Assembly (NCBI GenBank): GCA_963677595.1
Contig: OY782041.1
Location: 4,261,377-4,325,376 of the forward strand
Reading direction: 5' to 3'
From: Spirochaetia bacterium
GTDB taxonomy: Bacteria > Spirochaetota > Spirochaetia > CAKZLE01
DNA: 64,000 bases
How positions within the stretch are numbered: position 1 is the first letter of the stretch; each line of letters begins with the position of its first letter. Below are positions 1-64,000 of the stretch, one piece after another. The notes below the pieces were generated by a model, which was given only the letters and a program-made list of their open reading frames with translations, was not told where the DNA came from and made no database searches. A program made the position numbers and the translations under genes.

Positions 1-71
1 TCAAGGGGATCGTCACGACCGACCAGATCTTTGAGTCTTTGACTCCGGCAGGAGGTGAGAACCATGCTTGA
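1..71 (+). CDS. 3' end of upstream gene, probably the glycine betaine/proline ABC ATPase (CBS-containing tail); partial
   Basis: Frame from nt 3 reads KGIVTTDQIFESLTPAGGENHA* (TGA 69-71), a CBS-like G-I-V-T motif, and overlaps the permease ATG at 64. Confidence 0.55.
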   Translation, partial: KGIVTTDQIFESLTPAGGENHA

Positions 72-906
72 ATTCCCTGAGATTATCGACATACCGGTAG
101 CAAAAGCCATTGATGCAGGCATGAACTGGCTGCTGCTGCATTTGGACGGGTTCTTCGACGTTGTAGGCTCGATCATCCTGCAGGTTGTACTTGGTTTCGA
201 GAAGCTGCTGCTCTTCATCCCCTGGTTCATCATCGTATTAGCGGTAGGACTAGCCGGGTGGAAACTGCTGGGAAAGATCAAGACCGCGATCGTGTTCATG
301 GCCATGATGTTCATCATAGGATCCTTTGGCTATTGGGACCTGGCTATGAGGACACTCAGCCTGGTGCTGGCTTCAGTATTCTTCTCGCTGCTCATCGGGC
401 TGCCGACCGGCATCAAGATGGCACGCAGTGAACGTGCGGAGCGTTTCCTCCAGCCGCTGCTCGATGCCATGCAGACCATGCCGAGTTTCGTCTACCTGAT
501 CCCTGCACTCATGTTCTTCGGGATGGGTAAGGTGCCCGCCATGTTCGCTACGATCATCTATGCTGTACCGCCGGTGATCCGGCTGACGAACGTCGGGATC
601 AGGACGGTGGACGTGGAGGCGGTCGAGGCCGCCAAGGCGTTCGGGGCTACCCCGCGACAGATCCTTTTCGACGTGCAGCTCCCGCTGGCGAAACCCTCGA
701 TCATGGTTGGGATCAACCAGACGACCATGATGGCCCTCGCGATGGTGGTCATCGGTTCGATGATCGGTGCGAAGGGACTCGGGATGGAGGTCCTCCTCTC
801 GATCAGTCGTATCGATGTGGGCAGGGGCTTCGAGGCAGGGATCTCGATCGTCTTCCTTGCCATCATCATCGACAGGATCACCCACTCGTTCTCCAGCAAG
901 AAATAA
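64..906 (+). CDS. proW: Glycine betaine/L-proline ABC transporter permease (ProW/OpuAB family)
   Basis: LDAMQTMPSFVYLIP, EAAKAFGATPRQ (EAA loop), GINQTTMMALAMVVI; SD GGAGG before ATG 64. Confidence 0.9.
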   Translation: MLEFPEIIDIPVAKAIDAGMNWLLLHLDGFFDVVGSIILQVVLGFEKLLLFIPWFIIVLAVGLAGWKLLGKIKTAIVFMAMMFIIGSFGYWDLAMRTLSLVLASVFFSLLIGLPTGIKMARSERAERFLQPLLDAMQTMPSFVYLIPALMFFGMGKVPAMFATIIYAVPPVIRLTNVGIRTVDVEAVEAAKAFGATPRQILFDVQLPLAKPSIMVGINQTTMMALAMVVIGSMIGAKGLGMEVLLSISRIDVGRGFEAGISIVFLAIIIDRITHSFSSKK

Positions 907-915
907 CGTCAATAC

Positions 916-950
916 TAAGGAGACGGCAGCTGCCGTCTCCTTATTTTTTT
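916..950 (+). terminator. Intrinsic terminator between convergent proW and ppiC
   Basis: Palindrome TAAGGAGACGGCAGCTGCCGTCTCCTTA followed by T7. Confidence 0.8.
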
Positions 951-958
951 CCTACCCG

Positions 959-1234
959 CTAACGCTTCCCGGTGAGCTTGATGATATGATACCCGAACTG
1001 TGTGCGAACCAGACCGCTGATCCTGCCTACCGAGAGTCTGCTGCAGGCCTGCTCGAAGGCCGGCACCATCTTCCCCGGGCCGAACCAGCCAAGGTCTCCG
1101 CCTTTCGACTTGCTCGGGCAGGTCGAGAAATCGCGGGCAAGGGCCTCGAACCGGGCCCCACCCTTTATCTTCGCCAGCAGCCGTTCTGCCAGCGCCTTGT
1201 CTTTAACCAATATGTGACTTGCTTTCCATTCCAT
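959..1234 (-). CDS. ppiC: Parvulin-type peptidyl-prolyl cis-trans isomerase
   Basis: ASHILV...FEALARDFSTCPSKSKGGDLGWFGPGKMVPAFE...TQFGYHII; start taken at MEWK (1234). Confidence 0.92.
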   Translation of the reverse strand: MEWKASHILVKDKALAERLLAKIKGGARFEALARDFSTCPSKSKGGDLGWFGPGKMVPAFEQACSRLSVGRISGLVRTQFGYHIIKLTGKR

Positions 1235-1276
1235 AGCTCTAGAATCTAGCAAATTACGTTTATCCTGTCACTACTA

Positions 1277-1305
1277 TTGACCGCCTGAAGAGAAAACCCT
1301 ACTAT
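1277..1305 (+). promoter_or_regulatory. sigma70-type promoter of galM (leaderless geometry)
   Basis: TTGACC-17 nt-TACTAT, then 7 nt to ATG 1313. Confidence 0.65.
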
Positions 1306-1312
1306 GCTCAGT

Positions 1313-2335
1313 ATGAAGATAGCACGAGAACCATACGGAACATTGAAGGACGGCAGGGCCGTCGATGTCATCACGCTGGAGAACTCGAACGGGTACTCAG
1401 CGCAGGTCATCACCTACGGTGCCTATCTGGTATCCTTCAAAGGACCGGACAAGGATGGGAAGATCGAGGAGCTCACCAGGAACTATCCTGACCTGGCTGC
1501 CTATGAGGATAAGACGAACTACCATGGGGCGACAGTCGGCAGGTATGCCAACCGAATCGGGGGGAACACCTTCTCGATCGACGGCACAAGCTATGACCTC
1601 ACGCCCAACAATGAGTTCTTCCAGCTGCATGGGGGGCCGGACGGCTTCAATACGAAGATATGGGAAGCCTTCCCCATCAGGTATGAGGAACGGGCCTCGG
1701 TGAAGCTCACCCTCACCAGCGAGGACGGCGACCAGGGGTATCCGGGGACGCTCGATGTGGCCCTCACGATCACCCTCACCGAGCAGAACGAGCTCTTCTT
1801 CGTCTATGAGGCTGCAACCGACAAGAACACCTATGTGAGCCTCACCAACCATACCTACTGGAACCTCAGCGGGAAACCCGGCATCAAGAAGATCGATGAC
1901 CAGCTGCTGAAGATCCACTCAGAGAAGACCGTCGATATCGACGTGCACCAGGTACCGACCGGCAAGTTCAACCCGGTTGAAGGGACGATCTTCGATTTCA
2001 CCGAACGAAAGCGGATCGGGGATGATATCATGAAGATCGATGCCGACCCCGTCGGCTACGACCATAACTTCTGCCTCTCAGACCGGAAAGGCGTCCAGGA
2101 TGCTGCGGAACTCTATGACCCGGAGTCAGGGCGACTGATGAAGGTCCTCACCGATGCACCGGGACTGCAGTTCTATTCGGACAACCATGACACGGAACAC
2201 CCCCATACCGCTCTCTGTCTCGAGGCTGGGGAACTGCCCGATGCCATGAACCATGAGAACTTCTACTCTCCCCTGCTCGAACCGGGAAAGCTCTACCGGC
2301 AGGTGACGATACACAGCTTCTTCGTGATTGATTAG
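1313..2335 (+). CDS. galM: Aldose 1-epimerase (galactose mutarotase)
   Basis: GATVGRYANRI, LHGG, GYPG, LTNHTYWNL and GYDHNF motifs. Confidence 0.93.
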   Translation: MKIAREPYGTLKDGRAVDVITLENSNGYSAQVITYGAYLVSFKGPDKDGKIEELTRNYPDLAAYEDKTNYHGATVGRYANRIGGNTFSIDGTSYDLTPNNEFFQLHGGPDGFNTKIWEAFPIRYEERASVKLTLTSEDGDQGYPGTLDVALTITLTEQNELFFVYEAATDKNTYVSLTNHTYWNLSGKPGIKKIDDQLLKIHSEKTVDIDVHQVPTGKFNPVEGTIFDFTERKRIGDDIMKIDADPVGYDHNFCLSDRKGVQDAAELYDPESGRLMKVLTDAPGLQFYSDNHDTEHPHTALCLEAGELPDAMNHENFYSPLLEPGKLYRQVTIHSFFVID

Positions 2336-2354
2336 GGATAAGAAGCATACGTTT

Positions 2355-2393
2355 TTCAGGACTGAGACCCGCATAAGCGGTTTCAGTCCTGAA
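2355..2393 (+). terminator. Stem-loop downstream of galM (possible terminator)
   Basis: TTCAGGACTGAGACC...GGTTTCAGTCCTGAA inverted repeat; weak U-tract. Confidence 0.5.
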
Positions 2394-2599
2394 GGGTTTG
2401 AACCTCTTCATACACAGTAATCTCCTCGCCATAGTGCCATCTCAGACAATGATCCCAAACAGAAACATGCGGTTAGAAACATTTACTCTGTTACAGAATG
2501 TGTGATACACTCTAAATATAAGAACTTAGTAGCTTACGTAACAACAGCTGTTCATGCCCCTGAGACATCAGTTACAACGCTTACTACAGGGGAGGTCGT

Positions 2600-3534
2600 A
2601 TGAAACATTCCGGACCATTGCCATCCTGCTTGGTATCATCACGGTAGCAGTCTTATCCTCTTGCGACTTATTTCAATCTTCTGCAGGCAACGATCCCTTC
2701 TTCGGCAGTATGCTGGAATTCGATACCTATGGTCATGTAGAACAGCATGTCACCTACTCGCTCTATGACTGGAGGAAATGGGATACGGATGAGTACAAGT
2801 ACAAGACACGCAGGATCCTCCTCGATCCGGACGGGTCCTACCATATAGCTGAATACCTCTATGAATCGGCAGATGATGACCTGAACGGCAACGATATACA
2901 AGGCGAGGGGGAGATTGTCAGCTATAAGGAATGGGGAAGCTATTCCTATGATGTTGATACGTATACCCTTACCTATAACCGCAGCAGCTACAAAGCCTTC
3001 TATGATGATGCCTATCCTCCTGCATATACCGAGGAACCCGCTGCGCATCTCTTTCCAGCAGGGAGCTACAAGAAAGAGTCGGTAGTCTTGACCGAAAGGA
3101 GCTATGCAAAAGCTTATGTGCAGGACAACCTGAACTGGACCTACTCCTATACCGATAAGAGAAGCCAGAAAGATGTCTATCAGGAATCCTTCAAGGTAAC
3201 CTCGGGCGTACTCAACCATTCCTACAGCTACTGGGAGAACTATATCGATACTGCAGATCCCGGAGATCTCCATGCTGAGGAGATCTGGAATGTCGAGATC
3301 ATCAACACCAACCCCATTGAAGGATTCACCTCTCCTGACCCGTATGTCCAGCTCAACGGCATATACTCATCATTCAAGCAGCGCAACTGGGACGCGTCCG
3401 CCAAGTCCCTGGGAGCATGGGTAGATGATCCGTATCAGGCTGTTCATGGTCCCTACAACAAAGGGTTCTATCGCTTTGGGGATGTCCTGGTATATGATGA
3501 AGATATCCTGGATCTGAATCGGGGCAGTCTCTGA
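2600..3534 (+). CDS. Hypothetical Tyr/Asp-rich lipoprotein; apparent 1-nt frameshift right after the true start codon (possible pseudogene or sequencing error)
   Basis: Lipobox VLSS-C after a hydrophobic stretch in the 2554 frame; SD GGAGG plus ATG 2600 lies in another frame. Confidence 0.6.
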
Positions 3535-3543
3535 AGGGTCTAT

Positions 3544-4068
3544 TCACTGTGACAGCAGCATCTCCATGTAGTATCTTGGCTCATGGGCCTCAGGAGGGAT
3601 GCCGAGTTCATCCATGAAGGAGACGATCTGATCCTTTGCTGCTTCGACGGTCCTCTCATCATCGGTCTCGGAGAGGATCTCCACCTCGATGAACCAGCCG
3701 AGGGGCGGTACCTCCCATAACCCGACGGTCATACCGTTAACGGTACCTATATACCCTCTCTTCTCTTTCTTCACATAGACCTCATAGCCGAGGGACTCTG
3801 AGAACTCTCTGAACGCTTCAGGGTCGGAGACCTCATACTCGATCTCGTCATTGACCTCCAGGGCCCCGATCCTCTTACGCTGCTTCCTCGTCACGATCCC
3901 CTTCCCTCCTGACAGGCGAAGCCTGAAGAGGGTCGCATCTCTTCCCTTGTCTGGGGAGAAGTAGTAGGTATCGCTGGTATGGATCGATCCCAGGGGGCAC
4001 AAGCCTTCTATAGTACGCTTGAGCTCTTCATGGTTCGCCGCATGTGCCTTGATCTCGATCTCTTTCAT
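3544..4068 (-). CDS. CYTH-domain protein (class IV adenylate cyclase/triphosphate tunnel family)
   Basis: N-terminal EIEIK, DTYY, RLR, KEKR, LGWFIEVE, C-terminal YY. Confidence 0.85.
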   Translation of the reverse strand: MKEIEIKAHAANHEELKRTIEGLCPLGSIHTSDTYYFSPDKGRDATLFRLRLSGGKGIVTRKQRKRIGALEVNDEIEYEVSDPEAFREFSESLGYEVYVKKEKRGYIGTVNGMTVGLWEVPPLGWFIEVEILSETDDERTVEAAKDQIVSFMDELGIPPEAHEPRYYMEMLLSQ

Positions 4069-4841
4069 CAGTCCTTCCAGGGGAAGATCATCCCCTTGAG
4101 GGTCCGGTGGCCGACCTTCTCCTTCTCCTCAAAGAGCAGCCCTACCCAGGGTATATGCTTCCGGTCCGCTTCAGGTTCCGATTCAAGGTAGTCGTACTTG
4201 AACATGAGCAGCTTGCAGGCTACCTGGTGGGAGAGGAGGATACCTCCCGCACTCGGGATCAGCAGGGCCGCGAAGATAGAGATGATGAAGTTGATGATCG
4301 TATAGAAGAGGAGGAAGATCGAGAAGCCGGTATTGTCCAGGAAGACCAGGAATGACTTCTTCAGCGCCTTGAACGGCCTGTCCTTCAGCTGCGCGCTGAT
4401 GGGCAGGAAGTAGAGCAGGCTGATCATGGTCACGATCACGATCCAGAAGAGGACCGCGGTGACGGCGATCCCGAGTATGTTGCTCATGCTGAGATAGAAG
4501 GGCATGATCACGATGAACATGATGAGGATGATGGCATTCAGTGCTGCTAAGAGCAGTGCATGCTTATAGGCATCCTTCACCGCCTGCCAGAACTCGGCGA
4601 ACCCCGGTCTCTGGTAGTTGGCCTGGTGCATCGTGAAGAAGGATGCGCCTCCCAAGGCGAAGTGCAGCAGGACGAACCAGATCAGCAGCAGGATAATGCC
4701 GAGCGGCACGCTGAACTGGATGAGGGTGAATGCCCCGTAGCCTGCCGCAAGGAGGGCTACGAAGATGAGATTGACCAGCACCAGTGAGATGAGGTTGTCC
4801 CATCCGTCAAAGAATGCCTTCTTGATAAAAAAACCTGTCAT
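4068..4841 (-). CDS. Conserved integral membrane protein (about 6 TM)
   Basis: Hydrophobic helices; start MTGFFIKKAFFDGWDNL at 4841 with AAGGA upstream; stop overlaps CYTH start. Confidence 0.7.
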   Translation of the reverse strand: MTGFFIKKAFFDGWDNLISLVLVNLIFVALLAAGYGAFTLIQFSVPLGIILLLIWFVLLHFALGGASFFTMHQANYQRPGFAEFWQAVKDAYKHALLLAALNAIILIMFIVIMPFYLSMSNILGIAVTAVLFWIVIVTMISLLYFLPISAQLKDRPFKALKKSFLVFLDNTGFSIFLLFYTIINFIISIFAALLIPSAGGILLSHQVACKLLMFKYDYLESEPEADRKHIPWVGLLFEEKEKVGHRTLKGMIFPWKD

Positions 4842-4908
4842 GTATAAATCCTTTTTTTTCGCTACCGATAATCTACTCAATAATCGGGAAAAAGGCCAGT
4901 AGGTTCTC

Positions 4909-5577
4909 TCAGGTAAGGGAGGCTGCGAAGATGAGTCCCTCACCCTTCCCCAGCCCATAGCGGGATGCGTCGATGGGGAACTTCCCCATGAGCGTAAACC
5001 CATGGCTTAAGTAGAAGGGAACTGCCTTCGTGTTGAAGGAGGTGGTCCCGAGGTGTACCCCGGGGACCGCACGTTCCTGCAGCTCACCCAGGAACCGCTC
5101 CATCAGCCTCCCACCGATCCCCAGCCTCTGGAATTCCGGGAGGATGTTTATATGGAGGTGGGCTGGATAGGAGGATACTTCCGGAGGGAGTGCCTCCCAG
5201 AGGCCCGAGATCTCCCGGTGGAGGTCCTCACGCACCCACCTGGCATACTGGTCATCGTAGAGCAGGCCGTTTTCCCTGATCCAGGTGAGCCTTCTCCATA
5301 TCTTCGGCAGGATGAGGTCACAGAACCGTGCCCGCTGCCTGACGGTATCGGCAGTGCCGATGATGTAACCGGCAACCTCCCCATCCACGATGGCTGCGAA
5401 TGAGAGCTCAGCCTCATAGGTGATGTAGTACCAGGAGTAGAGATAGCTGAAGATCAGCCGGTCGGGGACGATCCCCCAACCGGTGAGGTCCTCCCCGAAG
5501 AGACCGGTCCTCCAGGTGATGTCTACGACTGCATGCCGGTCAGCCGGGACGATGTTCCGAATCTCAACGGGCTTCAT
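4909..5577 (-). CDS. GNAT family N-acetyltransferase
   Basis: HLHINILPEFQRLGIGGRLM (acetyl-CoA motif A), NTKAVPFYLSHGF. Confidence 0.85.
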   Translation of the reverse strand: MKPVEIRNIVPADRHAVVDITWRTGLFGEDLTGWGIVPDRLIFSYLYSWYYITYEAELSFAAIVDGEVAGYIIGTADTVRQRARFCDLILPKIWRRLTWIRENGLLYDDQYARWVREDLHREISGLWEALPPEVSSYPAHLHINILPEFQRLGIGGRLMERFLGELQERAVPGVHLGTTSFNTKAVPFYLSHGFTLMGKFPIDASRYGLGKGEGLIFAASLT

Positions 5578-6832
5578 GAGGCTCACCTGAATCATCCGAG
5601 ATCTTGAGGACCCCGAGCAGGATGATCGCGGCTGCCCCGAAGATCATGAAGGCAGTACCGATCCCCCGGGAATCGACGAGGAACCCGAAGATCGGGGCCG
5701 CGATCGCCGTGATGAGTGTCTGTACCTGGGATTCACCTGAGAGTCCGGTGGCCATGACCGAATGGTCGATGTTCTCGCTGAGATAGGCGACCGTGAGCGG
5801 CTTCCTGATATTCTGCACCATGTAGAAGAGGACGAAGATGATGATGACCACACCATTGAGTTCCATCCTGAAGAGCACGCCCGCAGCTATCATGAAGATC
5901 GCCCCCGTGAGATAGAGGAGGTTCATACTCCGCGGAAGGCCCCGGTTCCTCGCGCTGAACTTCCCCGCATTCCGTGAGGAGACTGAGGTAAGCAGGAAGA
6001 GGAAGAAATAGACGATGCCGATGACCAGGGAGGACCGCTCGTGATCGGTCAGGAAGACCAGGATGGGCAGGGCCACGGAGAACTGGTAGACGATCTGCTG
6101 CAGGTAGTCCTTGCTGGTCTTGAAGAGCGACTCATAGAGACTGCAGTTGAGGACACAGGTCCTGAGTTTCTTCCCGATGAAGATGCTCAGCAGGGCTTTG
6201 AGGCTCCTGCCCATCTGCTCCCTCAGGCTGAGTCCCGAATCCGTATGGCCTGCGGTAAAATCGAGTTCCTTGGGATAGCTGATCATGAGGAACAGCCCCC
6301 CGATATAGGGGATGAGGGTCCAGAGGAAGACTGAACGGTAGTTCCCCGAGAAGAAGACGATCGCTGCCGCGATCAGCGACGAGACTGCCGAGCCGGTCTG
6401 CGACCAGCCCCTCGTCTGCCCGTAGTACTCGGCCTTGAGGTGCAGCATCTCATGGATGCGCAGGTACTCGAGGATCATGGCCTTATGGGTCCCGGTACGG
6501 AACGCCTCACCGACGGAGAAGAGCACCATTGCAAGGGCGAACATGAAGAAGTTCTTCGAGAAGAAGAGGATGATGAATGACAGGATGTAACCGGTGAAGC
6601 AGATGATCATGCTCTTCCGCCTGCCGAACGAGTCAGCGAAGATCCCGGAGGGGATCTCCAACAGGTTGGTGCCGATCTCCCTGATGGAGAAGAGCAGACC
6701 GATCTGGGTGTAGCTCTCCCCCACGCTGTGGAAGAAGAGCAGGAGATAGGGATCGAAGAACCTGAGGTTCTTCAGGAACCCGTAGAGGGAGAACTTCCAG
6801 AACTGCTTATCATGTACCAATGTGTCTTTCAT
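5564..6832 (-). CDS. MFS transporter
   Basis: About 12 TM helices, motif A SGIFADSFGRRKS. Confidence 0.88.
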   Translation of the reverse strand: MKDTLVHDKQFWKFSLYGFLKNLRFFDPYLLLFFHSVGESYTQIGLLFSIREIGTNLLEIPSGIFADSFGRRKSMIICFTGYILSFIILFFSKNFFMFALAMVLFSVGEAFRTGTHKAMILEYLRIHEMLHLKAEYYGQTRGWSQTGSAVSSLIAAAIVFFSGNYRSVFLWTLIPYIGGLFLMISYPKELDFTAGHTDSGLSLREQMGRSLKALLSIFIGKKLRTCVLNCSLYESLFKTSKDYLQQIVYQFSVALPILVFLTDHERSSLVIGIVYFFLFLLTSVSSRNAGKFSARNRGLPRSMNLLYLTGAIFMIAAGVLFRMELNGVVIIIFVLFYMVQNIRKPLTVAYLSENIDHSVMATGLSGESQVQTLITAIAAPIFGFLVDSRGIGTAFMIFGAAAIILLGVLKISDDSGEPHEAR

Positions 6833-6898
6833 ATGACACAGATCATACCCTATTTTGCGGGGGAGAGCTATAGATAGTAGGATTTGGGCAAAAAAAAG

Positions 6899-6971
6899 TA
6901 GTGGAGAAGGGATTTGAACCCCTGACCGAACGGATATGAGCCGTTTGCTCTACCGACTGAGCTACTCCACC
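6899..6971 (-). tRNA. tRNA-Met (anticodon CAT, elongator-like; CCA not encoded)
   Basis: Minus strand GGTGGAGTAGCTCAGTCGGTAGAGCAAACGGCTCATATCCGTTCGGTCAGGGGTTCAAATCCCTTCTCCACTA folds as a cloverleaf; no GGG/CCC initiator anticodon stem; Ile2 identity not fully excluded. Confidence 0.9.
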
Positions 6972-7077
6972 ACGATTAAAGAAATGTACGTATCTGATTC
7001 AGGGGAAGCCCCTTGCATCAGACCTTCCGTACTATAGCAACGAACGCAGAACGTGTCAATCATCCGCAGGAAGAAAA

Positions 7078-7533
7078 TCACATTTCTATGTGCGCGATCT
7101 TCCACTGGCCGTCACGTTCGAGCAGGAAGACCATACCGGTACGGGTCGCCTCCTCACTCCCTGGCGGGAAGAAGAGCCGGAAGGGGATCCTCATCCCTTC
7201 CGAGGCTACCGGCATGCCGAACCTGACATCCTCTGCCGGCAGGGACCCGAAGAGCTCATCCCCATAGAGGGTCTCAGCCATGAAGGAGGTCTCCTGCAGG
7301 AAGTATCCAGATTTCTCTGCAGCCGGTTCCGCAGTGAGGAAGAACGGCTCGAGCAGGGCTCGCACCGCAGGATCCTGCAGTCCTCCCTGGGGGATCCTGC
7401 CGATCCCGGGGTCCCGGGCGTAGACCGCTTCGCTCTTTTTCATACTCATGGTCTCACGAGCAGTGTCACTGAGAGCCCACAGGGGAGAAAGAGAGAAGAA
7501 CAGGATGGTCGTTAGCAGGATGGCCCGTCTCAT
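7078..7533 (-). CDS. Hypothetical secreted protein
   Basis: Signal peptide MRRAILLTTILFFSLSPLWA; promoter TTGTCC-17-TATAGT directly upstream. Confidence 0.7.
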   Translation of the reverse strand: MRRAILLTTILFFSLSPLWALSDTARETMSMKKSEAVYARDPGIGRIPQGGLQDPAVRALLEPFFLTAEPAAEKSGYFLQETSFMAETLYGDELFGSLPAEDVRFGMPVASEGMRIPFRLFFPPGSEEATRTGMVFLLERDGQWKIAHIEM

Positions 7534-7600
7534 ATGTGTTCACTATAGCAGGGAAATGAGTACTGGACAATACTGATTGCCATGGGCTACTATTGAGGGT

Positions 7601-8884
7601 ATGAGCACGTCCTACCACCAGATCTACAGTTTCCTCAGCACAGAATGCACCAGCCCGGTGCGTGACCCGGTCTGGGGAACAGTCCTCATGCCTCCTTCGT
7701 TCATGCAGCTGCTTACGCTGCCTGTCGTGCAGAAGCTCGCCAGGATCAGGCAGCTCGGGCCGACCTACCTGGTCTACCCCGGGGCCGTGCACACCCGGCT
7801 GAACCACAGTATCGGGGTCTACGAGATCGCCAAGCGCATGATGCTCGTCCTCATGCAGCAGCAGTCACCATCGGAGGCCGGACCCTTCACGATCGAGGGG
7901 GTGCGGGCCTTTCTCTCGGCAGCCCTCCTCCATGACATCGGCCATTTCCCCTATACGCACTCACTCAAGGACCTGCCGCTCACCAGCCACGAGACCCTGG
8001 CAGCACGGATCATCATGGAGCAGGAGGATCTCAAGTCGGTCATCACTGACCGGATCGGGAGCTCCCCTGCTCAGGTTGCCGCCATCATCGATGACAGCAT
8101 CAGGTATGATGATGCTGAGATCGCGCTCTACCGCTCCATGCTCTCGGGGACCCTGGACCCTGACAAGCTCGACTACCTCAACCGCGACGCCCTCTTCTGC
8201 GGCGTCCCCTACGGGCTGCAGGATGTGGATTTCATCCTGACCAAGATCCGGCTTACGGAGAACGGGAACCTGGGGATCATGAAGCAGGGTATCGGCTCCA
8301 TCGAGCACCTGCTCTTCAGCAAGTACCTCATGTACCGGAACATCTACTGGAACAAGTCGGTCAGGAGTGCCACCGCCATGATCAGGAAGGCACTCTGCCT
8401 GGGCCTGGAGGAGGGGGTCATCTCCCCTAACGACCTCTACGGGCTCGATGACAGCCAGTTCACCGGGCTGCTGCGGTCGAAGGGCTACCAGCCCTTCTCC
8501 ATCATCGACTTAGTCAACGACAACCGACTCTTCCGGCCCGCTGCGACCCTCGCATCAGGGGAGTTCACCGGGGAGATCGAGCGATTGAGGGACTACGATA
8601 CCCGGATCGCACTCGAGGAAGAGCTGCGATCACTGATCGCACGGACTACAGGGGCGACCCTCTCCCCCTGGGAGGTCATCATCGACATCCCAGAGCCGAT
8701 CTCCCTCGAGACCGAGGTGCCTATCATCGGCAGGGACGGATTCACTGCCCCATTCCTCGAATCTGGGCCGGTCTTCACCAGGTCGGTCATCGACCGATTT
8801 ACAAAAAGCCTGACAACCATTAGGATATTCCTTCCTGAGGGGATCGCAGTCGACAGGTCACTGGTCCTGGAACTCCTCAACTAA
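7601..8884 (+). CDS. HD-domain phosphohydrolase (SAMHD1/dNTPase-like)
   Basis: LARIRQLG, HTRLNHSIG, LLHDIGHFPYTH, LDPDKLDYLNRD. Confidence 0.9.
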   Translation: MSTSYHQIYSFLSTECTSPVRDPVWGTVLMPPSFMQLLTLPVVQKLARIRQLGPTYLVYPGAVHTRLNHSIGVYEIAKRMMLVLMQQQSPSEAGPFTIEGVRAFLSAALLHDIGHFPYTHSLKDLPLTSHETLAARIIMEQEDLKSVITDRIGSSPAQVAAIIDDSIRYDDAEIALYRSMLSGTLDPDKLDYLNRDALFCGVPYGLQDVDFILTKIRLTENGNLGIMKQGIGSIEHLLFSKYLMYRNIYWNKSVRSATAMIRKALCLGLEEGVISPNDLYGLDDSQFTGLLRSKGYQPFSIIDLVNDNRLFRPAATLASGEFTGEIERLRDYDTRIALEEELRSLIARTTGATLSPWEVIIDIPEPISLETEVPIIGRDGFTAPFLESGPVFTRSVIDRFTKSLTTIRIFLPEGIAVDRSLVLELLN

Positions 8885-8902
8885 CAAGGTCAAGGAAGGA
8901 CT

Positions 8903-9715
8903 ATGCAGGATAGACAGTCATACGCACAGCTCGTCGCGGGAGAGATACCCCCATGGGTACAGCGGTTCATCAAGAAGACCGGCAAGGCGATCAACGATTT
9001 CTCCATGATCGCGGACGGAGACCGGGTGCTGCTCGGAATCTCTGGCGGCAAGGATTCCCTCGCACTTGCCCTGGCCCTCTCCCTGCGGAGGAAGTGGCTG
9101 CCGATTGATTACACCCTCGAGGCTCTCCATATAAACTGGAAGGAGTATCCCGTACCGGAAGAGAAGGTAGCTCAATTGCGGGAGTTCTTCTCAGCCCTGG
9201 ACATCTCGTTCACATCCCTTGATGCGAACATGTTCCACGAGGCCTACCATACCGATTTCAACTGCTACCACTGCTCCCGGAACAGGAGGCGTATCCTCTT
9301 TGAAGAGGCGAATCGACGGGGCTCTCGGCTGGTCGCCCTCGGCCACCATCTTGACGACCTGGTCGAGACGAGCCTGATCAACCTCTGCTTCCGGGGCGAC
9401 TTCTCGACGATGCTCCCCGTACAGGAGTTCTTCAAGGGTGAACTCTACGTGATCAGGCCGATGATCCAGGTCCGCGAGCAGGTGATCAGGCGCCTAACAG
9501 AGCAGTATGACCTCCCGGTGGTCAAGCCGGTCTGCCCCTATGACCAGACGAACATCCGTGCCCGGGTGAAACCGATCATACAGGAGCTTTCACAGATCGA
9601 CCGGCTGACGAGGGAGCATATCTACAAAGCCCATGACCTCAGTTGCCGAATTCCTCGAGATGGGTCTCCACATCATACAACCGACCCGGGATCTGGTCCT
9701 CAAGGAACAGTGTGA
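8903..9715 (+). CDS. ttcA: TtcA-family tRNA 2-thiocytidine biosynthesis PP-loop ATPase
   Basis: SGGKDS, CYHC, GHHLDD, IRPM, C-terminal CPY. Confidence 0.75.
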   Translation: MQDRQSYAQLVAGEIPPWVQRFIKKTGKAINDFSMIADGDRVLLGISGGKDSLALALALSLRRKWLPIDYTLEALHINWKEYPVPEEKVAQLREFFSALDISFTSLDANMFHEAYHTDFNCYHCSRNRRRILFEEANRRGSRLVALGHHLDDLVETSLINLCFRGDFSTMLPVQEFFKGELYVIRPMIQVREQVIRRLTEQYDLPVVKPVCPYDQTNIRARVKPIIQELSQIDRLTREHIYKAHDLSCRIPRDGSPHHTTDPGSGPQGTV

Positions 9716-9932
9716 TCTTCTGCATGACCCTCCTTCCGTGCTGAGGGTCATTGGTCACGAGTGCTGCCCCTATCTGGGCGAACTGGAGCGAATCGAGAAG
9801 GTCAACCTCAGCAGCTGACACGGCGAACTTGTTGCGCAGTCTCTGCTTCACTGAAGTCACTATCCGTCTCTTGTCTTTTATCGAAGTGATACCGTCCAAT
9901 TGGATGATTGCTTGTAACATACTGACTATCAT
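9639..9932 (-). CDS. DUF503 (YlxP-like) protein
   Basis: MIVSMLQ...SIKDKRRIVTSVKQRLRNKFAVSAAEVDLLD signature. Confidence 0.85.
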   Translation of the reverse strand: MIVSMLQAIIQLDGITSIKDKRRIVTSVKQRLRNKFAVSAAEVDLLDSLQFAQIGAALVTNDPQHGRRVMQKITLFLEDQIPGRLYDVETHLEEFGN

Positions 9933-10021
9933 AACTGTTAGTATATATGAGAGGACAATTCCTGTGAAAGGGATTTTTTTATACAGTATTCTACAGTATA
10001 CTGTCGTAAGGGAGAATGCAT

Positions 10022-11374
10022 ATGAAAAAGAGATATATCTTACTGGGAATGGCAGTGATGCTGCTCTTCTCGACGACGGCACTCACCGCAGCTGACGGAT
10101 TTGATTTCGATATCGGGATAGACTACAACATGATGGACTCGGCGAACCTCATCGGTATCAGCCTCAATGCCGACATCCCGCTCGGCAAGATGGGGATCGG
10201 GGTCAAGGGCACCCTCCGGTACGATCTCGCGAACACGCGGATCATGACCGAGGAGTGGATCCCGGACTTCACCGAGGACGACACGATCTTAGAGAAGGTC
10301 CAGACGGCTGCAGCCCTCTACCTTCCCGTGATCAGGTACGTACGGTACGGATGGAAGGGCGAACCGCTCTACGCACAGGTCGGTGAACTCGAGGAAGTAT
10401 CTTTGGGTACCGGCATCTTCGTCGATGAGTACCAGAACACAGCACTGCAGCCGACACAGAAGCTCACCGGGGCCCTGCTCGACATCGACGGCGAGCTCTT
10501 CGGTTTCCCCTACATCGGGATCGAGTCTTTCACCAGTGACGTCGCACTGCTTGACATCATCGGCGGGCGTGTCTATGTGAAGCCCTTCGCCTCGATGGAC
10601 TTCTACATGCTCCATGACTTCCAGGTCGGCGGTTCGATGGTCGTAGACCGGGACCCGGCTGCTCATGACGACCCAGATACTCCGGTCTTCACTGAAGCAC
10701 CAGAGATGGTCCAGATGTACGGGGCCGACCTCCTCATGCCGATCCTGCCCTTCAGCTTCTTCACTCTCGATGCCTTCGCTGATTATGCTTTCCAGGACAG
10801 GATAGGCCTTGCAGAGCCGGCATCGATCATGCGTGCAGGCCTCAAGGGCGATATCATCAGCCTCATCAACTACGGGGCAGCCCTGACCATCCCGCAGACA
10901 GCCGGCTTCGTGCCGAGTTACTTCAATGACGGGTATGACCTTGACAGGTATACGCCCTATTCAACCACTGAGACCCCCGGGATCGCGACCGGCAACAAGT
11001 ACCTCAATGCCAATGCCGGGTTCGACCTCATGGATGAGAAGATCATTGTGGACGTCTCCATCGATGGGGAACTCCAGGTCGACAGCGGCAGCTACACGAT
11101 CAACAACCCGGATGTGTCAGCCTACTTCAAGTTCGGCGAGGGGATCATCCCCTACGGCTTCTTCGATGCGACCTATACCAAGCACATCGACGGGAACACC
11201 CTCGATGCAGTCCTTGACGGCGTACTCGACCCGGGCAAGTCATCGGTGATCGACATCTCGGCAACGGTAAACTACAGTATCATCCAGACCTCGGTCTCGG
11301 GCAGCATCACCTTCGATGAAACTGGTGATTATACCTACTCCGCAGGCCTCGCGGCCCTGTTTAACCTGTTCTAA
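10022..11374 (+). CDS. Secreted, probable outer-membrane beta-barrel protein
   Basis: Signal peptide ending LTA-A; alternating amphipathic strands; C-terminal Phe. Confidence 0.7.
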   Translation: MKKRYILLGMAVMLLFSTTALTAADGFDFDIGIDYNMMDSANLIGISLNADIPLGKMGIGVKGTLRYDLANTRIMTEEWIPDFTEDDTILEKVQTAAALYLPVIRYVRYGWKGEPLYAQVGELEEVSLGTGIFVDEYQNTALQPTQKLTGALLDIDGELFGFPYIGIESFTSDVALLDIIGGRVYVKPFASMDFYMLHDFQVGGSMVVDRDPAAHDDPDTPVFTEAPEMVQMYGADLLMPILPFSFFTLDAFADYAFQDRIGLAEPASIMRAGLKGDIISLINYGAALTIPQTAGFVPSYFNDGYDLDRYTPYSTTETPGIATGNKYLNANAGFDLMDEKIIVDVSIDGELQVDSGSYTINNPDVSAYFKFGEGIIPYGFFDATYTKHIDGNTLDAVLDGVLDPGKSSVIDISATVNYSIIQTSVSGSITFDETGDYTYSAGLAALFNLF

Positions 11375-11486
11375 GCCGAAAGACACTCCACTTGTGTTTA
11401 CCCGGAGTTTGCGATTATAATGTACTGATGAACACAGGTCCTTCCCCTGCGGGAAGGACCTGCATATGTGAAAAAGAGAGTATCCA

Positions 11487-14400
11487 ATGAGTAAACCCAG
11501 CCTGTCATTCCCGTTACGAATCCTGCTTACTGCCATACTTATCCTATCTGCGTCAACAGCCTTTGCCGCTGACCCCCTCCTGCAGTTCCAGACTCACCTT
11601 GACGGTGCTGAGGATGTGAAGTTCTTCAATGAACGGGGGATCTACCAGAGGAACTCGAATGAGGTCATGACTATCGGGGAGGGATGGATCATCCTGACAG
11701 GTACCCAGTCGATCGAACTGACGATCTCCGAAGGAGCGATGAGGATCGGCCCGAACTCAACGGTCTCTATCGACGCTCTTTCCGCTGATGGCTTGACGAT
11801 CTACCTCCAGAAGGGATCTGTACGGGCGGTTTCCGACAGCTCCGTCCCGATCACCCTCCTCTCGAAGAACAAGGAATACTCCTTCAAATCTGGTGACTAC
11901 GTCCTGCTCGTCGGGGCTGATGAACAGTTCTACAGTAACAGCGGGTCGGCAGTCGCGACTGATTCGAAGACCACTGCCGTAACTGAGGTCCCTGACGGTT
12001 CAGGGATCAAGGCAGGGACCGTCCTCGAGGCTGCCGCTGAGGAAGCTGCAGCAGCTTCAGCACCCCTGGAACTCAAGTACTATAACCCGGCACCCCAGCC
12101 GGTAGTGAGCATCGCCGTGACTCCTGCCGAGCCGGCAGCTGAGCCGTCTCCTACACCAGATGTGGAACCGGTTGCCGCTCCTGTCACTGACCAACCTGCA
12201 GCGACCACGGCTTCTACTGCCCCGACGGTCACTGCTCCTGCAGCCGAACCGGCTCCCGAAGCCGTACCGGAGGCTGAAACCGTGATCGCTGCACAACCTG
12301 CTGAGGATGAGGATATCATCATCCTCGTCGAACCCGAACCGGAAGTGACCCCAACGGCACCTGCAGAGCCAGCTGCACCTGCAGCAGCTGCCCCTGCGGC
12401 AGTACAGCCTGAGAAGCTCCCTGAACCGGAGACTTCAGTCGCGGCCGCCCCGAAGAAGACCACGACCGGCAACGTCATCGAGCTGATCATCGATACCCCT
12501 GCCAAGACTTCGACTTCTCCTGAGACTACAGAACCGGCAACGACCCAGCCGGCAGGAACCAGTACAGCTCCTGCTGCAGCCCCTGCCCCTGAGGATGTGA
12601 CCGTCGCAGTCGAGGAGGAGACGTCAGAACCTGCAGCTGCACCGGTCACGACCGTGGCCGCTGTGGAGCCGGAGGCAGCCGATAGAACACCCTTCTCGTT
12701 CTCCCTCTCCTCGGGCATCGGGTTCATGAACAAGCTGATCTCGTCCGGTGAAACAGGCTATGAGCCGTCCTACATCTCCACGGTACTCTACCCCGAGGTG
12801 AGTTTCGGGGCGATCGACCTCGGGTTCAGGCTCAATATAGCGTTCAACGGGAACCCCTTGAATCCCTCCACCTGGTACTCCCCGAGGGGGGACAACCTCT
12901 GGAACTACGGCGGAGATGCTTCAGGCTTCGCACTCATCGAGGATATAACGACTGATGCACTCTCACTCTTCGACCATCTCCGTGTCGGGGAACCTGATGA
13001 CCTGGTCTATATCAACGCAGACCGCACCTCTGACATCACCTTCGGGAACGGGACCCTCCTGAAGGATCTCAGGACATCGATCGACGCACCCTACCTTCAG
13101 AGGGCCGGGTTCTACCATAAGATGACCTCACCCTACTATGAGCATGAGCTGCTCATCGATGACATCTACCATTCACGTCTCTATGCGGCACGGTTCGCCG
13201 TCATCCCGCTGCCGGTCAGCTTCCCGATCTCCATCGGGCTCTACGACATCGCCGATATCCAGACAAGCCCCACGAAGATCCTCATGACACCGGGGCTTGA
13301 ACTGACCTACCCCCTCATCAGGGAAGAGGGTCGATCCCTCGAACTCTTCGCAGAGGCAGCCGGCCTCATGGCCTTCAACTTCGATTCAGGCGACATGGCC
13401 TATGATGCGGTCTGGAACAGTGGGATCCAGAACATCCTGGCCTTCGGCGGGATCAACGGGACCATGGGCAACCTCTCATACAGCCTCATGGGAGCCTATG
13501 ACCGCGGGAATCTCTCGCTGAACATGTTCGGTGAGGACTACCAGTGGCGGCGCTCTGAGATCATCGCACTCCTGGAAAGTGAGGAATACAACACCGGCGG
13601 GGACTCGAATGAGCTCACCCTCTTTGGGGATCTCGGGTATACCGGGGACTCCTTCGGGGCTGATATCTCCTATCGGCTGCCGCTCGGCTCCTTCATCCCC
13701 GATTTTACCCGCGACAGGCTCAGTATCTCGCTGAACGCACATTCCGATGTACTTGCAGCTGAACTCGGCTTCTCCTCTGACGGGCTCTTTTATAATCTTC
13801 TCGGGGACGGGATCTTCTCGCTCTTCTCGACTGACAACCGGGCATATGCTTCCCTTGCCTATACCATGGGAGACATCACGCTCAAGGCCACCTATGCGAA
13901 CACGGCCTATTATGCTGACAATGTCGCAGCATCTGCCGTCATCCCGACGATGTCGCTCGAGACGGAGATCGACCTCTTCGGGTGGGGCACGGGTACAGAA
14001 GATACTCCGGCAGCTGATATGCAAGTATCCGCTCCCAAGAGTTCACCCTTCTCCCTCAGCGCCGGGGCAAGCATCATCAACCCTGCCATCGACTTATCAG
14101 CGACGGACGCAGCCTATGCCAACGGGCCCTACACCTCCCTGTTCCTCTATCCGGGGTTCCGCTCCGATGCCTTCGAGTTCCAGCTCGGGATCGGGGTCGT
14201 GACTGCAGGGAACCCCTTCAACTACGAAGATGCCTACTTCGAGGCCGGGGTCAATGAGATCAACGACCTCTTCACCAGCCCCATAACCCCTGACCTCTAC
14301 TCTCTCAGGTCGACCGCACTCAATGTCCTCTCCTTCATCGATTATGTGCGGGTGAACGAGGAATCGGCACCCTTCTTCCTCCGGGTCTCGGACCAGGAAC

Positions 14401-15440
14401 CGTTAACACTCGGGAAAGGGACCATGCTCTCCGACCTGCAGACAGCCATCGATTACCCCTTCATCAGGCGTAACGGGCTCTACAGCAGCGTAAACACGAA
14501 GGTCTATGATTCAGAGTTCCTCATCAATGACCTGTCGAACCCGCAGCTCATCGGGACGAGAATCGGCATTACCCCTATCCCGGATCTCTACGCCTTCGAG
14601 ATCGGTCTTTCAGGCATCATGGACATGACCTTCCTCTCATCTGCCGCCCTGGCAACCGAGGGGATGACCAATGCGTTCCAGATGCTGCTCGTCCCCGGGG
14701 CGGACCTCACCTTCCCGATCATCTCGAACGACTCGCTCTCCCTCTCTGCCTATGGTGACTTCTACACCACCCTTATCTTCGATGATGCATTCATCACTGA
14801 CTCGATCGATAACTACCTGACCTCGGCAGGCATCACGGCGGATCTTGGCTGGCTCAGCATCGAGGGATCACTGGCCTATGACCATGGGGGGCTGGGTCGG
14901 AACCTCTTCGGGCGCGATTACTCCTGGAGGCGCGGTGCTGTCTATGACTTCCTCACTTCCTACGCTGATGCAGCCTACGATGTGAACAACTTCGATGCAC
15001 TCATCTCGTTCGGTATCGACACGGAACATGTCGATTTCACCGGCTTCGTGGACCTGCTTCTCACCGAATCATTCGGGATGAACTTCAGCACTGCTTCGAA
15101 TCTGGAAGCCCCAGACCTCTTCGGTTTCGATGTGGCCGTGAACGTGGACTCGCTCGAGCTGTCCCTCGGCTATGCAAAGAGAGGTATTTCTCATGACCTG
15201 AGGACCAGCTCGTTCAGCTTCTTCGACGAGTCCTCCCAGCTCTATGCAGGCCTGGACTATACCTACGGTGATGTCGAGCTCTTCGGCAGGTTCTCCTCGG
15301 TCGGGGAGTATGACTCCTATGATGGGACACTGCCAGACCACTATCTAGACCATGGGGATGACCTGGTACGGGATTCTGGTACCGGGGAAGCGAACATCAT
15401 ACCGGCCCTGACCATCGGCACGGTACTGCACCTGCTCTAG
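11487..15440 (+). CDS. Large exported protein: FecR-like N-domain, Pro/Ala/Glu/Thr linker, two tandem barrel-like domains homologous to the upstream protein
   Basis: Signal peptide; IGPNSTVSI..IYLQKGSVR FecR-like pattern; low-complexity linker about 12090-12690; internal repeat from 12690 and 14046. Confidence 0.7.
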   Translation: MSKPSLSFPLRILLTAILILSASTAFAADPLLQFQTHLDGAEDVKFFNERGIYQRNSNEVMTIGEGWIILTGTQSIELTISEGAMRIGPNSTVSIDALSADGLTIYLQKGSVRAVSDSSVPITLLSKNKEYSFKSGDYVLLVGADEQFYSNSGSAVATDSKTTAVTEVPDGSGIKAGTVLEAAAEEAAAASAPLELKYYNPAPQPVVSIAVTPAEPAAEPSPTPDVEPVAAPVTDQPAATTASTAPTVTAPAAEPAPEAVPEAETVIAAQPAEDEDIIILVEPEPEVTPTAPAEPAAPAAAAPAAVQPEKLPEPETSVAAAPKKTTTGNVIELIIDTPAKTSTSPETTEPATTQPAGTSTAPAAAPAPEDVTVAVEEETSEPAAAPVTTVAAVEPEAADRTPFSFSLSSGIGFMNKLISSGETGYEPSYISTVLYPEVSFGAIDLGFRLNIAFNGNPLNPSTWYSPRGDNLWNYGGDASGFALIEDITTDALSLFDHLRVGEPDDLVYINADRTSDITFGNGTLLKDLRTSIDAPYLQRAGFYHKMTSPYYEHELLIDDIYHSRLYAARFAVIPLPVSFPISIGLYDIADIQTSPTKILMTPGLELTYPLIREEGRSLELFAEAAGLMAFNFDSGDMAYDAVWNSGIQNILAFGGINGTMGNLSYSLMGAYDRGNLSLNMFGEDYQWRRSEIIALLESEEYNTGGDSNELTLFGDLGYTGDSFGADISYRLPLGSFIPDFTRDRLSISLNAHSDVLAAELGFSSDGLFYNLLGDGIFSLFSTDNRAYASLAYTMGDITLKATYANTAYYADNVAASAVIPTMSLETEIDLFGWGTGTEDTPAADMQVSAPKSSPFSLSAGASIINPAIDLSATDAAYANGPYTSLFLYPGFRSDAFEFQLGIGVVTAGNPFNYEDAYFEAGVNEINDLFTSPITPDLYSLRSTALNVLSFIDYVRVNEESAPFFLRVSDQEPLTLGKGTMLSDLQTAIDYPFIRRNGLYSSVNTKVYDSEFLINDLSNPQLIGTRIGITPIPDLYAFEIGLSGIMDMTFLSSAALATEGMTNAFQMLLVPGADLTFPIISNDSLSLSAYGDFYTTLIFDDAFITDSIDNYLTSAGITADLGWLSIEGSLAYDHGGLGRNLFGRDYSWRRGAVYDFLTSYADAAYDVNNFDALISFGIDTEHVDFTGFVDLLLTESFGMNFSTASNLEAPDLFGFDVAVNVDSLELSLGYAKRGISHDLRTSSFSFFDESSQLYAGLDYTYGDVELFGRFSSVGEYDSYDGTLPDHYLDHGDDLVRDSGTGEANIIPALTIGTVLHLL

Positions 15441-15450
15441 AGGGAGTCCT

Positions 15451-17241
15451 ATGGCTGAGAGACGACATATCAGGGAACTCGATCCCTATGTAGCACAGCG
15501 GATCGCCGCCGGGGAGGTCATCGACCGCCCCCAGGCGATCATCAGGGAACTGCTCGACAACTCGATCGACGCCGGTGCGACCAAGGTCGATATCTTCCTC
15601 GAGGACGGGGGGATCTCATTGATCAAGGTCATCGACAATGGGACTGGGATGGACCGCGAGGACCTCTCCATCTGCTACCTCTCCCACACCACCTCGAAGA
15701 TCTCAACCATCGATGACCTCTATGCGATACGCACGCTCGGCTTCCGCGGTGAAGCCCTGGCCAGCATGGCTGCCTGCTCGAAGCTGAGGATCGTCAGCAA
15801 GAGCGAGGGGAATGAAGCCTATACGGTGTCCGTAAGGGACGGTGCCGCCGAGGGACCGGTCGAGTCAGGCCACCCGAACGGGACGACGGTAGAGATCAGA
15901 GATCTCTTCTACTCCATCCCCGGGAGGCGAAAGTTCCTCAAGAGCCCGCAGGCTGAGACCGCGGCCTGCAGGAAGATGGTGGTCGAGAAGGCACTCATGC
16001 ACCCGAAGATCCAGTTCAGGTTCTTCTCGCAGGATACCCTGCGGCTCTTCCTTCCCGAGAACAATCCGGTTGGCAGGATCATCGATGCCTATGCATCCCA
16101 GAAGTTCGACCCGGTCTTCTTCACGAGACTGAACGAGGTCTGCGGGAACTTCACGCTGGATCTGACCTGCAGTACCCCCTCGCTCTACCGTAATGACCGG
16201 AGCTTCATCCAGATCTTCGTCAATAACCGGCGAATCGATGACTTCGCGCTCGTACAGGCTGTCCAGTACGGGTACACCGACTATCTTCCCGGGGGCTGCT
16301 TCCCCTACTGCTTCGTGTCGATCACGATAGACCCGGAGCTCGTCGATTTCAACATCCACCCGGCGAAACGGGAGGTGAAACTGAGGATCGGCAAGGAGAT
16401 CCATCACCAGATCGTTGAGACGATCAAGCAGTACCTCTATACAGAACAGCGCCGCAGCAGGGGCGAGACCCAGGTCTCACAGACGACGCTCACCTTCCAG
16501 GGGGAGGATGAGCCTGCAGCCCGAAAAACGCAGGAGCCCTCCCCTTCGCGCTGGAGCCCTTCCGCATCCTACGCGGCATCAGTTCGACCTACCTACCAGC
16601 CGACGGTGCGAAAAGCCGATGAGGAGTGGGTCTCCAAGGCCCGGGAGATATTCTCCGATGAAGAGCGGCCCTCCTACCCTGTGACTGAAGCTGCCTCTGC
16701 ATCCGATGACTTCATCTACCACGGGCAGGTATTCGGTGTCTTCCTCGTCGTGGAGAAGGATGAGACGCTCTACCTGATCGACCAGCATGCCGCCCATGAA
16801 CGGGTCATCTATGAAGAACTGAAAAGTCAGGTCGCACCGCAGCCGCTGCTGGTACCGATCCCATTCGAGGTCACGGACGACGTAGCGGACTACATCGAGA
16901 ACCAGCTGTCAGCGTTCAAGAGCCAGGGGATCATCCTGGAGTATTCCGGCGGGTCCTGGCAGCTTACTGCGCTACCGAACTATGCGAGGACTCTTGAAGA
17001 CGAGATCATCACCTTCATCCAGCAGGAGGTAGGCTCCCCTGAGGAGATCACCAGGAAGCTCTTCGCCACGATCTCCTGCCGACGGGCTGTCAAGGAAGGC
17101 GATGTCCTTGACGATCATACTGCACGAGACCTGATCAGGAAGATCCTGGCTCTCGAGGTACCGAGATGTCCTCACGGCAGACCGGTCTGGAGTGAGATCA
17201 CCAGGGAAGAACTCTATCGTGCGGTGAAGCGGCTTGTCTGA
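15451..17241 (+). CDS. mutL: DNA mismatch repair endonuclease MutL
   Basis: IAAGEVI, ELLDNSIDAG, GFRGEAL, DQHAAHERVIYE, CPHGRP. Confidence 0.97.
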   Translation: MAERRHIRELDPYVAQRIAAGEVIDRPQAIIRELLDNSIDAGATKVDIFLEDGGISLIKVIDNGTGMDREDLSICYLSHTTSKISTIDDLYAIRTLGFRGEALASMAACSKLRIVSKSEGNEAYTVSVRDGAAEGPVESGHPNGTTVEIRDLFYSIPGRRKFLKSPQAETAACRKMVVEKALMHPKIQFRFFSQDTLRLFLPENNPVGRIIDAYASQKFDPVFFTRLNEVCGNFTLDLTCSTPSLYRNDRSFIQIFVNNRRIDDFALVQAVQYGYTDYLPGGCFPYCFVSITIDPELVDFNIHPAKREVKLRIGKEIHHQIVETIKQYLYTEQRRSRGETQVSQTTLTFQGEDEPAARKTQEPSPSRWSPSASYAASVRPTYQPTVRKADEEWVSKAREIFSDEERPSYPVTEAASASDDFIYHGQVFGVFLVVEKDETLYLIDQHAAHERVIYEELKSQVAPQPLLVPIPFEVTDDVADYIENQLSAFKSQGIILEYSGGSWQLTALPNYARTLEDEIITFIQQEVGSPEEITRKLFATISCRRAVKEGDVLDDHTARDLIRKILALEVPRCPHGRPVWSEITREELYRAVKRLV

Positions 17242-17958
17242 TCATTCGTAGCGGTAGTATCCGTTCCTGAACCACTGCTTGAGCAGCGAATCATACACCT
17301 CGATCTCGAAGAACGCAACATCACGACCGACCCCGCGGGTGATCTCCTGAGCCTGACCTGTAAGCGGCTGGGCTATCGAGACATCGACAGATCCCATGGG
17401 ATTAAGGGCATCATCGAAGCCCCTGAAGGTGACACTCTTAATCTGTGTGTTCGTGCTGGTGATCATGTCAGTCGCGGGATCATAGGTCGGGAAGAGGCTC
17501 GCGGTCCTGTCTGAATACCTCACGGCATCGACGAGGTCAAAACTGATCGAGTCCTCATACCCTGCTTCAGAGACCACGGTCGCGGTATAGGTGCCGTTCT
17601 GAAACCTGGCAGGCCGTTTACTTGAGGAAGGGGCAATGATCGCGTTGGTACCGATCCAGACCTCACCGTCTGAGATCTCCGTGAAGAGATAGTCTATATC
17701 GATCTCCCAGGAGAGATGATCAGCATCCGGGGCGGTAATGATCAGGTTGGCTATCCCGTGGTCCTCATCCTCGGCATCGAGATGCACATAGAGTTCCAGG
17801 CGCTTCTCCACCCGTCCGGTTGACTGGGTGAGTACGTTCACGAGGCGTGTATCTGTCTCGATGATATGGGGGATCGATTGGGTGCAGGATGCAAGCAGCC
17901 CGGCAGCCATGACCATGAGCACCAGGGCTGCCCGTAGCGAGAACCTGCCTAGAGACAT
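17242..17958 (-). CDS. Hypothetical lipoprotein
   Basis: Lipobox LLAS-C after a hydrophobic leader; overlaps the acyltransferase stop. Confidence 0.7.
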   Translation of the reverse strand: MSLGRFSLRAALVLMVMAAGLLASCTQSIPHIIETDTRLVNVLTQSTGRVEKRLELYVHLDAEDEDHGIANLIITAPDADHLSWEIDIDYLFTEISDGEVWIGTNAIIAPSSSKRPARFQNGTYTATVVSEAGYEDSISFDLVDAVRYSDRTASLFPTYDPATDMITSTNTQIKSVTFRGFDDALNPMGSVDVSIAQPLTGQAQEITRGVGRDVAFFEIEVYDSLLKQWFRNGYYRYE

Positions 17959-19091
17959 TCCCCTTGGGCCTTCAGCTGCATCTTCACCGGGTTCGCATAG
18001 GATTCCATGACCTGGCCGCGAAGATCCTCGGTGAGGTACTCATACCGGTCGAGAAAGTCCTGCTTCTGCTCCTCACTGTACTCTGATGAGAACCGTGAGT
18101 CACGGGTGACGATATCATAGGCGATGTAGTTGGTGTCCCAGAGGCGATAGCCGATATGGATCTGGCGGTCTATCTCCTCTGCCACCGCAAGGTGGTCCGG
18201 GAGGTCCGTGCTGATGGGTGTGCCGACATGCAGGTGGACATTACCCTTGTACTTCTTGATGCCCTTGAGTACCTGGATCATATCCTCATACTTCTTCTTG
18301 GTATACATCCCCGTGAGCTTCTTCGAAAGCAGTTCCTTGCTCTTGTTGATGTCGCAGGGATCATACTGGTAGGAAATAGCCACAGGGACGATCCGGCAGT
18401 CCTCAAGCAGCTGCTTGAAGCTCATGCCTGAGTCCTTCTGGGACATGTAGAGCATCTTGATGATCGACGGGCTCGTGAGATCGAGACCGTCCTTCGCCCT
18501 CCCGCTCTTCTGTGCCACCCACATGGATTTGTTGTGCTTTGCGATACCCTCGTAGAAATAGGAGGAGAGCCGCTTGGATTCCTTGAACTTCTCCCGCAGC
18601 GGCAGGGACCGTTTCACCGTGATCCCCCCGTTCAGCTTGAAGAGGTCCTTCGAGAGCTGGGTACCGAGGAGGTTGTCGCCGATCGCGATCTCCGTGTAGC
18701 CGTATCCTTCCTTCCCGAGCACATCGTTGAGGAGTGCACAGTCAAGGACGATATCGCGGTGGTTGGAGATGAAGAAATAGGACTGCCCCTTGACGAGGTG
18801 ATCGAGTCCCTCGAAGGAGAACTCATCCATCGTATTCTTCACGACCGCCGAGATCAGGATCTTCGATGTCACGTTCGCCTGGAAATCATCCACCGAATGG
18901 ACGGTGTCCAGGGCTTCGTACAGGTGATGCTGCAGGTTGTGCTGCTTGACAGCTGAGATCAGGTTCCTGCTGGTAAAGACCATCTGGCTCGCACTCTTGA
19001 CGAAGCTCTTGCTGTTGCGAAGCCTGTCTAGCGCTTCTTCGAGGTCCTCATCATAATAGGGCGAAATATCCCTATATGCTTCATTCTTCAT
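17949..19091 (-). CDS. Glycerol-3-phosphate/lysophospholipid acyltransferase (PlsB/PlsC superfamily)
   Basis: SNHRDIVLD (HX4D), IAIGDNL, WVAQKSGRAKDG. Confidence 0.85.
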   Translation of the reverse strand: MKNEAYRDISPYYDEDLEEALDRLRNSKSFVKSASQMVFTSRNLISAVKQHNLQHHLYEALDTVHSVDDFQANVTSKILISAVVKNTMDEFSFEGLDHLVKGQSYFFISNHRDIVLDCALLNDVLGKEGYGYTEIAIGDNLLGTQLSKDLFKLNGGITVKRSLPLREKFKESKRLSSYFYEGIAKHNKSMWVAQKSGRAKDGLDLTSPSIIKMLYMSQKDSGMSFKQLLEDCRIVPVAISYQYDPCDINKSKELLSKKLTGMYTKKKYEDMIQVLKGIKKYKGNVHLHVGTPISTDLPDHLAVAEEIDRQIHIGYRLWDTNYIAYDIVTRDSRFSSEYSEEQKQDFLDRYEYLTEDLRGQVMESYANPVKMQLKAQGECL

Positions 19092-19101
19092 CTTTACCTC
19101 T

Positions 19102-20085
19102 TTATGAGATCCCGCAGACTGCCTTGATATACTGGGACCGCTCCCAGATATCAGGGTCGTCGGAACTTTCCTGGCAGAGTCTTCCCTTGAAGTCAGCTAT
19201 CGACGCGTACTCCTTCCTCTCCATCCAGGCTTCGATCGTCCCTTTCATGGTCCCGATGACATCATGACCGTGCTTCATGAGGGCAGAGCAGATACCAACC
19301 GATGATGCCCCGGCAAGCAGCTGCTTGATGATCGTCTCCCCGTCATAGATCCCCGTATTGGCACAGAAATCGAGCTTGAGCTCACCGGACATGAGACCGA
19401 TCCACCTGAGGGACTGGGCATACTCCTCAGGGGAACTCAAGACCTTCCCGGCTGTTACGCTCTCGTCCTCGATGTTGATGTCGGTCCGGTAGAACCTGTT
19501 GAACAGCACGAGGCCATCGACACCCAGATCCTCGAACCGCCTCATCCTGTTAGCCAGGCCTGAGAAGTTCTCACCCATCTTCAGGGCGATTGGGATCGAT
19601 ACATGCTTCCTGATCTCCCTGATCAGCTTGTCATACTGGTGCTCGATCTCCTGCCCGTCACGGTCTGCCTGCGACGGAATGATATAGGAGTTGATCTCCA
19701 GGGCATCAGCCCCTGCCTCCTCGAACCGGTGGGCGTTCTCGAGCCACTTCCCCGGCGAGACGCAGTTCAGGCTCGCGATGATCGGTACCTGAACGCTCTT
19801 CTTGGCCTTCTCTACCAGGTCAAGGTAGGTATCTATGAAATATTCTTTGCTGGAATTATCAAAGAAGTCGAATGCATCTGCGTGGGCATACATATCGGCT
19901 CCCTCGAGCATCTTTGAAGCATCTGCGGTGATCTGTTCCTCGAACAGTGATTTCAGCACCACAGCGCCGGCACCAGCGTCCTCACAGCGCTTCACCCCCT
20001 CAAGGGTCGAAGTCAGACGAGAACTGGCAACTATGATTGGATTTGTCAGCGTGAGTCCCAAGTATCGGGTGGAAAGATCCGCCAT
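19102..20085 (-). CDS. Dihydroorotate dehydrogenase-like flavoprotein
   Basis: LGLTLTNPIIVASS, GAGAVVLKSLFEEQI, LVLFNRFY; lacks the NxSCPN catalytic loop. Confidence 0.85.
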   Translation of the reverse strand: MADLSTRYLGLTLTNPIIVASSRLTSTLEGVKRCEDAGAGAVVLKSLFEEQITADASKMLEGADMYAHADAFDFFDNSSKEYFIDTYLDLVEKAKKSVQVPIIASLNCVSPGKWLENAHRFEEAGADALEINSYIIPSQADRDGQEIEHQYDKLIREIRKHVSIPIALKMGENFSGLANRMRRFEDLGVDGLVLFNRFYRTDINIEDESVTAGKVLSSPEEYAQSLRWIGLMSGELKLDFCANTGIYDGETIIKQLLAGASSVGICSALMKHGHDVIGTMKGTIEAWMERKEYASIADFKGRLCQESSDDPDIWERSQYIKAVCGIS

Positions 20086-20246
20086 GAAAAACCTCCTACG
20101 GCACAATCATACATCATTGTACAGGTCTTTCCATGGATAAACAAGAGGGTTTTACCTGCAAAATCGTTCTGTAGAAGGATCGGATGGGGTTCTCCTCCCG
20201 ATGGGGCCAGCAAGCTGGACCCCGCCGGAAGGAGTGCAGTTAGGGA

Positions 20247-21707
20247 CTATTCCTGAGCTACCCAGCGTACCCGGGGTTTTCGAGCGGCGAGCACCTCATC
20301 GACCCGTCCGATCGGGGTCGATACCGGGGCGGCATGGAGGGAATCAGGATCGTCCTTCGCCCGTGAGGCCAGGGACTTCATGACATCGATGAAACCGTCG
20401 AGCTCCGCGAGCGATTCTGTCTCCGTAGGCTCGATCATCAGTGCCTCATGCACGATCAGCGGGAAGTACATCGTGGGGGGATGGATCCCCTCATCGAGCA
20501 GCCCCTTCGCGATATCCATCGCGGAGATGCCGTATGCATCCTTGATCGCGGAAGCGGAGAGGACGAACTCATGCTTGCAGACCTGGTCGTAGGGCAGGAG
20601 GTAGTCACCCTTCAGGGCTTCCTTGAGGTAGTTGGCGAAGAGGACCGCATGTTCAGAAGCCTCACGCAGCCCGTTGCCCCCCATGATGGTGATGTAGGTA
20701 TATGCCCTGATCATGACCCCGACGTTCCCGTAGAACCCGGAGATCCTGCCGATGCTGTCAGGCTTGTCATAGCCGAACGCATAGGAGTTCCCATCGAAGG
20801 TGATGTCCGGCTGCGGGAGGAACGGCACGAGCCGCTCAGCGACGAGCACCGGACCTGAACCAGGCCCCCCACCCCCGTGTGGGGTCGAGAAGGTCTTATG
20901 GAGGTTGAGGTGGATGACATCGAAGCCCATATCGCCGGGTCGGGTCTTCTCCATGATGGCGTTGAAGTTCGCACCGTCGTAATAGAGGAGCCCTCCCGCG
21001 TCATGGATGCGGTGTGCTACCTTGAGGATATCCTCCTCGAAGATCCCGAGGGTGTTCGGGTTGGTGAGCATGATCCCGGCAAGTTCATCATCGAGGTACT
21101 GTTCGAGATCCGAGAGTGAGACCTGACCTTTCTCGTTCGCCGCGACCTCGACGACCTCGAAGCCTGCCATATGGGCAGATGCAGGATTCGTCCCGTGCGA
21201 AGCAGAAGGGACGAGCACCCTGCGGCGCTTATCCTCACCCCGCTTGTCGAAGTAGGCCCTAAACAGCTTCATCCCGGTATATTCCCCATGGGCCCCAGCG
21301 AAGGGCTGGAGGGTCCCCCACTTCATCCCGGTCAGGGCTGAGAGCTTCTCGAGCAGTTCGTACTGCAGCTTGAGATGGCCCTGGACGGTATCGACCGGCT
21401 GGAGCGGATGGATCTCAGAGAATCCCCGCAGGGCTGCAGTATCCTCGTTCACCTTCGGGTTGTACTTCATGGTGCAGGACCCGAGGGGATAGCTCCCTGA
21501 ATCGACAGCGAAGCATCGTTGTGCCAGGTTCGAGTAGTGGCGTACCACCTCGACCTCGGAGACCTCCGGCAGCTTCGGGATACTCGTTCGCCTAAGTGTT
21601 TCAGGAAGCATCTCCTGCAGCCCGCCTGCCTCGATATCGAGAGGCGGGAACTGGTACCCCTGTCTTCCGGGACAGCTCTTCTCAAAAATCAATGTGTACC
21701 CACTCAT
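20247..21707 (-). CDS. gcvPB: Glycine dehydrogenase (decarboxylating) subunit 2
   Basis: PLGSCTMKYNP, HGTNPASA, HLNLHKTFSTPHGGGGPG. Confidence 0.96.
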   Translation of the reverse strand: MSGYTLIFEKSCPGRQGYQFPPLDIEAGGLQEMLPETLRRTSIPKLPEVSEVEVVRHYSNLAQRCFAVDSGSYPLGSCTMKYNPKVNEDTAALRGFSEIHPLQPVDTVQGHLKLQYELLEKLSALTGMKWGTLQPFAGAHGEYTGMKLFRAYFDKRGEDKRRRVLVPSASHGTNPASAHMAGFEVVEVAANEKGQVSLSDLEQYLDDELAGIMLTNPNTLGIFEEDILKVAHRIHDAGGLLYYDGANFNAIMEKTRPGDMGFDVIHLNLHKTFSTPHGGGGPGSGPVLVAERLVPFLPQPDITFDGNSYAFGYDKPDSIGRISGFYGNVGVMIRAYTYITIMGGNGLREASEHAVLFANYLKEALKGDYLLPYDQVCKHEFVLSASAIKDAYGISAMDIAKGLLDEGIHPPTMYFPLIVHEALMIEPTETESLAELDGFIDVMKSLASRAKDDPDSLHAAPVSTPIGRVDEVLAARKPRVRWVAQE

Positions 21708-23050
21708 GCCATGACCCCTTCAGCTGCTGATACATATGCATCAAGTTCTTCTTTCGTACGCTTCTCCGTGACCGCCACGGCAACGAGCCCGTCGAATGCA
21801 GGATCTAATTCACCAAGGTGGACCCCGGCAAAGATACCGTGCTCACGCATGCCGGCAAGGAATGTCGCAGCCTGCTTCCCGCCAGGGAACTCGAGGGTGA
21901 ACTCTCCTAAGAAGGGGCTGTTCGCCTTCTGTGCCAATCCTGGGACAGAAGCCAGGGCACCGGCAAGGTAATGGGCCTTGGCAGCCGACTGCGTCGCGAC
22001 CTCCCTGACCCCTGCGAACCCGAGCATCGAGAGATAGATCGATGCCGTCAGGGCCACATGGGCCTGGTTCGAACAGATGTTCGAGGTAGCCCGCTCCCGC
22101 TTGATATGCTGTTCCCGTGCCTGGAGGGTCAGGACGAAGGCCCTGTTCCCCCGATTGTCAACCGTCTCACCGACGATACGTCCCGGGAGTTTCCGCATGA
22201 GCTTATCGCCCACCGCGATATAGCCGGCGGAGGGCCCGCCGAAGCAGCGTGCGATCCCGAACGGCTGGATGTCGCCGATGGCGATATCCGCACCCCAGTC
22301 TCCCTGTGAGGGGATAGCCCCCAGGGCGACCGGGTCGCTCGAGATGATGAACTGAGCCTTGTGTGCATGGATGCACTCGGCGAACCCCGTGTAGTCCTCC
22401 ACATAGCCGAAGATGTTCGGGGTCTGCACCAGTACGCCGATGACTGACTCGTCCATCATGGACTGCAGGGTATCGAGCCGCAGGACGCCGTCGGTCTCGG
22501 GCAGGATCTTAATCTCGATATCGGTGCTCGAGATATGGGTCCTGACCACCGCGATCGTGTTCGGGTGGATGGTCTCCGATACCAGGAGTACGTTCCCCTT
22601 CCGCTTCGCTCCCCTGGCCATCACGACCGCTTCCGAAGCCGCGGTATGTCCGTCATAGAGCGAGGCATTCGACACGGACATCCCCGTCATCTCACAGATC
22701 ATCGTCTGGTACTCGAAGATCGCCTGCAGGGTTCCCTGGGAGATCTCCGGCTGGTAGGGGGTATAGGAGGTGAGGAATGCCGGCAGGGATGCAAGGTGCC
22801 TCACTGCCGAGGGGATGATACGGTCATAGGAACCGCACCCGAGATAGGAGGTTCCCACGACATTCATATCAGCGAGGCCCTGGAGCCTGCTGACAGCTTC
22901 ATATTCACTCATACCTGCCGCGATGTGGTCATCGCGGTCGAGGTAGAGATGCTGCGGTATGTCACGGAAGAGGTCATCTATCCCGGACACACCTATGGCC
23001 TTGAGCATAGTTTCCTTCTCGCTCTCGGTCGGGACGCTGTAAAGATTCAT
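21704..23050 (-). CDS. gcvPA: Glycine dehydrogenase (decarboxylating) subunit 1
   Basis: YTPYQPEISQGTLQ, NASLYDG, LQAREQHIKRERATSNICSNQ. Confidence 0.96.
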   Translation of the reverse strand: MNLYSVPTESEKETMLKAIGVSGIDDLFRDIPQHLYLDRDDHIAAGMSEYEAVSRLQGLADMNVVGTSYLGCGSYDRIIPSAVRHLASLPAFLTSYTPYQPEISQGTLQAIFEYQTMICEMTGMSVSNASLYDGHTAASEAVVMARGAKRKGNVLLVSETIHPNTIAVVRTHISSTDIEIKILPETDGVLRLDTLQSMMDESVIGVLVQTPNIFGYVEDYTGFAECIHAHKAQFIISSDPVALGAIPSQGDWGADIAIGDIQPFGIARCFGGPSAGYIAVGDKLMRKLPGRIVGETVDNRGNRAFVLTLQAREQHIKRERATSNICSNQAHVALTASIYLSMLGFAGVREVATQSAAKAHYLAGALASVPGLAQKANSPFLGEFTLEFPGGKQAATFLAGMREHGIFAGVHLGELDPAFDGLVAVAVTEKRTKEELDAYVSAAEGVMA

Positions 23051-23071
23051 GATCGTTTCTTATACTCCTAT

Positions 23072-23455
23072 CTAGAGAGTCTTCAGGTACTCTTCATATG
23101 CAGCAGCATCCATGAGATCCCCGAGGTCACCCTCATCTGCGAGCTCCAATACGAAGATAAAGCTCCCATAGGGGTCGCTGTTGACACCCTCTGGTGTATC
23201 CTCGAGTTCCTCGTTCACCTCGACGACCGTGCCGCCTACCGGGGTGATGATCGCGGATGCAGCCTTGACGGACTCGATGCTCGAGACCTCGTCATCCTTG
23301 CTGAACTCATCATCAACCTCAGGGAGCTCGACATAGACGACCTCACCCAGCTGTGCCTGGGCGTAATCGGTGATCCCCACAGAGGCCTTGTTCCCATCGA
23401 CCTTGACCCATTCATGGTCCTGACTGTACAGTAAACCCTTGATAATCTCGCTCAT
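23072..23455 (-). CDS. gcvH: Glycine cleavage system H protein
   Basis: HEWV, GITDYAQ, IESVKA (lipoyl-Lys), VNSDPYG. Confidence 0.96.
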   Translation of the reverse strand: MSEIIKGLLYSQDHEWVKVDGNKASVGITDYAQAQLGEVVYVELPEVDDEFSKDDEVSSIESVKAASAIITPVGGTVVEVNEELEDTPEGVNSDPYGSFIFVLELADEGDLGDLMDAAAYEEYLKTL

Positions 23456-24576
23456 TTCTTCCTCCCGGTATTCTTGTAGAACGGTGTCTTGACCAGCCTG
23501 GCCTTCTTCCGCTTCCCTCTGATATCAATCTCGATGATATGACCCAGCTTCAATCCAGTGCCTCGCTTGACCATGACCAGTCCGATGAACTCATCAAGCA
23601 TCGGGGACTTCGCCCCGCTGGTCACGTGGCCGATACACTCCTCGCCCTGGTAGACATCATAGCCGGCGCGTGCGACGCCCTTGTCTTCCATGATGATCCC
23701 GCGCAGGGATCTCGGGATCCCCTCTTCCTTCTGTCTCAGGAGCGCTTCCTTCCCGCAGAAATCCCCGGTGTCCAGTGAGACGAACACGGAAAGGTTCGCT
23801 TCCAACGGCGAGATCTCAGCCGTGATCTCATGGCCGTAGAGCGGCAGCTTAGACTCGAGCCGGAGGGTATCCCTCGCCCCAAGACCGCAGGGAACGAGGC
23901 CCAAAGGCTCTCCTGCTTCCATGAGGGTGTTCCAGACAACCGCACCCGAGGCGCTCGGCAGGTAGAGCTCGAAGCCGTCCTCCCCGGTATACCCGGTACG
24001 GGAGACGAGGCATTCGACGCCGCCGATCACGACTGCTTCACGGAAGGTGAAGAACCCGAGGTCCTTCGACTCCTCCCAGAGGGTCGACATGATCTCCTGG
24101 GCCTTCGGACCCTGGAGTGCGATCTGCACATAGCCCTCTGAGGCATTCACGATCTCAGGCAGGGCTCTAACGCCCTCGGCAGCCCAGGGGTTCTCTTTCG
24201 TCACCCAGGCAAAGTCCTTATCGATGTTCGCGGCATTGACGACGAGCAGGTAGGAATCCGCTGCCCGCTTATAGATGATGAGGTCGTCTACGACCCCTCC
24301 GTCAGGATAGCACATCAGTGCGTACATGACCTGGCCGTCAGCCATCGAAGCCGTGTTGTTCGTCACCAGGTAGTCGACGAACTCGCCGCTTCCCGGTCCA
24401 TCCACGAGGAACTCCCCCATGTGGGAGACATCGAACAGGCCTGCGTCCTGCCGGACTGCCATGTGTTCGGTGATGATCCCCGTCTGGAAGTTGACCGGGA
24501 GTTCCCATCCGCCGAAGTCGATGAGCTTGACTCCGGGGTAGGTGCTGTACACATCGTACAGTGGTGTTCTTTTCAT
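23452..24576 (-). CDS. gcvT: Aminomethyltransferase (GCS T protein)
   Basis: FGGWELP, LFDVSHMGE, SRTGYTGEDGFE, GLGARDTLRLE. Confidence 0.96.
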   Translation of the reverse strand: MKRTPLYDVYSTYPGVKLIDFGGWELPVNFQTGIITEHMAVRQDAGLFDVSHMGEFLVDGPGSGEFVDYLVTNNTASMADGQVMYALMCYPDGGVVDDLIIYKRAADSYLLVVNAANIDKDFAWVTKENPWAAEGVRALPEIVNASEGYVQIALQGPKAQEIMSTLWEESKDLGFFTFREAVVIGGVECLVSRTGYTGEDGFELYLPSASGAVVWNTLMEAGEPLGLVPCGLGARDTLRLESKLPLYGHEITAEISPLEANLSVFVSLDTGDFCGKEALLRQKEEGIPRSLRGIIMEDKGVARAGYDVYQGEECIGHVTSGAKSPMLDEFIGLVMVKRGTGLKLGHIIEIDIRGKRKKARLVKTPFYKNTGRKK

Positions 24577-24653
24577 TTCCCCAAACCTCACAATACAGAG
24601 TTCAGGAGCAGACCCGGATCCGGGGCTGCTCCTGTCATTAGAATCAGGTTAGA

Positions 24654-25103
24654 TCACAGGATGTAGGGCACCCTGAGATTGAAGGACTCGTAGACCACGA
24701 AGGTCTCCACATCCTGGATCTCCGAGACCTTGACGAGCTCCTTGTTGAAGAAGTCCAGCAGGGTGTACCCGTCACTCTCATTGATCAGGACCTGGACGAT
24801 CAGATCGTATCTCCCGGTGACTACCGTAGCGAACACGACTCCCCTCAGCCGCGTGAACTCGTTAGCCTTCCGTCCCAGGTCCAGAGTCTTCAGCTTGATC
24901 CCCATCATCACGATCTTATGGTTGGGAAGTGATGACGGATCGACGAGACCGGCAATTTCGAGTACCTGCTCATCGAGGAGTTTGTTCACCCTGGCTCTTA
25001 CCGTGTTCTCAGTGATCGAGAGCTCCTCAGCAATAGCACTGTACGATTTACGTCCGTCCCGAAGCTGTTTGATGATTGCCTTGTTCGTATCGTCGATTTT
25101 CAT
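24654..25103 (-). CDS. Lrp/AsnC family transcriptional regulator
   Basis: N-terminal HTH DGRKSYSAIAEELSITENTVRARV plus RAM domain VTGRYDL. Confidence 0.92.
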   Translation of the reverse strand: MKIDDTNKAIIKQLRDGRKSYSAIAEELSITENTVRARVNKLLDEQVLEIAGLVDPSSLPNHKIVMMGIKLKTLDLGRKANEFTRLRGVVFATVVTGRYDLIVQVLINESDGYTLLDFFNKELVKVSEIQDVETFVVYESFNLRVPYIL

Positions 25104-25107
25104 GATC

Positions 25108-26196
25108 TTATCCGTTCTTCTTTGCGAACTCCGTCATGAAATCGACGAGAGTCGCTACATCCTCTTCAGGAAGCGAGTTGTAGATCGATGCCCTGCATCC
25201 GCCTACACTTCTATGGCCCTTGAGCCCCAGCATGCCTTGTGCCGCAGCTTCTTTGAGGAACTGCTTCTCGAGCTCCTCGGACTTCAGCCGGAAGACCACG
25301 TTCATCTTCGATCGGTAGTTCGCATCGACCGGTGAGTAGAAGGTGTCGCCCAAGCCGTCGATCGCACCATAGAGGAGACCTGCCTTCCGTGCAGCACGGG
25401 CAGCCATCCCCTCAGCACCGCCGTTGGCCTTGATCCACTCGAGGACCAGCTTGACACCCCAGATCGAGAAGACCGGCGGTGTGTTGTAGAGCCCGTTGGA
25501 CGGCGCATGGGTGTTGTAGTTGAGGTATGCGGTGAGGGTCTCAGGAGACCGTTCGAGCATGTCGTTTCGCAGGATGACGAAGGTCGCACCTGCCGGCCCG
25601 AGGTTCTTCTGGACCCCGCCGTAGATCATGGCGAACTTCTCGACCGGGACCGGTCGTGAGAGGATGTCGCTCGACATGTCGGCGATCAGTGGTACATCCC
25701 CGGTCTCCGGCCATGCCTGCCACTCGATCCCCCCGATCGTCTCGTTGGAACAGAGGTAGAGGTATGCTGAGTTCTCACTCGGCTTCACGGTCGCAGGGTC
25801 CGGGAGCGTCGAGAAGTTGGAAGGCTTCCCGTCGAAGTAGACGTTGACATCCCCGATCTTCTTCGCATCATCGCAGGCCTTGTTCGACCAGGCACCGGTC
25901 CGTGCGTAGTCGGCGACCTGTCCTGCGCCGAGGAAGTTCATCGGGATCATCGAGAACTGCAGGGTAGCCCCTCCACCGAGGAAGAAGACCGAGTAGTTCT
26001 CCGGGATGCCGAGCAGCTCCCTGAAGAGCCCGAGGCACTCATTGTACATATCATCGAAGGCAGCGCCCCTGTGGCTTGCCTCGATCATGGAGAACCCGTT
26101 TCCCTGATAATCAGCGATCTGGTCCTGCAGCACGTCCAACACTTCTACAGGCAGCACCGATGGGCCTGCGAAGAAATTCAATTTTCTCTCACTCAT
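25108..26196 (-). CDS. serC: Phosphoserine aminotransferase
   Basis: NFFAGPSVLP, SHR, GGGATLQF, NETIGG, QKNLGPAG, KGHRSVGGCRASIYN. Confidence 0.96.
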   Translation of the reverse strand: MSERKLNFFAGPSVLPVEVLDVLQDQIADYQGNGFSMIEASHRGAAFDDMYNECLGLFRELLGIPENYSVFFLGGGATLQFSMIPMNFLGAGQVADYARTGAWSNKACDDAKKIGDVNVYFDGKPSNFSTLPDPATVKPSENSAYLYLCSNETIGGIEWQAWPETGDVPLIADMSSDILSRPVPVEKFAMIYGGVQKNLGPAGATFVILRNDMLERSPETLTAYLNYNTHAPSNGLYNTPPVFSIWGVKLVLEWIKANGGAEGMAARAARKAGLLYGAIDGLGDTFYSPVDANYRSKMNVVFRLKSEELEKQFLKEAAAQGMLGLKGHRSVGGCRASIYNSLPEEDVATLVDFMTEFAKKNG

Positions 26197-26198
26197 GA

Positions 26199-27086
26199 TT
26201 ACAGCTTACCTCCGTCTACAGCAGCTTTAATGATTCCGAACGCCTCTTCACCGATCCGCAGCAGGTTCTCCTTGCTGCTTGCCCCGATATGGGGGGTCAT
26301 CGTCACGTGGGGAGCCTTGAGGATCGGGTAGTCCTCTGATGGCGGGTCCGATGGCCAGACATCAGTCGCGTACCAGCTGATCCTCCCGTCTTCAAGGGCC
26401 TTCACCATGTCCTCCGCGTCCACGCAGGGACCGCGTCCGGTATTGATGACAACCGGCTTCTTGTTACATGCATTGATCATTGCCTCGCCGAAGATCCCCT
26501 TGGTCTCCGGGGTCAGCGGGAGATGGAGGGATACGTAGTCGGCATCTGCGACTGCTTCCTCCAGGGATGGCTTCATCTCCGCGACCGGGCTTGAGGAGAC
26601 ATACTTGTCATACGCCACGACCTTCATCCCGAATGCGGCCGCACGTTCAGCGACCTTCGATGCGATATTCCCGATACCGCCGAGGGCAAGGGTCTTGCCG
26701 TAGAGTTCCGTCCTCTTCAGGGACTTCTTCAGCCAGTTTCCCTCAGCCATGCCGTTATGGCCTTCGATGATGTGGTTGGGGACGGAGATCATCAGCGCGA
26801 AAGCGAGTTCTGCCACCGCGATGGAAGAGGCTTTCGGGGTATTGTGGACGAGAATGCCTTTACTCTCGGCATACTCCTTGTCGATATTATCAATACCGAC
26901 ACCGCCACGGATGATCAGCTTGAGATTCTTTGCGGAGTCGATGTATTCCCTGGTACACTTCGTTTTACTTCGTACCATCACCACATCGGCTTCTGCAAGA
27001 CGTGAAGTATCATCGGTCACTTCACCAAACACCTGTAATTTTTCCGGTAATGCCGCGTCGAACGCGTCTGAGATCAGGATCAGCAT
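26199..27086 (-). CDS. serA: D-3-phosphoglycerate dehydrogenase, short form without ACT domain
   Basis: VRSKTK, RGGVGIDNID, VAELA, HLPLTPET, TPHIGAS; adjacent to serC. Confidence 0.82.
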   Translation of the reverse strand: MLILISDAFDAALPEKLQVFGEVTDDTSRLAEADVVMVRSKTKCTREYIDSAKNLKLIIRGGVGIDNIDKEYAESKGILVHNTPKASSIAVAELAFALMISVPNHIIEGHNGMAEGNWLKKSLKRTELYGKTLALGGIGNIASKVAERAAAFGMKVVAYDKYVSSSPVAEMKPSLEEAVADADYVSLHLPLTPETKGIFGEAMINACNKKPVVINTGRGPCVDAEDMVKALEDGRISWYATDVWPSDPPSEDYPILKAPHVTMTPHIGASSKENLLRIGEEAFGIIKAAVDGGKL

Positions 27087-27121
27087 CGCTATGGCTCCTC
27101 TAAACTGTTAGAATCTGCCTT

Positions 27122-27150
27122 ATTGTATCGAGTAACTGAGCAAATGTCAA
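27122..27150 (-). promoter_or_regulatory. sigma70 promoter of the serA-serC-lrp-gcv run
   Basis: TTGACA-17 nt-TACAAT on the minus strand; SD GAGGAG before serA. Confidence 0.7.
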
Positions 27151-27207
27151 ATATTTACGTATAAAATTACTGTATTACGAATGTCTTTCTTTTGGGTTTG
27201 AGGAAAT

Positions 27208-27240
27208 AAAAAAGGACGGGATCGCGCAGATCCCATCCCC
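27208..27240 (-). terminator. Intrinsic terminator after rpsU
   Basis: GGATGGGATC-tgcgc-GATCCCGTCC followed by T6 on the minus strand. Confidence 0.75.
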
Positions 27241-27279
27241 TGTTCGGCTAACTGTATAGCCTGAAGCCAATAAAGTACC

Positions 27280-27498
27280 TTAGTAGCTCTTCATGGCCTT
27301 GAGCTTCCTCAGCTTCTTCATCTGTTTCCGCTGGAGAGCCTTCTTCTTTCTATTATTGATCGTAGACGGTTTCTCGAAATATTCCCGTTTCTTCCACTCT
27401 CTAATAATGCCCTCTTTCTCTACCATTCGTTTGAATCGTTTCAGAGATTTCTCAAGAGGTTCTGTTTCGTCGACTTTTACGAAAGCTATGGTAATCAC
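27280..27498 (-). CDS. rpsU: 30S ribosomal protein S21 (start GTG 27498 or ATA 27489)
   Basis: [12 protein letters not shown]...[12 protein letters not shown]. Confidence 0.95.
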
Positions 27499-27544
27499 CC
27501 CCCTTCCCCGCAGGGAAATACTACAGCAGTACTATCACCGAAAA

Positions 27545-29680
27545 TCAGTTGTTTGTCAACAGTCCCGAGGCGTCACGGGCAACATCGAGTACCGTGAGCT
27601 GCAGGGATTCCATGTTCTTATAGTAATTCCTGCCGAAACGGAAGATCAGGTCCACCTGGTCCCCCTTGCCGAAGTCCCGGTTCACCCGGTCCCCGGCCCT
27701 CCAGAAGATCGCCGGCCACTTGTGGGCGCCGTAGGAGAGGAGCATCTTCACATGCTTCTGCTCCCCGTTCCCGAGGAGGCTGATCTCCTCGATCCTCGCC
27801 TTCTTCAGCATGAACTGCAGCGGGCTGTGGTCCACACCGTAGGGTTCGAACTGCTCCACGAGGGAGATCAGCTCCGGCGTCATATACTTCTGCGGCAGCT
27901 CAGCGTCTATATAGAAGGAGCCCTCCTCATCGGCTGAGCTGTCAAGGTCGGCAGCCGCCTCATCCACCTGGATCATGAACTCATCAAGATTGGATTCCTC
28001 GAGGCTGAACCCGCCCGCGCACTGGTGTCCGCCATGGTCGAGCAGCAGCTCGTCGAAACCATTGAGGAACTCCTTGATGTTCATGTTCTTGGCGCTTCGC
28101 ATGGAACCGACCAGGTGACCCTCGAGCTGGGCGATGACCATAGCCGGTACTTTGTACATATTCAGCAGCCGTGCAGCCATGATCCCGGTGATCCCCCGGC
28201 TCATCTCCCGGTCATAGACGATGACGATCTTCCTCTCATGCTCCTCGAAACTCCGCCTGGCCTGGGGGAGGATCCGGTTCCAGGCATCGTCACCCATCTT
28301 CTTGCGCTTTCTGTTGAGACTGACGAGTTCAGCCGAGAGCTCCTCCTGGAGCGACTGCTCCTGGGCAAGGAGCATGTCGACAGCCTTGTCGGGGACCCCC
28401 AGCCTCCCCGCTGCATTGAAGAGCGGGGAGATCTGCCAGCCGATGTCGACTGTCGAGATCCGCTTGCCGGCAAGGTTTATCAGCAGCAGGAAGGTGTTCA
28501 GCGAGCTTCGCTTCCCCCGCGCGATCGCTTCCAGCCCTTTCTTGACGAGGATCCGGTTCTCACCCTTCATCGGCATGAGGTCAGCGACCGTACCGATGGC
28601 GACGAGGTCCAGCTTATCCTCGTACTCAGAGGATAATGCAGGGTGGGAGTGGATCACGAAGGAGGTGAAGAGGTAGAGCAGCGCATCGATCTCCCCGATC
28701 TCCAGGGAGCTGTATCGCTGAGCCCTGCTGCGCTGCTGCAGCCGGACGAGGCTCTTGCCCCGTGTGGCCGGGAAGAGCTCATGGACCTTCGGCGCTATGT
28801 CCATGAGGTGTATATCGACCCGTGCCCCGAAGGCCTGCTGCAGCATCTTCTTCTCCAGGGGCTCATCATATACGAGGATCTGCTTCCCGATGAGGAAGTC
28901 ATAGAGTCTTGACTGTTCCTGGTCGAGCATCCCGGGAACCACGTTCTCCGTGATCCGGTCGGTCTCCACGAGGTTCTCGATCTTCACCGCGTCGATGATG
29001 GTCGTGTCATTCCCCGGCCTGGCATGGAGCAGCACGAGTTCCTGGCGGTAGAAGTCCGTCTTGCTGAACTCGAGAGCCCATACGAGCTTGGCGGCGACGC
29101 CGCAGCCTGCGAGGTCGGGGAAAGGGTACCCGCTCCCCTCCACTTTCGGGTTGATGATCGCCACTGCCGCCGGCAGCTGCTCCCCTGGTATGTGGTGGTC
29201 GAGGATGAGCGCATCGATCCCGTGGTGTGAGGCAAGGGCAACCTCCTCTATCGAGGAGATGCCGCAGTCAACGGTGATCAGCAGCGTCACATCGTCAGCG
29301 ACGAGCTGCTCCACCCCGTCCCGTGTCAGGCCATAGGGCTCGTCATCCTGCGGGAGCTTCCAGTCGACATCGATCCCAAAGGAGCGCAGTGCTTCCACGA
29401 TCAGGACGGTGGAGGTCATCCCGTCCACATCCCGGTCCCCGAACACCCGTACCTTCTCCCCTGCATCCTTAGCCTCATGCAGCCGGTCTACCGCGATCTC
29501 CATGTCCTCGAAGAGGAAGGGGTTCGGCAGGTGGAGTGTATCATCCTCCAGGTAATATTTCAGCTGATCAGGATCGATCCCCCGCCGTTCCAGGATCGAA
29601 GCCGTCAGCAGGTCTACCTGGTACCGGTCATGGATCATCCGGACCCGTTCAGAATCGATCGTTCTCTTTTCCCATCTCAT
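27545..29680 (-). CDS. recJ: Single-stranded DNA exonuclease RecJ with internal insertion
   Basis: GDRDVDG, ITVDCG, DHH, LAGCGVA, GTVAD, NAAGR, GGHQCAGG. Confidence 0.95.
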   Translation of the reverse strand: MRWEKRTIDSERVRMIHDRYQVDLLTASILERRGIDPDQLKYYLEDDTLHLPNPFLFEDMEIAVDRLHEAKDAGEKVRVFGDRDVDGMTSTVLIVEALRSFGIDVDWKLPQDDEPYGLTRDGVEQLVADDVTLLITVDCGISSIEEVALASHHGIDALILDHHIPGEQLPAAVAIINPKVEGSGYPFPDLAGCGVAAKLVWALEFSKTDFYRQELVLLHARPGNDTTIIDAVKIENLVETDRITENVVPGMLDQEQSRLYDFLIGKQILVYDEPLEKKMLQQAFGARVDIHLMDIAPKVHELFPATRGKSLVRLQQRSRAQRYSSLEIGEIDALLYLFTSFVIHSHPALSSEYEDKLDLVAIGTVADLMPMKGENRILVKKGLEAIARGKRSSLNTFLLLINLAGKRISTVDIGWQISPLFNAAGRLGVPDKAVDMLLAQEQSLQEELSAELVSLNRKRKKMGDDAWNRILPQARRSFEEHERKIVIVYDREMSRGITGIMAARLLNMYKVPAMVIAQLEGHLVGSMRSAKNMNIKEFLNGFDELLLDHGGHQCAGGFSLEESNLDEFMIQVDEAAADLDSSADEEGSFYIDAELPQKYMTPELISLVEQFEPYGVDHSPLQFMLKKARIEEISLLGNGEQKHVKMLLSYGAHKWPAIFWRAGDRVNRDFGKGDQVDLIFRFGRNYYKNMESLQLTVLDVARDASGLLTNN

Positions 29681-30222
29681 GCTTGCAACCTTATTGAACG
29701 AAGCCTCTCATACCGGGCTCCGCTTCTCTCGAGGAACGACCGATACAGGACGATCTCTCCCGGAGTGAATCGTATATCTACCAGGGGCCCGAGTGAACCG
29801 ACCAGCCGTTCCCGGTCGATAGAGGCCCCTCTCCTTACCCGTGCCACGGTCAGGTGGGGGATGCTCTTCCCCTGCCTTCCCTTGATCCCCAATGCCCTGT
29901 GCAGGACCCTGCCCAACTCGGAGATCTCGCGTTTCCCCTCTACCGCCGGGGAGACGATCGTTCTCGGGGCTGCCCCCGAGGGGAATGCCGTGATCCCCCT
30001 GCAGTGCACCGGCGGCAGAGGGAAGCTGCCTGCGGCCTGCTCGAAGGCCCTGATGATCTCAGGGAGGGCCGCATCGTCACGCTCCCCGAGGAACGCTAAG
30101 GTTATATGATACCGCTCCTGCGGGATACAGGAAATACCCGATCTCCCCAGATTCCTCACGATAATCCCATGGAGTGGTCCCGCGACCTCAGGGGGTACCG
30201 GGATCCCGATGAAGAGCCTCAC
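29677..30222 (-). CDS. thpR: RNA 2',3'-cyclic phosphodiesterase (2H family)
   Basis: MRLFIGI, HITLAFLG and PHLTVAR (two HxT motifs). Confidence 0.88.
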   Translation of the reverse strand: MRLFIGIPVPPEVAGPLHGIIVRNLGRSGISCIPQERYHITLAFLGERDDAALPEIIRAFEQAAGSFPLPPVHCRGITAFPSGAAPRTIVSPAVEGKREISELGRVLHRALGIKGRQGKSIPHLTVARVRRGASIDRERLVGSLGPLVDIRFTPGEIVLYRSFLERSGARYERLRSIRLQA

Positions 30223-30965
30223 AGCAGACCGCTCTTCAGGGTATTGAGATACCCACCGGTGAGGCTGTCCATATACCTGAGCAGCAGGTGCTTCATCCGG
30301 TCTGCCTGGGCTGACGGAAGCCGTACCGATGCCGCCCGCTCCACCGGGAGGCTCCCGGTATAGTGGAGGTACCGTCTCTGGGCATACCCCAGGGCGGTGA
30401 ACTCATCGCGTGAGGAAGAACAGTCAGCACACCAGAGACCATGCTCGGTGAGGTTCAGCCATGCAGCCTCCTCCCCGAACGAACGCCCGCAGGAGGCGCA
30501 TGAACCAAGGTCAGGTTCCAGCCCGAAGAGCCCGAGGAACCGCCAGGAACCCTGTATCAGGAGGTAGGCATGCTCTTCCACCCCCTCAAGCAGGTCCAGC
30601 AGCCTGGTCAGCAGGTCATAGGTCTGCTCATGATCACCCCCGCTGCCGAACGATTTCAGGACGACCTCTGCGAAGAAGGAGGCCGTGTAGAGGGAGGTGA
30701 GGTCCTGCTGCAGGTACTCCCGATAGGCATACGGCTTGACGTCCTCTATCTTGTATTGATCCTTCTGCGGATTATGGTAGAGAAAGAACCGCCCGGAGAC
30801 GAAGGGGCTGACCATACCCGCGAGCTTGCCGGTCCCCTTCCGGGAACCGAAGGCCGCAGCCTGTATGATCCCCAGTCCCGGGGAGAGGAGATGAATGATC
30901 CTGTGGGTATCACCCATCCTCACGCTCTTGAGGATGACCGCATCACACTGGTGGTGTCTCGTCAT
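30219..30965 (-). CDS. recO: DNA repair protein RecO
   Basis: OB-fold N-terminus; zinc finger CASCG...CADC. Confidence 0.88.
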   Translation of the reverse strand: MTRHHQCDAVILKSVRMGDTHRIIHLLSPGLGIIQAAAFGSRKGTGKLAGMVSPFVSGRFFLYHNPQKDQYKIEDVKPYAYREYLQQDLTSLYTASFFAEVVLKSFGSGGDHEQTYDLLTRLLDLLEGVEEHAYLLIQGSWRFLGLFGLEPDLGSCASCGRSFGEEAAWLNLTEHGLWCADCSSSRDEFTALGYAQRRYLHYTGSLPVERAASVRLPSAQADRMKHLLLRYMDSLTGGYLNTLKSGLL

Positions 30966-31405
30966 ACCGTGGCGGAGACCACCCGCCGGTCACTGAACTG
31001 CTCCACGACCGACTCGAGTAGTGCAGCGGCATACTCCACGACCTTCAGGCACCGCAGACTCTCGTCATGGTGCTGCTCCTTGAGCAGCGTGCAGCCGATC
31101 GTACCGTAGAGGGCTTCGAACCGCTCCATGTAGGTACTGCCCACTTCCTTCATGAGTTCTCCCTCATGGGCCCGTTCTGCCACGAAGAGGTACCCTAAGG
31201 CCATCATGGCACCTGATACAGCGCCGCAGACTCCTCCTACACACATTCCGCCGCCGAAACCGGCAGCGATCCGCAGGGTCTCATGGTCGAGGCCCAGTCC
31301 GTAGAAGGCATCCGCACCGAGGATCACCGATTCTGCACAGTTGTAATCATCTTCCAGATAGAACTTTGCCGCTTCCTGCGACAGACTCTTATTTGCCATA
31401 CTCAT
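30962..31405 (-). CDS. C-GCAxxG-C-C family putative redox protein
   Basis: YNCAESV, GFGGG, CGAVSG, downstream Cys residues. Confidence 0.85.
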   Translation of the reverse strand: MSMANKSLSQEAAKFYLEDDYNCAESVILGADAFYGLGLDHETLRIAAGFGGGMCVGGVCGAVSGAMMALGYLFVAERAHEGELMKEVGSTYMERFEALYGTIGCTLLKEQHHDESLRCLKVVEYAAALLESVVEQFSDRRVVSATV

Positions 31406-31438
31406 ATCCTGATACCTTAGTTATTTTGTCCACTTGCG

Positions 31439-31840
31439 TCAATGGAGCGCATCCTCAACAGCCTTGAGGATCGTAAGCGAGCTGTAGGTAGCCCCAGCGA
31501 TGACATCCACCTCAAGGGACTGCCTCTCGATGACCGTGCCGAGGATGGCCTCGGCAGCCTGTCCCTTCCCGTTCCGGTGGTCCACCAGCACGATCCTCTC
31601 TATCCTATGGTCACCGATGGTGACCTCCACAACAGCTGCGACGGCAGCATTGCCGAAGGAACCCGCATAGGTGCCGTCGTCCAGCATGGAGAGGTCCGGG
31701 GAGGATATATCCTCCAGCTTGAGGGACTCAAGCTCCTCAGTGATCTTCGCCAGCATGGACTTCCCGACGATCGCCACCGTGATCCCCAGTATGATGAGGA
31801 TGACCGCCGTGACCAGCAGGACCTTATACCGCTTCTTCAT
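31439..31840 (-). CDS. Membrane-anchored FMN-binding domain protein
   Basis: DGTYAGS...VDVIAGATYSS flavinylation-type motif. Confidence 0.85.
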   Translation of the reverse strand: MKKRYKVLLVTAVILIILGITVAIVGKSMLAKITEELESLKLEDISSPDLSMLDDGTYAGSFGNAAVAAVVEVTIGDHRIERIVLVDHRNGKGQAAEAILGTVIERQSLEVDVIAGATYSSLTILKAVEDALH

Positions 31841-32861
31841 GACTGCCCTCCTGCTTTCGTATCCTCTTCTTCAACCTGATCAGCCTCTTGAGGCGCTTCC
31901 GCGTCCTGCCCAACTGCTTCAACCCCTTAGTGCTCGGGTCATCACGATAGGTCTCGAAGGTCTCCCGGTCCCGACCGATCCTGCGCTGCAGGAGCTCATC
32001 CAGGCCCGAGAGTGCATCGATCCTCGCCTGCAGCGACCGCGCAGCTGAGGGCATCCTGCCCTTCGGGTCACCCTTCATCAGCCGGCGGACAGCCCTGGCC
32101 TTCCTGCGCCTGCCCATGATCGCAGCAGTAACCCTGCCGCCGAGGGATAACCGCCAGATGAGAAGGCAGAGTAACAGGAGGAACAGCCCGATGACGATGA
32201 GGGAATTCCTGACCGACCAGGCACCCCACAACCCATACCAGCGGTACCCGGAGGCAAAGAGCTCATCATAGGAACGCCCCTCTGCGAGCCGTTGGTACTG
32301 GTCAGCCGACAGCGTGACCTGCCTCATCCTCGATGAGGATGGATCGATGCGGACCACGACGGACTGTTCGGACTCGATCTCGAGGTCCCAGGACCTGCTC
32401 CCTGCATGGATCGTGTAGTCCCCTGCCGTCACGGGGATCTCTGCTGGTGCGATCCAGGGGGTCCCGTCGAAGGAGAAGGCGGTATCGGGGTCCGAGGCCG
32501 TCACGACCAGGCGGGTGTCCCCTTCAGGGGCTGCGACCAGGACCCTGGCCCCTTCACCGACAGCGATGCCAGGCAAGGTTCGCTCAAGGAGGATCTCGCT
32601 ACGTTCTCCCTCAGTGATACGGACCGGCTCATCGATCATCCGGTACCCCTGGAGGTAGGCCTCAACGCGATGAAGTCCCTCTGCGAGGTAGATGACCATC
32701 CCCTGCTCGAAGGCGAGCTCCCGGTTGTCCACCCTGAGGTCCCATGAGAGACCGGCTTCCTCCGAATAGAGCTGAAGGGTCCCGTCAGCGATGAGGCTGG
32801 AGGGAAATAGACAGAGAAGGAGGAAGATGATGAGGGTGGGCAGGGTTCGCATCGGTTTCAT
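31824..32861 (-). CDS. Hypothetical protein: signal peptide, PEGA-like domains, TM helix, basic cytoplasmic tail
   Basis: LAEGLHRVEAYLQGY PEGA-like pattern; TM segment near aa 220-240; Arg/Lys-rich C-terminus. Confidence 0.6.
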   Translation of the reverse strand: MKPMRTLPTLIIFLLLCLFPSSLIADGTLQLYSEEAGLSWDLRVDNRELAFEQGMVIYLAEGLHRVEAYLQGYRMIDEPVRITEGERSEILLERTLPGIAVGEGARVLVAAPEGDTRLVVTASDPDTAFSFDGTPWIAPAEIPVTAGDYTIHAGSRSWDLEIESEQSVVVRIDPSSSRMRQVTLSADQYQRLAEGRSYDELFASGYRWYGLWGAWSVRNSLIVIGLFLLLLCLLIWRLSLGGRVTAAIMGRRRKARAVRRLMKGDPKGRMPSAARSLQARIDALSGLDELLQRRIGRDRETFETYRDDPSTKGLKQLGRTRKRLKRLIRLKKRIRKQEGSHEEAV

Positions 32862-32998
32862 GACTCCTATTCTATATCTTTCGGGGCAGTATTAACAACC
32901 ATTTCCTCTGGGGATTATCACCAAAACGGGAAGGAGACGGAAACCGGTTGACTTCCGGCATCTTTTGATCCATAACTTCTTAGTACAGGGGGACTGGC

Positions 32999-33493
32999 AT
33001 GGAGAGGAAGATACATATCATAGCGACCGGGGGGACGTTCGACAAACAGTATGATGAACTGAAGGGGGAGCTGACCTTCAAGAGTTCCCATCTCGGCGAC
33101 ATCATGCGGATCGTCCGCTGCACCATCCCCTATGAGTTGACCTTCCTTACCCTCAAGGACAGCCTCCTCATGGATGAACATGACCGTTCCGCGATCCTGG
33201 AAGCCTGCAGGAAGAGCGACTCTGAACTGATCATCATCATCCACGGGACCGACACCATGGACCAGACCGCCGCCGTCCTCGGGGAGGCAGCCCTTGGGAA
33301 GACCATCATCCTGACAGGGGCCATGGTCCCCTACAGCGTCTCGGGCTCCGATGCGGTCTTCAACCTCGGCACGGCTGTCAGCTACGTCCAGACCCAGCCT
33401 CCCGGCGTCTACATCAGCATGAACGGCAGGTGCTTCACCTATGACAACGTCCGGAAGGACCGGGACCGGGGACTCTTCGAAACTTTGGATTGA
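32999..33493 (+). CDS. Single-domain asparaginase/glutaminase family protein
   Basis: ATGGTFDK, HGTDTM, ILTGAM, SDAVFNLG. Confidence 0.88.
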   Translation: MERKIHIIATGGTFDKQYDELKGELTFKSSHLGDIMRIVRCTIPYELTFLTLKDSLLMDEHDRSAILEACRKSDSELIIIIHGTDTMDQTAAVLGEAALGKTIILTGAMVPYSVSGSDAVFNLGTAVSYVQTQPPGVYISMNGRCFTYDNVRKDRDRGLFETLD

Positions 33494-33518
33494 CCGACAC
33501 TACGGGATTGATTTCTTC

Positions 33519-33534
33519 CCTACAATTTTGTAGG
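33519..33534. promoter_or_regulatory. Palindromic operator copy 1 (CCTACA-W4-TGTAGG) at the activator's own start
   Basis: CCTACAATTTTGTAGG, 8 nt before ATG 33543. Confidence 0.7.
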
Positions 33535-33542
33535 ATACGGTC

Positions 33543-35078
33543 ATGAACAGTGTGAATGAATTGCAAGTGTTGTATGAGATCAGCAAGATCCTCGATGAGA
33601 CGGAAGACCTCAAGAAGATCCTCACCCCTATCCTCGATTCCATCGCCGGGCACTCCCCGGTGATCAGGGGCTCCATCACCCTCCTCAACCGTGACACCGA
33701 CCAGATCAACATCGAATCGGCTTTCGGCCTGACCGACTCCCAGAAACGGAAGGGAAGCTACCGCATCGGCGAGGGGATCACCGGAAAGGTCGTCCAGTCC
33801 GGGCAGCCCGTGGTGATCAATGACATCGCTGCCGATGTCCGATACATGAACAAGACCGGTGCTGAGAATGATGCCATCGAGCATGACCGCCGGGTATCCT
33901 TCATCTGCATCCCCATCATCAGCGACAACGAGACGGTCGGGACCCTCAACATCTCCATCGTCAACCTCGATGACGCACAGATAGAACAGTACTTCAAGTT
34001 CCTCTCCGTCATCGCCTCGATGATCGCGAGGGCGGTGAAGATGCGGCAGGAACTGCGCGAGGAGAAGGAACGGCTCGTGGCAGAGAACGACCGCCTGAAG
34101 CGGGAGCTGCGCGAACGATACCAGCCTGCGAACATCATAGGGAAGTCGCAGAGCATGCAGGAGGTCTTCGACCTCATCTCCCAGGTCAGTTCCAGCGAGG
34201 CGACTGTCCTCATCAGGGGCGAGAGCGGGACCGGGAAGGAGCTCGTGGCCCAGGAGATCCACTACAACTCACTGCGGGCAGGCAAGCCCTTCATCAAGGT
34301 AAACTGTGCAGCCTTGCCCGAGAGCATCATCGAGAGCGAGCTCTTCGGCCATGAGAAGGGAGCCTTCACCGGTGCCCACACCCTCCGCAAGGGGCGTTTC
34401 GAGCTGGCAGACAAGGGGACCCTCTTCCTTGACGAGATCGGGGAACTCTCCCCCCAGATGCAGGTGAAACTGCTCAGGGCTATCCAGGAGCAGGAGTTCG
34501 AGCGGGTCGGCGGGATCAAGACCATCAGGGTCGATGTCCGTATCATCACGGCAACGAACCGGAACCTGGAAGAGGAGATCGCCAAGGGAACCTTCCGCGA
34601 GGACCTCTACTACCGGCTGAACGTCTTCCCCATCCATATACCGCCATTACGGGAACGAAAGAGCGACATCATGCTGCTCTGCGACCATTTCATCGACAAG
34701 TACAACCGGAAGAACCGCCGGAGCATCAAGCGCATCACCAGTGCGGCAATAGACCTCCTGATGATGTACCACTGGCCCGGGAACGTGCGGGAGCTCGAGA
34801 ACTGCATCGAACGGTCAGTCCTCATCAGTATGGATGAGGTCATCCATGCCTACCACCTCCCCCCCTCGCTGCAGTCCGCCGAGTCGTCGAACACCCAGTT
34901 CAGCTCGACGCTCAAGGACGCCGTGGAGGAACTCGAGCGGGAGCTGATCGCCGACGCCCTCAAGAACGCACGGGGAAACCGTGCCAAGGCAGCGCGGAAC
35001 CTCGGGATCACCGAACGTATCATGGGACTGCGCATCGACAAGTACCGGATCACCCCCGACCAATACAAACAGCAATAA
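33543..35078 (+). CDS. NifA-like sigma-54 enhancer-binding protein (GAF-AAA+-HTH)
   Basis: GAF (GEGITGKV), [42 protein letters not shown]-terminal HTH. Confidence 0.93.
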
Positions 35079-35079
35079 T

Positions 35080-35125
35080 CTGACATTTATGTAGGCATAA
35101 CCATGTTTGCCTACATAAATGTAGA
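35080..35125. promoter_or_regulatory. Tandem upstream activator sites for amt-PII
   Basis: CTGACATTTATGTAGG (35080) and CCTACATAAATGTAGA (35110), 30-bp spacing. Confidence 0.72.
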
Positions 35126-35235
35126 AGGTGCAGCCGGGGCGGGTCATCCCGCCCCGATACTGAACCTCAATCACCTGACATTCTATCTTATTATCCTTAA
35201 ATCATTTACAACTTTTCTACTTCATCTACGTAGAA

Positions 35236-35252
35236 TTGGCACACATCCTGCT
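35236..35252 (+). promoter_or_regulatory. sigma-54 (-24/-12) promoter of amt-PII
   Basis: TTGGCACACATCCTGCT. Confidence 0.85.
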
Positions 35253-35289
35253 TTAAGTATGGCAACACACATACAAACAGGAGATGTAT

Positions 35290-36612
35290 ATGAAGTACAA
35301 AATCATTCTTATGATTGCAGCACTACTACTTATGTGCAGTGGTATGCTCTTTGCTGATGAACTCGCTGACACAGTGACCGTTCATCAGGATGCGCTGGAC
35401 ATGATCTGGCTGATTCTGGCAGCAGCCCTGGTCTTCTTCATGCAGGCCGGATTCGCCATGGTCGAGATGGGACTTACCCGGGCAAAGAATGCCGGTAACA
35501 TCATCATGAAGAACCTGATGGATTTCGCTGCCGGTGCAGTGATCTACTGGGCTATCGGATGGGGACTCATGTATGGGGCAAGCGTCGGCGGCCTCTTCGG
35601 GGCTTCACAGTTCTTCCTCAAGGCAGCTGACTACATCCTTTTCCGAGACTGGATGTTCCAGGTAGTCTTCGCAGCTACCGCAGCCACCATCGTATCAGGA
35701 GCTATGGCTGAGAGAACCAAATTCTCATCATACCTGGCTTACAGTGTGTTCATTTCCGGTCTGATCTACCCGATCTCAGGTCACTGGATCTGGGCAGGCG
35801 GCTGGCTTGCGAACCTCGGCTTCCATGACTTCGCTGGTTCTACCGTAGTTCACTCAGTCGGTGGATGGGCTGCCCTCTCAGGCGCTATCTTCCTCGGACC
35901 GAGAATCGGTAAGTACGTGAAGTCTAACGGCAAGACGACTTCCAAGGCTATCCTTGGACATAACCTCCCCATCGCCAGCCTCGGTGTATTCATCCTCTGG
36001 TTCGGCTGGTACGGGTTCAACTGCGGATCTACCCTCAGCGGTACTGACATGACTATCGCATCCGTTGCTGTCACCACCACACTCGGTGCCTCAACCGGAG
36101 CTATCGGGGCCATGATCATCTCATGGATCCTCTTCAAGAAACCTGATGTATCGATGTCACTCAACGGTGCTTTGGCCGGTCTCGTTGGTATCACCGCCCC
36201 GACTGCAGTCGTGACACCCTTCGGTGCAGTCATCATCGGCCTGGTAGCAGGAATACTGGTAGTATTCTCCGTAGAGTTCATCGACAAGGTCCTCCATATC
36301 GATGATCCAGTCGGTGCAGTATCAGTACACGGTGTCTGCGGTGTCTGGGGTACCCTGGCAGTTGGCCTCTTCGCCAACACTGACGACATCAAGGGCCTCT
36401 TCTACGGCGGCGGTTTCGGACAGCTCGGTGTACAGGCACTCGGCGCCCTCTCCGTATTCGCATGGGTCTTCGGTACTGCTTCACTGCTCTTCTTCATCAT
36501 CAAGAAGGTCAACGGCCTGCGGGTCAGCGAGACTGAAGAGCTTGTCGGACTGGACCTGAGTGAGCATGGAACCGAATCTTACAGCGGTTTCCAGATCTTC
36601 ACCAACATGTAA
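35290..36612 (+). CDS. amtB: Ammonium transporter
   Basis: FFMQAGFAMVE, FQVVFAAT, DFAGSTVVH, WFGWYGFN, IDDPVGAVSVHG. Confidence 0.96.
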   Translation: MKYKIILMIAALLLMCSGMLFADELADTVTVHQDALDMIWLILAAALVFFMQAGFAMVEMGLTRAKNAGNIIMKNLMDFAAGAVIYWAIGWGLMYGASVGGLFGASQFFLKAADYILFRDWMFQVVFAATAATIVSGAMAERTKFSSYLAYSVFISGLIYPISGHWIWAGGWLANLGFHDFAGSTVVHSVGGWAALSGAIFLGPRIGKYVKSNGKTTSKAILGHNLPIASLGVFILWFGWYGFNCGSTLSGTDMTIASVAVTTTLGASTGAIGAMIISWILFKKPDVSMSLNGALAGLVGITAPTAVVTPFGAVIIGLVAGILVVFSVEFIDKVLHIDDPVGAVSVHGVCGVWGTLAVGLFANTDDIKGLFYGGGFGQLGVQALGALSVFAWVFGTASLLFFIIKKVNGLRVSETEELVGLDLSEHGTESYSGFQIFTNM

Positions 36613-36629
36613 CAAACGAGGAGTAATGT

Positions 36630-36971
36630 ATGAAACTGATTATTGCCTATATACAGCCGGACAAACTGAACGCTGTCAAACAGGAACTGTATAAGAAGGA
36701 GATCTACAAGATCTCAGTGACCAACGCCATGGGCTGCGGTCAGCAGAAAGGATACAAGGAGACCTACCGTGGTGTAGACATGGAAGTCAACCTCCTAAAG
36801 AAGATGAGGATCGAGATCGCGGTCAACGACTCATTCGTGAACCCCACGATAGACTCGATCATCAAGGGAGCCCAGACCAACACCATCGGTGACGGGAAGA
36901 TCTTCGTGCTGCCTATCGAGGAGTGCATCAGGATCCGGAACAAGGATACCGGCACCAAGGCGATCGGCTAG
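36630..36971 (+). CDS. glnK: P-II nitrogen regulatory protein (GlnK/GlnB)
   Basis: GCGQQKG..YRG T-loop, IGDGKIFV, RIR; directly after amt. Confidence 0.9.
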   Translation: MKLIIAYIQPDKLNAVKQELYKKEIYKISVTNAMGCGQQKGYKETYRGVDMEVNLLKKMRIEIAVNDSFVNPTIDSIIKGAQTNTIGDGKIFVLPIEECIRIRNKDTGTKAIG

Positions 36972-36987
36972 TACCTGAAAGGTAAAA

Positions 36988-37034
36988 CCTACAATTATGT
37001 AATTATTGATTCAATTATTTTACATTTTTGTAGG
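36988..37034. promoter_or_regulatory. Tandem upstream activator sites for GS-III
   Basis: CCTACAATTATGTAAT (36988) and TTTACATTTTTGTAGG (37019), 31-bp spacing. Confidence 0.72.
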
Positions 37035-37109
37035 TTTTACTGGCCAACATAACACGACAAAACCAATAAGATAACAGTTAATTTTTTACTATGAAAACAA
37101 TTGCCTATT

Positions 37110-37126
37110 TTGGCACACAACTTGCT
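37110..37126 (+). promoter_or_regulatory. sigma-54 (-24/-12) promoter of GS-III
   Basis: TTGGCACACAACTTGCT. Confidence 0.88.
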
Positions 37127-37169
37127 AATCTTTAGCAAACATATAATACTAATTTCAAGGAGTATATAG

Positions 37170-39293
37170 ATGTCAGAGTGTATAGATTTCACGCTTAAAA
37201 GCCTTCCTGAAGTGTACGGTGAGAACTGCTTCAGCGATGTGGTGATGCAGGAGAGACTGCCGTCCAAGGTGTACAAGGATCTGAAGAAGGTCCAGAAGGG
37301 AGAAGCAGAACTCTCCGCCGAAGTCGCAGAAGTCGTGGCGAACGCCATGAAGGACTGGGCCCTGGAGAAGGGAGCTACCCACTACACCCACTGGTTCCAG
37401 CCGCTGACCGGCTTGACGGCTGAGAAGCACGATTCATTCATCAACCCCAATGCAGACGGCACCGTCCTGATGGAGTTCTCCGGAAAGGAACTCATCCAGG
37501 GTGAACCTGATGCATCATCATTCCCCTCAGGCGGACTGAGAGCGACCTTCGAGGCTCGAGGGTACACCGCTTGGGATACCACCAGCCCTGCCGTCATCAA
37601 GGAGAACCTGGGAGTCAAGACCCTGACGATCCCCACAGCGTTCATCTCCTACACCGGCGAGGCACTTGACAAGAAAGTACCATTGCTCCGAAGTATGGAA
37701 GCAATCAATAAAGAGGGGCTCCGTGTACTCCGGGCCATGGGTAACACCACCAGCTCAAGGATCACCACCAATGTAGGTCCCGAGCAGGAGTACTTCCTGA
37801 TCGACGAGGAGTTCTACGATGAACGACCTGACCTCCGCCTGACCGGAAGGACCGTGTTCGGCACCATGAGCGCGAAAGGCCAGGAGATGGACGACCACTA
37901 CTTCGGCGCCATCAAGGAACGAGTCGCAGTCTTCATGAAAGAACTCAACTACGACCTCTGGAAACTCGGCATCTCCGCCAAGACCCAGCATAACGAGGTT
38001 GCCCCCAACCAGTTCGAGATCGCATCGATCTACGACACGGCCAACAGGTCAACCGACAACAACCAGCTGCTGATGGAGGTCATCAAGAACGTCGCGAAAC
38101 GACACGGCCTCGTCGCCCTGCTCCATGAGAAACCCTTCGCAGGCGTCAACGGCTCAGGAAAGCACAACAACTGGTCCATCGGAACCGATGACGGCCTCAA
38201 CCTCCTCAAACCCGGCGACAGCCCCGAGGATAACGCACACTTCCTCGTATTCCTCACTGCAGTGATCAAGGCAGTCGATGTCTATGCACCGCTTCTGAGG
38301 ATGTCTGCAGCGAACGCAGGTAACGATCACCGGCTCGGCGCCAATGAGGCACCGCCAGCGATCATCTCCATCTTCCTCGGCGACCAGCTCAAGGAGATCC
38401 TTGACTCCATCGTCGATGGGAAGGAACTGAAGAAGCGTGACGGCCAGCTCGTGGAGGTCGGCGTGACGACCATCCCGAAGTTCCCCAAGGATGCTACCGA
38501 CAGGAACAGGACCTCACCCTTTGCCTTCACCGGCAACAAGTTCGAGTTCAGGATGGTCGGTTCAAGCCAGTCACTCGCAGGACCGAACACGATCCTCAAC
38601 AGCTGTGTCGCAGAGGTCCTCTCAGAGGTCGCTGACCGACTCGAGGGTGCTGACGATGTCCTGGCAGAGATGAAGGATATCATCAACGAATACTACAGCG
38701 CCCACCGAAGGGTCGTGTTCAATGGTAACGGGTACTCAGACGAATGGGTAGCAGAAGCAACCAAGCGGGAGCTCCCGAACCTCAAGAATACCGTATCAGC
38801 CGTGAAGATCCTGACTGACGACGACTATGTCAAGATGTTCGACAAGCTCGGTGTCTACTCACCTGCTGAGATCGAATCACGACTCGAGATCAACCTCGAG
38901 ACCTACAGCAAGCAGATCAACATCGAAGCCGGCGTCATGGTAGAGATGGCCAAGAGGCTGATCGTACCGGCTTCTACCCGATACCTGCAGGAGATCATCG
39001 ACTCGATCGCCGGGCAGACAGCCATGGGTCTTGACCCTGCTGCACAGAAGGCACTCTGCGCGAAGATCTCTGAGAACATCAACGCTACCATCGTCGCTGC
39101 AGACAAGCTGGAAGTAGAGATGAACGCTGCACTCGCACTGGAAGAGAGCGTCTCAGCCCAGGCTGATGCGTATTACGAGAAGGTCGTACCCGCTATGGCC
39201 GAACTGAGAGTATATGGGGATGCACTTGAGAAACTGACTGACAAGGCATACTGGCCGTATCCCTCATATGAAGATATGCTTTTCCGGCTCTAA
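37170..39293 (+). CDS. glnN: Glutamine synthetase type III
   Basis: THWFQPLTG, EPDASSFPSGG, HNEVAPNQFE, KPFAGVNGSGKH, DRNRTSPFAFTGNKFEFR. Confidence 0.93.
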   Translation: MSECIDFTLKSLPEVYGENCFSDVVMQERLPSKVYKDLKKVQKGEAELSAEVAEVVANAMKDWALEKGATHYTHWFQPLTGLTAEKHDSFINPNADGTVLMEFSGKELIQGEPDASSFPSGGLRATFEARGYTAWDTTSPAVIKENLGVKTLTIPTAFISYTGEALDKKVPLLRSMEAINKEGLRVLRAMGNTTSSRITTNVGPEQEYFLIDEEFYDERPDLRLTGRTVFGTMSAKGQEMDDHYFGAIKERVAVFMKELNYDLWKLGISAKTQHNEVAPNQFEIASIYDTANRSTDNNQLLMEVIKNVAKRHGLVALLHEKPFAGVNGSGKHNNWSIGTDDGLNLLKPGDSPEDNAHFLVFLTAVIKAVDVYAPLLRMSAANAGNDHRLGANEAPPAIISIFLGDQLKEILDSIVDGKELKKRDGQLVEVGVTTIPKFPKDATDRNRTSPFAFTGNKFEFRMVGSSQSLAGPNTILNSCVAEVLSEVADRLEGADDVLAEMKDIINEYYSAHRRVVFNGNGYSDEWVAEATKRELPNLKNTVSAVKILTDDDYVKMFDKLGVYSPAEIESRLEINLETYSKQINIEAGVMVEMAKRLIVPASTRYLQEIIDSIAGQTAMGLDPAAQKALCAKISENINATIVAADKLEVEMNAALALEESVSAQADAYYEKVVPAMAELRVYGDALEKLTDKAYWPYPSYEDMLFRL

Positions 39294-39338
39294 TAGGTAG
39301 AGTCTGGACATATACACACTGCGCATTCATATGCACCT

Positions 39339-39372
39339 GGAGATCGCCGGCAACGGCGGTCTCCTCTTTTTT
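39339..39372 (+). terminator. Intrinsic terminator after GS-III
   Basis: GGAGATCGCCG-gcaa-CGGCGGTCTCC plus T-tract. Confidence 0.8.
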
Positions 39373-40973
39373 CAGGTGAGCTCCACGAGCATCGCCTCGT
39401 ACCCTGCCACCCGCACGAGCTCGTCATAGGACGCATCAGAAGCCTGCAGCAGGATACGACCCCACTGCGAGAAGTGGAGCTGGTCAGGGTCGACAGCGAC
39501 CGGGTGCCGGCTGAAGTTGAGCAGGCAGAGGATCATCCGCTCATCGTCGAACCGGAAGAAACAGAGCAGGTCCGGAGACTGGAGGTCCATATACCGAATA
39601 TCACCGGCATGGAGCAGGTCGATCTCCCGCCGTATCCGGATGATCACCCGGTACCAGGAGAGCAGGGAGGCCGGGTCCTCCCGCTGGGAAGCGACCTGGT
39701 GATAGTCCCCCCACTCCTCGTCCACGGGCAGCCAGGTATCCTCACTCGTCGAGAACCCGTGCTGGGGAGAATCATCCCACTGCATGGGAAGGCGCTCTGG
39801 GTCCCTCCCGGCGTAGAACGGCCAGTACTGGAGCCCGGGCGGATCGACCATCTGGTTGCGCGGGACCCTCCGGTGGCGCATCCCGATCTCCTCGCCGTAG
39901 TAGATGAACGGTGTCCCCCGCTGCATCAGCAGGAAGAGCGCGGCGACCTTCGCCCGGGCTTCGCTGTTCCCGAAACGCGAGAAGGCACGTTTCTGGTCAT
40001 GGTTGGAGAGGACCCAGGCAGGCCAGCCCCTCCCATCCACTGCCTCATACCAGGCAAGGGCCAGTTTCCTGAACTCCTTGGCATCCCAGGAAGCCCAGAT
40101 GAAGGAGAAGTCGAACGCAAGGTGAAGCTGATCCTCCCCAAGGTAGGAGGCAACGACCTCCGGTTCCCCGGGGGCCTCGACGTTGATCTCCCCGACCAGC
40201 ATCCGGTTGGGGGAAGAGTCGATGAGGGCCCGCAGCTCGCCGATCCTCGTATGGGACTCCTCGCGGTTCCGGTCATAGATATGGCGCTGCAGGTCATACG
40301 GCCTGACGGTTGCCCCGAGCCCGTAGGGATTGCTCCTGAGCTGCTCATCCTTGATGATATGGTTGATGACATCCAGCCGGAAGCCGTCGACCCCGAGGTC
40401 GAGCCAATAGGAGACCTCCCCGAAGAGTCTCTTCACCAGCTCATCATTCCTCCAGTTGAGATCCGGCTGCTCCGCCTTGAATGAGTGGAGGTAGTACTGT
40501 CCGGTACTTTTGTCGAAGGTCCATGCGCTCCCGCCGAAGGCTCCGAGCCAGTTATTAGGCGGCCTCCCTCGGACCGGGTCCGCCCAGATGTAGTAATCCC
40601 TGCAGGGAGAGTAACGCGATGAGCGGCTCTCGATGAACCAGCGGTGCTCGCAGGAGGTATGGTTCAGGACGAGGTCGAAGATCACCCTGATCCCCCGCTC
40701 ATGCGCCTCCTTGATCAGGCGCACCACGTCCTCAAGGCTGCCGTAGGCAGGGTCTATACTGCGGTAATCACTTATGTCATACCCGAAATCCGCCATCGGT
40801 GACTGGAAGATCGGGGAGAGCCAGATCGCATCGATGCCGAGATAGGCTAGATACTCAAGCCGGGAGATGATCCCGGGGATATCGCCGATCCCGTCAGAAT
40901 TGCTGTCCTGGAAACTCCTCGGGTATATCTGGTAGATCACACCATGCTTCCACCAGACCCATGTATCACTCAT
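39372..40973 (-). CDS. GH13 alpha-glucosidase/oligo-1,6-glucosidase
   Basis: YQIYPRSF, DLVLNHTS, QPDLN, DGFRLDV, NHD. Confidence 0.92.
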   Translation of the reverse strand: MSDTWVWWKHGVIYQIYPRSFQDSNSDGIGDIPGIISRLEYLAYLGIDAIWLSPIFQSPMADFGYDISDYRSIDPAYGSLEDVVRLIKEAHERGIRVIFDLVLNHTSCEHRWFIESRSSRYSPCRDYYIWADPVRGRPPNNWLGAFGGSAWTFDKSTGQYYLHSFKAEQPDLNWRNDELVKRLFGEVSYWLDLGVDGFRLDVINHIIKDEQLRSNPYGLGATVRPYDLQRHIYDRNREESHTRIGELRALIDSSPNRMLVGEINVEAPGEPEVVASYLGEDQLHLAFDFSFIWASWDAKEFRKLALAWYEAVDGRGWPAWVLSNHDQKRAFSRFGNSEARAKVAALFLLMQRGTPFIYYGEEIGMRHRRVPRNQMVDPPGLQYWPFYAGRDPERLPMQWDDSPQHGFSTSEDTWLPVDEEWGDYHQVASQREDPASLLSWYRVIIRIRREIDLLHAGDIRYMDLQSPDLLCFFRFDDERMILCLLNFSRHPVAVDPDQLHFSQWGRILLQASDASYDELVRVAGYEAMLVELT

Positions 40974-41103
40974 ACTCTCATCCTGTCAACATCATACCCC
41001 GATTCTGCTGAGATTTGAATCTTTTTCCGATTTTTTCATGCTCAAACGACTGTTTCCTTTACCACCGTATTTTTGTACGTTATAGCCATACCATGGAGGA
41101 GTT

Positions 41104-42156
41104 ATGAAGAAGAGTAAGAAGATCGTATTCTATGACGCGAAACCCTATGATATCGAATCGTTCGAGGCGATCGGGGACCAGGGGGAATTCAGGTTCAGCT
41201 TCGTCACCGACCGGCTCAGGCCGGATACCGCCTCCCTCATGTACGGCGCAGACGCAGTCTGCCTCTTCGTGAACGACCAGGTCACCGAGGAGACGGCAGA
41301 GCTCATAGCCTCTTACGGGATCAGGCTGATCGCCCTCCGCTGTGCCGGGTACAACAACATCGACCTCAAGGCAGTCTACAGCAGGAAGATCCATGTGGTG
41401 CGGGTACCGGCCTACTCTCCCCATGCGGTCGCGGAACATGCCGCGGCCCTGCTCATGGCACTCAACAGGAAGACACACAAGGCATATAACAGGACGAGGG
41501 AGAGCAACTTCAATATAGCGGGACTCACCGGCTTCGACCTCCACGGGAAGAAGGTCGGCATCATCGGTGCAGGGAGGATCGGCAGGGTCATGATCTCCAT
41601 CATGCGCGGGTTCGGGACCAAACTGCTCATCCATGACCGGTACCGGGACCCCGCACTGCTCGAGGACCCGATGGTCTCCTATGTCGAGCTTCCCAAACTC
41701 TATGCCGAGAGCGATATCATATCACTCCACTGCCCCCTCACCGACGGGACCTACCATATGATTAACCGTGAGGCGATCGGGAAGATGAAGCAGGGGGTCA
41801 TCCTGATCAACACGAGCCGGGGACAGCTCATCGACACGGCAGCCCTGCTCGAGGGGTTGAAATCAGAGAAGATCGGGGGTGCCGGCTTAGATGTCTACGA
41901 GGAGGAGAGCGAGTACTTCTTCCATGACTACTCACTCAGCCATATCGACGATGACCAGCTCGCACGGCTGCTCTCGTTCAACAACGTCCTCATCACCTCC
42001 CACCAGGGGTTCCTCACCAGGGAGGCCCTGGCGAACATCGCCATGACGACGGTCGAGAACCTGCGGGCATACTTCAGTGATGCCCCCCTGCCGAACGAGG
42101 TCTGCTACCGGTGTGAGTCTGGCTGTGTGAAGGAAGAGAAGGGACGCTGCTTCTAG
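41104..42156 (+). CDS. ldhA: D-lactate dehydrogenase / D-2-hydroxyacid dehydrogenase
   Basis: LRCAGYNN, VPAYSPHAVAEH, GAGRIG, NTSRG, DVYEEE, TSHQGF. Confidence 0.88.
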   Translation: MKKSKKIVFYDAKPYDIESFEAIGDQGEFRFSFVTDRLRPDTASLMYGADAVCLFVNDQVTEETAELIASYGIRLIALRCAGYNNIDLKAVYSRKIHVVRVPAYSPHAVAEHAAALLMALNRKTHKAYNRTRESNFNIAGLTGFDLHGKKVGIIGAGRIGRVMISIMRGFGTKLLIHDRYRDPALLEDPMVSYVELPKLYAESDIISLHCPLTDGTYHMINREAIGKMKQGVILINTSRGQLIDTAALLEGLKSEKIGGAGLDVYEEESEYFFHDYSLSHIDDDQLARLLSFNNVLITSHQGFLTREALANIAMTTVENLRAYFSDAPLPNEVCYRCESGCVKEEKGRCF

Positions 42157-42599
42157 GCTGTGTGGATGGAGAGCAGGACCGTACGGACATCCTCGGGGAT
42201 GGGGATGGGACGGCCGGTCTCCAGGTTCACGTGCCCGACCTTGGTCTTCTGGGTGGAGAGCACCTCCTCCCCCCGCTTGATCACCTGGCTGAGCAGCATG
42301 GAGAACCGCTCACAGCGGTCAACCGTGGTCTCGACGGTGAGCAGGTCATCGAGAAAGGCCGGCTTGATGTAGTCGATCGACAGCGACCGCACGACGAAGG
42401 CTCGCCGTTCTCCTGAGAGGGCCTCGGCCTGTTCGATGCCCAGGACTCTCAGCAGCTCGGTGCGGGCATGCTCGGTGAGGTCGAGGTAGTTGCTGTGGTA
42501 GACGATCCCGCCCGCATCGGTATGGCTGTAGTATACCCGCTCCTGGTAATAGCAGACAGCGGCATCAATGACGGCGGTACCGAGGCAGGATCGTTCCAT
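42153..42599 (-). CDS. YbgC/FadM-family acyl-CoA thioesterase
   Basis: RVYYSHTDAGGIVYHSNYL...EHAR. Confidence 0.88.
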   Translation of the reverse strand: MERSCLGTAVIDAAVCYYQERVYYSHTDAGGIVYHSNYLDLTEHARTELLRVLGIEQAEALSGERRAFVVRSLSIDYIKPAFLDDLLTVETTVDRCERFSMLLSQVIKRGEEVLSTQKTKVGHVNLETGRPIPIPEDVRTVLLSIHTA

Positions 42600-42612
42600 C
42601 ACGCACTCCTTA

Positions 42613-43872
42613 TTATGCTTCGATCGTCTTGAAATCGAAATCGAGGGTCGCGAAGAGGTCATCGATCGTCTCCGCCCTCCTGATCAGCTCCACAGAGGTA
42701 TCGGGCTTGAGCAGCAGCTCAGCTGACCGCAGCTTCCCGTTGTAGTTGAATCCCATCGCGTAGCCGTGTGCCCCGGCATCATGAATCACCACGTAATCAT
42801 CCACATCGATCTTCGGGAGCTTCCGGTCGATGGCGAACTTGTCGTTGTTCTCGCAGAGCGACCCGGTCACGTCGTAGGTCTCGCTGGCTTCGGCATCCTC
42901 TTTCCCAAGCACAGTGATATGGTGGTAGGCACCATAGAGGGCTGGCCTCATGAGGTTGGTCATGCAGGCATCGAGCCCCACGTAGCTCTTGTACTTCTCG
43001 ACGACATGGCGAACCTGCCCCACGAGGTACCCATAGGGTCCGGTGACCATACGGCCGCACTCAAAGACGATCCTCAGGGGGTCTAGCCCTGCCGGGATGA
43101 TCTTCTGCTCGTACAGCTCCTTGATACCTGCAGACACTGCCTGCAGGTCGACCGGCTTCTCCTCCAAACGGTACGGGATACCGATCCCGCCGCCCATGTT
43201 GATGAACTCGATCCGGACACCAGCCTCCTCCCGGATCCTCAGGACCAGGTCGAAGAGCATGCGTGCCGTCTCGACGAAGTAGTCTCCGTTGAGCTCGTTC
43301 GAGGCGACCATGGTATGGAGTCCGAACCGCTTGACGCCTTTCGCCTTCGCAGACCGGTAGGCTTCCACGATCTGGTCACTGGTGAGCCCGTACTTGGCCT
43401 CGGTCGGGTGGCCGATGATCACATTACCCGTCCGGGCCTCTCCCGGGTTGTACCGGAAGCAGACCAGCTCAGGCATGCCCTCCACGCTCCGCTCGAGCGC
43501 CTCGATATGGGTGATGTCATCGAGGTTGACGATGGCACCAAGCTCCACGGCAGCGGAGAACTCCTCATCGGGGGTATCGTTAGAGGTGAACATGATCTCT
43601 TCCCCACTCAGCCCTACGCGCTCGGAGAGCAGCAGCTCGGGAAGGGAGGAGCAGTCGGCACCGAAGCCCTCCTCCTTGAGGATGCTCATGATCGTGGGGT
43701 TCGGGCAGGCCTTGACGGCAAAGTAGTTCTTGAACCCGGGAGCCCATGAGAAGGCTTCGGTGAAGGCCCGTGCATTGGCCCGGATGGCCGCTTCATCATA
43801 GATATGGAAGGGAGTGGGGACCTCTGCGGCCACCCGCTCGATGAATGCTCTGGTAAATGGGACGTTCTTCAT
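42613..43872 (-). CDS. lysA: Diaminopimelate decarboxylase
   Basis: FAVKACPN, KYG, NMGGG, ECGR, GSLCENND, HDAGAHG, YNG. Confidence 0.92.
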   Translation of the reverse strand: MKNVPFTRAFIERVAAEVPTPFHIYDEAAIRANARAFTEAFSWAPGFKNYFAVKACPNPTIMSILKEEGFGADCSSLPELLLSERVGLSGEEIMFTSNDTPDEEFSAAVELGAIVNLDDITHIEALERSVEGMPELVCFRYNPGEARTGNVIIGHPTEAKYGLTSDQIVEAYRSAKAKGVKRFGLHTMVASNELNGDYFVETARMLFDLVLRIREEAGVRIEFINMGGGIGIPYRLEEKPVDLQAVSAGIKELYEQKIIPAGLDPLRIVFECGRMVTGPYGYLVGQVRHVVEKYKSYVGLDACMTNLMRPALYGAYHHITVLGKEDAEASETYDVTGSLCENNDKFAIDRKLPKIDVDDYVVIHDAGAHGYAMGFNYNGKLRSAELLLKPDTSVELIRRAETIDDLFATLDFDFKTIEA

Positions 43873-43891
43873 GGTTGGTTATCTCCTGATC

Positions 43892-45124
43892 CTATAACGC
43901 GAGGTTCTTCTTGATGCTCTCGACAGCTGCGAGGATATCTTCACGGTGCCCGAAGGCGCTGAGACGGAAGTATCCCTCACCGGCAGGGCCGAATCCCACA
44001 CCCGGTGTCCCGACGACCCACGCCTCTGAGAGGAGTTTGTCGAAGAACTCCCAGGAGCTCAGCCCGTTCGGCGCATGGACCCACAGGTAGGGGGCATTGT
44101 CGCCGCCGTGGACGGTCAGCCCGACCGACTGGAGTCCCTCGCGTATGATCCGTGCGTTCTCCATGTAGTAAGCGATCAGGTCATAGCACTCCTTGAGCCC
44201 CTCGGGACTCAGGACGGCCTTCCCGCCTTCCTGGACGATGTTCGAGGCACCGTTGAAGAAAGTGCACTGCCGTCTGTTCCAGAGGCTGTTCACCTCTCCC
44301 GGTTCCGTCCCCTCGATGACGAGCTCTTTCGGGACGATGCTCCATCCGAGCCGCACGCCGGTGAAGCCTGCGAACTTCGAGAAGCTGTTGATCTCGACCG
44401 CGCACTCCCGTGCACCCTCGATCTCGAAGATGCTCTTCGGGTAGGAGGGGTCGGCGATGTACTCGCTGTAGGCGGCATCGAAGATGATCACAGCCTTGTG
44501 CTCACGGGCGTAATCGATGAAGCCTTTAAGCTGTTCCTTCGTGGCTACTGCACCGGTCGGGTTGTTCGGCGAACAGAGGTAGATCAGGTCCACATGGTCT
44601 TCCGGCACATCGGGGATGAACCCGTTTGCCTCATTACAGGGCATATAGACGAAATCATGGTAGCGGCTCGTCTCCAGGTCGAACCCGTTCGACCTGCCTG
44701 CGATCACGTTGGAGTCAACATAGACCGGGTATGCCGGGTCCTGGACTGCCACGATCGAGTCAGTGCTGAAGATCGACTGGATGTTACCGGAATCAGGTTT
44801 CGCTCCGTCACTGACGAAGAACTCGTCCGGAGCGAGGTCGATCCCGCGGGTCTCCTTGTAGAAGGAGACAAGGGCCTCACGAAGGTCCCCGTTCCCCTGC
44901 TCATCGCCGTACCCGCTGTAGGAGGCAAGGCTGCTGAGCTTATCCACGCCGGCATGCAGCCCCTTGATGATCGCAGGGGTGAGCGGTTCGGTCGTGTTGC
45001 CGATCCCGAGCTTCTTGATCTGTGCTTCCGGGTGTTCAGCCTGGAAGGACCTCATCCTCCGTGCGATCTCAGGGAACAGGTACCCTGCTGCCAGTTTCTT
45101 GTAATGTTCGTTTATTCGCGCCAT
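43892..45124 (-). CDS. dapL: LL-diaminopimelate aminotransferase
   Basis: YLFPEI, LGIG, GYGDEQG, FVSDGAK, SFSKFAGFTGVRLGW, TPGVGFG. Confidence 0.94.
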   Translation of the reverse strand: MARINEHYKKLAAGYLFPEIARRMRSFQAEHPEAQIKKLGIGNTTEPLTPAIIKGLHAGVDKLSSLASYSGYGDEQGNGDLREALVSFYKETRGIDLAPDEFFVSDGAKPDSGNIQSIFSTDSIVAVQDPAYPVYVDSNVIAGRSNGFDLETSRYHDFVYMPCNEANGFIPDVPEDHVDLIYLCSPNNPTGAVATKEQLKGFIDYAREHKAVIIFDAAYSEYIADPSYPKSIFEIEGARECAVEINSFSKFAGFTGVRLGWSIVPKELVIEGTEPGEVNSLWNRRQCTFFNGASNIVQEGGKAVLSPEGLKECYDLIAYYMENARIIREGLQSVGLTVHGGDNAPYLWVHAPNGLSSWEFFDKLLSEAWVVGTPGVGFGPAGEGYFRLSAFGHREDILAAVESIKKNLAL

Positions 45125-45157
45125 ATCTTCTATCAAATCTCCTAAAAAATACTTACG

Positions 45158-46057
45158 TTATACGTGTTCCAATCCCAGGGCATCGACCGCCTCGATGAGA
45201 ACCGCCCGGTTCTCCTCAGTCGAGAGCGGGCACATCGGGAGCCGGAATACCTCTTCGCACCAGCCGATATGAGCCATCGCCGTCTTGATGGGGATCGGGT
45301 TGGTCTCCACGAAACAGGCCTTGAAGAACGGCGCGAGCCGTGCCTCGAGTTCCCGGGCCTTCGCGATATCGCCGTCGAGGGCGGTATGGACCATCTCGGC
45401 CATCTGATGCGGTATCAGGTTCGATGATACCGAAATCACGCCGTCTCCGCCAGCCTCTATCAGGTCGATCGTCATATTATCATCACCGGAAAGGACCCTG
45501 AACCGGTCGTGCCGGCCGGCGATGACCGATTTCATCTGGTCTAGGCTGCCAGAAGCCTCCTTCACCGCGATGATGTTGTCGCATTCGTTCATCAACCGGA
45601 TCACGACATCGGTCTCGATGTTGACGCCGGTCCTGCCGAAGATATTATAGAGGATGCAGGGGATGCCCACCGAATCGGCGATCGCCTTGAAGTGGAGATA
45701 GAGACCCTGCTGGGTCGGCTTGTTGTAATATGGGTTCACCAGCAATACGGCATCGACACCCGCGGATTCCGCATGCTGGGAGAGCTGGATCGCCTCCGAG
45801 GTCGCGTTGCTCCCCGTACCGGCGATGACCGGTACCCGGCCTGCTGAATACTCGACGGTGAGCCTGATCACCCGGTCATGCTCCTCATGGGAGAGCGTCG
45901 GGCTCTCCCCGGTGGTGCCGCAGGGGACGAGCCCATCGACACCCTGCTCGATCTGGAAATCTATCAGCCGCTTGAGGGCTGCCTCATCCACGGCACCTTC
46001 CGCCGTGAACGGGGTCACTAATGCAGTATATACACCCCTGAATACTAATTCACTCAT
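45158..46057 (-). CDS. dapA: 4-hydroxy-tetrahydrodipicolinate synthase
   Basis: GTTGES, GTGSN, PYYNKP, KEAS, ETNPIP. Confidence 0.95.
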   Translation of the reverse strand: MSELVFRGVYTALVTPFTAEGAVDEAALKRLIDFQIEQGVDGLVPCGTTGESPTLSHEEHDRVIRLTVEYSAGRVPVIAGTGSNATSEAIQLSQHAESAGVDAVLLVNPYYNKPTQQGLYLHFKAIADSVGIPCILYNIFGRTGVNIETDVVIRLMNECDNIIAVKEASGSLDQMKSVIAGRHDRFRVLSGDDNMTIDLIEAGGDGVISVSSNLIPHQMAEMVHTALDGDIAKARELEARLAPFFKACFVETNPIPIKTAMAHIGWCEEVFRLPMCPLSTEENRAVLIEAVDALGLEHV

Positions 46058-46812
46058 ACTTGTTCTCCTATCAGACTCTGCAGCAGATCATCGATAGAGA
46101 AGAAACCCTTCCTCCCATCGATCCATTCGGCCGCCGTGATCGAACCCGCGGCGAAGCCCTCCCGGTTCCGTGCCCGGTGGGTCAGCTCGATACTGTCCAC
46201 AGGACTGTCGAAGATGACCGTATGGGTACCCGGTATCGCCCCTCCCCGCGTCGAGGAGACATGCAGCTCATGCGCCTCGATCGGCCGGTCCAGCATCTCG
46301 GTGACGACTGCCGATTTCCGGTCCAGCCCGTCGATGAGGATCTTCCCGATCATGGCGGCAGTCCCCGAGGGACTGTCGGCCTTCTTGTTGTGGTGGAACT
46401 CATGTACCATGCAGTCATAGGCGCCGAACCCGTCCATGACGGCTGCGGCCTTCCTGACCATCTCGAAGAAGAGGTGTACTCCGACCGAGAAGTTCCCTGA
46501 CCAGATGCACCCGATCCGTTCCCCGACGATGCCCGATACCTCGTCCATGCGGTCGTACCACCCGGTGGTACCGACCACACAGGAGATGCCGATCTCAGCA
46601 TACCGTGATATATTCCCGATGACAACCGAGGGGATCGTGAAATCGATGACTACCTGTGCATCCTTCAAGGATGCTGCGGAGATCTCCGAGGCAGTCACGT
46701 CACGGTCCGTGCTGACCGGGTCGATCACGGCAACCACCTCGTGACCGGCCTCAAGGGCCTTCAACCTGATCAATCTTCCCATCCGGCCGTAGCCGCTGAT
46801 CGCTATCTTCAT
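46054..46812 (-). CDS. dapB: 4-hydroxy-tetrahydrodipicolinate reductase
   Basis: GYGRMG, IDFT, GTTG, EFHHNKKADSPSGTA. Confidence 0.95.
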   Translation of the reverse strand: MKIAISGYGRMGRLIRLKALEAGHEVVAVIDPVSTDRDVTASEISAASLKDAQVVIDFTIPSVVIGNISRYAEIGISCVVGTTGWYDRMDEVSGIVGERIGCIWSGNFSVGVHLFFEMVRKAAAVMDGFGAYDCMVHEFHHNKKADSPSGTAAMIGKILIDGLDRKSAVVTEMLDRPIEAHELHVSSTRGGAIPGTHTVIFDSPVDSIELTHRARNREGFAAGSITAAEWIDGRKGFFSIDDLLQSLIGEQV

Positions 46813-47052
46813 CTCATTGCTCCTGTATGTTCCTTACTATAGAGTAATAATAACTTTTTGTCCATATAATAACAAAATGTTTTTATAGTAACTTGACACA
46901 GCACTGTCTTTCAATTTCCCAGCCAGGGCAATCGCGTAAAAAGTAAACACGGCCAATAAGCCCAGGATTTGAAGATTTCAGATTCTGGGCATTCTTATCT
47001 GGATTAAAGTATATGGTTGTGTTACCATATACTTATGTGAAGGAGGCAACTC

Positions 47053-47625
47053 ATGGGAAGGTTTCCAGCATGGGCGGAGCGCCAGAAGAGAAAAGGGACG
47101 GTGATCAAGTCAGATGGCAAAGGTCACTACTCACTGTACAAGAACTCGTCGAAGCGGGTCCCGGGGAAGAAGAACCCGCAGCCTGTCCAGACGTATATCG
47201 GGGCCATCACCCCAGACGGGGTGATGGAGCGATTCGACATCAACAGACAGTCCAGCGGCATCAGGATATGGGAATACGGATTCTCGTATGCCCTGCAGGC
47301 GCTTGCCCCGCCCTCGTTCCTGAAGGATCTTGGATCAAAGGACCGGGCGATCTTAGTTCTGGGGTGCCTCATCGTTTCGGAATCGGATGAATCATACTTG
47401 TACCGAAGCAGGAGCTCATGGTGTGACGGGTGTGACGGCACCTGCATCTCGCTCCAGAAGAAGAAGCTGGAACGGCTCATAGGATTCACCTTCGAGTATC
47501 TTGCACCGCTGAAGATGATACGACTTGCCGAGATTGGTGGCCAGTTGGTCATGACAGAGATAGGAGAGCTGCAGCAGCGCATCCTAGAAGAAACAGGAGT
47601 GGAACTGCCATGGGACATTCAGTAA
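47053..47625 (+). CDS. IS-borne accessory protein (190 aa), resembles the non-catalytic termini of IS1634/IS4-like transposases
   Basis: SD AAGGAGG; inside the IRs; overlaps the transposase start by 16 nt; no DDE triad seen. Confidence 0.75.
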   Translation: MGRFPAWAERQKRKGTVIKSDGKGHYSLYKNSSKRVPGKKNPQPVQTYIGAITPDGVMERFDINRQSSGIRIWEYGFSYALQALAPPSFLKDLGSKDRAILVLGCLIVSESDESYLYRSRSSWCDGCDGTCISLQKKKLERLIGFTFEYLAPLKMIRLAEIGGQLVMTEIGELQQRILEETGVELPWDIQ

Positions 47626-48848
47626 AGAAACAACGAAGAGACGAGAGACAGCGAGCTGTTGAGGCATGGAGGATCAGCCTGCGGGAGGCCTTCTCCCGCA
47701 TTCCCGACCCACGTGACGTGCGGGGTAAGCGGTACCGGCTTGATGACATTCTCATCCTGGCGACCTACGGGACCCTCTGGGGATTCACAGATTTCGTGAA
47801 TATGTGTGCGGAGCTGGAATACCACCTGAACTATTTCCGGCAGTTGCTTGGGGTTGAGCGGATACCGTCACATGACTGTTTCTCGGCAACCTTCGCAGCG
47901 ATAGACTCTGAACAGTTTATGACCTGTTTCATGGAATGGCTGTCCCAGATTCTGAGCTCGAGGGGCAAACACATCGCCATAGACGGCAAAGCCGTCAGAG
48001 CGGCCTGTGAGAAAGCCCACTCGAGCTACGTGCCGTACATCCTGAATGCTTTCCTGGTGGAGGAAGGCGTGCTGTTCAGCCAGATGCAGATCGATGCGAA
48101 GAAGAATGAGATTTCGACGATCCCGGAGTTCCTCGACTGGCTCGACCTCAATGATTCGATCGTTACTATCGATGCGATAGGGGCCCAGTACGAGATTGCC
48201 GATAAGATCGTGGCCAAAGGCGGGGTGTATGTCCTGCCGGTGAAGCTGAACCAGCCGTCACTGCAGCAGGACATCAAAGAGTACCTGGAGAATTATGGAG
48301 AGCCGGATTTCGATGACATCTCCTACCTGGAGACCGTCGACAAGGACCACGGGAGGATCGAAACCAGGAAATGCTACTACTCGGAGGATGTGTCCTGCCT
48401 CGAGTTTCAAGAGCACTGGGGCACGGTCAAGGCGATCGGTATGCTGGAACGACAGCGGATCGTGCTCAAGGATGCAGTCGATAAGAAAACCGGTGAGATC
48501 GTGAACGCCGATGAGGTGTCAGAGGAGCTGGTATGCTACATCATGAGCGCACCGCTTGGTGCTGAACAGTTCATGCACATCGCACGCGATCATTGGAAGA
48601 TCGAGCTGTTCCATTTCTCTCTTGATACGTCCTACCTGGAGGATCGGTGCACCGCCAGGAAGGGGAATGCCATGCAGAACCTCTCCCTGCTGAGGAAGCT
48701 CGTGATGAACCTGACCAAGCTTGATGACGACCCAAAGATGGTGAAAAGCTCTCAGAAAGGCCGGCAGATCCATTACCGTCACAGCTATGCGTCCTGTGAG
48801 AAGCTGCTGTTCGGAATCCTCCCAAGAAGGTACCAGGATCTCTTGTAG
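47610..48848 (+). CDS. ISAs1-family DDE transposase
   Basis: IPDPR, IPSHD, IAIDGK, KKNEI, VTIDA, VKLNQ, HGRIETR, RDHWKIE, LD...ED. Confidence 0.95.
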   Translation: MGHSVKKQRRDERQRAVEAWRISLREAFSRIPDPRDVRGKRYRLDDILILATYGTLWGFTDFVNMCAELEYHLNYFRQLLGVERIPSHDCFSATFAAIDSEQFMTCFMEWLSQILSSRGKHIAIDGKAVRAACEKAHSSYVPYILNAFLVEEGVLFSQMQIDAKKNEISTIPEFLDWLDLNDSIVTIDAIGAQYEIADKIVAKGGVYVLPVKLNQPSLQQDIKEYLENYGEPDFDDISYLETVDKDHGRIETRKCYYSEDVSCLEFQEHWGTVKAIGMLERQRIVLKDAVDKKTGEIVNADEVSEELVCYIMSAPLGAEQFMHIARDHWKIELFHFSLDTSYLEDRCTARKGNAMQNLSLLRKLVMNLTKLDDDPKMVKSSQKGRQIHYRHSYASCEKLLFGILPRRYQDLL

Positions 48849-49068
48849 CGCTGTAGCCTGAACTTCACAACGTACGGCCAGACCCGGTTCTGCTATGGAG
48901 CAGTTCCGGGTACCTGCGTCCGCCCAGCCCTGGATAACTCGGAGATCCTGGCAACAGGCTGAGGCATGAGGGGTCGCAATCGCAGCTACGACCTCTCTAA
49001 AGCCTATTTTGTCAATACCTTCACGCAATCCCTTTTAAGCGATTGCCTTGTTTCCCAGCCATTTGTTT

Positions 49069-49097
49069 TTGACAATATCTTCCTGTATTGTTATGAT
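49069..49097 (+). promoter_or_regulatory. sigma70 promoter of the acyl-CoA ligase gene, intact just right of the IS
   Basis: TTGACA-17 nt-TATGAT. Confidence 0.7.
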
Positions 49098-49203
49098 TAA
49101 CAATCACACTATCGATGAGTCCTCCAGGACCCCTGAGGTATGCACGGTCCGGGGAACCTGACAGATTCCATAGGTGTATTATACCATTACAAGGTGGTTT
49201 ATT

Positions 49204-50946
49204 ATGAAGAATTCTTGGGATAGCATAGCACAGTACCGCGGTGATATGGTAGCAGGCGAATGGCCGACCATCACCGAGCAGTTCCAGATATCGGTCAAGG
49301 AGTATCCTGACGATCCCTGCTTCACGACCTTCGGGGAGGTGAAGACGACCTATACCTATAGTGAAGTGGCAGCCTATGTGGAGACCGCTGCCGATTACCT
49401 CATAACGAAGGGTGTAGGACCCGGTGATACCGTGGTGCTCACCGGGAAGAACACCCCTGCATGGGGGATCGCCTATCTCGCGATCCTCGCTGCCGGGGGA
49501 GTCATCGTACCGATCGACTACCAGCTCGACAAAGCCGCCACCGACCGGCTCATCGCCTATGCAGGCTCTACCATCGTATTCGTGGACAAGGAGAAGTACG
49601 AGGAAGTCGAGATCACCGAGGAGTCGAAGGTCCAGCAGAAGATCTCCCTCTCCCCCGACTGCGAGAACTACATCCTCGAGCTGAGTGCCCGCCACCGCAG
49701 GAAGCCGGTACGCACCGAGGACGACCTGGCAGCCATCCTCTACACCTCAGGGACCACCGGAAACGAGAAGGGGGTCATGCTCACCCATAAGAACTTCATG
49801 TCGGATGTCTACCAGGCCTGCCATGAGATGTTCCTCGGGGCATCACATGAGGATGTCTGGTACGCACTGCTCCCCCTGCACCACAGCTACTGCATGACCG
49901 CGGTCTTCCTCGAGGGCATCAAGTTCGGCTCTGAGGTCATCTTCGCCCAGCGGCTGGTCGTACCGCAGATCATGAAGGACCTGCGACAGGGGAACATCAC
50001 CATCTTCATGGGGATCCCCCTGCTCTACAACAAGATCCTCCAGGGGATGATGAAACAGGTACGGGCCAAGGGACTCGCCGTACACCTCTACATCGGTCTG
50101 ATGATGAGACTGAGCGGCCTGATCAAGAGGGTCTCCGGGAAGAACCCCGGGAAGGTGCTCTTCTCCTCCCTGCTGAAGAAGGCGAACCTCGACACCCTCA
50201 GGCTCCTCATCTGCGGCGGCGGGCCGCTGGCGCCTGAGACGTTCAGGCGCTACAACCAGCTCGGCCTCGACTTCGTGCAGGGCTACGGGCTCACCGAGAC
50301 CGCCCCCATCCTCACCCTCAACCCGATCTCCCACTTCAAGGTCGACTCGGTCGGGATGGTATTCCCGCTCGTCGACATGAAGATCATCAACAAGGATGAG
50401 CAGGGCAACGGGGAGATCGTCGTCAAGGGGCCGAATGTCACCTCCGGCTACTATAAGAACAAGGAAGCCACTGAAGAACTCTTCACGGAGGATGGGTACC
50501 TCCATACCGGTGATGTCGGCTACCTCGACAGGGAGAACTACCTCTACCTCACGGGGCGCAAGAAGTCGCTCATCGTCACCGAAGGGGGGAAGAACGTCTT
50601 CCCCGAGGAGATCGAGGACCATTTCCAGCTCGACCAGCAGATCGAGCAGCTCCTCGTCCGGGGGTATATGGCAAACAAGGAGACCAAGGCCGAGGGGATC
50701 GAGGCGGTCATCTACCCCAATGCCGAGTACTTCAACAGCAAAGGCATCTATAACAGGAAGAAGATCACCGAGGAACTCGTCCAGGTCATCAGGGAGCACA
50801 ACAAGGAGCTGCTTCCCTATAAACGGATCCAGAGGCTGCGGGTCATCGAAGAACCAATGGAGATGACCACGACGCAGAAGATCAGGAGGCCGAAGGTCGA
50901 TGCGCTGATCGAGAAGACCGACCCGGGGATCCTAGAGAAGGTCTGA
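49204..50946 (+). CDS. Long-chain fatty acid-CoA ligase (AMP-binding enzyme)
   Basis: YTSGTTGNEKG, QGYGLTE, LHTGD, GRKK, GKNVFPEEIE. Confidence 0.9.
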   Translation: MKNSWDSIAQYRGDMVAGEWPTITEQFQISVKEYPDDPCFTTFGEVKTTYTYSEVAAYVETAADYLITKGVGPGDTVVLTGKNTPAWGIAYLAILAAGGVIVPIDYQLDKAATDRLIAYAGSTIVFVDKEKYEEVEITEESKVQQKISLSPDCENYILELSARHRRKPVRTEDDLAAILYTSGTTGNEKGVMLTHKNFMSDVYQACHEMFLGASHEDVWYALLPLHHSYCMTAVFLEGIKFGSEVIFAQRLVVPQIMKDLRQGNITIFMGIPLLYNKILQGMMKQVRAKGLAVHLYIGLMMRLSGLIKRVSGKNPGKVLFSSLLKKANLDTLRLLICGGGPLAPETFRRYNQLGLDFVQGYGLTETAPILTLNPISHFKVDSVGMVFPLVDMKIINKDEQGNGEIVVKGPNVTSGYYKNKEATEELFTEDGYLHTGDVGYLDRENYLYLTGRKKSLIVTEGGKNVFPEEIEDHFQLDQQIEQLLVRGYMANKETKAEGIEAVIYPNAEYFNSKGIYNRKKITEELVQVIREHNKELLPYKRIQRLRVIEEPMEMTTTQKIRRPKVDALIEKTDPGILEKV

Positions 50947-51681
50947 GGCGAGCGCCTCAGAAAGGAAGGTGAAGAACTCCTCAAGGTCGTCATAGCGGAG
51001 AGAGGCATACCGGTCTAGCGGGGTCTTCCCCTTGTTGACGATGATGATCTTCCCGCCATGCTGCAGGGCATAGAGCGGCAGGGTCGCCGCCGGCTGGACG
51101 AGCAGGGTCGACCCGAGGATCAGCATGCAGTCGCTCCTCCTGCTCTCCTCGATGGCTTCGGCTATCGCGGCTTCCGGGAGGGACTCCCCGAAGAAGGTGA
51201 TGTCTGGCTTTACGATGCCCCCGCAGTCCGGGCAGTCAGGGACCTCCCCTGCCTGGACGATCTCAGCGATCCCGTCAAAGGGGAACTCCTGGTCGCAGTC
51301 AAGGCAGCGATGGACTGCGGGTGTCCCGTGGATCTCGATCACGTCATGGGTACCGGCAGCCTGGTGGAGCATGTCGATGTTCTGGGTGATGACCCGCTTC
51401 ACATAGCCTTTGCGCTGCAGGGCTGCAAGGGTCGAATGGACGATGGAGGGCTTCACGATATCGGCAGAGTAGATGAGCTCGTGGGTATGCCGGTAATAGA
51501 ATCCCGGGTCAGAGAGGAAGCAGGAGAGATCGAAGATCCTGTCGGCATCCACCTCCTGGTAGAGACCGTTCTTGCCGCGGAAATCGCGGAGGCCGGAGAG
51601 GGTCGAGACACCAGCCCCGGTGAGCACGGTAAGGTAGTCAGCCTCCTTCAGCAGGGGGATGATCTCTTCAAGTACATCCAT
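50932..51681 (-). CDS. cobB: NAD-dependent protein deacylase (sirtuin)
   Basis: GAGVSTLSG..DFRG, TQNID, HG, CxxC...CxxC, KPDITFFGE. Confidence 0.9.
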   Translation of the reverse strand: MDVLEEIIPLLKEADYLTVLTGAGVSTLSGLRDFRGKNGLYQEVDADRIFDLSCFLSDPGFYYRHTHELIYSADIVKPSIVHSTLAALQRKGYVKRVITQNIDMLHQAAGTHDVIEIHGTPAVHRCLDCDQEFPFDGIAEIVQAGEVPDCPDCGGIVKPDITFFGESLPEAAIAEAIEESRRSDCMLILGSTLLVQPAATLPLYALQHGGKIIIVNKGKTPLDRYASLRYDDLEEFFTFLSEALASDLL

Positions 51682-51808
51682 AAGAATATTCTACGGCTTT
51701 GGATAAAAACCTGTCAATAGGTATCTGGAACGGACATTAAGCTTGACGTAATTACGGCATGAGGTATATAGTCAAACAAGATAATACTATGCGATAAGGA
51801 GGCCAGAC

Positions 51809-51976
51809 ATGGCTTACAAGATCACCGACGCATGCATCGCATGCGGTTCCTGTCTCCCAGAGTGCCCGGTTGAGGCAATCTCAGAAGGGGATATCTACGT
51901 TATCGACGCTGACCTTTGTACAGACTGCGGCACATGTGCTGATGTTTGTCCAACAGAAGCAATCATAGCAGAATAA
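51809..51976 (+). CDS. Clostridial-type 2[4Fe-4S] ferredoxin (55 aa, not in the ORF track)
   Basis: MAYKITDACIACGSCLPECPVEAISEGDIYVIDADLCTDCGTCADVCPTEAIIAE; two CxxCxxCxxxCP motifs; SD AAGGAGG. Confidence 0.96.
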   Translation: MAYKITDACIACGSCLPECPVEAISEGDIYVIDADLCTDCGTCADVCPTEAIIAE

Positions 51977-51992
51977 TTCTGCCTGACACATG

Positions 51993-52032
51993 AAAACGGC
52001 TGTCTTACCGGTGGTGAGCCAGCCGTTTTTTT
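51993..52032 (+). terminator. Intrinsic terminator after ferredoxin
   Basis: AAAACGGCTG...CAGCCGTTTTTTT. Confidence 0.75.
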
Positions 52033-52053
52033 ATCAGCACCAGGACTAGAGCT

Positions 52054-53250
52054 ATGAACGGATTCCCTGTCTACACAGTCTCAGACATCACGCAGCTGCT
52101 CAAGGAGATCATCGAGGGGGCCTTCCCCCGTCTCTCCATCGAGGGGGAGATCTCTAATTTCCGCCCGGCGAGCACGGGCCACTGGTACTTCACCCTCAAG
52201 GACTCCCAGGCAGCCATCTCCGCTGTCATGTTCAAGAACAGGATCTTCCGTACGAAGCTGAAGCCCCGCGAGGGGATGAAGGTGCGGGTATCGGGATCCC
52301 TCTCCCTCTACGCACCGAGAGGAAGCTACCAGGTCATCTGCGAGTCCATCGATGAGATCGGTTCCGGGGACATCCTCCAGGAGCTCGAGGAGCGAAAGCG
52401 GCGCCTTGCCGCAGAGGGGCTCTTCGACCCTGAACGCAAGAGGCCGATCCCCCTGATACCGAAGCATGTCGCAGTGATCACCTCCCCGACCGGGGCTGCC
52501 CTGAGGGATATCCTCCAGGTCATCGGCAGGAGGAACGCAGGCCTTACCGTCTCGGTCCTCCCCGCCGCCGTGCAGGGAGAGGCTGCTGCCGGGCAGCTTA
52601 CAGACATGCTCTCCTATGCGATCGACCACCAGATAGGAGAGGTCATCATCCTCGGGCGCGGGGGAGGTTCCGTCGAGGACCTGCTCCCCTTCTCCGATGA
52701 GCTGCTCGTCAGGCTGATCGCCGACTCCCCCATACCGGTCATCTCGGCTGTCGGCCATGAGATCGACTGGGCACTGAGCGACTACGCCGCGGACTTGCGA
52801 GCCCCTACCCCCTCTGCTGCAGCAGAACTCGTGACCGCTGAAGCCGGTGCGGTCAGCGAACGGGTCAACACTGCAGCAGAACAGGTGATCCGGGAGATGC
52901 ACAGGAAGACCGAACTGCTCAGGATGAAGCTGCAGATGGTGAACACGGAAGCCATGACCGAGAGGATCACCAGGAGGATCGACGAGCATCACCTGCAGGT
53001 CCATGACCATACGACGGTGATCACCGAGCTTATCAGCACCCAGAGAGGGGAATTCCGCCACAGGCTGGAACTCGCCCGTCGGGCGATCGAGCTCAGCTCG
53101 CCGAAGGGACTCCTGGAACGCGGCTGGTCACTGACCGTCGATGAACGGACCGGAACTCCGGTCACCACCATAGAACAGATAACGGAAGGGATGAGGGTCA
53201 GGACCCATGTGACTGACGGATCCTTCATCTCTGAGGTACGAGAGGTATAA
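52054..53250 (+). CDS. xseA: Exodeoxyribonuclease VII large subunit
   Basis: EGEISN, GHWYFTLKD, ITSPTGAA, RGGGS, SAVGHE, RAPTPSAAAE. Confidence 0.96.
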   Translation: MNGFPVYTVSDITQLLKEIIEGAFPRLSIEGEISNFRPASTGHWYFTLKDSQAAISAVMFKNRIFRTKLKPREGMKVRVSGSLSLYAPRGSYQVICESIDEIGSGDILQELEERKRRLAAEGLFDPERKRPIPLIPKHVAVITSPTGAALRDILQVIGRRNAGLTVSVLPAAVQGEAAAGQLTDMLSYAIDHQIGEVIILGRGGGSVEDLLPFSDELLVRLIADSPIPVISAVGHEIDWALSDYAADLRAPTPSAAAELVTAEAGAVSERVNTAAEQVIREMHRKTELLRMKLQMVNTEAMTERITRRIDEHHLQVHDHTTVITELISTQRGEFRHRLELARRAIELSSPKGLLERGWSLTVDERTGTPVTTIEQITEGMRVRTHVTDGSFISEVREV

Positions 53251-53254
53251 CAGC

Positions 53255-53485
53255 ATGAAGACATTCGAACAGCGGCTCGAGCGGCTGGAAGCCATCAGTG
53301 CGAAGATGAAGGAGCAGGGTATCCCCCTGCATGAGTCCCTCTCCCTCTTCGAGGAGGGGATCACCCTGTCGAAAGAGCTCGAAAAAGAGCTCGCAGGAAT
53401 TGAACAACGTGTACAGCTTCTTGTATCCTCTCCCAATGGACCGGGCCAAGCTCCCGAGTTCAAGACTTTTGATGAGGACCTGTAG
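53255..53485 (+). CDS. xseB: Exodeoxyribonuclease VII small subunit
   Basis: TFEQRLERLE...LHESLSLFEEG. Confidence 0.92.
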   Translation: MKTFEQRLERLEAISAKMKEQGIPLHESLSLFEEGITLSKELEKELAGIEQRVQLLVSSPNGPGQAPEFKTFDEDL

Positions 53486-53487
53486 AC

Positions 53488-54348
53488 ATGAACAAGATCA
53501 TCTTCCTGATCCAGACCAATGACCAGAAGGGGCTGCTCGCCGACATAACCGGCTACTTCTACACCAAGGGATTCAACATCCTGCACTGCCAGCAGCATAC
53601 CGACTCCCGGGCGAAGAAGTACTACATGCGGCTCGAACTCGACATGAAGGACCTCTCCTCGTCACGAGGGGAGCTCCAGGCTGATTTCGCGAGATTCGCA
53701 GAACCAAGGGAACTCGACTGGTCCTGCAGCTTCTCCGACAACATACAGCGGGTCGCCATCCTCTGCTCCAAAGCCTCGCACTGCCTCTATGACATCATCA
53801 TGCGGCAGAAGGAGGAGGATATACGGTGCGAGATCCCGCTGATCATCAGCAACCACCCGGACCTCGAGTATGTGGCGGACCAGTTCAAGATCCCCTTCTA
53901 CTGCCTGCCGGTAAACAAGGATTCCAAGGAGCAGCAGGAGACGCAGATCATCGAACTGCTGCAGCGCCACCATATAGACCTCGTCGTCCTCGCACGGTAC
54001 ATGCAGATCCTGACCCCCGGGTTCATCAACAGCTATGCAGGTAGGATCATCAACATCCACCACGCATTCCTGCCTGCCTTCCAGGGAGCAAATCCCTACC
54101 TGCGGGCATACCAGCGGGGCGTCAAGATGATCGGGGCAACAGCCCACTACGCAACCGAGGACCTCGACCAGGGACCGATCATCGAGCAGGATGTATACCG
54201 GGTCAACCATGAGTTGACCCCGGTAGGCCTGAAGAAGGTCGGGAAGGATGTAGAGCGGATCGTCCTCTCCCGTGCCGTGCAGGCTCACCTCGAGGGACGG
54301 GTCATCATCTCAGGCAACCGAACGGTGGTATTCTCCGCGGAACACTGA
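53488..54348 (+). CDS. purU: Formyltetrahydrofolate deformylase
   Basis: N-terminal ACT, SKASHCL, LARYMQIL, INIHHAFLPAFQGANPY, LDQGPIIEQ. Confidence 0.95.
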   Translation: MNKIIFLIQTNDQKGLLADITGYFYTKGFNILHCQQHTDSRAKKYYMRLELDMKDLSSSRGELQADFARFAEPRELDWSCSFSDNIQRVAILCSKASHCLYDIIMRQKEEDIRCEIPLIISNHPDLEYVADQFKIPFYCLPVNKDSKEQQETQIIELLQRHHIDLVVLARYMQILTPGFINSYAGRIINIHHAFLPAFQGANPYLRAYQRGVKMIGATAHYATEDLDQGPIIEQDVYRVNHELTPVGLKKVGKDVERIVLSRAVQAHLEGRVIISGNRTVVFSAEH

Positions 54349-54448
54349 TTGTGCAAAGCACAATCTTGTGTAAGCCCAAGCTTGTTTTTATAAGCTTGGG
54401 CAAACGATCTTGCAAGCCCAAGCTTGTTTTTATAAGCTTGGGCAAACG
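54349..54448. repeat. REP-like doublet of palindromes between convergent genes
   Basis: Two identical 35-bp units AAGCCCAAGCTTGTTTTTATAAGCTTGGGCAAACG at 54372 and 54414, preceded by TTGTGCAAAGCACAA. Confidence 0.85.
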
Positions 54449-54450
54449 CT

Positions 54451-54927
54451 CTAGTCGTGCCCGATGCCATCGATCAGGACACGATCAAGAAGCCGGGCAC
54501 CAGCCCGTGTGAAGGCTCCCTGGTTCAGCTCGATTGCGGCGATCACCGCACCGGGGGAGTAGACGGGCTCGAGGGAGTCAGGGACCAGGTCCGTGATACC
54601 GGTGATCCTCCCGGTACTGTCGACCCAGGCGAGAGAAAGCGGTATAGAGGTGTCCTTCATCCAGAAGGCGACCTCCTGCGGCTCTTCGAAGAGAAAGAGC
54701 ATCCCTGCAGAGGCTGCAAGCTCCTCTCTTCCCGACAGGCCGGCCCTCCGACTCTCATCGTCGGCAGCCACCTCAAGGTAGAAGGTCTCCCTACCGATCC
54801 TGACTGCCTTGAAACGGTCTCCAGCCTGCCCTCCCGTCGTGGAACAGGAGAGCAGTAGGGAGGCAGCCAGTACTAAGGCCATTGCCTTACCGAAGGTTCT
54901 CAGGGTTGAGTCCGATGAACGCTTCAT
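54451..54927 (-). CDS. DUF192 family lipoprotein
   Basis: LEVA, GLSGR, GMLF, FWMKDT, IELNQG; lipobox LLS-C. Confidence 0.85.
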   Translation of the reverse strand: MKRSSDSTLRTFGKAMALVLAASLLLSCSTTGGQAGDRFKAVRIGRETFYLEVAADDESRRAGLSGREELAASAGMLFLFEEPQEVAFWMKDTSIPLSLAWVDSTGRITGITDLVPDSLEPVYSPGAVIAAIELNQGAFTRAGARLLDRVLIDGIGHD

Positions 54928-56005
54928 GCACGAACACCCCGTCCTTCCTGATCAATTCCCCGTCGATCCATATCTCGCCGCCGCCGTATTCCGGGGTCTG
55001 TATGCAGACGAGGTCCCAGTGGACCGCACTCTTGTTCCCGTTATAGCAGTCGTCATAGGCCATGCCCGGTGTGAAGTGGAAGGAGCCTGCGATCTTCTCG
55101 TCGAATAGCGTGTTGTCCATCGGGAAGGTGATCTCGGGGTTGCAGCCCAGGGCGAACTCCCCGACGTATCGCGCCCCCTCATCGGTATCGAAGACAGCAT
55201 TGATCCGCTCAGTATCGTTAGCTGTGGCCTTCACGATCTTACCGTCTGAGAACTCGAGGCAGACATCGCGGAAGGTGAACCCCTTGAACGTGGATGGCGT
55301 GTTGTAGGTGATGACCCCGTTCACGCTCTCCTTTACCGGGCAGCTGTAGACCTCCCCGTCGGGGATGTTCATCTCCCCGTCACACTTGATCGCACCCAGT
55401 CCCTTGATGGAGAAGGTGAGGTCGGTCCCAGGACCCGTGATGTGGACCTTGTCAGCCTGCGCCAGGTATGCGACTGCCGCATCCATGGCCTTTGACATCA
55501 CTGCATAATCGACTTCGGTGCAGACCCGGTAGTAGTAGTTCTCGAACTCGACGGTGGACATCCCGGCATTGTAGGCCATGATGTCGGTGGGGTACCGAAG
55601 GACGACCCAGCGGGTGTCCGGCACCCGTATATCAGTATGGACGGGCCGGCTGTAGTTCAGGGCATAGAGGCGTGCCTGCTCATCCGGCAGGTCAGCGGTC
55701 TCCCTGCTGTTTCTCGGTCCCCTGATCCCGATGAAGGCATCCATCTTCCTCATCCGGTAGGAGTCGCAGTCGGCCCAGAGCCCAAGGCTCTCCTGCGAGG
55801 CCCCCTTCATCATGGCGCGGTCAAGCCGCTCGGATTCGATATTGACCAGGGGATACCCGCCTGCCGCATAGACGGCATCCACGAGTTCCTCGACCACCTC
55901 GAGCGGCACATCCACCGCATTGATGAGGCAGGATTCCCCTGCCTTCAGTCGTATGGAATAGTTCACCAGCAGTTCTGCCAGCTTCCTGTCACGTATATCT
56001 CTCAT
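54887..56005 (-). CDS. Aminopeptidase, peptidase family M29
   Basis: NIPDGEVY, VGEFALG, LFDEKIAGSFHFTPG, SAVHWD. Confidence 0.9.
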   Translation of the reverse strand: MRDIRDRKLAELLVNYSIRLKAGESCLINAVDVPLEVVEELVDAVYAAGGYPLVNIESERLDRAMMKGASQESLGLWADCDSYRMRKMDAFIGIRGPRNSRETADLPDEQARLYALNYSRPVHTDIRVPDTRWVVLRYPTDIMAYNAGMSTVEFENYYYRVCTEVDYAVMSKAMDAAVAYLAQADKVHITGPGTDLTFSIKGLGAIKCDGEMNIPDGEVYSCPVKESVNGVITYNTPSTFKGFTFRDVCLEFSDGKIVKATANDTERINAVFDTDEGARYVGEFALGCNPEITFPMDNTLFDEKIAGSFHFTPGMAYDDCYNGNKSAVHWDLVCIQTPEYGGGEIWIDGELIRKDGVFVHEAFIGLNPENLR

Positions 56006-56144
56006 ATAACACACTCCTGCTTTCATAATACGTACGCGAATGGTCAGTATACCATGGCGGCATGGTTCGTTCAACAGCGTGAAAAATCTGTTTACGGCAT
56101 CCTCTTCTCTTAACAATCATCACTGAATGTGTATAATCATCAGT

Positions 56145-57053
56145 ATGCAGACGATACCGATAAACACCTATAACTCCCCCACGGTCATCCTGGAACTCAT
56201 CTACCGGCTCAAGGTCAAGGAGGTCATGTGCGACCAGCTCATCACGGCTAGCCGCCACACCACCCTCCGGGAGATCCAGGGGATCATGCGAAAGGAATCG
56301 ATCACCGGGGTGCCGATCGCCGAGGGGAAACGGCTGTTGGGCATCATCAGCATGGATGACATCATCCAGGCGCTTGACCGGGGCTATATCGAGGAGGAGG
56401 CCGGGAAGTACATGTCCTCGAAGCTCATCGTGCTCGAGGATGACATGCCCGTCTCCTTTGCCATCACCTACTTCGACCGCTACCCCTTCCACCGGTTCCC
56501 CGTACTGAACCGGAAGAAGGAGCTCGTCGGCATCGTCACCTCAAGGGATATCACGACGAGGCTGCTCCTCGAGATCAACCGGGAGATCGACCAACTCGAG
56601 CGGGAGACGGGCTACGACCGGAAGGAAGGTGACCAGACCTACCACGTGCGGACCTTCACCGTCCTGAAGCATGATTTCGAGAACGCTGGCTTCGCGTCCA
56701 CGGAGATCAAGAAGCGGCTGAAGAAAGACGGGAGGGACCCCCGGATCATCAGGCGGGCTGCTATCGCCTCCTATGAGCTCGAGATCAACCTCGTCGTCCA
56801 TGCGGACGGGGGGGAGATCATCGCGACCTTCGAGCCGGGCTGCATCACGATAGAGGCCAGGGACACAGGTCCCGGCATCCCCAATGTCGACCAGGCGCTG
56901 CAGGAGGGCTACTCCACGGCGAACGAGTGGATACGATCCCTCGGGTTCGGTGCAGGCATGGGCCTGCCCAACGTGAAGCGTGTCTCAGATGAATTCTCCA
57001 TCACATCCTCCCTGGCAGCAGGGACGCATGTCATCTCCAAGATACAATACTGA
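56145..57053 (+). CDS. CBS-pair / RsbT-like Ser/Thr kinase (GHKL) fusion
   Basis: Two CBS repeats, then YELEINLVVHA, DTGPGI, GYST, GFGAGMGL. Confidence 0.85.
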   Translation: MQTIPINTYNSPTVILELIYRLKVKEVMCDQLITASRHTTLREIQGIMRKESITGVPIAEGKRLLGIISMDDIIQALDRGYIEEEAGKYMSSKLIVLEDDMPVSFAITYFDRYPFHRFPVLNRKKELVGIVTSRDITTRLLLEINREIDQLERETGYDRKEGDQTYHVRTFTVLKHDFENAGFASTEIKKRLKKDGRDPRIIRRAAIASYELEINLVVHADGGEIIATFEPGCITIEARDTGPGIPNVDQALQEGYSTANEWIRSLGFGAGMGLPNVKRVSDEFSITSSLAAGTHVISKIQY

Positions 57054-57069
57054 TTAATGAGGTAGAGCT

Positions 57070-57396
57070 ATGAAATTACAGGAAATCGAGACCAAGCTCG
57101 GGTATACCGCGGTTACCCTTCCCCACCCTGAGACTGAGATCACCGGAGCCTACACCTCTGACCTCCTGAGCGACGTCATGGGGAACGCCCCCGAGGATTC
57201 GGTCCTCATCACCATCCAGGGCCATAAGAACACCATAGCCGTCTCATCGCTCGTCGGGATACAGGCCGTGATCCTCTGCAATCGGCGATCCGCCCCCGAT
57301 GATATGAGTGATGCGGCACGCAAGGAGGGGATCGCCATCTTCTCCACCTCCGACAGCCAGTTCACGGCATCCTGCAGGATCGGGGAGCTGCTCTAG
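57070..57396 (+). CDS. DRTGG-domain protein
   Basis: GAYTSDLLSDVMG...VLIT...AVIL. Confidence 0.8.
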   Translation: MKLQEIETKLGYTAVTLPHPETEITGAYTSDLLSDVMGNAPEDSVLITIQGHKNTIAVSSLVGIQAVILCNRRSAPDDMSDAARKEGIAIFSTSDSQFTASCRIGELL

Positions 57397-57407
57397 CAGC
57401 CCGTACG

Positions 57408-58112
57408 ATGAACAGGTACCGGGTCGACCTCCATAACCATTCCTGCCTCAGCCCCTGCGGGTCGCTCGAGCAGTCCCCTGCCGTCATGGCCAGGGAGGCG
57501 AAGCGGATGGGGATCGACATGATGGCTATCACCGACCACAACGCAGCCGGTAACTGCCCCGCCTTCGGGCAGTGCTGCGCCGAGGCAGGAATCGTACCCG
57601 TCTTCGGGATGGAGGTGACCACCGCTGAGGAGATCCATGTCGTCTGCCTCTTCCCCACCGCCGACCGGGCACTCGAGTTCGGCCGATATATCGAGTTCCT
57701 CCTTCCCGACATCCCGAACGTGCCTGACCTCTTCGGCGACCAGGTCATCGTCGATGCAGAAGAGAACGTACTCGGCTTCGTGGAGAAGAACCTGATCAGC
57801 AGCACGGAGATACGCTATGAGGAGCTGATCGAGGAGGTCTTCAGCGGCGACGGGATCGTCTTCCCGGCCCATATAGATCGGTTAGCCTTCAGCGTCACCT
57901 CACAGCTCGGCTTCCTGCCCGACTTGCACTACTCCGCAGTCGAGGTGGTCCGGTACCCGACCCGCTTCGAGACCTGGGAGAACACCATCATCCGCAGCTC
58001 GGATGCCCACTACCCGGAGGATATCGGGAAGCGGACCACGGTCATCGAGGCGGAGACCCTCGATTTCAACCATCTCAAAGAGGCACTTGCAGCGAAACGA
58101 GTCTATCTTTAG
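57408..58112 (+). CDS. PHP-domain phosphoesterase
   Basis: DLHNHSCLSPC, ITDHN, GMEV, AHIDR, SSDAH. Confidence 0.9.
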   Translation: MNRYRVDLHNHSCLSPCGSLEQSPAVMAREAKRMGIDMMAITDHNAAGNCPAFGQCCAEAGIVPVFGMEVTTAEEIHVVCLFPTADRALEFGRYIEFLLPDIPNVPDLFGDQVIVDAEENVLGFVEKNLISSTEIRYEELIEEVFSGDGIVFPAHIDRLAFSVTSQLGFLPDLHYSAVEVVRYPTRFETWENTIIRSSDAHYPEDIGKRTTVIEAETLDFNHLKEALAAKRVYL

Positions 58113-58669
58113 GCAGCGAAGACGAAGAGGAGCACCCCCAGCGCAGCTGAGATGATCACGCAGTAGATAGGATGGACCTTGAAGCGTTTGGAGAGGATCC
58201 CGATCACCAGAAGGATGACCACTCCCTGCCAGTGTACGGCGAACTCCCCCTTACGCAGGTCCCCGGCGAAGACCGACATGGAGGCGAAGAACATCACCGC
58301 TGACCCGATCATCCCGATCGCAGCCGGCCTGATCGTCGACAATGCCGCCTGCAGTACCCGGTTTGACTTGAACTTCTCGATCATGTGTCCCGCGATGACG
58401 ATGATGACCAGGGACGGGACGACCAGGCCGATCGTGGCCAGGATCCCCCCGAACACCCCATAGGTGCGGAAGCCGATGAAGGTCGCCGCATTGACCGCGA
58501 TAGGGCCCGGGGTCATCTGCGACACGGCCACGATGTCAGCGAACTCGGCAGGGTTGAGCCAGTCATGGCTGATGATCTCCCGCTGGATGAGCGGGATCAT
58601 CGCATAGCCGCCGCCGAACCCGAAGAGGCCGATCCTCGTGAAGGTCAGGAAGAGGTCAAGTATTCCCAT
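58109..58669 (-). CDS. Short-chain chromate transporter (CHR) subunit
   Basis: GFGGGYAM, SQMTPGPIAVN. Confidence 0.9.
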   Translation of the reverse strand: MGILDLFLTFTRIGLFGFGGGYAMIPLIQREIISHDWLNPAEFADIVAVSQMTPGPIAVNAATFIGFRTYGVFGGILATIGLVVPSLVIIVIAGHMIEKFKSNRVLQAALSTIRPAAIGMIGSAVMFFASMSVFAGDLRKGEFAVHWQGVVILLVIGILSKRFKVHPIYCVIISAALGVLLFVFAA

Positions 58670-59231
58670 GGTTTCGTACCGTCCTCATTCCGTGGATCGT
58701 CAGCCCGAGGGCTGCGGTGAAGATGATGACCAGGGCCGCATGGACATCGAAGAACCAGACAGCAGTGAAGCTCGCTGCCGCCAATACCGCCTTGAAGGGC
58801 GAGGTCAGCACCTTCTTCCCCAGCCTGATACCTGCCAGGCCGATCATGGCGGTAACCCCTGAACGGATCCCCATGAACGCCCCCTGGATGTAGAGGTTGT
58901 CCTGTACGGAGACATAGAACAGGGCGAAGATGGTGATGATGATCAGGGACGGGAGCATCATGCCGATCGCGGCAAGGACTGCCCCGGGAAGCCCGGCGAC
59001 CTTATAGCCGATGAACATCGAGGTATTGAAGGCGATCACCCCTGGAAGGGACTGCACGATCGCGAGGATGTCGATCATCTCCTCCTCGCTCACCCACTTG
59101 CGCCTGGAGACGAACTCCTTCTCGATGATCGGGAGCATGGCTAGCCCGCCGCCTATGGTGAAGGCGCCGATACGGAAGAAGGTCTCGAGAAGGATCAATG
59201 ATCGCTTGAACGGTGAAATATCAGCATACAT
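58656..59231 (-). CDS. Short-chain chromate transporter (CHR) subunit
   Basis: FTIGGGLAM, QSLPGVIAFN. Confidence 0.9.
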   Translation of the reverse strand: MYADISPFKRSLILLETFFRIGAFTIGGGLAMLPIIEKEFVSRRKWVSEEEMIDILAIVQSLPGVIAFNTSMFIGYKVAGLPGAVLAAIGMMLPSLIIITIFALFYVSVQDNLYIQGAFMGIRSGVTAMIGLAGIRLGKKVLTSPFKAVLAAASFTAVWFFDVHAALVIIFTAALGLTIHGMRTVRNHGNT

Positions 59232-59308
59232 GCAGGGGTTCCCTCTGTGTTACGTGGTTGGACACAGTATACCGGGAACCCCTGTATTATGCAATCTTAC
59301 GAGTGTCG

Positions 59309-60013
59309 TTAGTTGCGTCTTCCGAATATCCTGAGGATGAAGAGGAAGATGTTGATGAAGTCGAGATAGAGCTTGAGTGCTCCCATGATCGAGAGCTTCA
59401 CATAGGTCTCTTCGTCCATCGAGGAGCCGTAGGTGTCATTCCATCGCCTGATCGTCTGGGTATCCCAGGCGGTGAGACCGAGGAAGATGAGCACCCCGAC
59501 GTAGGAGATCAGGTAGTAGGTGGTCGAACTGCCGATGAAGAGGTTGATGACGCTGGCGATGATGATGCCCCACAGCCCCATGATCAGGTAGTGGCCCATG
59601 CCGTCAAGCGACCGCTTCGTGGTCATGCCGAAGAGGCTCATCCCGGCGAAGGCTGCCGCGGTGGTGAAGAACGCCCGTGATATGACCATGCCCGTATAGG
59701 CTAAGAAGATGCTCGAGAGGACGATCCCGTTGACAGCGGCATAGCCGATGAATGCCAGCACCGCCGACTGGGCGCTCATCTTGTCGAGACGAGAGGAGAT
59801 GTAGATCACCAGCCCCAGCTCTGCGAAGATGAGGAGGAGGAAGACTCCCGGAGTACCAAAGATGGCCCTAAGGAGCGTCGGTGAGGATGCCACGAAATAG
59901 GCGACGATGCCGGTGAGGGCGAGCCCCCCGGTCATCCAGAGATATACGTTCCGCAGGATGTTCCGTTCCCTGACGATCGGGTTCTGCAGGATCTGTTCAC
60001 GTGAATAGGCCAT
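59309..60013 (-). CDS. Bax inhibitor-1/YccA family membrane protein
   Basis: NVYLWM, LTAWDTQ, GALKLYLDFINIF. Confidence 0.92.
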   Translation of the reverse strand: MAYSREQILQNPIVRERNILRNVYLWMTGGLALTGIVAYFVASSPTLLRAIFGTPGVFLLLIFAELGLVIYISSRLDKMSAQSAVLAFIGYAAVNGIVLSSIFLAYTGMVISRAFFTTAAAFAGMSLFGMTTKRSLDGMGHYLIMGLWGIIIASVINLFIGSSTTYYLISYVGVLIFLGLTAWDTQTIRRWNDTYGSSMDEETYVKLSIMGALKLYLDFINIFLFILRIFGRRN

Positions 60014-60089
60014 GTGTGTACCTCCATGCGTATGGTCTGTTATAAGAATCATCACTATTCGAGAAAAAATCAATAGAGATTATGATTTC

Positions 60090-61502
60090 TCAATCAAAAT
60101 ACCAGGGATGGTCACTCCCGTCCCGGGAGATTCCGTAGATCGTGTCCTTGAAATCCCAGAAGAGGAAATCGACCCCCGTCTCAGCGGCAAGGGCCCTCGC
60201 CTCATCGGCGAACTCCATATAGTCCGAGGTGATCATGATATAGTCCGGCTCATAGCGCCGGATGATCTCGGACATCTCCGCCTCGAAGAGGGGATAGATG
60301 AACCCTGACCCGAGAAGGAACGAGGGAAGTCCCGGGAAGTTGAGGGCGGCGAGCCCCCAGCTCTCATCCTCCCTGATCATCTCCTTCAGGAGATCAGCAT
60401 TCTTGTAATAGAGGGTCATGTAGCTTACCGGGGTACTGTCAGAGAACTCCTCCCTCGCTGAGTCGAGGAACTGCTGCATAGCCTCCTCCCCCTCCCCGAT
60501 GAGCTTCACCTCCAACAGGGTACCTCCCCGTTCGCGGAAGGGGATGAGGGTGTCTGCCACCTCCTGCATCGTGAGGGCCCGCGTCCCGGCGAAATCGCTG
60601 GAGAACCACCTCCCCATGTCCAGACGTGAGATCTCACCGGAGGTGAGCTCATCGATCGAGTCGAACATGCCGATGTACCGCAGGAAGGAGAGGTCATGGA
60701 TCGCCATGTACTCCCCGTCCGAGGTGACGTTCATGTCTGTCTCGATGAACGTGATATCGTCCCGCTCCAGTGCATAGAGGAGCGCCGCCGCCGAGTTCTC
60801 GGGAGCATGCATCATCGTGCCGCGGTGAGCTCCGACATAGTCCCACTCCAACTCTGCTGCACGGTCGAGGGGCGGGTCGTAATGGGAGATGCCCGCCGCG
60901 AGGGTCACACCAAAACCTTCTGATACCGAGCACCGGAGGCTCAGGAACCGGTCGACTCGCACATCGAGCGTCACATCCCAGTCGAGCAGGCTCCCCTCAC
61001 CGATCCCGTAGACCGTCTCCCCGCGGAGCGTGAACCCCTCAGTCGACCAGGTGAGGGCATTCTGGAACCTCATGGTATCCTCATAGAAGCGGAATCCATG
61101 CGACAGGTTGCCGAACCGGGACCCGATGGTGAGGAATTTGTCCACGGAACGGTCCCCGAACATATCGAGGGTGACGCCGATCGATACGGTCTGCAGCAGG
61201 TTGAAGGTATTGTAGGCATCAAAATAGCCGAACTGGGTATCGGTACCGAACCCGAAGAAGAAGGGCGTGGGACGGTGCATGGGAAGTCCGGAGAGGACCG
61301 AGAAGTGCCCCGGATGGATATCGAGGATCAGGGGGAAGTCCCCGGTGAAGATGTCGTAATAGATCTCCCCTGCACCCTCCTCTGACAGGTAGGTGCCGCC
61401 TGCGAAGAGGTACTTCTCCTGGGAGGTCCTCCCGAGATCATAGGCATGGCAGAAAGAGATCCCCGCAAACAGCAGGAACCATGATATTCTCATTATTTTC
61501 AT
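60090..61502 (-). CDS. Glycerophosphodiester phosphodiesterase with long exported N-terminal extension
   Basis: AHRG..PENS, IETD, TSDG..AIHD in the C-half; signal peptide and about 200 aa aromatic/Gly-rich N-half. Confidence 0.75.
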   Translation of the reverse strand: MKIMRISWFLLFAGISFCHAYDLGRTSQEKYLFAGGTYLSEEGAGEIYYDIFTGDFPLILDIHPGHFSVLSGLPMHRPTPFFFGFGTDTQFGYFDAYNTFNLLQTVSIGVTLDMFGDRSVDKFLTIGSRFGNLSHGFRFYEDTMRFQNALTWSTEGFTLRGETVYGIGEGSLLDWDVTLDVRVDRFLSLRCSVSEGFGVTLAAGISHYDPPLDRAAELEWDYVGAHRGTMMHAPENSAAALLYALERDDITFIETDMNVTSDGEYMAIHDLSFLRYIGMFDSIDELTSGEISRLDMGRWFSSDFAGTRALTMQEVADTLIPFRERGGTLLEVKLIGEGEEAMQQFLDSAREEFSDSTPVSYMTLYYKNADLLKEMIREDESWGLAALNFPGLPSFLLGSGFIYPLFEAEMSEIIRRYEPDYIMITSDYMEFADEARALAAETGVDFLFWDFKDTIYGISRDGSDHPWYFD

Positions 61503-61603
61503 TAGGTTTCACCACAATATATACGCATTCACTCACCATCAAAAAGGCTATTCTTTCAGGAAACGGAATAAGTTTCAACCAGGTTCAGTCACATTCTCCA
61601 TCC

Positions 61604-61706
61604 CGACTGATTGCGACAGCAATTTGTAACACTGATTACAACAGCAATTTGTAACGACTAATTGCGACAGCAATTTGTAACGACTAATTGCGACAGCAAT
61701 TTGTCG
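61604..61706. repeat. Four tandem 25-26-bp units upstream of rarA
   Basis: Consensus CGACTAATTGCGACAGCAATTTGTAA at 61604, 61630, 61655 and 61681; no spacers. Confidence 0.9.
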
Positions 61707-61743
61707 CTTCTACTTTTCCCCCTCTTGTACTATAATCTTCCCC

Positions 61744-63927
61744 ATGGAACTATTCTCCTCGGCTTCAGAACAGGATCACCAGCCCCTCGCCTTCCGCATG
61801 CGTCCCCGCCATCTCGATGAGTACATGGGCCAGGATCATATCATCGGGGAGGGACGGCTGCTCAGGAGGGCGATCCAGGCAGACCAGCTCTCCTCGGTCA
61901 TCTTCTACGGTCCCCCGGGGACGGGGAAGACGACCCTGGCCCGGGTCATCGCAAACACGACGAAGAGTCACTTCTCGACCTTGAACGCAGTCCTCTCCGG
62001 GGTAAAGCAGCTCAGGGAAGAGATCGATGCGGCGAAGAACCGACTCGATTACTACCACAAGAAGACGATCCTCTTCATAGATGAGGTCCACCGCTGGAAC
62101 AAGTCGCAGCAGGACGCCCTGCTGCCCTGGGTAGAGAACGGGACTGTGATCCTCATCGGGGCCACCACGGAGAACCCCTATTTCGAGGTGAACGCCGCCC
62201 TCGTCAGCCGGAGCAGGATCTTCCAGCTCACGAGGCTGACCGAAGCAGACCTCCATGACATAGCCTGGCAGACGCTCCGGGACAAGGAGCGCGGCTACGG
62301 GAACTATGACATCACCTTCACTGAGGGCGCCCTCGACCACATCATCAACATCGCGAACGGGGACGCACGGAGCCTCCTCAACGCGCTGGAACTGGCGGTG
62401 GAGACCACGCCTGACGTCTTCCCTCCCCGGGAGGGAGAGAAGATCGTGATCACCAGGGAGGTCGCCGAGGAGAGCATCCAGCAGAAGATCGTCCTCTATG
62501 ACAAGGAAGGCGACTACCATTTCGACGTGATCAGTGCCTTCATCAAGTCGATCCGCGGGTCTGACCCTGATGCGGTCCTCTACTGGATGGCTAAGATGGT
62601 GAAGGCCGGCGAGGATCCCAAGTACATATTCCGGAGGATGCTCATATCAGCCTCGGAGGACATCGGCATGGCAGACCCCCATGCCCTCGGCGTCGTCACC
62701 TCAGCGGCGGAAGCCTTTGACCGGGTCGGCATGCCCGAGGGGCGCTACCACCTCACCCATGCTGCCCTATACCTGGCGACCGCCCCGAAGTCGAACAGCG
62801 CCCTCGGGTTCTTCTCCGCCCTGCAGCACCTTGAGAAGGAGTCGGATGCCGAAGTACCCAACCATCTGAAGGACAGCAGCCGGGACAAGGAGGGCTTCGG
62901 CCATGGCAAGGGGTACCAGTACCCCCACGCCTACCGTGACCACTGGGTCGCCCAGCAGTACCTGCCCGGCGGGCTTCAGGGGTCGGTCTTCTACGACCCC
63001 TCCGACCAGGGGTACGAGCAGACGATCCGGACTCTGGTCCAGAGCCGGCGGGAAGCACAGCTTGACGCCGCAGTACGCGAGCCATTCCCCGAGGTACTCA
63101 CCTTCAGCCCCCCGGACAGCACGAGAGACCATTGGCTCCAGAGGCTGATCACCTCCCGCGGGGAGACCTTCGCGGCCATCCGTTCGCGGCTCTTCGTCCC
63201 ACTTGCCCTCCAGCGGCATGACCGGGTGCTCGTCTTCGAGACGGGACGCGGCATGCTCACCTGGGAAGCCTGCAGGCAGACGCCCGAGGGGGGTGTGACC
63301 ACCATAACCGGCAGCCGGGAGCTGAAGCAGGAGATGACCGAGTACGCCAAGGGGCTCACCGAGCTTGACCGACCCCAGATCCTCGACCTTCCGGCAATCG
63401 CGGAGTTCACCGCTGAGGCGGTGGATGGGGGATTCGATGCCCTGGTCGGGCAGAATCTCTTCACGAGGCTGGAGGACCCGGTGCACTTCAGCCGGGAGCT
63501 TGCCCGGACTGCACGGCAGCTCTCCCTCTGCGAGATCATCCCGAATCGCTGCCAGCGCCTCTCACAGCTCTGCAGCGACCCTGAACAGCGGGAGCTGATG
63601 CTCGAGGCAGAACACCAGGTCTACGATGACTCCTCCCGGCCGATGATGCAGCTTTCCGAGGAGTACTTCTCCTCGCTCTTCAGGGAGGCAGGCTTCCAGG
63701 AGGTCGAGACCCGCCTGATGACGGTCTCCGAACGACGGAAGGTCTCACCGGACGACATCGAGAAGTGGTTCGCCAACACCTATGGGAAGGCCGTGCCCTT
63801 CGAGAAGCTCAACCTGCTCGAGGAGACCCGCAGGAGCCTTGAGTCATCCTATGGGGGGAAGGTGATTGACTGGCAGATCACCCTCTGCTTCATCACCGCC
63901 ATAGGGGCTCTCCAGAAGAAATCATGA
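61744..63927 (+). CDS. rarA: Replication-associated recombination protein RarA/MgsA with C-terminal methyltransferase-like extension
   Basis: [47 protein letters not shown]. Confidence 0.9.
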
Positions 63928-64000
63928 TTTGGGAAAAATTCCTATCTGAAAAGTATTGACAAAACAGGCGATTTCCAACATAGTACATCTCGTTCGAAAG

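Follow-up and report, generated by a model that had tools for sequence, protein, structure and literature searches.

Canonical ISAs1 elements typically, though not by definition, had one ORF filling 1.2–1.5 kb, and the ISAs1-family target duplication ranged from 8 to 10 bp. IS1 InsA, IS3 OrfA, and Tn5 Inh were non-catalytic restrainers made of pieces of the element's own transposase; in Tn5 transposase, the N-terminus bound DNA and the C-terminus dimerised. Like InsA, OrfA, Inh, and, reportedly, IS91 Orf121, ORF1 of the element described here would be a non-catalytic protein ahead of or within a transposase gene that restrains transposition, but unlike InsA, OrfA, and Inh, it was a separate gene apparently derived from the transposase of another family. 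The element shared with ISAs1, IS1548, IS1358, ISPa60, and ISArsp11 (for which PMC6305408 reports a length of 1306 bp, CAGGG ends, and a repeat of 10 bp) the transposase family NF033564, the DDE triad, the CAGGG ends, and a 9–10-bp duplication, but it displayed an extra upstream gene, a promoter palindrome, longer non-coding ends, and a larger size (2.1–2.3 kb in two-gene elements versus 1.15–1.28 kb in bounded single-gene ISAs1 relatives of the same hosts). Orientation-specific insertion, a constant distance upstream of a −35 box, as reported for TnGBS/ISLre2/ISKra4 (PMC3942029), was also seen here, but the distance from the end was 17–19 bp instead of their 15–17, and their Mutator-like transposase (p-MULT) was unrelated to the ISAs1-type one here, which had no Mutator family match in Pfam or NCBIfam; ISAs1 was mentioned 0 times in the main text of that paper. 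Transporter ISs (tISs), described as ISs with passenger genes (PMC9330008), likewise had an extra gene between IS ends, but unlike such swappable cargo, ORF1 appeared transposase-derived and occupied a fixed position, with co-inheritance across phyla.

The element was located in the window (the whole 64,000-nt stretch of DNA analysed) and, on sequence inspection, was composed of 2127 bp between duplicates of TTTCCCAGC, bounded by 18-nt inverted repeats (IRs) with 2 mismatches (Table 1). The transposase ORF overlapped ORF1 by 16 nt, and the distance from the transposase stop to the element end was 202 nt, or 184 nt excluding the IR. A preliminary description of this DNA had listed the IRs, the perfect duplication, a hairpin, ORF1 (190 aa), a coupled 412-aa transposase, about 180 bp of non-coding DNA, and insertion between divergent promoters with both spared; all these were present in the sequence, and both promoter-like sites were intact.

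Table 1. Features of the two-gene ISAs1 element and its flanks (positions in the window)
Feature	Position	Strand	Basis or remark
Target-site duplication, left copy, 9 bp, TTTCCCAGC	46915..46923	.	Sequence; single copy at empty site
Left terminal inverted repeat, start CAGGG	46924..46941	+	Same end in second copy and relatives
Hairpin with G.U pairs, then T-rich tail; predicted intrinsic terminator	46960..46990	+	14 pairs including G.U
Palindrome GTAT-N16-ATAC, predicted operator	47009..47032	.	Perfect 11-bp arms 47007-47017 / 47024-47034
Predicted extended −10 box TG-n-TACCAT, in right half of palindrome	47020..47028	+	TG-n-TAnnAT kept in relatives
ORF1 ribosome-binding site AAGGAGG	47040..47046	+	Sequence
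ORF1, 190 aa; IS1634-type N-terminus and C-tail, without DDE core	47053..47625	+	
Transposase ribosome-binding site AGGAG, within 3' end of ORF1	47595..47599	+	Sequence
ISAs1-family DDE transposase, 412 aa, triad D125/D188/E332	47610..48848	+	
3' non-coding stretch, family-wide conservation absent	48849..49032	+	
Right terminal inverted repeat	49033..49050	-	
Target-site duplication, right copy, TTTCCCAGC	49051..49059	.	
Host sigma-70-type promoter TTGACA-17-TATGAT; −35 starts 18 nt past right end	49069..49097	+	11/12
Host promoter-like site, other flank, TGGACA-17-TATAGT	46864-46836	-	

The transposase matched NF033564 (265.5 bits versus a cut-off of 70; NCBIfam) together with Pfam PF13808 and PF01609, and among 58 aligned rows, D125 of the triad was conserved in 57, D188 in 58, and E332 in 52. 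The ends were of ISAs1 type (short IRs starting with CAGG(G)) and nearly identical to those of ISPa60 and other single-gene members; the duplication, being 9 bp at both copies and 9–10 bp in relatives, lay within the ISAs1 range. Because it had 2127 bp and two ORFs instead of the canonical single-gene form, the element was filed as an ISAs1 variant. The preliminary description had proposed a distinct two-gene ISAs1 subgroup that moves as a unit: the two-gene type and its movement as a unit held, but the single subgroup did not. In the transposase tree (drawn without 24 of 57 rows that were redundant, decayed, on long branches, or truncated at contig ends, a choice made after the first tree), ORF1-bearing transposases were split over two ISAs1 lineages, both of which had single-gene relatives as neighbours; their grouping in a single clade was rejected (p-AU 0.003). 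As to the system being undescribed, no two-gene ISAs1, IS1634-derived regulator, or family-wide ISAs1 promoter targeting was found in the full-text literature, with subscription journals mostly outside and ISfinder not covered.

The element was more than a chance arrangement, because a second copy, 99.0% identical and with the same ends but another 9-bp duplication (ACAGAATGC), was present at G000:C1:4075928-4078054. Contigs of run X2 had position 46913 joined to 49050, skipping 2136 bp (the element plus one duplication), and an X1 contig had the left flank running directly into the right flank; in two same-genus genomes, both flanking genes were adjacent and the element was absent. One gut cluster displayed 21 different duplications. 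The two-gene unit moves whole; a search for further copies and empty sites had been suggested as a check, and both were found.

The sequence comparison was also applied to ORF1 homologues, whose co-enclosure with ISAs1 transposases had been named as a further check. An ISAs1 transposase was directly downstream in 35 of 37 ORF1 clusters from spirochaetes and gut Lachnospiraceae-type DNA, and ORF1 and transposase are co-inherited. In the reverse test, ORF1 was found at 24 of 30 spirochaete-family ISAs1 loci (five were cut by contig ends, and one was without ORF1) and at 5 of 23 Lachnospiraceae loci (14 were without ORF1, and four were short). The relative reading frame was not conserved (one offset in 23 clusters, another in 11, and in frame in one), so a programmed fusion was unlikely; an IS1/IS3-type frameshift product was rejected on these mixed frames and the separate ribosome sites, and no fused form was found among longer proteins, which is weak evidence. 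ORF1 had no match in viral contigs or, with three queries, among 72,556 plasmids, and a search of viral contigs with the canonical ISAs1 end gave just two loci. The ORF1 profile hit 3 of 401 genomes in a phylum-wide sample (the window's own genome and two with full-length IS1634) and, patchily, 35 of 201 and 8 of 301 genomes in two family samples, counts that included IS1634 and core-less solo genes. Counted at E up to 0.001, the ORF1 family had 853 representatives (including fragments and IS1634 N-termini); its named members were all annotated as 'hypothetical protein', and the ESM Atlas contained three unnamed clusters at 0.96–0.97 without Pfam. The control role proposed below for ORF1 offers this large unnamed family a hypothesis of function. 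ORF1 is under purifying selection (dN/dS 0.04–0.28 in 13 of 14 pairs computable, compared to 0.10–0.15 for the transposase) and kept its full length across sequences less than 25% identical.

An origin of ORF1 in IS1634 transposases appeared identifiable from profile alignment. ORF1 residues 1–62, 68–125, and 128–188 aligned with IS1634 residues 1–61, 72–134, and 465–509 at hhalign probabilities of 99.0, 95.7, and 95.3, respectively (decoys, reversed or ISAs1, scored at most 0.8); since the IS1634 set had been gathered via the ORF1 N-terminus, only the C-tail match was independent of selection. These segments were collinear with the IS1634 N-terminus and C-tail and left profile residues of about 135–464 unmatched: ORF1 retained the basic N-terminal beta-sheet, the helical part, and the C-tail, with a one-for-one match of predicted helices and strands outside the core, while some 330 residues, among them the entire RNase H/DDE core, were missing, and no conserved acidic triad was found in ORF1. 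Identity to IS1634 transposases was about 20%, and ORF1, located inside ISAs1 ends, matched neither NF033559 (IS1634) nor any other NCBIfam family at E up to 1. A Pfam scan of ORF1 gave no family, and none occurred in more than 2 of 95 aligned members. The N-terminal 62 residues had a median net charge of +7, and the IS1634 model resembled Tn5 transposase (E 1e-6). Fold searches found no solved structure like the ORF1 model at E up to 0.001 (best Z 3.5), and the weak hits they gave to DNA-binding domains of arm-type integrase and AP2-like kinds were not counted as evidence; the IS1634 N/C module is thereby pointed to as a candidate DNA-binding fold without a solved relative. ORF1 monophyly was not rejected (p 0.6) in an unrooted tree that did not set the direction of descent. 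The likely source of ORF1 is an IS1634 transposase that was captured together with its promoter and lost its interior by deletion. A TTAGG end motif, picked after inspection, was present near the transposase start in seven of nine full-length IS1634 elements (0.7 expected; one of the seven was the end itself), and the GTAT half-site was unlike it in most clades.

The non-coding inventory of the preliminary description had overlooked a conserved palindrome. GTAT-N13..16-ATAC was located on or adjoining the promoter in 29 of 35 ISAs1-linked clusters and in neither of two solo ORF1 clusters (0.27 expected over 37); the strict motif was missing in 6 of the 35, and of the ORF1-less loci, 15 had sufficient upstream DNA, with a relaxed match in 1 of these. 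Spacer length (13–16 bp) tracked the protein clade. This distribution points to ORF1 as most likely an autorepressor, and in the account judged probable here, the two-gene ISAs1 element moved recently, and its core-less IS1634-type ORF1 binds the palindrome on the element's own promoter and represses the operon. The 5' terminator would stop outside read-through into the element; a single promoter would drive ORF1 together with the transposase coupled to it in translation; bound as a dimer to the two GTAT half-sites, ORF1 would limit transcription whatever the copy number; and the ISAs1 transposase alone would cut, paste, and locate promoters, likely via bound RNA polymerase, as proposed for TnGBS/ISLre2. 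The core-less transposase of one IS family would then appear to serve another as a permanent regulatory gene, across two ISAs1 lineages and in both spirochaetes and gut Bacillota, and ORF1 plus palindrome would make a small testable protein-operator pair.

Insertion was 17–19 bp upstream of a sigma-70 −35 box, in a single orientation, at 46 of 49 gut-type sites; right flanks with a fixed-distance promoter numbered 46/49 and 8/17, compared to 1/51 for the left-flank control, and no sequence consensus was found within the duplicated target. The spared neighbouring promoter reflects fixed-distance targeting, not luck, and the −35 box past the right end is likely the targeting cue. The earlier observation that both promoters were left intact thus stood, with an explanation common to single-gene ISAs1, of which 5 of 17 had a promoter at the fixed distance (shuffles 0.3). 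Such targeting would allow spread in gut genomes with genes spared and regulatory DNA occupied, and that of ISAs1 would be a second, independent system for polymerase-guided integration. Could ORF1 belong to the transposition machinery as a subunit and make promoter targeting or end assembly more precise, e.g., by bridging transposase to promoter DNA or RNA polymerase? Promoters were matched more often by two-gene gut elements (46/49) than by single-gene Lachnospiraceae ones (4/10; Fisher p 0.0003, the single-gene set including decayed copies), which leaves room for such a role; the two genes were also tightly coupled, and their subgroups agreed on trees. However, ORF1 is not required for targeting, because single-gene ISAs1 elements target promoters too. 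IS1548 is reported (PMC2875397) to lie upstream of the lmb promoter, at 9 bp; four ORF1-bearing copies in G865 had no promoter at the fixed distance, and the palindrome would be left unexplained. A targeting subunit is therefore considered unlikely, if the least so of the alternatives; somewhat more doubtful is its bolder form, in which ORF1, more than a repressor and rebuilt for targeting from another family's transposase, would read promoter-bound RNA polymerase with the ISAs1 transposase and give near-exact 18-bp insertion. Were this bolder form true, a two-family, protein-guided safe-harbour integration system would be active in the human gut.

The palindrome might instead be active in the message, folded into a 5'-terminal RNA hairpin, with ORF1 binding regulating translation or message stability. 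In the gut clade it was downstream of the start site, beginning some 9 nt past the −10 box and ending just before the ribosome site, and its arms had 15 G.T versus 7 A.C mismatches; but this excess was not significant (p 0.13), a result that speaks for a DNA site more than for an RNA hairpin, and the outer GTAT/ATAC letters were fixed across clades. Among 48 distinct variants, the best −10 box was inside the palindrome in 20, at most 8 nt upstream in eight, and further upstream in 20 (these assignments are guesses from the consensus, and the consensus scan did not call the −10 of the element described here), so in 28 of 48 part of the left arm would be left out of the transcript; the RNA reading is improbable. 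Even less probably, ORF1 would serve as an adaptor for the beta sliding clamp of the host: IS1634 transposases are reported to bind the clamp via a C-terminal Q-x-x-L-F-like motif (PMC4549789), and the ORF1 C-tail had Q174-x-x-I177-L178, but Q174 was kept in only 45% of 95 sequences, in a predicted helix, and was absent from most aligned IS1634 tails, and the strongest conservation was in the basic N-terminal sheet. With putative DNA-binding and dimerising parts and no ability to cut, ORF1 could also be a dominant-negative, Tn5-inhibitor-like protein against competing IS1634 elements, which co-occurred with it at the family level and, in some cases, within one genome; its low identity to IS1634 transposases, the lack of a full-length IS1634 match to the ORF1 profile in the window's genome, and the position of the conserved site in its own promoter make this very improbable. 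Core-less IS1634 remnants were common, and ORF1 might be a neutral relic of a past IS1634 insertion into an ISAs1 element, but its dN/dS, its retained length, its fixed position and palindrome, and the absence of a second repeat pair around it leave this hardly credible. Autorepression through the promoter palindrome is the reading retained.

The remaining non-coding parts had no Rfam match at E up to 1. The 3' non-coding DNA, previously taken as a component of the unit, ranged from 21 to 215 bp in relatives without a shared fold, and a conserved 3' RNA was rejected on this variable length and fold and the Rfam result; the window's own 3' region folded at z −2.35, a fold not common to the family. 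The 5' hairpin (folding z = −3.8) was followed by a T tract that was stronger in relatives; it looks like an ordinary terminator-type insulator, and by eye a hairpin was seen at the equivalent position in many other clusters.

The window element was enclosed by 18-bp terminal inverted repeats and flanked by a perfect TTTCCCAGC target duplication, and between the repeats it displayed a hairpin, a 190-codon ORF1, a 412-codon transposase gene that overlaps it, and 202 bases of non-coding DNA; the coordinates, repeats, duplication, hairpin, and two ORFs of the preliminary description were all correct. The transposase was ISAs1-type (265.5 bits; cut-off 70) with an intact D125, D188, and E332 triad, and ORF1 had no Pfam or NCBIfam family match. 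The element was ISAs1 by transposase, ends, and duplication, and it carried in addition a cross-family, transposase-derived accessory gene. A lysine-pathway cluster occupied the left flank, with ORFs that we take from their translations to be dapB-, dapA-, diaminopimelate aminotransferase-, and lysA-like; the order of the first three was kept in three relatives (G001, G002, and G005). The two-gene ISAs1 architecture was not described in the full-text literature searched (ISfinder and most subscription papers being outside this scope), and it was absent from the available passages of PMC3971601, PMC13343696, PMC9330008, PMC6305408, PMC3281130, PMC11602124, and PMC5005324.

Coordinates of features of the element and its left flank in the window
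Feature	Position	Remark
Lysine-pathway cluster	42613-46812 (-)	left flank
Terminal inverted repeats, 18 bp, 2 mismatches	46924-46941 and 49033-49050	enclosed unit 2127 bp
Palindrome	47009-47032	contains conserved TG-n-TAnnAT
3' hairpin	48969-48997	contains GCAATCGC, the terminal-repeat core; absent in close relatives L018 and L021

The 3' segment, lying between the transposase stop and the right end, had been regarded as a component of the element, but its varied length (21-215 bp across ORF1-bearing elements), its divergence even between close relatives, and the lack of an Rfam match showed that it is not a conserved third component. Its folding z-scores were mostly unremarkable, and elements with only 21-31 bp of it kept intact ends, one of them with a duplication.

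The window element moved as a single unit, as had been proposed: its genome (G000) contained one further full copy, 99.0% identical and with its own 9-bp duplication, and public-run contigs contained the empty site as well as additional flanks. The two copies had 21 differences, including 12 in ORF1 (nine silent) and three in the transposase gene (all silent), and dapB-like and AMP-ligase-like genes adjoined without the element in two same-genus genomes. G000 is probably a spirochaete genome, given that G016, a member of its class, also appears in the family sample of a Sphaerochaeta genome. G000 also harbored a second two-gene ISAs1 element of 2286 bp (G000:C1:1357525-1359810, in locus L001) plus four more near-identical copies; it had perfect 18-bp ends, an upstream 205-aa ORF1 homologue, and a 13-bp palindrome spacer, and its transposase, only 30% identical to that of the window, belonged to another ISAs1 lineage. 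At L155, a gut two-gene element was present as two tandem copies with one duplicated target common to both.

ORF1 represented a large unnamed family of 337 proteins (90% clustering) among 4696 candidates, and 50% clustering gave 853 representatives, a count including fragments and IS1634 N-termini. ORF1 loci were drawn from genomes and metagenomes, and the 151 hits kept (95 bits or more, spanning 150 or more profile columns), which included repeat fetches of one place, were grouped at 90% identity into 37 clusters; the Lachnospiraceae clade was over-represented among the metagenome loci, because these were the 79 of 439 closest to one Lachnospiraceae query. The expected co-enclosure of ORF1 homologues with ISAs1 transposases was borne out, with a transposase directly downstream in 35/37 clusters and solo genes in the remaining two. 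Most bounded ORF1-bearing elements measured 2.1-2.3 kb, their duplications were 9-10 bp long, and 21 different duplications occurred within one gut cluster. Surveys starting from the transposase gave two profiles: (i) ORF1 in 24/30 loci of the Sphaerochaeta-family sample, with five ending at contig edges and one decayed copy without it and (ii) ORF1 in 5/23 loci of the Lachnospiraceae sample (absent in 14 and short in four), where bounded single-gene elements measured 1.15-1.28 kb.

The solo orthologues L033 and L036, from two Sphaerochaeta genomes, were tree sisters near the window's clade without transposase or palindrome, and host domestication is possible. Minimal 125-aa forms (N-terminal sheet plus short tail) were found at L068:130-507 (+) and L070:11-388 (-), both with a variant palindrome GTAG...CTAC centered on the -10 box; one preceded an ISAs1 transposase, and the other lay after a left end of ISAs1 type, where no transposase was matched. 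A close homologue in the cluster of protein P0002, labelled Maridesulfovibrio and located on a 2140-bp contig, reflected either transfer beyond spirochaetes or a binning error.

ORF1-bearing transposases fell into two groups, each adjoining single-gene relatives with similar ends, and a single clade was rejected (p-AU 0.003; LG+G4, 33/57 rows, pruned after a first tree). The distinct ISAs1 subgroup proposed earlier thus stood as two-gene units with linked ORF1 but not as one transposase clade. The ORF1 tree showed the same two groups with matching subgroups, and a single ORF1 clade was not rejected (p 0.6); one capture plus cassette transfer, two captures, or early gain plus losses are all possible.

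The ORF1 profile also matched the starts of long ORFs that were IS1634 transposases per NCBIfam. In profile comparison, three separate ORF1 segments mapped in order to IS1634 residues 1-61, 72-134, and 465-509 (probabilities 99.0, 95.7, and 95.3), while reversed-alignment and ISAs1 decoys reached at most 0.8. The predicted ORF1 (pLDDT 94.9) and IS1634 (pLDDT 81.2) models agreed in helix/strand series at both ends, and ORF1 lacked the stretch that carries the RNase H core with its DDE triad; judged from profiles and models, ORF1 derives from an IS1634 transposase without its catalytic core. Core loss from IS1634 occurred more than once, as other core-less genes nested among full-length ones. 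Stand-alone core-less IS1634-like genes of ~264-356 aa were present in Sphaerochaeta-family genomes (L042, L043, and L072-L079), with neighbors shared across genomes for L042/L043 and for L074/L079 (after a GntR-type gene), and they look like host-domesticated remnants of separate origin from ORF1. The ORF1 model matched no solved structure, and the IS1634 model resembled Tn5 transposase (E 1.2e-6), a protein that binds DNA through its N-terminus and dimerizes through its C-terminus. ORF1 residues 1-62 were the most conserved and were basic (median charge +7).

By eye, the order 5' of ORF1 was end repeat, hairpin with T-rich tail, promoter, palindrome, and ribosome site. A strict palindrome (GTAT-N13..16-ATAC, at most 75 bp from the ORF1 start) occurred in 29/35 ISAs1-linked clusters and 0/2 solos (0.27 expected overall from shuffles), and a relaxed one in 1/15 ORF1-less loci with enough upstream DNA; the spacer followed clade, being mostly 13 in one lineage and 14-16 in the second. 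When 48 distinct variants were compared, the top-scoring -10 box lay inside the palindrome in 20, up to 8 nt upstream in eight, and farther upstream (mostly 9 nt) in 20, and repressors typically occupy all three of these positions. In full-length IS1634, the end motif TTAGG, chosen after inspection, was repeated near the transposase start in 7/9 (0.7 expected; one case being the element end itself), and this recurrence hints at promoter binding, and thereby autoregulation, by the parent transposase itself; subterminal TTAGG recurred upstream in L008, L041, L044, L045, and L071, with a perfect palindrome in L041. Single-gene L207, L209, and L212 had, without the ORF1 cassette, an inverted repeat across promoter and ribosome site, which may be an alternative brake.

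In the mechanism we favor, the 5' terminator would insulate the element, one promoter would drive ORF1 and the transposase, transcription would be held down by ORF1 dimers sitting on the palindrome, and insertion by the ISAs1 transposase would fall a short way upstream of host promoters. The sequence data establish the architecture, the origin of ORF1, selection, and target spacing; ORF1 binding, dimerization, and repression, as well as polymerase contact, are together somewhat probable. RNA-level control via the palindrome is improbable, and arm mismatches (G.T 15 vs A.C 7) showed no significant skew (p 0.13). Slightly less credit goes to ORF1 as a clamp adaptor (compare PMC4549789), against which Q174 was kept in only 45% of members, and a shade less again to ORF1 as an inhibitor of IS1634. 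Least probable is a neutral remnant: ORF1 was under selection as judged from codon changes, with dN/dS of 0.04-0.28 in 13/14 pairs (one saturated), similar to the transposase.

Aligned insertion sites had no consensus in the duplicated bases, and a TTGACA-like hexamer lay ~18 nt past the right end, with T in 26/27. Promoters (-35 plus -10 at least 8/12, -35 start 17-19 nt from the element end) were called on right flanks at 46/49 gut-type two-gene sites (shuffles 2.1), 8/17 spirochaete two-gene sites (0.3), and 5/17 single-gene sites (0.3), and on left flanks at 1/51 (1.2). The host promoter earlier noted as spared by the window element was intact (11/12), and its sparing is the outcome of fixed-distance targeting, since the -35 recurred at this distance from right ends and left flanks gave 1/51. 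The second copy's site scored 0, 4/5 copies of the 2286-bp element lay upstream of a qualifying promoter, and four G865 copies had no promoter at fixed distance. That ORF1 is a targeting subunit is doubtful: two-gene gut elements exceeded single-gene Lachnospiraceae ones (46/49 vs 4/10, p 0.0003), but copy age among the single-gene elements confounds this gap. ORF1 is not required for targeting, because single-gene elements also target promoters and IS1548 reportedly sits 9 bp ahead of the lmb promoter (passage of PMC2875397). TnGBS/ISLre2 provided a precedent for promoter targeting, although by a transposase family unrelated to ISAs1 (passage of PMC3942029). In L230, from an Azotobacter plasmid, a canonical ISAs1 copy lay within a tandem repeat with a unit of roughly 170 bp.
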